Assembly (NCBI GenBank): GCA_042584585.1
Contig: JBHOSQ010000013.1
Span: forward strand, 1-31,501
Direction: 5' to 3'
DNA length: 31,501 nucleotides
DNA from: an archaeon
GTDB taxonomy: Archaea; B1Sed10-29; WALL01
Shown here: one piece after another, positions 1 through 31,501 of the stretch
Layout: each line of letters opens with the position of its first letter
How positions within the stretch are numbered: position 1 is the stretch's first letter
Position numbers and translations under genes: made by a program
Notes under the pieces: generated by a model
What the model saw: only the letters and a program-made list of their open reading frames with translations
Database searches by the model: none
What the model was told of the DNA's origin: nothing

Positions 1-322
1 CGGACAAGGGCGCCTCCCGTGCCTTTGGTGCAGCCTTTTTGGGCGCTTCTTTCTTGGCGCCCTTGTCCGTTATCGCGATCTTGTTGCCGATTGCCTGGCC
101 GGGCATTCCGCGGTTGAAGCGTGCGCGCACTGCGCCACTGTTTCCGTGAACGTCCACTATCTTGCCGTGGATTTCCTTTTTCGCGGGAGACAGCCACAAA
201 ACACGCTTGCCGATTAGTTGGGCTGCCTTGGAGCGTGAGTCGAAGCCGTCGACTTCGACAATCATCTGGTTGCCCCGCATAGTTCGCCTTCCGCGGCGGT
301 AATTGGTAATGATTCCTTCCAT
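1..322 (-). CDS. rpl35ae: 50S ribosomal protein L35Ae, 3' end runs off the window
   Basis: Manual translation from ATG at 322: MEGIITNYRRGRRTMRGNQMIVEVDGFDSRSKAAQLIGKRVLW...GKIVDVHGNSGAVRARF, carrying the L35Ae HGNSGAVRARF signature. GGTGA lies upstream. Absent from the ORF track because there is no stop in the window. Confidence 0.93.
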   Translation of the reverse strand, partial: MEGIITNYRRGRRTMRGNQMIVEVDGFDSRSKAAQLIGKRVLWLSPAKKEIHGKIVDVHGNSGAVRARFNRGMPGQAIGNKIAITDKGAKKEAPKKAAPKAREAPLS

Positions 323-363
323 TGTAATCACCAGTAGAGAGGTAGGGATTATGCGTCAAAGGG

Positions 364-371
364 TTTATAAA
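364..371 (+). promoter_or_regulatory. TATA box (TTTATAAA) for rnhB, probably giving a leaderless mRNA
   Basis: Archaeal TATA consensus ending about 24 nt before ATG 395. The box is palindromic, so it may also serve the divergent L35Ae gene. Confidence 0.6.
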
Positions 372-394
372 GCTTTATTGCCTAATCCCGGAAT

Positions 395-1066
395 ATGCTT
401 GTGCTGGGCATTGACGAGGCAGGGCGGGGCCCTGTGTTCGGGCCAATGACGCTTGGAGGCGTCGTGGACACCGAAAAGTCCGAGGTTTCTTATCGCGAGA
501 TGGGGTGCAAGGACTCGAAACTGCTTTCTCCGGCACGCCGGGAAGAATTGGCCGAGACAATCCGCAAGACGGCCAAGGAAATCGCGGTTATAGAGATTTC
601 TGCGCACGAGATTGACTCGATGAGAAAAGTTATGTCCCTCAACGAGGTCGAGGCCAAGAAAATCGCGGAAATGGTTCTTTCTTTGAAGGAAAAGCCCGAC
701 AAAATCATTATTGACTGCCCCGACACCGAGCCCACGCGGTTCATCCAGCGGCTGCGGAAGTACTTGGGGCCGGACTTCAACGCAATCGCGGAGCACAAGG
801 CGGACGTTACGTACCCCATTTGTTCTGCGGCGTCGATAGTCGCGAAGGTCGCTCGGGACGAGTGGGTCAAAAAAACACGGGCCAAGTACGGCGAAATCGG
901 GAGTGGCTATCCGGCTGACCCCGTGACAAAAGAGTTTTTGAAGAATTATTTTGAGGAGCACGGCAAATTGCCACCATTCGCGCGCAAGTCATGGGACACT
1001 AGCAAGCGCATGGAAGAAGAAAAGCTGCAGGCCACACTAGGCGAGTTCAATGAAAGTGCGGATTGA
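395..1066 (+). CDS. rnhB: Ribonuclease HII
   Basis: GIDEAGRGP, KDSK, SAASIVAKVARD and GSGYPAD motifs; C-terminal PIP-box-like QATLGEF. Confidence 0.97.
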   Translation: MLVLGIDEAGRGPVFGPMTLGGVVDTEKSEVSYREMGCKDSKLLSPARREELAETIRKTAKEIAVIEISAHEIDSMRKVMSLNEVEAKKIAEMVLSLKEKPDKIIIDCPDTEPTRFIQRLRKYLGPDFNAIAEHKADVTYPICSAASIVAKVARDEWVKKTRAKYGEIGSGYPADPVTKEFLKNYFEEHGKLPPFARKSWDTSKRMEEEKLQATLGEFNESAD

Positions 1067-2012
1067 AGAAGTGCGGGAGCTGCTTGTCAAGAAGCTGGCT
1101 GCGAAAGGGCTGTCGCCCGAAGACTCCGGGATTATTGCCGACGAGTTCATGGACGGTGAGCTGCGCGGCAGGAACGAAAGCTGCCACGGGCTAATGGCTT
1201 TTCCCGTTGAAATCAAGCACATTGACTCCAAGGGGCCAATCAAAGTAGAGCGCGAGGGGCCGTCGTATGCACTCGTGAACGGCAACGGAAACCCCGGCCA
1301 GTTGGTGGGAAAGTTCGCGATGGAGCTTGCCATCAAAAAAGCGAGGGAGACCGGCGTCGCCATGGTGGGGTCGTACAACCACCCCCCGTACTTGATGCCC
1401 GGCTACCAAACCCGCTACGCAGTGAAAGAGGGGATGATTGGCATGGTGACTACCGTGGCGAACGCATCCACCGCCCCGTTCGGTGGAATAGACCCGGTCT
1501 ACGGCACGAACCCGATTGCTATTGGGATTCCATCGAAGAAAGAGCCCATTGTCCTGGACATGGCGACCACGGTGCGCGCCAAGGGAGTCACGAGGCACGC
1601 CAAGCGGTACGGAAAAGAAATCCCGGGGGGATGCGCCATCGACAAGGACGGGAAGCCGACGTGTATTCCAGACGAAGTCAACGCCATGCTTCCGTTCGGG
1701 GGGTACAAGGGGTACGGCCTCGGGTTCGCAATCGAGGCGCTTGTGGGGCCATTGGTGAAGGCAAAGGTCGGCACTGAAACGGGGCGGGGATTCCTGTTCC
1801 AGGTGATTGACCCGGAGGCATTCGCGGGCCGCGACGAGTTCGAGGAAAAAGTCAGCAGGCTCGTCAAGGAAGTCAAGGGCTCACGCAAGGCAGAGGGCGT
1901 GGACGAAATATTCGTGCCCGGCGAGCAGAGCGAAAGGACCAAGCAGGAAACCCTCAAAAGCGGCTTTATCGAGGTAGACGAAAAGCTGTGGGAAGAGCTG
2001 AACAGCCTTTAA
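1050..2012 (+). CDS. Ldh_2 family oxidoreductase (malate/L-lactate/sulfolactate dehydrogenase-like)
   Basis: GTNPIAIGIP, LDMATT, PFGGYKGYGL and VPGE motifs. Confidence 0.9.
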   Translation: MKVRIEEVRELLVKKLAAKGLSPEDSGIIADEFMDGELRGRNESCHGLMAFPVEIKHIDSKGPIKVEREGPSYALVNGNGNPGQLVGKFAMELAIKKARETGVAMVGSYNHPPYLMPGYQTRYAVKEGMIGMVTTVANASTAPFGGIDPVYGTNPIAIGIPSKKEPIVLDMATTVRAKGVTRHAKRYGKEIPGGCAIDKDGKPTCIPDEVNAMLPFGGYKGYGLGFAIEALVGPLVKAKVGTETGRGFLFQVIDPEAFAGRDEFEEKVSRLVKEVKGSRKAEGVDEIFVPGEQSERTKQETLKSGFIEVDEKLWEELNSL

Positions 2013-2066
2013 TGTTTATAAAGGTGTTCGCCCCCTAACTCAAATCGCTTACGAGGTGAATTTCTA

Positions 2067-4073
2067 ATGATTTATTTGGCAATATTAGCGGGACTAATAG
2101 CGCTCGGCGCGGCCTACTACTATTCACAGGAAGTACTCAAGAGGCCTGTGAAGAAGAAGAGGGTGGCCGAGCTCTCAGAAATGATTCGAGAGGGCGCAAT
2201 GGCGTACCTCAAGAGGCAGTACATAACCATTGCCGTGTTCGTCGTGGCAATCACTGCACTATTATACTACTTTATCAGCCCATACACGGCTGGCGCGTTT
2301 GTATTTGGCGCCTTGCTGTCCGGGCTGGCCGGCTTCCTCGGCATGTACATGGCGACAAGCTCTAACGCGCGCACTGTCGAGGCAGCCCAAAAAAGCCTGG
2401 GCGAAGGCCTTAAGGTCGCGTTCTCGAGCGGAGCGGTCATGGGGATGTCCGTTGTCGGGTTCGGCATAATCGGGCTCTCGGCCACTTACCTCGCGCTTAG
2501 CACGGTGTTCCCGGGGAACTTCGCGAAAATCGCTGAGCTGATTGTCGGCTTCGGGTTCGGAGCTTCTTCGATTGCGCTGTTCGCGCGCGTCGGCGGAGGC
2601 ATCTACACCAAAGCAGCCGATGTTGGCGCCGATTTGGTGGGCAAGATTGAAGCCGGAATCCCGGAAGACGACCCCCGCAACCCCGCGGTCATCGCAGACA
2701 ACGTTGGCGACAACGTGGGCGACGTCGCCGGAATGGGCGCTGACCTGTTCGAGTCATACGTCGGGGCAATGATTGCCGCGGCGGCGCTCGGTGTCTCACG
2801 GTTCGGAGTCCTCGGGTTTGAGATTCCGCTCGCGATTGCCGCGGCCGGAATAATCGCGTCCGTCATAGCAACGAAGTTCGTTAAGCTCAAGGGACGGGGG
2901 ATGGAGTCACTGCTCAACGCATTAAGGCGCGGCACCATTGCCGCGGCATTGCTCATGCTTGTGTTCGTTTACATTGCGCTGTACTTCATTGCGCCGGGCA
3001 TGTCCGTCCAACTGTTCGTGCCGGTGCTCATGGGTATCCTCGCGGGCACTGCAATCGGGTTCGGCACAGAGCACTACACTTCTGACCAGTACGCCAAGAC
3101 ACGCGAAATCGCGCAGGCGTCGGTCACAGGCGCAGCAACCACAATCATTTCCGGCCTCGCGGTCGGGATGATTTCGACCGTGATTCCCGTCATCGCGATT
3201 TCAATCGCGGTGCTTGCGTCGTACTACTTCGCGGGCCTGTTCGGAATCGCGATAGCGGCCATTGGAATGCTGTCGACGCTTGGAATTACGTTGGCTACGG
3301 ACGCATACGGCCCCGTTGCAGACAACGCGGGCGGCATCGCGGAAATGGCGAATATGCCGGCGAAGGTGCGCAAGAGAACCGACCTGTTGGACTCAATGGG
3401 CAACACTACTGCCGCAACAGGAAAGGGCTTCGCAATCGGGAGCGCGGCACTGACCACGCTTGCGTTGATTGCGGCGTACATGGGCGCGGCGGGCTTGACT
3501 CCGGTCATGATAAGCCTGGCTAACCCCATCGTGCTCGTCGGTGTGTTCATCGGCGGCTCGCTGCCGTTCCTGTTCTCCGCGCTAACCATGCTTGGGGTCA
3601 GCAACGCAGCCAAGGACATGATTGACGAGGTCCGCAGGCAGTTCAAGGACAAGGGCATACTCGCAGGGACTGTTCGGCCTGACTACCGCAAGTGTGTCGA
3701 CATAAGCACGAAGGCAGCACAGAGGGAAATGATTGTTCCTGCGGTGCTCGCAGTTGTGTCTCCTGTCGCGTTCGGGTTCATCTTTGGACCGGCCGCGTTG
3801 GCTGGACTATTGGTGGGCGCAACCGCAACCGGGTTCCTATTGGCCGTGCAGATGGCCAACTCCGGAGGCGCGTGGGACAACGCCAAGAAGATGATTGAGG
3901 GTGGAGCGTTCGGAGGCAAGGGAAGCCCCGCGCACCAGGCCGCGATTATTGGCGACACAGTTGGCGACCCGTTCAAGGACACTTCGGGCCCGTCGCTGAA
4001 CATCTTGCTGAAGCTCATGTCGATTGTATCGCTTGTGTTTGCGCCGCTCATCGCGACGTACGCACTGCTTTAG
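2067..4073 (+). CDS. hppA: Membrane-bound pyrophosphatase, K+-dependent, probably Na+-translocating
   Basis: [35 protein letters not shown] and [10 protein letters not shown] motifs. GNTTAA indicates the K+-dependent type; DLFESY places the gate Glu as in Na+-PPases. TTTATAAA at 2015 and GAGGTGA upstream. Confidence 0.96.
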
Positions 4074-4363
4074 CGGGAAACCCAGTCCGAGTACTCCTTG
4101 CTTGCATCGGCCTCGAACCAGGTCCATTGCGGCAGGGAGTACTTGTGCATTTCTTTTACTCTTTTTTCCAGCGAGGCTAGCTTTTCTTTTGTTGTCTTAA
4201 GGACCAATTTGTATTCTATCTCGTCCTTCATTACGCCTTCCCACTTGTAGATTGTATTGACCGGAGTGACTTCTGCGCACGCCGCCAGGCCTTCCTCTAT
4301 GGCAGTCTTTGCCACGAGCTTGGCGTCGCGGTCAGTCGAAAAAGTAGTGGTTGCGATTATCAA
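4070..4363 (-). CDS. cutA: Divalent-cation tolerance protein CutA
   Basis: LAACA, YKWEG, LKTT and HKYSLP motifs; TTG start with GGTGA upstream. Confidence 0.92.
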
Positions 4364-4368
4364 TTAAA

Positions 4369-4806
4369 TCACCCGAACATGGCAAATGGGTTGAACGACG
4401 AGTCGGTCTCCTGCCCGTCGGCCATGGTGCTGCGCTCGTGCTGGAGCTCGTGCGGCTTGTAGAAGTAGCGGATGATTTCCTTTGCCGCCTCACGGGCATA
4501 GTCCTCGGTCTTCTTGTCCTGCGGCACGATGACGCGGAAAATGTTTTTCTTTAGCGTGAACTGGGCGTTGAGCACGCTGTTCTCGAAGGCGTGGGAAAGC
4601 TTTTCCCCGTCCTCGAGCGCGTAGCCAATCACCACGAAGTCGCACGACACGTCCTCGATGAGGCGCTTCGCGCCCAGCGCGGCGTCATCGATTGTGGGCA
4701 CAAGCTCGCGCTTGATTTCCAGCGTGGAGACTTCTTTCTCGAACTCTGACTCAAGGAAATTGTTTACTTCCTCGGCCCCTAGGACTTCGACTATTCCGGC
4801 GCGCAT
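4369..4806 (-). CDS. Divergent archaeal riboflavin synthase / lumazine-synthase-fold protein
   Basis: By-eye resemblance to archaeal RibC: VPTIDDAALGAKRLIEDVSCDFVV, AQF, IFRVIVPQD, YFYKPHEL. The N-terminal DTTFAR motif is missing. Confidence 0.6.
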   Translation of the reverse strand: MRAGIVEVLGAEEVNNFLESEFEKEVSTLEIKRELVPTIDDAALGAKRLIEDVSCDFVVIGYALEDGEKLSHAFENSVLNAQFTLKKNIFRVIVPQDKKTEDYAREAAKEIIRYFYKPHELQHERSTMADGQETDSSFNPFAMFG

Positions 4807-4845
4807 GATGCAGAGAACACAGCAGTGGAATAAAAAGGTTTGCGC

Positions 4846-5760
4846 CTAGAGCCGGTGCAGCTCAAGGTGGATGGTTTTCTGGTTTTTGCCGGATAGGGTG
4901 ATGCCATCTGAATACTCTTTGCTGGTTGTAGAGAACTTGCCTTTCGAGTGCTCCTTGAACTTGTCGTGGTCGAACACTGGTTTGTGCGCATCAAGGACGT
5001 CCTGGACGTGGAGCGTGGCCCCGGGCTTCATGACGCGGTGCACCTCCGCCACGGCCGCGCCGAGCTGGTCGACTTCAACGTGGTGGAACACCCGGTCCGC
5101 GTGCACATGGTCGAAAGTCTCTTTCTCGAACGGCATGTCCACTAGGTCTGACTTGATTATCTCGACGCCCTCGACATTGTTCATTTCCTTGAACCGGTTC
5201 AGGACGCTGCACACAAGCGGGTCGTTGTCGAGCAGGTAGAGCTTGATGCCGGAATCCTTTTTTTCCTGCAGCTGCTTCATGAGCTCGATGCCGCTGAGGC
5301 CCACGCCGACGTGGAGCGCACTGGCATTTTCCTCGGGGTAGTCGTGAAGGTGCACGTCTACTGTGGGGGACTGGTGGCCTGAAAAGTACGCGGCGTAAAA
5401 GTCAAGGGCCTCTGGCGCCAAGGCTTTTTCCAACCTAACGACGGCTTTGCGGCCGCGCTTGATAATCTTGGACCCTTCTTCCTGCTCTTTCCCCCCAATC
5501 TCCAGCCTCTCGTCCGGCTCTATTCCCCTCTTGGCCAATTCCGTGAGGGAGTACGTCTTCTTCTTGGGCAGCTTCTGGGCAAGTAACTGGAGGGCTCCCC
5601 CCTCTTCACTGCGCTCTTTCGGGCGATAGGGCATGTGTGGGAAGAAAACGTTTTCGATTATGGTTATGATGCTGGACTCCGGGAGCTTGCGCAGGGACTC
5701 GTCACTGGTCTCACTGACCAGCTTGTCCAAGAGATTTTCCTTCGCCTCCAAAAAGTCCAT
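4846..5760 (-). CDS. Class I SAM-dependent methyltransferase with long N-terminal extension
   Basis: LHVGVG (motif I variant), DLVDMPFEKETFDHV, EVHRVMKPGATL. Confidence 0.8.
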   Translation of the reverse strand: MDFLEAKENLLDKLVSETSDESLRKLPESSIITIIENVFFPHMPYRPKERSEEGGALQLLAQKLPKKKTYSLTELAKRGIEPDERLEIGGKEQEEGSKIIKRGRKAVVRLEKALAPEALDFYAAYFSGHQSPTVDVHLHDYPEENASALHVGVGLSGIELMKQLQEKKDSGIKLYLLDNDPLVCSVLNRFKEMNNVEGVEIIKSDLVDMPFEKETFDHVHADRVFHHVEVDQLGAAVAEVHRVMKPGATLHVQDVLDAHKPVFDHDKFKEHSKGKFSTTSKEYSDGITLSGKNQKTIHLELHRL

Positions 5761-5790
5761 GGTAAGATTATTACACTACCAGTATAAAAA

Positions 5791-6939
5791 TCACTTGGGC
5801 AGCTTTCCGGACAGGAACGGCGAGAGCAGCACTGGCGTCAGGAACACGCTCACGAAAATCAGTATCAAGAACGAGCTGAACACGCTTGCGGAAAGCACGC
5901 CGATGCTCGTGCCGAGCACCAGGATTACCATGGCTACTTCTCCGCGGGGAATCATGCCAATCCCAAGGGCGATGGACTCGCGGTTCGTCAGGCCCGAGAG
6001 CATGCCGGCCCCGTAGCACGCGATTGCCTTGGACGCGAGCGCGACCGCGACGAGCGCGAGGGTGAACCCGCTCAAGGCAGTGGAGTCGATTACGATTTGT
6101 AGGCCGACCCACGCAAAGAACAGTGGCACGAAAAAGCCTTCGGAGACCACGTCCAGCTTGCTGCTGAAGTTTTTGGTGCCGAGCGAGCTGCGGGACAGTA
6201 TGACCCCCGCGAGGAACGCGCCTAGCACTGTGGAGAGGCCGAGCTTGTCCGCGAGGAACGCGAGCAGGATGACCAGGACTATGGTGATTGAGAACTGTGC
6301 CTCTTCCGCCTCGAACCGTTTCGAGATTGTTACTAGGCGGGGGAACAGCCAGCCCGACGCCAGGAAGATTGCCGCGAACGCGCCCATGCCGAACAAAATG
6401 CTGCTGAGGTCGGCTAGTGAGGGGAGGCCGCCGGTGAGTGCCATCGAGACCACGAACGCCAGTAGGAACAGGCCGACCACGTCGTCGACGACCGATGCAC
6501 CGAGTATTGTGCGGCCGACGCGGGTGTTGAGCTTGCCTTTGTCAATGAACGCGCCGAGGGAAATGGTTATGGATGTGGCTGCGAGGGCAGTGCCGATGAA
6601 CAAAGAGGCTCCAAAGTCAAATCCAAAGTATTGGGCGAGGAAGTAGCCGGCTATCAGGGGTATGATGGAGCCGAACAGGCCGACCAGTACCGCCGACTTT
6701 TTGTTGCGGAGCATTTGCTTTAGGTCGACTTCTTCGAAGCCCGCGACGAACAGGAGGAGGATTAGCCCGACTTGGCCGAACGCTGCGATGTTGGCTATGT
6801 CAACCAGGCCCAGGATGGGCCCAAGGACGAACCCTGCGAGGATGGCGCCGAGCAGCTCCGGCATTTCGATGCGCTCGAAGACTTCGCCGAACAGTTTTGC
6901 GAGTATGAGGACTATTGCGAGGTCGAGGAGGAATTCCAT
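5791..6939 (-). CDS. Cation:proton antiporter (CPA2, Kef/NapA type)
   Basis: Highly hydrophobic; ATSITIS, VVDDVVG, LGAFLAG, FFVPLFF and GMIPRGEV motifs. Confidence 0.93.
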   Translation of the reverse strand: MEFLLDLAIVLILAKLFGEVFERIEMPELLGAILAGFVLGPILGLVDIANIAAFGQVGLILLLFVAGFEEVDLKQMLRNKKSAVLVGLFGSIIPLIAGYFLAQYFGFDFGASLFIGTALAATSITISLGAFIDKGKLNTRVGRTILGASVVDDVVGLFLLAFVVSMALTGGLPSLADLSSILFGMGAFAAIFLASGWLFPRLVTISKRFEAEEAQFSITIVLVILLAFLADKLGLSTVLGAFLAGVILSRSSLGTKNFSSKLDVVSEGFFVPLFFAWVGLQIVIDSTALSGFTLALVAVALASKAIACYGAGMLSGLTNRESIALGIGMIPRGEVAMVILVLGTSIGVLSASVFSSFLILIFVSVFLTPVLLSPFLSGKLPK

Positions 6940-6940
6940 G

Positions 6941-7363
6941 TTATTTCACCATCCTGTTGACGATGTCTTGGCGGGCGATGACTCCTACGACTTTGTTGTT
7001 TTCGACGACTGAGACGAGGGCGTTTCCAGAGTTGAGCATCAAGAGGGCTGCGTCGGACACCGGTGCCTCGGGGGCGATGATGTCCTCGTGCTCGCTCATC
7101 AAGTCGCTTACTTTTTCGGCGAAGAACGCGAGGCCGGAGCGGGCTACTTTGGCTTCGGATACTTTGGTCGGGTCGACCGCGAGCTTCAGCAAGTCGCTTT
7201 CGTGGAGCTCGCCCACGAACTGGCTTTTGCTGAACACTGGGATTGCGCTTAGGATGGTTCCGGAAAAGACTTTGACGGCCTTGGCGATGGAGTCGCCCGG
7301 CTTAAGGGTCGGGAACTTTTTGCGCATGTGCTTCTTGACTGGGTCGCGGCCAATCTTCTTCAT
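6941..7363 (-). CDS. CBS-domain pair protein
   Basis: Two CBS repeats (IPVFSKSQFVGEL; VVENNKVVGVIARQDI). Ends 1 nt before the antiporter start, so probably co-transcribed. Confidence 0.88.
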   Translation of the reverse strand: MKKIGRDPVKKHMRKKFPTLKPGDSIAKAVKVFSGTILSAIPVFSKSQFVGELHESDLLKLAVDPTKVSEAKVARSGLAFFAEKVSDLMSEHEDIIAPEAPVSDAALLMLNSGNALVSVVENNKVVGVIARQDIVNRMVK

Positions 7364-7416
7364 AAGGCAAAGAACACGGGTTGGGAATAAAAAGGTTTAC
7401 GTGCAGAATAGTGGGT

Positions 7417-8025
7417 ATGGCCGTCTTGATTAACCGCAAGATTTGTGATAATTCTAAGGACTGCCCTGGCATTGGGATTTGCCCGACGCACGCGCTTTTC
7501 TGGGACGACGAAAACAGCCAAATCGGGATGGATGACACCAAGTGCACGAGCTGCAAGCTGTGCGAAGACAAATGCCCGGTTGGCGCGATTCGCGTTGCTG
7601 GCAGTGACGAAGAGTACGCCAAAATCAAGAAAGAAATCGATGACGACCCCCGGAAGGTCTCGGACTTGTTCGTGGACAGGTACGGCGCGGAGACGGTTGA
7701 CCACGCGTTCGAGATTGTGAAAGAGCGGTTCGGCGTGCAGATTCTTGAGGCCACGCAGCTGGCAGCGGTCGAGTTCTATTCGCCGGAGACAATTAAGTGC
7801 CTACTCAAGAGCATTCCAATCAAGCAGTTGTTCGGGGAGCTGGCTGTGAAGTACCGGAAGATAGAGGTTGCCCCGGGCTCGGAATTGCTAAGGAAGTATG
7901 GCGTCAGTGAATTGCCGTGCCTAGCGTTTTTCGAGAACGGCGAGCTCAAGGGGAAGATTGAGGGATACTACAACGTGGCCAAGAAAAAAGAATTGCTCGA
8001 GAAGGTAAACGCGATTATTTCGTGA
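7417..8025 (+). CDS. 4Fe-4S dicluster ferredoxin domain fused to a thioredoxin-like domain
   Basis: CDNSKDCPGIGICP and CTSCKLCEDKCPVGAI; C-terminal YGVSELPCLAFFENGE is thioredoxin-like. ATG 7417 preferred over the ORF-track TTG. Confidence 0.82.
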   Translation: MAVLINRKICDNSKDCPGIGICPTHALFWDDENSQIGMDDTKCTSCKLCEDKCPVGAIRVAGSDEEYAKIKKEIDDDPRKVSDLFVDRYGAETVDHAFEIVKERFGVQILEATQLAAVEFYSPETIKCLLKSIPIKQLFGELAVKYRKIEVAPGSELLRKYGVSELPCLAFFENGELKGKIEGYYNVAKKKELLEKVNAIIS

Positions 8026-8395
8026 CTTCTTCTACTTCGAGGTCGATGTAGTCCCCGTCCTTTAGCCCGAACTTGGTGCGGAGGCAGTACGGGGAAATGA
8101 CTTCGACTACTTTGCTTCCGTGGTGGGTTAGCTCAGGAACGACGGCGGTGACGCGGGTGTTCAGCATGACCGCGGGATACATCCACACGGCCCCATGGCT
8201 TTTGCCGTCCTCGGTCCACGAAGAAATGAAGTGCGAGCGCGTTGGGAAGCTCGGCGCCTCAGGTAACTCAAGGTTCAGCGTGCCGGGAAACGGGTCGTAC
8301 CCCAGTTTTGCCTTCATTTTGGCGGCGTACATGCTAATGAAATACGCTCCAGTCTTGTCGCCAGAAACCACCCTTCCTTTAAGTAAAAGTGACAT
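8015..8395 (-). CDS. ribK: CTP-dependent riboflavin kinase (no HTH domain)
   Basis: GRVVSG, LGYDPFPGTLN and EVISPYCLRTKFGLKDGD motifs. Confidence 0.92.
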   Translation of the reverse strand: MSLLLKGRVVSGDKTGAYFISMYAAKMKAKLGYDPFPGTLNLELPEAPSFPTRSHFISSWTEDGKSHGAVWMYPAVMLNTRVTAVVPELTHHGSKVVEVISPYCLRTKFGLKDGDYIDLEVEEVTK

Positions 8396-8431
8396 TATAG
8401 GCACCTCGCGGGCATAATTCTAGAGTTAAAG

Positions 8432-8439
8432 TTTAAATA
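8432..8439 (+). promoter_or_regulatory. TATA box (TTTAAATA) of the tRNA-Ala transcript
   Basis: Consensus archaeal box preceded by a purine-rich BRE-like sequence, about 90 nt upstream of the tRNA. Confidence 0.6.
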
Positions 8440-8529
8440 GTTATGTCTATAGAATAGAGCCCAAGCCGCCGTTGGCGCAAGTCAACGGCAGGTGAACCAG
8501 CACCGACCACAGTCGGTGTCAATGACAAA

Positions 8530-8602
8530 GGGCTTGTAGCTCAGTCGGAAGAGCGCAACGTTCGCAACGTTGAGGTCGAGGGTTCAAATCCCTCCAAGTC
8601 CA
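8530..8602 (+). tRNA. tRNA-Ala(CGC)
   Basis: Acceptor GGGCTTG/CAAGTCC with G3:U70; anticodon arm CAACG-TTCGCAA-CGTTG; T arm GGTTCAAATCC; CCA not encoded. Confidence 0.96.
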
Positions 8603-8605
8603 CTA

Positions 8606-8680
8606 CAACCCTTTTTCTGTAGACTTTGACGTTGACCAAAGTCAACGTCGGGGGCCCAGGAAAAGCGTTGATGGAAAAGC
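8606..8680 (+). repeat. Structured repeat family 1, copy A
   Basis: CAACCCTTTTTCTGTAGACTTT-GACGTTGAC-CAAA-GTCAACGTC-GGGGGCCCAGGAAAAGCGTTGATGGAAAAGC; near-identical to the reverse complement of 14070-14141. Confidence 0.9.
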
Positions 8681-9397
8681 TTACTTCTTTTTTTCTCTCT
8701 TGAAGACAACAGTCTTGGACGGGCTCCAGCCGTGTGGCATGGCGCGCCCCGGGAACAAGTGGCCCGGCTCCACCTTGTAGTTTCGCCCGAACTCGTGCAG
8801 CTCGCCGTAAAGCTCTCCCGCGCAGCCGTGCAGGGGCAGCGGCTTCTTGGAAAATATGAAGTGGACCTTGAACTTGCTCATCTTCCCAATGTACATGCGG
8901 ACTTCGCTCTCGCTCAAGTCGTCGTAATTCCTTAGGTGCGCGATTTCGCCGTGGAGCCGCACTTTTCTGACGCCGAGCTTGTCAAGCTTCTGCGCGAGCT
9001 TCTGCGACCCCCCTTGCTTCGGGTCTCCGTAGCCCTCCACCGTTGGGACGAAAATGATTTTGGCTTTTGGGTTCAGGCTGCTGACCCACTTTTTTGTTTG
9101 TTTCATCCTCGACTTTTCGACGAGGACAAACTTTGGGGCCTTGTTCTTCAGCACTTTCTTTAGATTGGCAACGTATCGCATGTATTCCTTTTTCGATGCG
9201 TACTTGCCCTCGACCAGAATGTCGAGAGTGCTCATGCCCTCATAGGGCGTGCCTTTTGCGTCCTGGCCGAACAAGGTCGTGCAAAAGCGGGGGTGGACAA
9301 TGACATCAACTGTCCCGCGCGACTTGGCTATCTCTTCCTTCAATCCGCTCTCAAAGGCGGGAACGAGGAGGCTGTAGGACTTTAGCCCAAAAACCAT
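8681..9397 (-). CDS. Hypothetical protein, possible cysteine-hydrolase (isochorismatase)-like fold
   Basis: Long Lys-rich ORF with VIVHP, LDKLGVRKVRLHGE and HGCA; TATA-like CATAAATA about 24 nt upstream of ATG 9397. Confidence 0.6.
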   Translation of the reverse strand: MVFGLKSYSLLVPAFESGLKEEIAKSRGTVDVIVHPRFCTTLFGQDAKGTPYEGMSTLDILVEGKYASKKEYMRYVANLKKVLKNKAPKFVLVEKSRMKQTKKWVSSLNPKAKIIFVPTVEGYGDPKQGGSQKLAQKLDKLGVRKVRLHGEIAHLRNYDDLSESEVRMYIGKMSKFKVHFIFSKKPLPLHGCAGELYGELHEFGRNYKVEPGHLFPGRAMPHGWSPSKTVVFKREKKK

Positions 9398-9467
9398 TGC
9401 ATACACTTCTGTTTTTGTAGTATTTATGCGCCGCCTTTTTTAAGGGAGGAAAGGCAGAATTCAACCA

Positions 9468-10097
9468 ATGAATCCAAAAGCAGTTATCCTGGACGTCGAC
9501 GGGACGCTGATTGACTCGACTTCCGCAATCACAAAGCGGCACGAATTGACCGCGGAAAAAATGGGATTGCGAAAAGTCGGGGTAGACGAATTCATGCGGG
9601 AGAGCGGCAAGGGATGGAGAGAAATCATCCACGAGCTTTGGCCGGAAGTCGACGTCGAAAAGTTTGTTGATGTATACTTCACTACCCCCAAGCTGCCGTA
9701 CCCCGCGGTCCCAGGAGCGATTGACGCGGTTCGGAAGCTAAAGGCACAAGGCTTTGTGCTGGGAATTGTCACCGGCAAGTCCACGTACAGTGCAGAGGAC
9801 CAGCTGAAGGAAGAAGGGTTTGACCTGGAGTGGTTTGATTTCGTTCACGGCGAAGACGCCCTCGCGGCTTGCAAGCCGAACGCAGGTGCGTTCGACAACG
9901 CGCTCACAATACTGGGGCTCAAGGGCATAACCAAAGAAGAAACGGTTTACGTCGGCGACTCCCCAAACGACGAGGCGGCGGCGATTGGGGCGGGGCTGCG
10001 GTTCATTGCGGTGCTTACCGGCCACAACACGAAAGAAGACTTTGGTGGCGTGGAAATAATCGAATCTGTCGCAGAGCTGCCTGACGCATTATCCTAG
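9468..10097 (+). CDS. HAD-superfamily hydrolase (phosphoglycolate phosphatase-like)
   Basis: DVDGTLIDS, IVTG, KP and YVGDSPND motifs. Confidence 0.93.
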   Translation: MNPKAVILDVDGTLIDSTSAITKRHELTAEKMGLRKVGVDEFMRESGKGWREIIHELWPEVDVEKFVDVYFTTPKLPYPAVPGAIDAVRKLKAQGFVLGIVTGKSTYSAEDQLKEEGFDLEWFDFVHGEDALAACKPNAGAFDNALTILGLKGITKEETVYVGDSPNDEAAAIGAGLRFIAVLTGHNTKEDFGGVEIIESVAELPDALS

Positions 10098-10574
10098 GGG
10101 ATAGCCGAACCGCTTCAGGGTTTCCTTGCGCTTTTCCTTGTCTTCTGCGGTCTCGATTTTGTCCGGTGTCCTGCCGTCCACTGCGCCAAGCACGGCCTTG
10201 CCCTGCTCGGTCTCGAAGACTAAAATGTCCAATGGGTTAGCCGTGGCGGCGAAGATGTTCACGACGCCGTGAACGTGGAACAAGTCGTTCAATAGGTTAA
10301 TGGGAAACGCTTTTTCGACGAGGCAGACAAAGACGTGGCCGGCGCCAATTTCGTGGCAGATTCGCCCCGCGTCTTTTTCGAGTGCCGCATCGTTGCCGTT
10401 GGTGCGTGTGATGCCCAAGCCGCCGTCGTTCATGGCGACGCCGACCTTGACTCCGGACGCCGTGGCGATTAGTGCCCTGGCGAGGTCGTCCACGGTCTTT
10501 AGCGAAAAGTTTCCCTGGCCCACAATGGTCTCACGGGAGGCCACGGGGTCAATGTGGTAGACGCTCATGGTCAT
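10089..10574 (-). CDS. Adenosine-specific kinase family protein (DUF355 type)
   Basis: GQGNFSLKTVDDL, IGAGHVF, AFPINLLN, IFAATANP and LGAVDG motifs. Confidence 0.85.
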   Translation of the reverse strand: MTMSVYHIDPVASRETIVGQGNFSLKTVDDLARALIATASGVKVGVAMNDGGLGITRTNGNDAALEKDAGRICHEIGAGHVFVCLVEKAFPINLLNDLFHVHGVVNIFAATANPLDILVFETEQGKAVLGAVDGRTPDKIETAEDKEKRKETLKRFGYPLG

Positions 10575-11152
10575 TCCGATACCACGTCCAAAATGAGCTG
10601 GTGCACTGCTGCCGGGGGTTGGTTGCCGTCAATGACGTGGAAATTCGCGTATTCCTTCGCTAGCTGCAGGTAGTTCTCGCGGACTTTGTCGAGGTAGTCG
10701 CTCTTCTCGAACAGCTCGAACTCGAACCGCGACGTCTCCATTCGCTTAATGCACACGTCGGTGGGGACGTCCAGGAAAAATATGTGGTCGGGCAATCGGA
10801 ACTTGGAGTTGATTTGCTTGAGCCACTCCTTGTCCGCGCTCACCGAGCCATAGGCAATCGAGGAAAACATGTAGCGGTCGCTCACGACGTTGTATCCCTT
10901 TGCAAGTGCGGGCTCGACGACGCGCTCCAGGTGGTGCGCGCGGTCCGACGCGAACAATAGCTGAAGGCATTCCTGCGTGGTGGACCATTCCTTGGTGAGC
11001 TGGGCGCGGATGAGGCCGCCGATTAAGTTGTTGGTCGGCTCCTTCGTGACCACGCTTTTTCCGCCGTCGTTTAGGCGGGACGCGAGCAGTGCCGCTTGCG
11101 TGGACTGGCCTGAGCCGTCCAGCCCCTCGAAGACTATGAACATTGGACGCAT
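10571..11152 (-). CDS. tmk: Thymidylate kinase
   Basis: FIVFEGLDGSGQSTQ P-loop, KEPT, LLFASDRAHH, SDRYMFSSIAY. Confidence 0.95.
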   Translation of the reverse strand: MRPMFIVFEGLDGSGQSTQAALLASRLNDGGKSVVTKEPTNNLIGGLIRAQLTKEWSTTQECLQLLFASDRAHHLERVVEPALAKGYNVVSDRYMFSSIAYGSVSADKEWLKQINSKFRLPDHIFFLDVPTDVCIKRMETSRFEFELFEKSDYLDKVRENYLQLAKEYANFHVIDGNQPPAAVHQLILDVVSE

Positions 11153-11233
11153 GGATGTTCTTGTGAATGAGGGGGTATAAAAAAAAGCAGGATTTGCAGA
11201 AAGCTTATAAAGCGGACGCGAGTTTATTTGTCG

Positions 11234-11635
11234 ATGGCGCTGATTCAGCAGCACGAGGAGAGGAACCTATTCGACAAGATTGTGGAGTATTACCACTCGC
11301 TGCATGAGGAAGTAAAGTTCGTGAAGCGCGAGGAAATGCTTAGCCCGGCCAAGATAAAGGGATTGTATTACACTCTCCCGAGCCTCGAGAACGTCGTGAC
11401 GTACGGCCAGAAGGTCGAGGAAGTGAAAAGGGCCATCGGCCACGGGTACAACACGCCCGTGATTGTCCTGCGGAAGCGGGACCGCGACTTGCTTATTGAC
11501 GGGCACCGCCGCATTCGCGCGGCGTGGGAGCTCGGGATTGAGTGGCCCGCACTCATCATGATTCCGGACAAGCAGAAAGAATTCGGCGTCGAAAAACTTG
11601 CGCAAGGGCAAATCAAGGGTTTGTGGAAGAAATGA
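11234..11635 (+). CDS. Stand-alone ParB/Sulfiredoxin-domain protein
   Basis: PVIV...LIDGHRRIRAAWELG motif; no HTH or dimerisation domain. Confidence 0.8.
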   Translation: MALIQQHEERNLFDKIVEYYHSLHEEVKFVKREEMLSPAKIKGLYYTLPSLENVVTYGQKVEEVKRAIGHGYNTPVIVLRKRDRDLLIDGHRRIRAAWELGIEWPALIMIPDKQKEFGVEKLAQGQIKGLWKK

Positions 11636-12294
11636 CTACCATCGTAGGCCATCGCGGCGCACGCAATGTAGAGCCAGAAAACACTTTGCTGGCGTTCCGG
11701 AGGGGAATAGAGCTGGGGGCTGAGTGGGTCGAGTGCGACGTCCGGTTGACTGCGGACGGTGAATTAGTCGCGATGCACGATGCCACGCTGGAGCGGACTA
11801 CGAACGGCGAGGGCGAAGTGGAGAAGAAAACACTGGCCGAGCTGAAGGAATTGGACGCGGGGAAGGGCGAGAAGGTTCCGACGCTCCAGGAAATAATCGA
11901 GACTGTCAAGGACAAGGCGGGGCTGATTATTGAGCTGAAGGGCAGCAACACCGCGGAAAAAGCGGTTGAGCTGGTGGAAAAGAACTTGATGAACAAAGTT
12001 GCGTTTGTGTCGTTCAAGCCCGAGGAATTGAAGAAGGTCAAGGACCTTGACTCGTTTTCGACTGGGTTCATTTCCAGGGCCTTTGCGCTGGAAGTGATTG
12101 CGGAGGCCAAGCTGCTTGGCGCTGGGATCTTGGTCGTGCCGGTGTCGGAGGCGACGCAGGAAGTGGTCGACGAGGTGCACGGCGAGGGCCTCAAGGTCGG
12201 GGTGTGGACAGTGAACGACAAGGCGGGCTACGAGCGGATGGTGTCCTTTGGCGTTGACGTTGTTGTGTCGGATGACCCTGGAAAGCTGAAATGA
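11632..12294 (+). CDS. Glycerophosphodiester phosphodiesterase
   Basis: GHRGA, PENTL, ECDVRLTADG, HDATLERTT, IELK and WTVND motifs; ATGA overlap with the upstream gene. Confidence 0.94.
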   Translation: MTTIVGHRGARNVEPENTLLAFRRGIELGAEWVECDVRLTADGELVAMHDATLERTTNGEGEVEKKTLAELKELDAGKGEKVPTLQEIIETVKDKAGLIIELKGSNTAEKAVELVEKNLMNKVAFVSFKPEELKKVKDLDSFSTGFISRAFALEVIAEAKLLGAGILVVPVSEATQEVVDEVHGEGLKVGVWTVNDKAGYERMVSFGVDVVVSDDPGKLK

Positions 12295-12325
12295 ATATAA
12301 AGGGCGTTGCTCTAATTCTCCCGTA

Positions 12326-13228
12326 ATGTCGCAGACACTGATTTTCAGGAAGGGCGGGGACGTGACCTTGCTCCACGACGACCACATCAAAGAAAAAAAG
12401 GACTACGTCACGTGGATGCACCTCGGGCCTAATGAAAAGCTTATTGACGCAACCATCAAGGCGTTCGGCCAGGACGAAGACTTCCGGGAAGACTTCCTGG
12501 AGGAACAGAGGCCGAGGCTCGCCAACTTCAAAAACTTTTCCGTTGTTGTCTTCACAGCGCCCACCAAGACGGGTGTGGTGCAGCTTTCGTTCATTATTTC
12601 GAAGAACAAAGTCATTTCCGTCGCGAACGAAGTGACGGACTTGATTGACTTGGTGACGAAGGAACTGATAGACGAAAACGAAAAGTTGAGTCCCAGCGAG
12701 ATTTTGTCGCACATCATTGACGAGGCGATTGAGGCCTCGATTGACTTGATTGAGGACCAGGAAAAGTGGGCGGACGGGCTTGAGCTCAGTGTGCTCAGGA
12801 ACCAAAAGCTCAACCAAGGCAGGATACAGGACTTGCGCGTGGACGCGTTTTCCAACGCCAAGCTGTTCCGCGCAGACCTTGAGGTAATCCGGGAAATCCT
12901 TGATGGCGAAGCAAAATTCGTGAAGGCCTCGGAATTCGACGAAAACCACGAGGACCGTGTCCTGTTCGCGATTGACGAATTGGACACCATCAAGGAGTCG
13001 GTCACAAACATCACCAACATGCACTTGGCGAACCTGTCCCACAGGATGAACGAGAGCATGCACAAGCTGACAATCGTTGGCTCGATACTGCTTATTCCCG
13101 CCGTGGTCGCGAGCGTGTTCGGGATGAACGTGACGCTGCCGGCGCTGGGCTTCTGGGAAATAATGCTTGGCTCTTTAGGGGTCGCGCTCGTTATGGTGGG
13201 CGTGCTCAAGAGCTTCAAGTGGATTTAG
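12326..13228 (+). CDS. corA: CorA family Mg2+/divalent cation transporter
   Basis: Two C-terminal TM helices with the FGMN signature; MNESMHKLT. Confidence 0.92.
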   Translation: MSQTLIFRKGGDVTLLHDDHIKEKKDYVTWMHLGPNEKLIDATIKAFGQDEDFREDFLEEQRPRLANFKNFSVVVFTAPTKTGVVQLSFIISKNKVISVANEVTDLIDLVTKELIDENEKLSPSEILSHIIDEAIEASIDLIEDQEKWADGLELSVLRNQKLNQGRIQDLRVDAFSNAKLFRADLEVIREILDGEAKFVKASEFDENHEDRVLFAIDELDTIKESVTNITNMHLANLSHRMNESMHKLTIVGSILLIPAVVASVFGMNVTLPALGFWEIMLGSLGVALVMVGVLKSFKWI

Positions 13229-13230
13229 TA

Positions 13231-13286
13231 CAGCTTAAACTAAGCTGGCACGTTAGGCTAGGGCGGCGCAAGGCCGCCCGGAGACA
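13231..13286 (+). repeat. Structured repeat family 2, copy 1
   Basis: CAGCTTA-AAC-TAAGCTG, GGCACGTTAGGC, GGGCGGC-GCAAG-GCCGCCC; homologous to the minus strands of 14403-14470 and 22953-23036. Confidence 0.85.
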
Positions 13287-13297
13287 AACAAGTGGAT

Positions 13298-13486
13298 TTA
13301 GTTTTGCAGCTCGACGAAGTGCGCGATGCTGCGGTCATACGTTTTTTCCGCTTTAGTGCCAAAAAAGCAGGCAGGCAATTCCTCGCGCTCCCTGTGGTAC
13401 TTCACACACTCACAGCAAACGCCTTTTTTTGAGCAAGAATAAGTGCAGTTGCAGTTCGCCAAGTTTTTTTCTTTTCGGCATTCCAT
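13298..13486 (-). CDS. Small Cys-rich protein (DUF6485-like)
   Basis: [20 protein letters not shown]...LPACFF...EKTYDRS pattern. Confidence 0.8.
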
Positions 13487-14055
13487 TATTTCACCTTCAC
13501 GATTTTTCCGTGGCCTGGGACAATGAAGTCCGCTAGCTCAAGGACTTTTTTGCGGGAAGCAGCCAAAGTCGCCATGTCCCTTGCCACCGGGTCAGCGTAA
13601 TCAAGGCCCATGGATTGGCCTTCCCCCTCAACCCACCAGAACACGTCGCCGGCCACGATATACGTGCCTTCGGCTGTTGGGACTTTGACTACTATGTGCT
13701 CTGTGGAATGGCCTGGCGCCTGTATTAATTCCAGCTCGGTGCCCGGGACAGTGTTGTTGTGCTCGACTTGCTTGTCGCCATCGTAAATTTCGTCGGCGGT
13801 AATAACCCTTGCGTTCTCGAAAATGCCCGCGAGTAGTATATGGTCTATGTGGTCATGCGTCAAAACGACGAAGTCAATGTCAGAAACAGTAAGGCCTTCG
13901 TTGGCCAAAGCAGCCAAAAGCTTTTCGCGGCTGCAGCCGGGGTCGACAACAATGTTTTTCCCGTTTGATTTTATTAGCGTGGCAGTAGAGCTGGCAATCC
14001 AGCCGCCATCAATTTCGCGGGCATAGCCCTCAACCAAAACTTTTAGTTCAGCCAT
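13486..14055 (-). CDS. MBL-fold metallo-hydrolase
   Basis: VVDPG, THDHIDH, PGHS, AGD and PGHG motifs. Confidence 0.92.
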
Positions 14056-14069
14056 ATCAGACCCCTAGA

Positions 14070-14141
14070 TTTTCCGTCGACGCTTTTCCTGAGCCCCAGA
14101 CGTTGACTTTGGTCAACGTCAAAGTCCACAGAAAAGGGTCG
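14070..14141 (-). repeat. Structured repeat family 1, copy B
   Basis: Minus strand CGACCCTTTTCTGTGGACTTT-GACGTTGAC-CAAA-GTCAACGTC-TGGGGCTCAGGAAAAGCGTCGACGGAAAA, starting immediately after the tRNA-Leu CCA. Confidence 0.9.
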
Positions 14142-14230
14142 TGGTGCGGGGGAAGAGATTTGAACTCTCGAAGGCACTAAGCCACTGGGTCCTAAACCCA
14201 GCACATTTGACCGGACTTTGTTACCCCCGC
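14142..14230 (-). tRNA. tRNA-Leu(TAG)
   Basis: Acceptor GCGGGGG/CCCCCGC + ACCA; anticodon arm CTGGG-TTTAGGA-CCCAG; long variable arm; T loop TTCAAAT. Confidence 0.95.
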
Positions 14231-14276
14231 GTGCAAACCGGCACTGGCGGGTGGCCGGTGCCATGGCTGAAGGCAC

Positions 14277-14390
14277 TCAGTCCTTTCCGCGAGCCTTCTG
14301 GCGCCTCTTCTTGATTCGCCACTTGCGGCGCGAGCGCCTTTTCTTCTTTTCCTTGTCTCCACCACTGAAGAACAGTATCAACAAATTCAT
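14277..14390 (-). CDS. 37-aa basic peptide, ribosomal protein eL41 (L41e)-like
   Basis: Manual translation MNLLILFFSGGDKEKKKRRSRRKWRIKKRRQKARGKD; GAGGTGA directly upstream (true start may be the downstream TTG); below the ORF-track size cutoff. Confidence 0.55.
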   Translation of the reverse strand: MNLLILFFSGGDKEKKKRRSRRKWRIKKRRQKARGKD

Positions 14391-14402
14391 TCACCTCTGG
14401 GT

Positions 14403-14470
14403 TGTCGCGGCGTATGCCGCCCGGGCACCCTTGTGGTGCCCCGTCTAACGTGCCGCCTGAGTTTCAGGCG
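14403..14470 (-). repeat. Structured repeat family 2, copy 3
   Basis: Minus strand CGCCTGA-AAC-TCAGGCG, GGCACGTTAGAC, GGGCACC-ACAAG-GGTGCCC, extra hairpin GCGGC-ATAC-GCCGC, GACA; begins 3 nt after tRNA-Glu. Confidence 0.8.
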
Positions 14471-14473
14471 AAA

Positions 14474-14548
14474 TACTCCCGGCGGGATTCGAACCCACGC
14501 CACCGGCTTGAAAGGCCGGGATCCTTGACCAGACTAGACTACGGGAGC
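14474..14548 (-). tRNA. tRNA-Glu(TTC)
   Basis: Acceptor GCTCCCG/CGGGAGT + A; anticodon arm CCGGC-CTTTCAA-GCCGG; T arm GGTTCGAATCC; CCA not encoded. Confidence 0.95.
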
Positions 14549-14685
14549 CTTAGATGGGTGTTTTACGCTCCCGTGGGAGCATGCCCGCTATTTTTGCCTT
14601 TAATCCCTTAAAAAGTATTAAGGTTTAAAAACAAAAGGGCGTATAACTGGACACCACTCCGTATTTAAAGAGATAGGTGGGATTT

Positions 14686-14829
14686 ATGTCTAAAGAAATA
14701 GCCGCAAAAGCGCGTCTCGACAAGCAGGTATGCCTTAGCTGTGGCGCACTGAATGCACCCAAAGCCACGAAGTGCAGAAAGTGCCACAGGAAGAACTTGA
14801 GGCGAAAAGCGAAAGAGCCAAGGCGCTGA
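14686..14829 (+). CDS. rpl40e: 50S ribosomal protein L40e
   Basis: Manual translation [47 protein letters not shown], with the CxxC...ATKCRKC...LR signature. Confidence 0.95.
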
Positions 14830-14833
14830 GCTA

Positions 14834-15697
14834 ATGGCTGAGCAGCTGATTCGAGAGCTGGAGGGCGCGGGCTACAAGTGCTTCGTGCCACTCGAGAAAA
14901 AAAGCTGCTTTGACGTCGCCGCACGAAACGGGGACCGGTTTCTGCTCCTGAAGGTCTTTACCAACATAGACTCGCTCAGGGAGCCACAGGCCCAGAACCT
15001 CAAGGCACTTGCGGCAAGCCTCGGCGCGACGCCGATTGTCATTGGAGAAAAGTCCAAGGCGTATGAGCTGAAGACGGGACTGGTGTACGACCGGTACGGC
15101 GTCACCGTGGTCTCCATAGAAACTTTCACTCAATTGTTGCGCGGCTATCTGCCCAAGAAAAGGTTTTACAAGGGCCGTGTTGTGGCAGAGATTGACGCGA
15201 CGAAATTGGAGCAGGCAAGCCCTACGGAATTGGCGAAGGAATTGCACGTCACTCGCGAAGCGATTTATTCGTACCGCCATGGCACGCGCGTCGAGTTCGA
15301 GAAGGCGCTGGAGATGGAGCGGATTCTTGACGAGCCGTTGATAAAAGAGATTAATCCTTTTTCTGTGCCGACGAAGCAGAGCCCCATGCTCACAGGCTAT
15401 TTACAAAAGATGCACACGCTTGGGTTTGACGTGGTGCCGGTGCACCGCGGGTTCGACGCGCTCGCCAAGGAAAAAGAGTCGCTTTTGGTCGACAGCGAGC
15501 GCAGCGAGGCGTATGCCAAACGGAAAGCCAAGTTCGTGGCCAAGGCCGCGGACTTTTTCGAGAGCCACCCCGTCATAGTGATGGAGAGCCGGCGCAGCAC
15601 AATCAAGGGCGTGCCCGTGCTCCGCGAAAAAGAGATTGCCGAGGCAGAGAGCGCCGAGGGGCTCACGGACCTCGTGAAGAAGCGGAAGAAACAATAA
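14834..15697 (+). CDS. Archaeal predicted HTH transcriptional regulator (COG1395-like)
   Basis: SCFDVAAR...LLKVFTNIDSL, L.TGLVYDRYG and a central XRE-like HTH (PTELAKELHVTREAIYSYRHG). Confidence 0.85.
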   Translation: MAEQLIRELEGAGYKCFVPLEKKSCFDVAARNGDRFLLLKVFTNIDSLREPQAQNLKALAASLGATPIVIGEKSKAYELKTGLVYDRYGVTVVSIETFTQLLRGYLPKKRFYKGRVVAEIDATKLEQASPTELAKELHVTREAIYSYRHGTRVEFEKALEMERILDEPLIKEINPFSVPTKQSPMLTGYLQKMHTLGFDVVPVHRGFDALAKEKESLLVDSERSEAYAKRKAKFVAKAADFFESHPVIVMESRRSTIKGVPVLREKEIAEAESAEGLTDLVKKRKKQ

Positions 15698-15726
15698 GGA
15701 AAAACGCTATAACTTGGTTGGGCATC

Positions 15727-16230
15727 ATGGAAATGGAGGAAAAACACGAGAAGTTCCGCAAAAGCGTAGAGGTATACTTCAGCCCCGCCTCTTTCGAGAA
15801 GAAATTCCCTGAGCCGGGCTCTTATGGAGAAATAAACCGAAGGAAAAACAGCAATCCCGAGCTCGCGGATATTTATTACGAAGTTGTGAAGTCAAGTGTC
15901 AAAAGGGCAGAGTCGCTCTCCGAGCTCAAGAAAGTGCTGCAGTGGGCGCACGCACCTGATTTGGTATCCCAAATGACAAACTCCGGGAAACGCAAGAAGT
16001 ATGGGGTACATGACCGGGGCGACGTGGCCAAGGCCGTGATGGAAAAAGTGTTGTCGCTGGAAATCCCCAAAGAATGGCCCGAGAATGAATACCTTGAACT
16101 GCACTCTTTCGTCATTAGCCCCTACTTTCCCCAGCTCCACGAAAAAAAGAGCTACAAGGAAATCCGCAAGGCCCTTATGGACAAAGAAAACAAGGCGCTG
16201 TGGCTCATCCAGGCCAGCATGAAGGACTAA
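15727..16230 (+). CDS. Hypothetical protein
   Basis: 167-aa charged ORF filling the gap between two co-oriented genes; no recognisable motif. Confidence 0.65.
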   Translation: MEMEEKHEKFRKSVEVYFSPASFEKKFPEPGSYGEINRRKNSNPELADIYYEVVKSSVKRAESLSELKKVLQWAHAPDLVSQMTNSGKRKKYGVHDRGDVAKAVMEKVLSLEIPKEWPENEYLELHSFVISPYFPQLHEKKSYKEIRKALMDKENKALWLIQASMKD

Positions 16231-16262
16231 CCTTTTTATTCCCCACGCTCGTTGCCTTGGCT

Positions 16263-18965
16263 ATGGCGAGCATAGTCTGGTTCAAGGATGTTAGCAAGGG
16301 CGATATCCCAACTGTGGGAGGAAAAGGCGCTAATCTCGGCGAGATGGCGAACGCCAAGTTCCCAATCCCGGGCGGGTTCATCTTGACCGCCCAAACGTAC
16401 TTCAGCTACGTGAAGAGGAGCGGCATCCAGAAGCGGATTATTGAGCTGGCCAATTCCGTCGACGTCAACGACACAGCCGAGCTGCAAGCCACGGCACGGA
16501 AAATACAGGAAACCATTCTAGGAGCGCCGATGCTGCGGGACATCGCGGACGACATCAAGGACGAGTACAACAAGCTGTGCAAGCAAAGGGGGGGACAAGT
16601 CTACGTCGCCGCCCGAAGCAGCGCGACCGCCGAGGACCTGCCGGAAGCGAGCTTCGCGGGACAGCAGGCGACTTACCTCGACGTGCAAGGGGAAAACGAG
16701 TTGATTAAGGCGGTGCGGAAGTGCTGGGCGTCGCTGTACACGCCGCGCGCAATCTTTTACCGCGTGACACAAGGGTTCCCACACGAACAAGTCGGCATCG
16801 CGGTCGTCGTGCAGGAAATGGTGAAGAGCGAAGTCGCGGGAGTAATGTTTACGTCGGAGCCAACTGGCATGCGGCCCAACGAATTGGTTATTGAGAGCGC
16901 CTACGGCCTCGGCGAAGCAGTCGTCGGCGGCAAGGTCACGCCCGACACTTACATCATTGACAAGAAAAATGTAGAAATAAAAACCAAAAAGACGAGCACG
17001 CAAAAAGAAATGATTGTGCGGAACGAGCGCGGGCTTGGGACAGTCGTCGCGCCGGTGCCTCCAATCAAGCAAAGCCTGCAAAAGCTCCCAGACAACTTGA
17101 TTATCGAGCTCGCGGAGATAGGGAAAAAGATTGAGGCGCACTACAACTCGCCGCAGGACATCGAATGGGGCCTGCAGGACGGGAAGCTTTTCATCCTCCA
17201 GTCGCGCGCGATTACCACGCTGCAAATGAAAAAGGGTGAGGGCGTGAAGCCCACTGGCGAAGAACTGACGCGCGGGCTTGGCGCGTCGCCTGGCGTTGGC
17301 AGCGGCATAGTCAAAATGGTCCACTCCATGGAGGACTTGCCGAAGGTCCAGAAGGGCGACATACTGGTCACCGAAATGACGAACCCTGACATGGTGCCCG
17401 CCATGCAGCGAGCAGCGGCAATAGTCACTGACGAGGGCGGGATTACCTGCCACGCCGCGATTGTTTCGCGGGAACTGGGCATCCCGTGCATCGTTGGCAC
17501 GGAAAACATCACTGATTTGGTGCGGGACGGCGACAAGATTACTGTGGACGCGACGAACAACGTGGTGTACAAGGGCATTATCGGCATTGAGTCCGAGGCC
17601 GAGTTGACGCCTGAGGAATTGGCGAGCGCGCCCAAGACAAAAACACACATTTACCTGAACCTTGGTGTGCCCGAAATGGCGGAAAAGTACAAGGACTATC
17701 CCGTGGACGGCGTTGGATTGATGCGAGAAGAGTTCATCATCGCGACGTACGTGAAGGAGCATCCGCTGAAATTGATTCGCGAGGGCCGGCAACAAGTGTT
17801 CATCGACAAATTGTCCGAAGGGATTTCCATTGTGGCGGCGGCGTTTTCACCGAGGCCAGTGGTGCTGCGGATGAGTGACTTCAAGACCAACGAGTACCGT
17901 GACCTGGAGGGCGGCGAAGAGTTCGAGCCCGAGGAAGACAACCCAATGATTGGGTGGCGCGGCGCGAGCAGATACCACCACGAGGACTACAAGGACGCGT
18001 TCGTGCTTGAGCTGAAGGCAATCAAGAAGGCGCGCGAGACGCACAAAAACATTTGGATAATGCTTCCGTTCGTGCGCACCGTGAAAGAAGTGCAGGAAGT
18101 CGAGGCAATCATGAAGACCGAGGGTCTGGAGCGGGGACACGACTTCAAGCTCTGGATGATGGCCGAAATCCCGAGCAACGCCTTAATGGCCGAAGAGTTC
18201 GCGGACTACGTGGACGGGTTTTCGATTGGAAGCAACGACTTGACGCAGCTGGTGCTGGGGGTCGACCGTGACTCCGAAATACTCGGGAAAATGGGTTTGT
18301 TCGACGAGCGGAACGCGGCGGTCAAGAAAGCCATCAAGATGATTATCGCCGGCGCGCACAAGAAAGGCAAGACCGTGTCCTTGTGCGGCCAGGCGCCGAG
18401 CAACTACCCAGACTTCGCGGAGTTTTTGGTGGAAGAGGGGATTGACAGCATGAGCATCAACGCAGACGCCGTGGTGAAAGTGCGGACGGTTGTTGCGGCG
18501 GCGGAGAAGAAGAAAGAACAGCAATCAAGCCCGCCACCCGTGCAGCAGCAACCGCCTGCTCCAGAACCAACGCCGGAGCCCGCTCAAGCGCCTACACCCC
18601 AACCAACCCAACCGCTAATCCCGCAGCTCACTCAACCACGGCAAGAGCAGCCAACGGCACCAGAGCCAGAACCAACCAGCACTCCAACTGAGGAGTCAGC
18701 TAGTTCTCCGGAACCTGCCCCGGTTGAGACGCCAACTGAGGGGGCGGTGGCCCCTGACGTTGCGGCGGTTGACGTTGACCAAAGTCAACGTCCAGTCCCA
18801 CAACGTCCACCTGAGGACGCCCCCCCCAGTTCTTCTGGTGAACAAGCCAGTTCTGGGGAGTCGGGGCAGCCTAAGCAGGAAAGCTCGTTTTACAAAGAGG
18901 GGACTCTTGAGGGAGAGGGAAAAGAAGAGAGAAAGAAAATAGACATTTTCGGGTTTAAGATATGA
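16263..18965 (+). CDS. ppsA: Phosphoenolpyruvate synthase with long low-complexity C-terminal tail
   Basis: VGGKGANLGEM, RSSATAEDLPEASFAGQQ, DEGGITCHAAIVSRELG (phospho-His), NPMIGWRGASRY and FSIGSNDLTQL motifs; start moved to ATG 16263. Confidence 0.96.
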   Translation: MASIVWFKDVSKGDIPTVGGKGANLGEMANAKFPIPGGFILTAQTYFSYVKRSGIQKRIIELANSVDVNDTAELQATARKIQETILGAPMLRDIADDIKDEYNKLCKQRGGQVYVAARSSATAEDLPEASFAGQQATYLDVQGENELIKAVRKCWASLYTPRAIFYRVTQGFPHEQVGIAVVVQEMVKSEVAGVMFTSEPTGMRPNELVIESAYGLGEAVVGGKVTPDTYIIDKKNVEIKTKKTSTQKEMIVRNERGLGTVVAPVPPIKQSLQKLPDNLIIELAEIGKKIEAHYNSPQDIEWGLQDGKLFILQSRAITTLQMKKGEGVKPTGEELTRGLGASPGVGSGIVKMVHSMEDLPKVQKGDILVTEMTNPDMVPAMQRAAAIVTDEGGITCHAAIVSRELGIPCIVGTENITDLVRDGDKITVDATNNVVYKGIIGIESEAELTPEELASAPKTKTHIYLNLGVPEMAEKYKDYPVDGVGLMREEFIIATYVKEHPLKLIREGRQQVFIDKLSEGISIVAAAFSPRPVVLRMSDFKTNEYRDLEGGEEFEPEEDNPMIGWRGASRYHHEDYKDAFVLELKAIKKARETHKNIWIMLPFVRTVKEVQEVEAIMKTEGLERGHDFKLWMMAEIPSNALMAEEFADYVDGFSIGSNDLTQLVLGVDRDSEILGKMGLFDERNAAVKKAIKMIIAGAHKKGKTVSLCGQAPSNYPDFAEFLVEEGIDSMSINADAVVKVRTVVAAAEKKKEQQSSPPPVQQQPPAPEPTPEPAQAPTPQPTQPLIPQLTQPRQEQPTAPEPEPTSTPTEESASSPEPAPVETPTEGAVAPDVAAVDVDQSQRPVPQRPPEDAPPSSSGEQASSGESGQPKQESSFYKEGTLEGEGKEERKKIDIFGFKI
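18769..18792 (+). repeat. Isolated copy of the family-1 internal palindrome inside ppsA
   Basis: TTGACGTTGACCAAAGTCAACGTC matches 8626-8649 and the reverse complement of 14099-14122 over all 24 nt. Confidence 0.9.
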
Positions 18966-19159
18966 ATAAACAAGATGTTCGGAAAAAGTTTGGGCAGGCA
19001 GACAAGATGATTCTTGCGCTTGTTGTTTCGGCAGGCGTAGTGTTCTACTGGCGAGGCATTTGGGAGCTGAGCGAAAGCATTTTCCCGCCCATGGGCTCAC
19101 TCATTGTTGGCGTGACCATCCTTGTCTCGACCGGCTACCTCACAAAAGAATTGCTGTGA
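18962..19159 (+). CDS. Small membrane protein (2 TM)
   Basis: Two hydrophobic segments around FYWRGIWEL; ATGA overlap with the ppsA stop. Confidence 0.75.
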   Translation: MNKQDVRKKFGQADKMILALVVSAGVVFYWRGIWELSESIFPPMGSLIVGVTILVSTGYLTKELL

Positions 19160-19160
19160 A

Positions 19161-19745
19161 CTATTTCTTTTTCTTTTTTCGCTTGCCGATTGCATTTAGC
19201 GCGAGCCGCAGTATGTGCTTTTCGTGGATTTCCCCGTAGAACAAAAGCAGGATTGACAAGGTGAACGCGACTATTGACAGCACGTCGGACGCGACGTAGT
19301 ACAGCGAGCCCTCGAACGCCCAGTACCAGAACACGAAGCCGAGTGCGGAGCCGATGGTGATGAACACTGCAGCCGCTGAAGTGCGGAGGCGGAGCGCGAA
19401 CGCGATTACCGCGGACCACGTAACGCCAAGTGTGAACGAAAAAAAGACGAGTGACAAGTAGTAGCCGAAGTGGCCGAACTCTTGGAAAAACCGGTTCTCA
19501 AGTGCCTCGGTGTTGTGGCGGATGTCATCGACTTTTTTGTTGGCCGCGTTCGCGAACTTTTCGAGTAGGGCGCGGCGGTGCAGCAATGGATAGTCCAGGC
19601 CCTCCAGCACGTAATGGATTACCACCAGCTCACCGAGCTGCGCGAGCATTCCCGTGACCAGCATATCTGCCCACGACATGGTCATAATCCCGAGTGGGAT
19701 GGCCACGATTGGGCCGAAGAACAAATACGCCAAGAGAAAGCTCAT
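19161..19745 (-). CDS. Integral membrane protein (DedA / small multidrug export-like)
   Basis: Several hydrophobic segments, FTLGVTWSAVIAFALRL, basic C-terminus. Confidence 0.7.
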   Translation of the reverse strand: MSFLLAYLFFGPIVAIPLGIMTMSWADMLVTGMLAQLGELVVIHYVLEGLDYPLLHRRALLEKFANAANKKVDDIRHNTEALENRFFQEFGHFGYYLSLVFFSFTLGVTWSAVIAFALRLRTSAAAVFITIGSALGFVFWYWAFEGSLYYVASDVLSIVAFTLSILLLFYGEIHEKHILRLALNAIGKRKKKKK

Positions 19746-19800
19746 TGAAGCGTAGTTAGCGCGTACGGGTATAAAAAGATAGCTAGCGTAATTTTTGTCA

Positions 19801-21105
19801 ATGGAAAAGAGGCACAAGGCGGCAAAAGAGTTTGACGCGCTTTACTCGGTTAACCGGGTGTTCACTAGGGCGCATGAGGACATGCTCTCTTACGCCAATG
19901 TCTTGGAAAAGCAGGGGGAAGACCCGAGGTACAGAAAGCTTGCCAAGCTCAAGAAGTCGGAACTCCTGGAGAATTTTAAGTCCATACAAAAGCTGCTTGG
20001 CGAAGTCGGGAGCTATGGGGGCCTGAAGGAAAAAGTGGTGGACGATTTCAAGAAAAAAAGCAACTACATCAAAGAAGGAGACCACCAGCGGATTCGATAT
20101 GTGGCAGAAAACACGTGGGATGGCTACCAGAGATGGAAGGCCCTCAAGACGCACTGGCTGCTCGACAACCGGAATGAAATGAAAAAGCTGCTTAGCGAAA
20201 GGTACGACATCCCGGAGAATGTGGTGGTAGTGCCGGGTGGAAGTTGCGCCTTTTTGGAAAGGAAAGACGAGCTTGACGGTGCGGTCGAAAGCGTTACTTG
20301 GGGGATTGACGTCGCGGACAGCAAGAAAAAAGCGCTTCTTGAGGACTTGCACAAGGCGATGGACAAGCACGGGAAACTCATTATCGTTACTCCGTTCCTG
20401 CACACGAACGCGCTTTTGCACGAGGGCCCGCGCATGCCTGAGCTCTATGCCCTGGCCAAGACCGTCGAGGCGGGGGCATACGAGAGAAATCTTATGCTGC
20501 TCAGCGCGGGCGTGCAGCCCGGGGTGCAGGTCTTATTCGCACCAACTAAGCAAAGTGACGGATGGCGCGAGGCAGAAAAAAGATACATGGATATCTTGGA
20601 CCGCCACACGGTTTCCCAAACGCCATTCCCACTGCTGCCGGTCATCAAGCACGAAGAAGAGCACGGCGAGAACCGCCAGTTCTTTAATGACGTTAACGAA
20701 GTGGTCGCCAAAAAGCACGGCAAGAACCCGGGAGAACACGAATGGCAAACCCTGCTGCTCAGTGCCTTCGGTGAATCAATGGCCCTGCGGGAAGAGTATA
20801 AGGGGAGCCTGAAGAAAAACGCTTACCCCCATGCGGGTGACTTTGAGCACCAGCTCGGCACCTTGCTGGCAAAGGCATACGAAGAAACCGGCATAAGCAA
20901 AGACGAAGTCAAGGGCATAATAAGGGAAGCGGCGGCCAAAGGCAAATTAGAGCACGCGGCAAGCAAAATCGCGGAAAAAGTCAAGGGCCACGACGCGCTC
21001 TACCGGAGCATTCGCGTCATGATAGGAAAAGAAAAGCCAAACCTGCACAAGCGCTTCAGAAAAGCCTTTGCAGATATACGCGAAGAACACCGAAAAAGCG
21101 AATGA
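19801..21105 (+). CDS. Hypothetical protein
   Basis: 434-aa charged ORF with no motif I recognise. Confidence 0.75.
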   Translation: MEKRHKAAKEFDALYSVNRVFTRAHEDMLSYANVLEKQGEDPRYRKLAKLKKSELLENFKSIQKLLGEVGSYGGLKEKVVDDFKKKSNYIKEGDHQRIRYVAENTWDGYQRWKALKTHWLLDNRNEMKKLLSERYDIPENVVVVPGGSCAFLERKDELDGAVESVTWGIDVADSKKKALLEDLHKAMDKHGKLIIVTPFLHTNALLHEGPRMPELYALAKTVEAGAYERNLMLLSAGVQPGVQVLFAPTKQSDGWREAEKRYMDILDRHTVSQTPFPLLPVIKHEEEHGENRQFFNDVNEVVAKKHGKNPGEHEWQTLLLSAFGESMALREEYKGSLKKNAYPHAGDFEHQLGTLLAKAYEETGISKDEVKGIIREAAAKGKLEHAASKIAEKVKGHDALYRSIRVMIGKEKPNLHKRFRKAFADIREEHRKSE

Positions 21106-21153
21106 ATTTAAACCAGTCTGCAGTAACGAACGAAACACTAGTTCTTTTTGGAA

Positions 21154-21223
21154 TCATGACGCGACCGAAACCCTTATATATGTGTCATGATTAAGTCATG
21201 ATACTTCGGTTGATGAGTCATGA
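21154..21223 (+). promoter_or_regulatory. Promoter (BRE + TTATATA at 21174-21180) with four TCATGA palindromes
   Basis: TCATGA at 21154, 21185, 21196 and 21218; the last overlaps the ATG. Confidence 0.65.
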
Positions 21224-21636
21224 CGAAAATGACAGAGCTCTACGGAACTGAAGATTACCCTGAGCTCTCAAAGGACGTCAAGTACGACATAGAGCAGTTC
21301 AAGGACCCCTACGTCGTTGGGGCCATGATCCACAGGCTCGTGGAAGAAAGAAAGCTCACCAACACGATGCTGCGTGACATTCACAAGAAGCTTAACACGC
21401 TCACCCAGCTAATGGAGAAACAGGGCATCGACACAACTGGTGCCCTGCTATCCGACCAGGACGAGAAGATCCTGGGGTTCGTGAAGGGCTCCGGGAAGGC
21501 CACGGCCGAAGAAGTCCGGAAAAAGTTTGGGTACAAGGGGAAGAACGCCGCGAGCGCCCGGTTGAACGCGCTCGAGAAGGACGGCTTCCTCGCAAAGAAA
21601 CGGGTCGGAAGAAAAGTAGTATTCTTGACTCGATAG
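21220..21636 (+). CDS. Winged helix-turn-helix protein with N-terminal coiled coil
   Basis: LSDQDEKILGFV...ATAEEVRKKFGYKGKNAASARLNALEKDGFLAKKRVGRKVVF. Confidence 0.82.
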   Translation: MTKMTELYGTEDYPELSKDVKYDIEQFKDPYVVGAMIHRLVEERKLTNTMLRDIHKKLNTLTQLMEKQGIDTTGALLSDQDEKILGFVKGSGKATAEEVRKKFGYKGKNAASARLNALEKDGFLAKKRVGRKVVFLTR

Positions 21637-21805
21637 CACTCATCTGGGGTGGGAACAGCACACAGGAATCGTTGCCGCTGCTCTTGGTAAAACTATCTTT
21701 GTGGAACACCTCGCGTAAAAATTCGGGGGCAAGTTTCTCGGAGCCCCCCACCCCCTCCTTTCTATCTACGGCCGGGCAACCGGTCAAACCTACTAACTTA
21801 GCCAC

Positions 21806-21935
21806 GCTTTTCCGCCAGCGCTTTTCCACCCAGCGAGCGAAGCGAGTAACAGGAAAAGGGCTGTTTTCCATCGACGCTTTTCCGCCGTTCAAGGGGTTAG
21901 CGGGCGGCTAACCCCCTGTAACAGAAAAAGGGTCG
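21806..21935 (-). repeat. Structured repeat family 1, two tandem units (C1 21864-21935, C2 21806-21863) with different inserts
   Basis: Minus strand CGACCCTTTTTCTGTTAC-[AGGGGGTTAGC-CGCCC-GCTAACCCCTT]-GAACGGCGGAAAAGCGTCGATGGAAAA, then CAGCCCTTTTCCTGTTAC-[TCGCTTCGCTCGCTGGGT]-GGAAAAGCGCTGGCGGAAAAGC. Confidence 0.82.
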
Positions 21936-21976
21936 CGGGGCAACGTTTTTAAGCCAGTTCTCTGTAAGCGGTAGCA

Positions 21977-22951
21977 ATGGCATTCGGCATACCCGACGAG
22001 GTGCTTCTTGGGGGAGTTGCGGCAATAGCGTTGCTAGTCGTCGCGCTGAAGTTCCTGGCGGGCAGGAACGAAGCGCCGAAGTACCACCGGCACCACAGCC
22101 ACGGCGAGCCCGAGGCAGAAGGCGTCAAGCCAGAGGACCACACTGAACTCGAGGACATGATTAACCCAAAAGCAAAAGTCAAGGGCACAGAAAGCGCGGC
22201 AACCGTCGAAGAAGAAGAAACAGCTGGAATGAGCGTCGAGACCGAGGGCCTGGAGGCCTTGCTCGCGCGGCCGATTGACGAAGCGCCGAGCATCGGGCCA
22301 GAGCACAAGACCAACGTCGACGCGGGCCTCGAGCAACTGAAGTTCGAGGGAGAGCCAAGCGCCGCACCGGACGTGCCGCCCGAAATCAAGCACGAAATGA
22401 AGCAGGAAAAAGCCGAGGAAAAGCCTGTGCCCGCGACCGCCAAGGACTTGGCGCGGTTAAGGGAACAGTTCGGTGAAGAGTACGACATTGACCGGCTGGG
22501 GGAAATAGTGGCGGTGCCAGAGGCACGGCCGAAGTACACTCCCCCGAAAGACATTGAGGAAAAAGCCGAGGCCGAGGCAAGCAAAGAGCGGCCCGCCAAG
22601 CTATACGACCGCGCGAAAAAAGACCGCGCGGAAAACCTTGAGCGGTACTGCATGCTGCAGTACGACGCGGGAAAGAGCCCGCGCAAGGTTGACGGCCTGT
22701 TGCGCGTGAAGGGGCTTAACGCAAATGCCTCGAAACAAATGGCGTTCAAGAACTACCGCGTGTGGATAGAAAAGCGCGAGCCGATTATTCGCGAGATAAA
22801 AGAAACCCGGGACATGATTAAGCGGATTGAGTACAAGTTTTTGAAGCAGCAGATTGACGGCGTCACGAGAAAGAGCTCACTCAACGAGGCCAACAAAAAG
22901 ATTGCGGGGCTAGAGGCGAAGCTAAAAAGCAGTGAAGACTATTTTGACTGA
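21977..22951 (+). CDS. Hypothetical membrane-anchored protein with acidic linker and C-terminal helical domain
   Basis: N-terminal TM, HRHHSH, Glu/Pro-rich middle, coiled-coil-like end; TTTTTAAG about 24 nt upstream. Confidence 0.8.
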   Translation: MAFGIPDEVLLGGVAAIALLVVALKFLAGRNEAPKYHRHHSHGEPEAEGVKPEDHTELEDMINPKAKVKGTESAATVEEEETAGMSVETEGLEALLARPIDEAPSIGPEHKTNVDAGLEQLKFEGEPSAAPDVPPEIKHEMKQEKAEEKPVPATAKDLARLREQFGEEYDIDRLGEIVAVPEARPKYTPPKDIEEKAEAEASKERPAKLYDRAKKDRAENLERYCMLQYDAGKSPRKVDGLLRVKGLNANASKQMAFKNYRVWIEKREPIIREIKETRDMIKRIEYKFLKQQIDGVTRKSSLNEANKKIAGLEAKLKSSEDYFD

Positions 22952-22952
22952 A

Positions 22953-23036
22953 TGCCTCTGGCGGCCTTGCGCCGCCAAGTCTAACGTGCCATGACGTGAA
23001 TCCCAACGGATTCTCGTCTGGGCTTAGTTTAAGCTG
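22953..23036 (-). repeat. Structured repeat family 2, copy 2 (with inserted hairpin)
   Basis: Minus strand CAGCTTAAACTAAGC-[CCAGACGAGAATCCGTTGGGATTCACGTCA]-TGGCACGTTAGAC-TTGGCGGC-GCAAG-GCCGCCAGAGGCA. Confidence 0.85.
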
Positions 23037-23053
23037 TTTGACTGAAGCGGGAG

Positions 23054-23500
23054 TTATTTCCGCTTCGGTTTTTTGTATCGTTCCTTACTCTTTTCCCAGT
23101 TCTGGCGCGGGTCAGAAACACCCGGGACGTTGCCTTGGGTTTCCGCGCCTTCTTGTATGGCTGCGTTACGCCACCCAGCCGACTTCACTGGCCGCCTTGG
23201 AATGCGTGCGCTGGATCCAGCCCTAAACTCTCCAACAAGCTTTTGCACTTCCTCAGTCAAGTGCTCCGTTGGGATAAGCTCTGGCTCGCCGGCCTTGGCG
23301 CCTTTCTGCGGCATATCCTTAAGGATAATTCCGTCTGGTGTCATAAGCACCGTGGCGCCCCTCTTCAGCTTTTTAATGAGGGCCTCAGGATCAGCCTCCG
23401 GCATTTGCTTGAGCTTTTCAAAATCGATTAGGTCTGCCGGCTTTGCCAGTGCCTTTTTGATTTTTGCTTCCATTTTTCTTTTGTCGTCAGCAGTACTCAT
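23054..23500 (-). CDS. Hypothetical basic protein
   Basis: 148-aa Lys-rich ORF, GGTG upstream, co-oriented with the radical SAM gene. Confidence 0.6.
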   Translation of the reverse strand: MSTADDKRKMEAKIKKALAKPADLIDFEKLKQMPEADPEALIKKLKRGATVLMTPDGIILKDMPQKGAKAGEPELIPTEHLTEEVQKLVGEFRAGSSARIPRRPVKSAGWRNAAIQEGAETQGNVPGVSDPRQNWEKSKERYKKPKRK

Positions 23501-23533
23501 TCAAACACCAACCATAATTATTGCATTTGTTGC

Positions 23534-24274
23534 TTAAATCTCTTCCTCTCCCTTGTGCGAAATGATGCGCACGGAGTCGACGTTTGAGAACGCGTCGCGC
23601 GCTGCCTTCGCGAGCTCCTTCAGCTTTTCGGGGTCCGGCACTTCCTTGTTGCGGTACCAGTCCTCGCTCACGATTTCGCGGCGCTTTTCAAAGCCGTGCA
23701 GCGTGAACGCGGTGCAGTAATAAACGGACTTCGCGACGGAAACAATGTCTTCTTTTTTGTCGTTCTCGCCGGGAACCACCGGGTAAACGACTTCGAAAAA
23801 CCCTGCCTTGTCGCGCGCGATGTCAATCGACTCCCGCACAGCTTGGGGATTGCCTAGGCCCCCAGTCATTTTTTTGTATAGCGCCTCGTTGTCCAACGGG
23901 GCTTTGACGTCAATCGACACCATGTCAAGCAGATTTTTTAGTAAGAGGTCGCCGAGGACTTCTGGGTGTGAGCCGTTCGTGTGCAACTGGACCGCGATTT
24001 TTTGGGACTTCAAGTACATGCAGACCCGCTCCAGTTCGCGTGGCTGCTCGGTGGGCTCTCCGCCGCCGATTTTGACCAGCTTGGGCTTTGCCTGTGCCAA
24101 AGCGCCCACGAGCTCGCGGATGCTGACGACCGAGCACTTCTTCTTCTTTTTGCAGTCCTCCTTGTCCAGAATGCCCTTCTCGTAGCAGTACGGGCACTTC
24201 CAGTTGCATCCCCCGAACAGCACCCACGCCGCTCCCTTGCCCATTGGCCGCAGCCCTCCGATGGTTACGTACAT
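23534..24274 (-). CDS. Radical SAM protein, glycyl-radical (anaerobic RNR/PFL) activase-like
   Basis: GCNWKCPYC, GGGEPT, LHTNGS and SIDVKAP motifs; start moved to ATG 24274. Confidence 0.88.
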   Translation of the reverse strand: MYVTIGGLRPMGKGAAWVLFGGCNWKCPYCYEKGILDKEDCKKKKKCSVVSIRELVGALAQAKPKLVKIGGGEPTEQPRELERVCMYLKSQKIAVQLHTNGSHPEVLGDLLLKNLLDMVSIDVKAPLDNEALYKKMTGGLGNPQAVRESIDIARDKAGFFEVVYPVVPGENDKKEDIVSVAKSVYYCTAFTLHGFEKRREIVSEDWYRNKEVPDPEKLKELAKAARDAFSNVDSVRIISHKGEEEI

Positions 24275-24321
24275 GCCGAAAACAACGAAGAGCAAGGTTA
24301 AATATTTATTGATGCGAAGAG

Positions 24322-24549
24322 TTGAAGAAAGCCGTGGGATTGCTTGACTTCTTGAAGCGCACCGAGCTCGACGAAGACGAAGAAACACTAGTGGCGCTGC
24401 TGAAAAACGGGATAACAAAGCAAAAAGAACTGCTCGCGGCGTCCGGAATGAACCCGGTGAAGTTCAACAAAGTAATGCGGTCGCTCGAAGAAAGAGAGAT
24501 TGCGAAGCGTGAGCCCCACGGAAGAGAGAATACGGTTAAGCTGCTCTAG
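24322..24549 (+). CDS. Small winged-helix protein
   Basis: QKELLAASGMNPVKFNKVMRSLEEREIAKREPHGRENTVKL; TTG start uncertain. Confidence 0.65.
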   Translation: MKKAVGLLDFLKRTELDEDEETLVALLKNGITKQKELLAASGMNPVKFNKVMRSLEEREIAKREPHGRENTVKLL

Positions 24550-24743
24550 CGCCGGGTTTCCTTCAGCACTTTAGGCCCACCGTGAAAGATGTCCCAGTCT
24601 GTGCCAAGGACCAGGTCAAAGTCCCTGCAGCTGCACTTAGAGCACTGGTCGGGCACCTGCCCAAGATGCTTCGTGCCGCAGTCATAGCACTTGTGGTACA
24701 TGAAATCGTCCAAATGCAGTCGAGTCGGTGGAGCCATGCCCAT
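24546..24743 (-). CDS. Small zinc-ribbon protein
   Basis: KCYDCG...CSKCS, two CxxC pairs. Confidence 0.55.
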   Translation of the reverse strand: MGMAPPTRLHLDDFMYHKCYDCGTKHLGQVPDQCSKCSCRDFDLVLGTDWDIFHGGPKVLKETRR

Positions 24744-24814
24744 ACTTTGAACGATGCAAAATATATACATTTCGGTTGGAGCCTTTTTAAACAACGGCAG
24801 CATAATACAACGCC

Positions 24815-25555
24815 GTGAAATGGGAAAAATTCGAGGAAAGTTTCCTGCGGGAAAAGCCCCATGAAAAAGGGTCTGAGCAGCGGCGCATAGAAAAAGAAGT
24901 GTTCGACGAGTTCACGGCGGACACTGTGTGGAAGCTCGCGCGGAAGGGTTACCTGGACTATCTGGGGGGAGTGGTGTCCACTGGCAAGGAGGCCAACGTG
25001 TTCAAGGGCTGGAACCGTGACGGAGTGGCAAAAGCGTACAAGATTTACCGCATCGAGACCAGCAACTTCCAGTCCATGTGGGAGTACATAGAGGGCGACA
25101 GGCGGTTCGAGCACGTGCGGCCCGTCAAGCGGCATATTGTGCTGGCGTGGTGCCAAAAAGAGCTCAAAAACCTCCAGACTGCCCACAGGGCAGGGTGTAG
25201 GGTGCCAAAGCCGGTTTTCAGCCTAAACAACATACTTATAATGCAGTTTATTGGCGGCGAGTTCGGCGCGCCTCTGTTGAAGGACGTCGAATTAGACGAG
25301 CCATCCCAGGTCTACGACTTACTAGCTGAGGACATGAAGAAGCTGTACGCGGCGGGGCTCATCCACGCCGACTTGAGCGAGTTTAACGTACTCTGGTGGC
25401 AAGAAAAGCCGTGGATAATCGACATCGGCCAAGGCGTCCCCCTAAGCCACCCCAAGGCAGACGACTTCTTGAAGCGGGACTGCGAAAACGTGGGAAAATA
25501 CTTTAAAAAGCTCGGTGTCGACACCAAAGGGCTTTACGAGCAAATCACAGGCTAA
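24815..25555 (+). CDS. rio1: RIO1-family serine/threonine kinase
   Basis: STGKEANVF, KIYRIETSNF, IHADLSEFN and IIDIGQ motifs. Confidence 0.95.
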   Translation: MKWEKFEESFLREKPHEKGSEQRRIEKEVFDEFTADTVWKLARKGYLDYLGGVVSTGKEANVFKGWNRDGVAKAYKIYRIETSNFQSMWEYIEGDRRFEHVRPVKRHIVLAWCQKELKNLQTAHRAGCRVPKPVFSLNNILIMQFIGGEFGAPLLKDVELDEPSQVYDLLAEDMKKLYAAGLIHADLSEFNVLWWQEKPWIIDIGQGVPLSHPKADDFLKRDCENVGKYFKKLGVDTKGLYEQITG

Positions 25556-25579
25556 ACAGCGGAGAGCACCATTGGCCTA

Positions 25580-25605
25580 TGGGGGGGCGTCGGGTGACGC
25601 CCCCC
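25580..25605. terminator. GC-rich hairpin between convergent rio1 and RHH genes
   Basis: GGGGGGCGTC-GGGT-GACGCCCCCC perfect stem; terminator or processing role is inferred only. Confidence 0.4.
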
Positions 25606-25628
25606 TAGTCCTTTGAGATTGGGCCCAT

Positions 25629-25841
25629 TTAGCTATACGAGAAGTCCCGCGGGCTGCCCATGGCCTCCACGAAATCCATCAATTCCTCACCATGAGGAGT
25701 CTCGCCGCCCTCCTGCGTCTGGAACAGCAGGCGCAACCCATCACGGATTGCCTCCGACCTCGACGCGTAAAAACCCGCCTTCACAAAGCGATCAAGCGAC
25801 TCGAGCATTGCGTCGGGCATTGAAATAAGGACTTTTGCCAT
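25629..25841 (-). CDS. Ribbon-helix-helix (CopG/Arc/MetJ) protein
   Basis: KVLISMPDAMLESLDRFVKAGFYASRSEAIRDGLR. Confidence 0.88.
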   Translation of the reverse strand: MAKVLISMPDAMLESLDRFVKAGFYASRSEAIRDGLRLLFQTQEGGETPHGEELMDFVEAMGSPRDFSYS

Positions 25842-26018
25842 GTTGTTTATAAACGTTATATCCTATATATATCTTTCGGATACGGCCGCACGGCGCGGTT
25901 TCCCACAGAAACGCAAAATTCAGCAGTAAAACCGCTGATTCTCGGCATTTTAGAGCCGAAAGGTATATAAAGGCACGAAGAGAAAAGGAATATACAAGGT
26001 AAATTGGTAGGATTCGCG

Positions 26019-26540
26019 ATGAACTACGAGGAAATCGTTCTTGTGCCCCAGGAACGCCTGGGCGCCCTCATTGGAGAGCGTGGAAAAATCAAACGGCTTA
26101 TCGAAGAGCGTACAGGGCTTAAAATCGAAATCAACAGCGATTCCGGCGAAGTAAGGATAAAGCGGACTGACGAAAACGCTTCAATGGCCTTGAAGGCCAT
26201 TGACGTGGTGAAGGCTATCGCGTTCGGGTTTTCGCCCACGCAGGCGCTTGAGCTTCTTTCTGACGACATTTACTTGCGGGAGGTCGACCTCAAGGGCGTG
26301 GTCCGGAACGAGAAGGATCTTTTGCGCCAGCGCGCGCGGCTCATCGGAACCAAGGGCAAGGCGCGGCACATGCTTGAGGAGTACACGGGAACGCACATTC
26401 AGATACAGAGAAAGACCGTCGCAATCATTGGCGACGTCATGGCTGTGGAGCTGGCCGCGGAGTCGGTCGGCAAAATCGCGAGCGGCACGCCGCACGGAGA
26501 CGTTTACAAGGACATCCAGAGAAGGCAGGGACTGATATGA
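26019..26540 (+). CDS. KH-domain rRNA-processing protein (Dim2/Pno1)
   Basis: GALIGERG, AIAFGFSP, RLIGTKGKAR and GTPHGDVY motifs; typical position between rio1 and top6B. Confidence 0.93.
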   Translation: MNYEEIVLVPQERLGALIGERGKIKRLIEERTGLKIEINSDSGEVRIKRTDENASMALKAIDVVKAIAFGFSPTQALELLSDDIYLREVDLKGVVRNEKDLLRQRARLIGTKGKARHMLEEYTGTHIQIQRKTVAIIGDVMAVELAAESVGKIASGTPHGDVYKDIQRRQGLI

Positions 26541-28147
26541 CCAAAGCAGACACGATTTTTAAGGAATTCAGGGAGCACAGCGTCGCCCAGTTCTTCAAGA
26601 AGAACAGGCAGATGCTTGGCTATTCAGGAAAAATAAGGAGCTTGACCACGATTGTGCACGAGTACGTCACGAACGGGTTGGACGCGTGCGAGGAAGCGGG
26701 AATCCTGCCGGAGATCCACGTCAAGGTCGAGCAGCTCGGCAACGACCATTACCGCGTCACGAGCACGGACAACGGGCCTGGCATCCCCAAGGCACACGTC
26801 GGAAAAGTGTTTGCGCAGATGCTTGCGGGCACGAAGTTCCACAGGTTTGTGCAGCAGCGCGGCCAGCAGGGAATCGGCGCGAGCGGCTGCACGATGTACG
26901 GCCAAATCACGACGGGCAAGCCCACCAAGATAACCACGTCCACGAAGAAGGGAAAGATTTACGAGGCGGAGATAATGTTCGACGTGAAGAACAACCGCCC
27001 GCTCATTTCGAACGAGCTTACTTACGACGGCGACATGGACGGCACGAAAATTGTTGCCGAGTTCAAGGACGTCACTTTTAATTGGAGCGAGTACGGGCCG
27101 GCCGAGTACATCCGGCGCACTGCGGTGGCGAACCCGCACGCAAAGATTGTTTTCACCTCGCCGGACAAGCAGCGGTTTGTCTACGAGCGCGCGGTGCACA
27201 TTCTGCCGAAGCAGCCCAAGCCGTCAAAGCCCCACCCCCGCGGAATCACGGTCGACGACATGATTGAGTACGCGCAGCACGCGAAGGAAAGGACGATTAA
27301 GTCTTTCCTGACGCAGGCATTCGACCGCATGAGCGGCGCGAAGGCGGACGAGGTCGAGAAGCTGACCAGCATTGACTTCAAGCGCAAGCCGGACAGCGTG
27401 TCGTGGAAGGACGCGGAAGAAATCGTTGACGCAATCAAAAAAGTAAAGTTTTTGGCGCCGAACAGCGCGAACCTTTACCCGATTGGCGAAAAGCAAATCG
27501 AGAAGGCGGTGCTTAATGTTTTGGAGCCGGAGTTCCACTCTGTGCGGACCAGGGCGCCGAGCGTGTACCGCGGTGGCGTGCCATTCATTGTTGAGGTCGG
27601 GATTGCGTTCGGCGGGAAGGCCGGGCGCGGAAACGGCGAGAACGTGAAGGCGGAAGTAATGCGGTTCGCGAACCGTGCGCCGCTTTTGTTCGACGCGGGC
27701 GGCGACGTCATAACAAAAGTCGTTAATGACATTGACTGGAAGCGGTACTCGCTGAAGAAGCTGGACAATGTTCCGGTCACGATTCTTGTGAACGTCACTT
27801 CTACTTACGTGCCGTACACTTCTGCGGGCAAGCAGGCGATTTCGGACGAGGAAGAGATCCGGAAAGAAATCGCGCTGGCGCTCATGGAAGTGGGGCGGCA
27901 CGTCAGCAGCTACATCCGGCGCAAGGTGAAGCACGGGGAAAAGGCGGCAAAGCGCGCAACGCTCTTGAGGTACATCCCTGAGGTGGCTGGCGCCGTGTCG
28001 GGAATGTCCGGCGACAAGAAGAACGACTTGGAGCTTAAGCTGCTTGACTTGGTGAACAAGAAGTACGACGAGGCCAACAGCGAGGACGATTCAGAGGAAG
28101 AAGCGCTCCCGGACGAAAAAGTCGTTGAAGAAGGAGGTGATGAGTGA
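26537..28147 (+). CDS. top6B: DNA topoisomerase VI subunit B
   Basis: EYVTNGLDA, DNGPGIP, GTKFH...RGQQGIGAS, RFANRAPL and VPYTSAGKQ motifs. Confidence 0.97.
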   Translation: MTKADTIFKEFREHSVAQFFKKNRQMLGYSGKIRSLTTIVHEYVTNGLDACEEAGILPEIHVKVEQLGNDHYRVTSTDNGPGIPKAHVGKVFAQMLAGTKFHRFVQQRGQQGIGASGCTMYGQITTGKPTKITTSTKKGKIYEAEIMFDVKNNRPLISNELTYDGDMDGTKIVAEFKDVTFNWSEYGPAEYIRRTAVANPHAKIVFTSPDKQRFVYERAVHILPKQPKPSKPHPRGITVDDMIEYAQHAKERTIKSFLTQAFDRMSGAKADEVEKLTSIDFKRKPDSVSWKDAEEIVDAIKKVKFLAPNSANLYPIGEKQIEKAVLNVLEPEFHSVRTRAPSVYRGGVPFIVEVGIAFGGKAGRGNGENVKAEVMRFANRAPLLFDAGGDVITKVVNDIDWKRYSLKKLDNVPVTILVNVTSTYVPYTSAGKQAISDEEEIRKEIALALMEVGRHVSSYIRRKVKHGEKAAKRATLLRYIPEVAGAVSGMSGDKKNDLELKLLDLVNKKYDEANSEDDSEEEALPDEKVVEEGGDE

Positions 28148-29250
28148 TGGCAAAGACTACTGTTACAGCACGCGACAAGGAAGTGGCGAAGCGCCTGCAC
28201 AGCATTGGCAAGCAAGTCGCGGAAGAAATCAAGAAGGGTGACTCCCCGAGCGTGAAGATGCCGGTGCGGTCGCTGTCGAACATTCACTTCAACGAGAAGA
28301 AAGAGCAATTGGAGTTGGGCACTGCGATGAGCAAGCGCAGCTTCATGAACGTCGCGCACTCCCGGAAGTTCATGCAGACAATGCTTGTCGCGAACTGGGT
28401 GTGCAAAGAGTTGGTTGAAGAAGGAATCACGACAAGCCTTCGTGACATGTACTACGCGTTGAAGCGCACGATTCCGGGCACGAAAGAAAACACTGTCGAG
28501 GAACAGGGCGAGAGCGACCCGATTGTTATTGACATCGAGACGATGCTTGACGTGCTGCGCGAGGAGTTGCACTTGAACGCGGACGTTCGTGGCAGGGTTG
28601 TCGGCAACGTTGTGATTAAGGACCGGGGCGACACGGTCGACTGGTCTAAACTCGGTTCCGGCGGGTGGAGTATTCCATCGAACGTTGAAAACGTTGAGAT
28701 AAAAAAAGTTGACGCGGAATACATTTTGCTTATTGAGAAAAACGCGGCGTTCGAGCGGTTGCACGAGGACAGGTTTTGGGAGTCACAGAAGTGCGTGCTC
28801 ATGACTTCGCAGGGACAGGCCGCGCGTGGAATTCGCAGGTTGGCGAACCGGTTGTCAGTCGACCACAAGATTCCGCTTTACATTTTTACTGACGGCGACG
28901 CTTACGGGTGGTATATTTATTCTGTTATCAAGTGGGGCTCGATGAATCTTGCGCACGTGTCGAATCGGTTGGGCACGAGCAACGCGAAGTTTATTGGGTT
29001 GACGATGACGGACATTGACCACTACGACCTCGGGAATTACACGATTAAGGCGAAGGACTTGGACATCAAGCGCGCCAAGGAACTCAAGAATTACCCGTGG
29101 TTCCAGGACCCAGAGTGGCAGAAAGAGATTGACAAGATGATTAAGGGCCAGCGGAAGGCTGAATTGGAGGCATTGTCTTCGAAGGGCCTCAGGTTCATTA
29201 CGGAGACATATTTGCCTGAAAAGATAGGAAACAAGGACTTCCTGCCGTAA
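28147..29250 (+). CDS. top6A: DNA topoisomerase VI subunit A
   Basis: SLRDMYY (catalytic Tyr), IEKNA, TDGDAYG (Toprim) and KAELEAL motifs; GGAGGTGA upstream. Confidence 0.97.
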   Translation: MAKTTVTARDKEVAKRLHSIGKQVAEEIKKGDSPSVKMPVRSLSNIHFNEKKEQLELGTAMSKRSFMNVAHSRKFMQTMLVANWVCKELVEEGITTSLRDMYYALKRTIPGTKENTVEEQGESDPIVIDIETMLDVLREELHLNADVRGRVVGNVVIKDRGDTVDWSKLGSGGWSIPSNVENVEIKKVDAEYILLIEKNAAFERLHEDRFWESQKCVLMTSQGQAARGIRRLANRLSVDHKIPLYIFTDGDAYGWYIYSVIKWGSMNLAHVSNRLGTSNAKFIGLTMTDIDHYDLGNYTIKAKDLDIKRAKELKNYPWFQDPEWQKEIDKMIKGQRKAELEALSSKGLRFITETYLPEKIGNKDFLP

Positions 29251-29308
29251 AGCTTTTTAAAGGAACCGTGCATAAAATATTCGTCAGGTACACTAGGGAG
29301 TGTCATCA

Positions 29309-29695
29309 ATGGAAATGATACAGACTCGCAACAAGAACGAGCTTTTGAGGGAAATTGGCAACCTTCACCCCGAGACGAAGGAATTGTACATCAACGCCAG
29401 GCCCTCGATGGACATAGTCATGACCATTTTCGAGAACGCCCCCAACCTGGAGCTGCTTGCTTGCCCGCCAAGTTTGCTGAAGCAGACGAGCACTCGGGTG
29501 TTCAAGACGCTTGACAACAAAGGCGTGTCGATTAAGCATCACGAAGTTGGTGTCGGCAGGCCAAAGAAGTACAACAAAAAGTCCATCGGCAAAATCAAGG
29601 AGATGCGCAAAGAGGGAGTGCCCGTGAAAAACATCGCGAAAGAAATGGCAATCCCGCTTCGGACTGTTTACTACCACTTGAAAAACAATAGGTGA
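29309..29695 (+). CDS. DUF1699-like protein with C-terminal HTH
   Basis: LYINARPS...PNLELLACPPSL, GRPKKY and IAKEMAIPLRTVYYHL. Confidence 0.75.
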   Translation: MEMIQTRNKNELLREIGNLHPETKELYINARPSMDIVMTIFENAPNLELLACPPSLLKQTSTRVFKTLDNKGVSIKHHEVGVGRPKKYNKKSIGKIKEMRKEGVPVKNIAKEMAIPLRTVYYHLKNNR

Positions 29696-29742
29696 AGTGA
29701 GTAACCACTTCCTAATTTTCGACGCTCTACAAAAATTAATGT

Positions 29743-29819
29743 GCCCGGATAGCTTAGTCCGGTAGAGCGTTCGGCTGTTAACCGAAAGGTCGCCGGTTCA
29801 AATCCGGCTCCGGGCGCCA
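29743..29819 (+). tRNA. tRNA-Asn(GTT)
   Basis: Acceptor GCCCGGA/TCCGGGC + GCCA; anticodon arm TTCGG-CTGTTAA-CCGAA; T arm GGTTCAAATCC. Confidence 0.96.
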
Positions 29820-29826
29820 TACTTTT

Positions 29827-31005
29827 CTACAGTAGCTTCAGCCGTTTCCCGACTTCTTCGAACTTTTGCAGGCAGTAGTCCAGGTCTTCCGTCGTGTGCT
29901 GCGCAGTCACGATTGTTCGCACGCGCGACTTGTCCTTCGCCACGAGCGGGTAAACAATCGGCTTCACGAACACGCCTTCCTTTAGCATTTCCTTGCTAAG
30001 CATACTCGCGTTCGCCGGCTCACCCACGATGACTGGAGTGATTGGGGTCTCACTGCGCCCGGTGTCGAACCCAAGGTCGTTAAGGCCTTTCTTCAAGTAC
30101 TTCGCGTTGTCCCACAAGTTCTTCAGGTGTTGTGGCTCGTCCTGCACCATTTTGATTGACTCGGCACAAGCCGCCACTACCGCGGGCGGGTGTGCGGTCG
30201 TGAACAAGAAGCTTCGGGCGCGGTTCGTCAGCCAGTCCTTCAGCTCTTCTGTGCCGGCGATGTAGCCGCCAAGGCAGCCGAACGCCTTGGACATCGTGCC
30301 CATGTCAATGTCCACCTTGCCGTGCAGTTTGTAGTGGTCCACGATTCCCCGGCCATCCTTGCCGAGCACGCCGTCTCCGTGCGCGTCGTCAACCATCAGA
30401 ATCGCGTCGTGCTCTTCGCATAATTCAGCGATTTGGTCCAATGGGGCAATGTCCCCGTCCATGCTAAACACGCCGTCACACACGACTAGGCGCCTGCGCT
30501 GGGCCTTGGACTCGACCAATACTTTCCTGAGGCCGTTCATGTCGTTGTGGGGATAAATGTATCGCGCCGACTTTGTCAAGCGGACGCCGTCAATGATGCT
30601 GCCGTGGTTCAACTCGTCGCTGATGATTGCGTCTTCCTTGCCCATGAGGCACTGGATTGTCCCGCGGTTCGCCGCGATTCCCGCGACGAAGACGAGCGAT
30701 TCTTCCGTGCCCTTGAATTTGGCGAGCTGTTCCTCAAACTCCATGTGAATGTCCATTGTGCCGGCGATTTGCCGGACCGCTCCGGTGCCGAAGCCCCACT
30801 TGTCCATCGCGACCTTCGCAGCGGCTACGAGCCGGGGGTGGTTCGCGAACCCTAAGTAGTTGTTCGTCGAAAGAGTGATTACTTCCTGGCCGTTCATAAT
30901 CACTTTGTTCTTCTGCTGGGAGCTGAACACGGGCAATGCCCCGTACAGGTTTTGGTCCTTCAGGTCCTGGACTTCTTTCTTGAGAAACTCTAAGTGGTTA
31001 ACCAT
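29827..31005 (-). CDS. kbl: Glycine C-acetyltransferase / 8-amino-7-oxononanoate synthase family PLP enzyme
   Basis: NNYLGFANHP, SDELNHGSIIDG, DGVFSMDGD, VDDAHG and GTMSKAFG motifs; GAAGGTG upstream of ATG 31005. Confidence 0.88.
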   Translation of the reverse strand: MVNHLEFLKKEVQDLKDQNLYGALPVFSSQQKNKVIMNGQEVITLSTNNYLGFANHPRLVAAAKVAMDKWGFGTGAVRQIAGTMDIHMEFEEQLAKFKGTEESLVFVAGIAANRGTIQCLMGKEDAIISDELNHGSIIDGVRLTKSARYIYPHNDMNGLRKVLVESKAQRRRLVVCDGVFSMDGDIAPLDQIAELCEEHDAILMVDDAHGDGVLGKDGRGIVDHYKLHGKVDIDMGTMSKAFGCLGGYIAGTEELKDWLTNRARSFLFTTAHPPAVVAACAESIKMVQDEPQHLKNLWDNAKYLKKGLNDLGFDTGRSETPITPVIVGEPANASMLSKEMLKEGVFVKPIVYPLVAKDKSRVRTIVTAQHTTEDLDYCLQKFEEVGKRLKLL

Positions 31006-31095
31006 AACAACACCTTCGTATGGAATATACAAATGGACTATAAAAGCGTGGCTACGGCTATAGTCGAAAAAAAGGCCCTAGGGCATTGTACTGGA

Positions 31096-31501
31096 CTACA
31101 ACAGGCCGTTCGCGTCGAGCTTTAGTATCCAGCCGTCGACGGTCGCATCGTTCTTGTAGCCCGCGACTGCGAAGCCGCCGGTGCTCAACTCTGCGATTGC
31201 GCGAGCCTCGTCATTGCCTGTGCAGCCGTACGTGTAGTTCCACAGCTCGCCGCCGCTGGCGTCAATCTTCAGTACCCACGCGTCCAAGTCCACACCGTTG
31301 TTGTACACGCCGGCCATGACGTAGCCCCCAGTGGTCTCGATGATTTCCCAAGCGGAGTCGCCACCGTTGCCGCTGTCGAACGTGTAGTTCCAAAGCGCAG
31401 TGCCGTCCGAGCCGTTGAGCTTGATGACCCACATGTCGTTGTCGACGGTATTGTCCGCAATTCCAGCCACGAGGAAGTCGCCGGCGCTGTTCTCGATGAC
31501 G
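31096..31501 (-). CDS. C-terminal part of a repeat-containing (beta-propeller-like) surface or secreted protein
   Basis: Three repeats of about 50 aa: GG(Y/F)xxAG...DxW(V/I)xK(L/I)xxxG...WNYT; the 5' end lies beyond the window. Confidence 0.75.
   Translation of the reverse strand, partial: VIENSAGDFLVAGIADNTVDNDMWVIKLNGSDGTALWNYTFDSGNGGDSAWEIIETTGGYVMAGVYNNGVDLDAWVLKIDASGGELWNYTYGCTGNDEARAIAELSTGGFAVAGYKNDATVDGWILKLDANGLL

Follow-up and report, generated by a model that had tools for sequence, protein, structure and literature searches.

The window (the whole stretch of DNA analysed, 31,501 nucleotides long) contains three copies of a structured sequence, which raises the question of whether the structure belongs to an RNA or to a DNA. 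The preliminary description allowed for both, offering an ncRNA, a self-cleaving ribozyme or a processing signal on the one hand and a single-stranded DNA recombination substrate on the other. The last of these fits best, because of target duplications, the presence or absence of copies between congeners, clustering at tRNA genes and the stacking of co-oriented copies in an island; a ribozyme or known ncRNA is not supported. The family is probably a genus-specific, non-coding mobile insertion element whose hairpin 5' end is precise. The copies, their parts and the neighbouring genes are as follows.

12326..13228, plus strand: corA, upstream of copy 1 (Pfam CorA, E 9e-30)
13231..13286, plus strand: element copy 1, short form, 56 nt (76.8 bits with the full covariance model; fold z -3.49)
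13231-13247, plus strand: copy 1 hairpin 1
13247-13258, plus strand: copy 1 conserved linker GGCACGTTAGGC
13261-13279, plus strand: copy 1 hairpin 2
13280-13286, plus strand: copy 1 end, GGAGACA
14142-14230: tRNA-Leu, 172 nt downstream of 14403 (the end of copy 2 as first described)
14403..14414, minus strand: bases flanking copy 2, TACGCCGCGACA, where TACGCCGC pairs with the element's last bases GCGGC
14415..14470, minus strand: element copy 2, 56 nt (58.7 bits), starting 3 nt after tRNA-Glu
14474..14548, minus strand: tRNA-Glu(UUC), upstream of copy 2
22953..23036, minus strand: element copy 3, long form, 84 nt (3' part 22953-22993, 39.5 bits; z -5.94)
22989..23021, minus strand: copy 3 extra hairpin module CCAGACGAGAATCC-GTTG-GGATTCACGTCATGG
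23054..23500, minus strand: ORF of 148 aa, upstream of copy 3, without a Pfam match

The three copies are real and lie where they were first placed, except for one end. Their invariant core GGCACGTTAGRC occurs three times in the window, against 0.01 expected, and none of 100 shuffles reaches three. Hairpin 1 (CAGCTTA-AAC-TAAGCTG versus CGCCTGA-AAC-TCAGGCG) has the three compensatory pairs that had been described, but hairpin 2 (GGGCGGC/GCCGCCC versus GGGCACC/GGTGCCC) has two only, not three. The covariance model ends copy 2 at 14415 (...CGGGCGGCA) rather than at 14403, and the GRCA end still holds there. Both extra hairpins that had been noted exist, with their labels exchanged: GAATCC/GGATTC is in 22953-23036, and GCGGC-ATAC-GCCGC, at 14403-14470, consists of the element's last bases paired with flanking DNA (14407-14414). 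The flanking TACGCCGCGACA is probably outside the element. In copy 3 a third hairpin module is inserted between hairpin 1 and the linker. This module is found in four further copies in the genome G000, and its stem differs in copies of the congener G002 (ACCG/CGGT versus GACG/CGTC).

All genomes used are metagenome bins, G000, G001 and G002 being 84-89% complete (G000 84%). A covariance-model search of the 1.02-Mb genome G000 gave 38 matches with E<=1, of which 36 had E<=4e-4. There are three more copies, two of them long type-C variants detected by motif search only and one cut by a contig end, and the family total in G000 is about 39. Several copies are at contig ends, including those of three contigs (C8, C24 and C2), and a practical effect of the element repeats is that they break assemblies. 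Matches in the 61 genomes searched came from three congeners only (36, 6 and 56), plus one marginal match at E 0.0065; the covariance-model search did not find the element in 57 other relatives. When 185,579 species genomes were scanned for a 20-nt pattern, element-bearing records came from the two congeners only, and there were seven single matches in bacteria; five of these seven (not L083 and L089) were scored with the model and none fits. True copies are present at 10 metagenome loci. The element is non-coding, approximately 55-120 nt long and confined to one Iainarchaeum-like DPANN genus.

Each element begins with hairpin 1, which has 7 bp and the loop AAC. The linker that follows, GGCACGT(TAG)RC, is conserved and single-stranded; hairpin 2 is rich in G+C and free in sequence, and the element ends in GRCA. 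The closing pairs of the helix are G-C, a purine-purine pair and C-G. Types A and B carry GTTAGRC, types C and D have TGTCC or CGGGA instead of TTAGRC, and before hairpin 2 the main form has TTAG and a three-copy subfamily GGTAG. The hairpin-2 sequences are partly common to several copies and to different species, and small palindromic GACGTTGAC...GTCAACGTC modules are nested in this hairpin.

The proposal that selection acts on pairing rather than on sequence is supported. Among 19 copies 94.9% of cells are paired and 11 of 18 pairs are compensatory; among 66 distinct copies from the three genomes 95.3% of cells are paired, both sides have changed in 13 of 18 pairs, and the covariation score is reached by none of 500 shuffles. 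The purine pair, over 67, is A.G in 33, G.A in 19, G.G in 11, T-A in four and A.A in none. Strong covariation of both stems, the constrained purine-purine pair and the conserved single-stranded linker and hairpin-1 loop are consistent with a functional RNA motif, spread or co-opted, in which selection acts on the transcript. It might signal the processing of 3' ends or of precursor tRNAs, act as a terminator or stability element, or be a small RNA that binds protein or a self-cleaving ribozyme. One fixed T.G position, which pairs on the sense strand only, also favours an RNA. We nevertheless consider such a motif unlikely. Elsewhere in the stems G.T occurs 13 times and A.C 15 times, which favours pairing as DNA rather than as RNA, and both strands fold about equally well: as single-stranded DNA the window copies have z = -3.5, -3.9 and -5.9, and their complements, with z = -3.2, -4.1 and -6.3, are about as stable. 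The range is a single genus and no Rfam family fits. At gathering score the window contains only four tRNAs, and at E<=10 the ten element loci searched gave unrelated matches of 15-22 bits on four single copies, to four different families whose gathering scores are 53-90.

The genomic setting bears on the same question. All three window copies are sense copies immediately 3' of a gene, 2, 3 and 17 nt after corA, tRNA-Glu and the ORF 23054-23500 respectively, which would suit an RNA. This orientation had been described correctly, but it is not a rule of the family, since a sense position behind a gene holds for only 17 of 37 copies and 25 of 37 are antisense against a convergent 3' end, as are two of the three window copies. 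Within C6:4159-21724 there are 12 co-oriented copies, 0.2-4 kb apart, regardless of the orientation of the genes, which again argues against a transcript. The copies are dispersed over many unrelated targets; 14 of 38 abut a tRNA gene, compared with 6.9% of intergenic gaps (P about 1e-7).

Two of the window copies are bracketed by direct repeats.

13216..13229, plus strand: upstream direct repeat CAAGTGGATTTAGT of copy 1, 14/14 identical, 1 nt from hairpin 1
13289..13302, plus strand: downstream direct repeat CAAGTGGATTTAGT of copy 1
22943..22952, minus strand: direct repeat TTCAGTCAAA, intact copy, abutting the 3' end of copy 3
23037..23046, minus strand: direct repeat TTCAGTCAAA, fossil copy, abutting hairpin 1 of copy 3 at distance 0

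The last codons and TAG stop of corA fall inside the upstream CAAGTGGATTTAGT, and the downstream CAAGTGGATTTAGT includes the TAA stop (minus strand, 13298-13300) of a convergent gene at 13298-13486, which encodes DUF6485 (Pfam, E 5.6e-7). The TTCAGTCAAA at 22943..22952 is the intact copy because the TGA stop (22949-22951, plus strand) of the gene 21977-22951 lies inside it. Both pairs of repeats are perfectly identical and lie against the two ends of the element, the 10-bp pair at 0/0 nt and the 14-bp pair at 1/2 nt.

Such repeats are a property of the family. Exact flanking repeats of at least 10 bp were found at 5 of 35 copies versus 0.65% of 2000 control sites, and an ungapped flanking-repeat score of at least 10 at 16 of 71 copies, including the two in the window, versus 1.9% of 1500 control sites; the other 55 of the 71 are without a flanking repeat. 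The duplicated targets are mutually unrelated sequences of 10-57 bp. In 12 of the 16 flanked copies a gap of 0-5 nt separates the upstream repeat from hairpin 1. The spacers on the two sides differ in length: at most loci there are 0-3 nt at hairpin 1, versus 0-21 nt or cargo at the 3' end. The duplication is also polar. The duplicate that abuts hairpin 1, with a gap of 0-3 nt at most loci, is a fossil that is dead, and the 3'-side duplicate, adjacent or beyond cargo genes, belongs to an intact gene or tRNA. The intact gene end is on the 3' side of the element at all 11 assignable loci, for 5' and 3' ends of targets alike (window 22953-23036; G000 C11:20936, C2:118764, C3:30044, C8:2757 and the C6 array; G002 C18, L063, L070, the L062 array and L049). 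Partial copies of a tRNA end with the gene restored occur at tRNA-Gly, tRNA-Val and tRNA-Arg in G000 and at tRNA-Glu in G002.

Comparison between congeners reveals occupied and empty sites. Neither G001 nor G002 has copy 3 at the orthologous place, and in G001 the ORF 23054-23500 is missing together with it. The site orthologous to the C8:44247 copy is empty in G002. This congener also contains an additional insertion of 125 nt, bracketed by 18 bp copied from the 3' end of tRNA-Glu. Duplicated targets and empty sites arise at the level of DNA, which is a further point against a functional RNA. Alignment with G002 and G001 shows that copy 2 (14415..14470) is orthologous to a copy in G002; the corresponding place in G001 has a hairpin of its own, without the element. 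The 29-nt 5' module of this copy is identical in G000 and G002 and hairpin 2 differs by two compensatory pairs, which is what an RNA motif might show. At C3:30044 G.A is swapped for A.G in the G002 orthologue. Dead insertions should decay, so the orthologous copies kept in place suggest either that the element has a function where it lies or that gene conversion is at work.

In the C6 island a PD-(D/E)XK nuclease gene has eight fossil 5' ends, five of which abut hairpin 1. The fossils differ by switches of serine (AGC/TCC) and arginine (CGC/AGA) codon family, and this suggests that they are different alleles, not one lineage duplicated in place. These fossils bear on whether the family is a MITE-like non-autonomous transposon, moved in trans by a transposase or casposase-like integrase that makes unusually variable staggered cuts. 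The enzyme might come from a virus, a plasmid or the symbiont's host, and the polarity would be a by-product of selection. The short perfect repeats at both ends of the window copies agree with this, as do the many dispersed copies at unrelated targets and the hairpin-2 sequences common to some copies and species. It is improbable, however, given the apparently allelic fossils, the unequal spacers and the polarity at 11 of 11 loci. In addition, no searched transposase family was found, the ends CAGC... and ...GRCA do not form inverted repeats (window copies, by eye), and the length of the duplication is not fixed as in a classical MITE.

The attC sites of integrons are defined by complementary R'' (RYYYAAC) and R' (GTTRRRY) boxes that are paired at the base of the folded site. 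The linker's G/TTAGRC resembles the integron core GTTRRRY, and the element, like attC, is conserved in structure and variable in sequence. In an integron-like system a recombinase would cross over within the linker, exchange everything downstream and stack cassettes, which would account for the 12 co-oriented copies in C6 and for C9:36459 and C3:31994, where G000 and G002 have an identical 5' module and a 3' module of another type. Archaeal metagenome genomes are reported to contain integrons, most of them attC clusters that lack an integrase (PMC9668308). We regard this explanation as very doubtful, because no RYYYAAC box pairs with GTTAGRC (there is no GYCTAAC partner within the element), the linker is unpaired in the consensus fold and types C and D are without GTTAGRC. 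Insertion at attC is expected to leave no target duplication, yet whole elements are bracketed by duplications, and a tyrosine recombinase was not found in G000 (84% complete).

Profile searches of the three genomes found no reverse transcriptase, Y1 transposase, Cas1, rve, resolvase, Rep_trans, relaxase, Y2_Tnp or Helitron_like_N; the blanks for Y2_Tnp and Helitron_like_N say little because their positive controls were also silent. RVT_1 had no match in any of the three genomes, with its positive controls detected, and Y1_Tnp had none either. DDE_Tnp_1 gave one sub-threshold match in the three genomes, and tyrosine recombinase (Phage_integrase) none in G000 and one each in G001 and G002. TnpB genes are present in G002 only, on contigs or at positions without elements.

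We return to the mobile insertion element. The base of hairpin 1 would be a precisely made DNA end and the opposite end would be variable, and this combination would make the element the leading end of one-ended insertions. A nuclease or recombinase acting in trans may recognise hairpin 1 together with the linker when the DNA is single-stranded. On its 3' side the element would remain connected to the donor DNA, and homology to the neighbouring gene would fix this side. The hairpin-1 end would undergo illegitimate joining within the recipient's copy and leave a fossil behind; repeated events at one gene could then build co-oriented cassette arrays. Against this, a homology-anchored model cannot seed entirely new loci, and the short identical repeats in the window are explained equally well by staggered-cut transposition with variable duplication. 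More tentatively, and with some doubt on our part, the element may be the recognition and end-defining module of an undescribed polar, one-ended insertion process of DPANN archaea, without a recognisable transposase, integrase or reverse transcriptase. In such a process a hairpin-defined single-stranded end would join the end of a gene or tRNA, the other side would be resolved through homology, the target would be restored, and cassette and defence islands would be built.

DPANN archaea have tiny, tightly packed genomes and their gene gain is poorly understood. The family shows that DNA can enter at the ends of genes and tRNAs and leave the target unbroken, with a 56-nt structured module as one border, and the insertion process has built at least one cassette island of 17 kb. 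If the enzyme is found it would represent a new insertion mechanism and might provide a compact tool for structure-guided insertion of DNA. An additional role as RNA, if there is one, would make the element a new archaeal RNA motif.

Several known systems resemble the family in part. SINE-like target-primed retroposons have similarly variable duplications, but no RVT_1 was found in the three genomes. REP elements are defined by a palindrome preceded by a conserved GTAG word together with a RAYT (Y1) gene; here TTAG or, in the three-copy subfamily, GGTAG precedes hairpin 2, and Y1_Tnp had no match in the three genomes. The IS91/ISCR oriIS and oriT nick systems use HUH enzymes and make no target duplication. 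They have in common with the family a precise end beside a hairpin, a variable other end with cargo, and polarity, but the family has target duplications and no HUH family was found (two of the searches being without a working positive control).

PATEs are transposase-free IS200/IS605-type derivatives in haloarchaea. According to PMC3119063 they are short, non-coding and heterogeneous, with palindromes near their ends, no terminal inverted repeats and other small palindromic repeats nested in the palindromes, comparable with GACGTTGAC...GTCAACGTC in hairpin 2. They are stated there to be without target duplications, which the present family has, and the Y1 transposase was not found in three genomes, TnpB being restricted to G002 and away from elements. 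The tycheposons of Prochlorococcus (bioRxiv 10.1101/2020.12.28.424599) have the same tRNA preference, partial target-end copies, gene restoration and tandem accretion. Like tRNA-targeting integrative elements the family has a partial target-end copy at the far border with the gene restored. However, islands of the tycheposon type measure several kb (the PICI class compared in that preprint, 10-20 kb), with their own site-specific integrase and one per tRNA target, whereas the present unit can be 56 nt without coding capacity, its targets are many and unrelated, and it has no linked integrase, none being found in G000. The integron attC arrays (PMC9668308) are similar in having a structure-defined recombination-type site, co-oriented sites between small cassettes and a GTTRRRY-like word. 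The element differs in having no R''/R' box pairing and no integrase found in G000 (84% complete), in being bracketed by a duplicated target, and in occurring at dozens of unrelated loci, especially tRNA ends, rather than in one array behind attI.

The window holds three copies of a two-hairpin non-coding repeat, in which hairpin 1 is followed by a conserved linker, hairpin 2 and a GRCA end:

13231-13286, forward strand, copy 1, after corA
14415-14470, reverse strand, copy 2, after tRNA-Glu
22953-23036, reverse strand, copy 3

When the sequence was re-read, the copies were found where the preliminary description had placed them, except that copy 2 ends at 14415 (…CGGGCGGCA) and not at 14403. 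Across the 31.5 kb there are three occurrences of the 12-nt core GGCACGTTAGRC, compared with an expectation of 0.01. Three compensatory pairs separate the copies in hairpin 1, as had been claimed. In hairpin 2 the number is two rather than three, and the labels of two 'extra' hairpins had been interchanged; the one belonging to copy 2 involves flanking bases. The ssDNA folding z of the window copies ranges from -3.5 to -5.9 and their complements are similar. A small Lys/Arg-rich ORF (window 14236-14400, reverse strand), which we take to resemble ribosomal protein L41e, lies between tRNA-Glu and tRNA-Leu and is conserved in the source genome (G000) and two congeners (G001 and G002).

The element is abundant in the source genome (1,016,689 bases in 32 contigs, 55% G+C), of which the window is contig C13. 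A motif scan identifies 35 copies there, and a covariance model built on 19 short copies gives 38 matches at E<=1, of which 36 are at E<=4e-4. The total of about 39 copies adds two long type-C variants found by motif only and one copy truncated where its contig ends. Contig C24 starts 1 nt before a copy and was considered as a plasmid or virus; its TBP, Rpb4, DUF655 and KsgA-type genes show it to be chromosomal.

Hairpin 1, which is CAGCTKA-AAC-TMAGCTG or CGCCTGA-AAC-TCAGGCG, and the sequence GGCACGT are common to all copies, and a three-copy subfamily has a different hairpin 1 plus GCGCGGTAGRC. The 3' module is of several types:

Type A, RCTTGGG…CCCAGAGRCA
Type B, ACTAAAGCGG…CCGCAAATAGGCA
Type C, TGTCCGTG…CAGCGGAC
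Type D, a further type beside A, B and C
G002-rich type, GACGAGGG…CCCGGCGGCA

In some copies a third hairpin separates hairpin 1 from the linker, and in others small palindromes (GACGTTGAC…GTCAACGTC) are nested within hairpin 2. Modules of the form GACGTTGAC-N4-GTCAACGTC, in hairpin 2 or past the linker, are present in the source genome at C2:114745, C6:4159, C6:10069, C6:11337, C8:44587 and C8:24002 (contig:position); they resemble an independent, very small mobile palindrome with hairpins as its targets. Another repeat family, TTTTCCATCGACGCTTTTCC…GTAACAGAAAAAGGGT, occurs at window 21864-21960 and at C8:44495, C11:34861 and C24:816 of the source genome, and in all three genomes it often sits immediately 3' of the hairpin element.

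The paired structure is strongly maintained. In the 19-copy alignment 94.9% of cells are paired, 11 of 18 pairs show changes on both sides and none of 500 shuffles reaches the covariation score, while sliding the 3' partners as a control lowers pairing to 21-47%. Across 66 distinct copies from the three genomes, in an alignment that leans towards structure because it was fitted to the covariance model, the corresponding values are 95.3%, 13 of 18 pairs and again 0 of 500 shuffles. Between closing G-C and C-G pairs lies a position occupied in 67 copies by A.G (33), G.A (19), G.G (11) or T-A (4); A.A is absent, compared with about 11 expected from the marginals. RNA helices usually tolerate G.U. 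The G.T and A.C mismatches were counted as an indicator of the folded strand, and apart from one fixed T.G position they are similarly common (13 versus 15), so there is no sign of RNA-type G.U tolerance. This count lacks the asymmetry that would mark one strand as the folded one. A three-base pseudoknot joining the AAC loop to the linker GTT was dropped, as type D copies, inspected by eye, have no GTT.

The element matches no Rfam family: none reaches its gathering score at the copies in the window, and at E<=10 element loci give only scattered matches of 15-22 bits. No published description was found in the literature searched, the coverage of which lies outside subscription journals. The covariance model was searched against 61 genomes (the source and 60 relatives) and its matches fall in one genus, with 36 in G000, six in G001 and 56 in G002. 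Three other genera of the same family have none, and there is one marginal match (E 0.0065) in another family. A 20-nt pattern run over 185,579 species genomes recovers element-bearing records from two congeners only, titled Candidatus Iainarchaeum and Nanobdellati MAGs. The same scan gives seven single bacterial matches against our estimate of about 17 by chance, and the five compared with the covariance model (the seven less L083 and L089) do not fit it. The sole match in a viral contig has no 5' arm of hairpin 1 and does not fit the model either, and is a chance one. True copies are present at ten metagenome loci. A search of public sequencing runs listed no RNA run, and two DNA runs with small shares (0.07 and 0.06) of the searched words.

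Gene prediction in the source genome used a simple caller based on codon usage, which gave 992 genes (88% coding), and ARAGORN gave 39 tRNAs. The preliminary rule that each copy lies in sense just 3' of a gene is true of the window and does not extend to the genome, where 17 of 37 copies follow the end of a co-oriented gene. In 25 of 37 copies a convergent gene has its 3' end opposite that of the element; convergent gaps as such are not notably enriched (11 of 36 copies versus 26% of intergenic bases). A tRNA gene is the immediate neighbour of 14 of 38 copies; the background is 6.9% counted by gaps or 9.8% counted by intergenic bases (P = 1e-7 to 8e-6). By eye, no common target motif or conserved bases are seen upstream of hairpin 1.

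Some copies are flanked by direct repeats. Copy 1 has CAAGTGGATTTAGT on both sides, and because corA and the convergent DUF6485 gene have their overlapping stop codons within this repeat, both genes are intact. Copy 3 is flanked by TTCAGTCAAA, which contains the stop of gene 21977-22951 and is single-copy and element-free in G002. At this site G001 has neither the element nor ORF 23054-23500; about 580 bp comprising both (window 22953-23530) is absent from locus L037 (G001:C6). The G002 site has a different ORF, making this a variable spot flanked by two conserved genes. Exact flanking repeats of at least 10 bp accompany 5 of 35 copies versus 0.65% of control sites, and mismatch-tolerant repeats with a score of at least 10 accompany 16 of the 71 copies examined across all three genomes versus 1.9% of controls. 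These 16 repeats are 10-57 bp long. The upstream one ends 0-5 nt before hairpin 1 in 12 of 16, and the downstream one begins 0-21 nt past the element, or past its cargo (genes between the element and the intact target copy). The orthologue of the C8:44247 site is empty in G002. Behind tRNA-Glu G002 has an extra 125-nt insertion, consisting of a reversed type-C element and other hairpins and bracketed by 18 bp of the tRNA-Glu 3' end.

The duplications are polar. In 11 of 11 assignable loci the intact gene is on the 3' (cargo) side of the element and a fossil, the truncated duplicate of the target gene end, abuts hairpin 1. This holds at 3' ends (tRNA-Val, tRNA-Gly, tRNA-Arg, tRNA-Glu and protein genes) and at 5' ends (tRNA-Gly and a PD-(D/E)XK nuclease gene). 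Copy 1 counts as two-sided, and a 35 bp repeat at C8:10424, checked as an exception, is intergenic and not assignable. At G002 locus L063 fossil and functional copy differ by five changes, by eye all synonymous. At L070 (G002:C13:112700-112863) the upstream gene has its stop within hairpin 1 (TCG GCT TAA), thus the insertion supplies the last codons of that gene.

In the source genome twelve co-oriented copies occupy C6:4159-21724, where genes run in both orientations. The intact nuclease gene (C6:22920-24071, PDDEXK_1) stands behind eight fossil copies of its own start, and in five of these the coding sequence runs for 19-56 nt and stops exactly at hairpin 1. The fossils differ, by eye, by serine/arginine codon-family switches, and from their sequences look like different alleles rather than one lineage copied in place. 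The cassette island in front of the nuclease gene (C6:4159-24071; L001, L002) encodes secreted or membrane proteins, and a Fic/DOC gene lies within it at C6:10320-11240.

Copy 2 is orthologous in G000 and G002; its first 29 and last 9 nt are identical, and hairpin 2 has two compensatory pair changes plus two altered loop bases. Orthologues at C3:17136 and C3:30044 have near-identical hairpin 2 sequences, one with G.A and A.G exchanged. The orthologues of C9:36459 and C3:31994 have an identical 5' module and a 3' module of a different type; at C8:44503 both modules differ, and for C1:12211 only a 3' module remains in G002. Because orthologous loci keep their place while modules change, the sites are long-lived and their content is turning over. 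This turnover fits copy-to-copy recombination or repeated insertion at a hot spot, and leaves room for a function of the element in situ. In G001 the tRNA-Glu gene (L045, G001:C34; aligned to window 14474-14548) is interrupted past its anticodon loop by about 70 extra nt, probably an intron, and other small hairpins lie behind the gene where the element would be.

Searches for a mobilising enzyme in the three genomes (84-89% complete) gave no candidate. RVT_1, Y1_Tnp, Cas1, rve, resolvase, Rep_trans and relaxase were not found, nor were Y2_Tnp and Helitron_like_N, for which the positive controls were also silent. DDE_Tnp_1 gives one sub-threshold match. The Phage_integrase profile would include the XerA type; G001 and G002 have one tyrosine recombinase each and none was detected in G000, which may reflect its 84% completeness. 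Four TnpB-type (Cas12f1-like_TNB) genes occur in G002 only (C3:10561, C3:79611, C3:102282 and C13:134192), away from element sites, with none in G001 and one sub-threshold match in G000.

A non-coding mobile element with a precise hairpin-1 end and an open other end is consistent with the data. Three observations speak for a one-ended process: the polarity, the unequal spacers and the allele-like fossils. In such a process the hairpin-1 end would be joined illegitimately and the 3' side would be settled through homology with the neighbouring gene. Insertion at a staggered cut explains the short identical repeats at copies 1 and 3 equally well, and the one-ended process does not account for the seeding of new loci. 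For one-ended insertion the systems to compare are IS91/ISCR ends, oriT nick sites and homology-facilitated illegitimate recombination. For the element itself the comparison motifs are the attC box consensus and the GTAG word of REP sequences.
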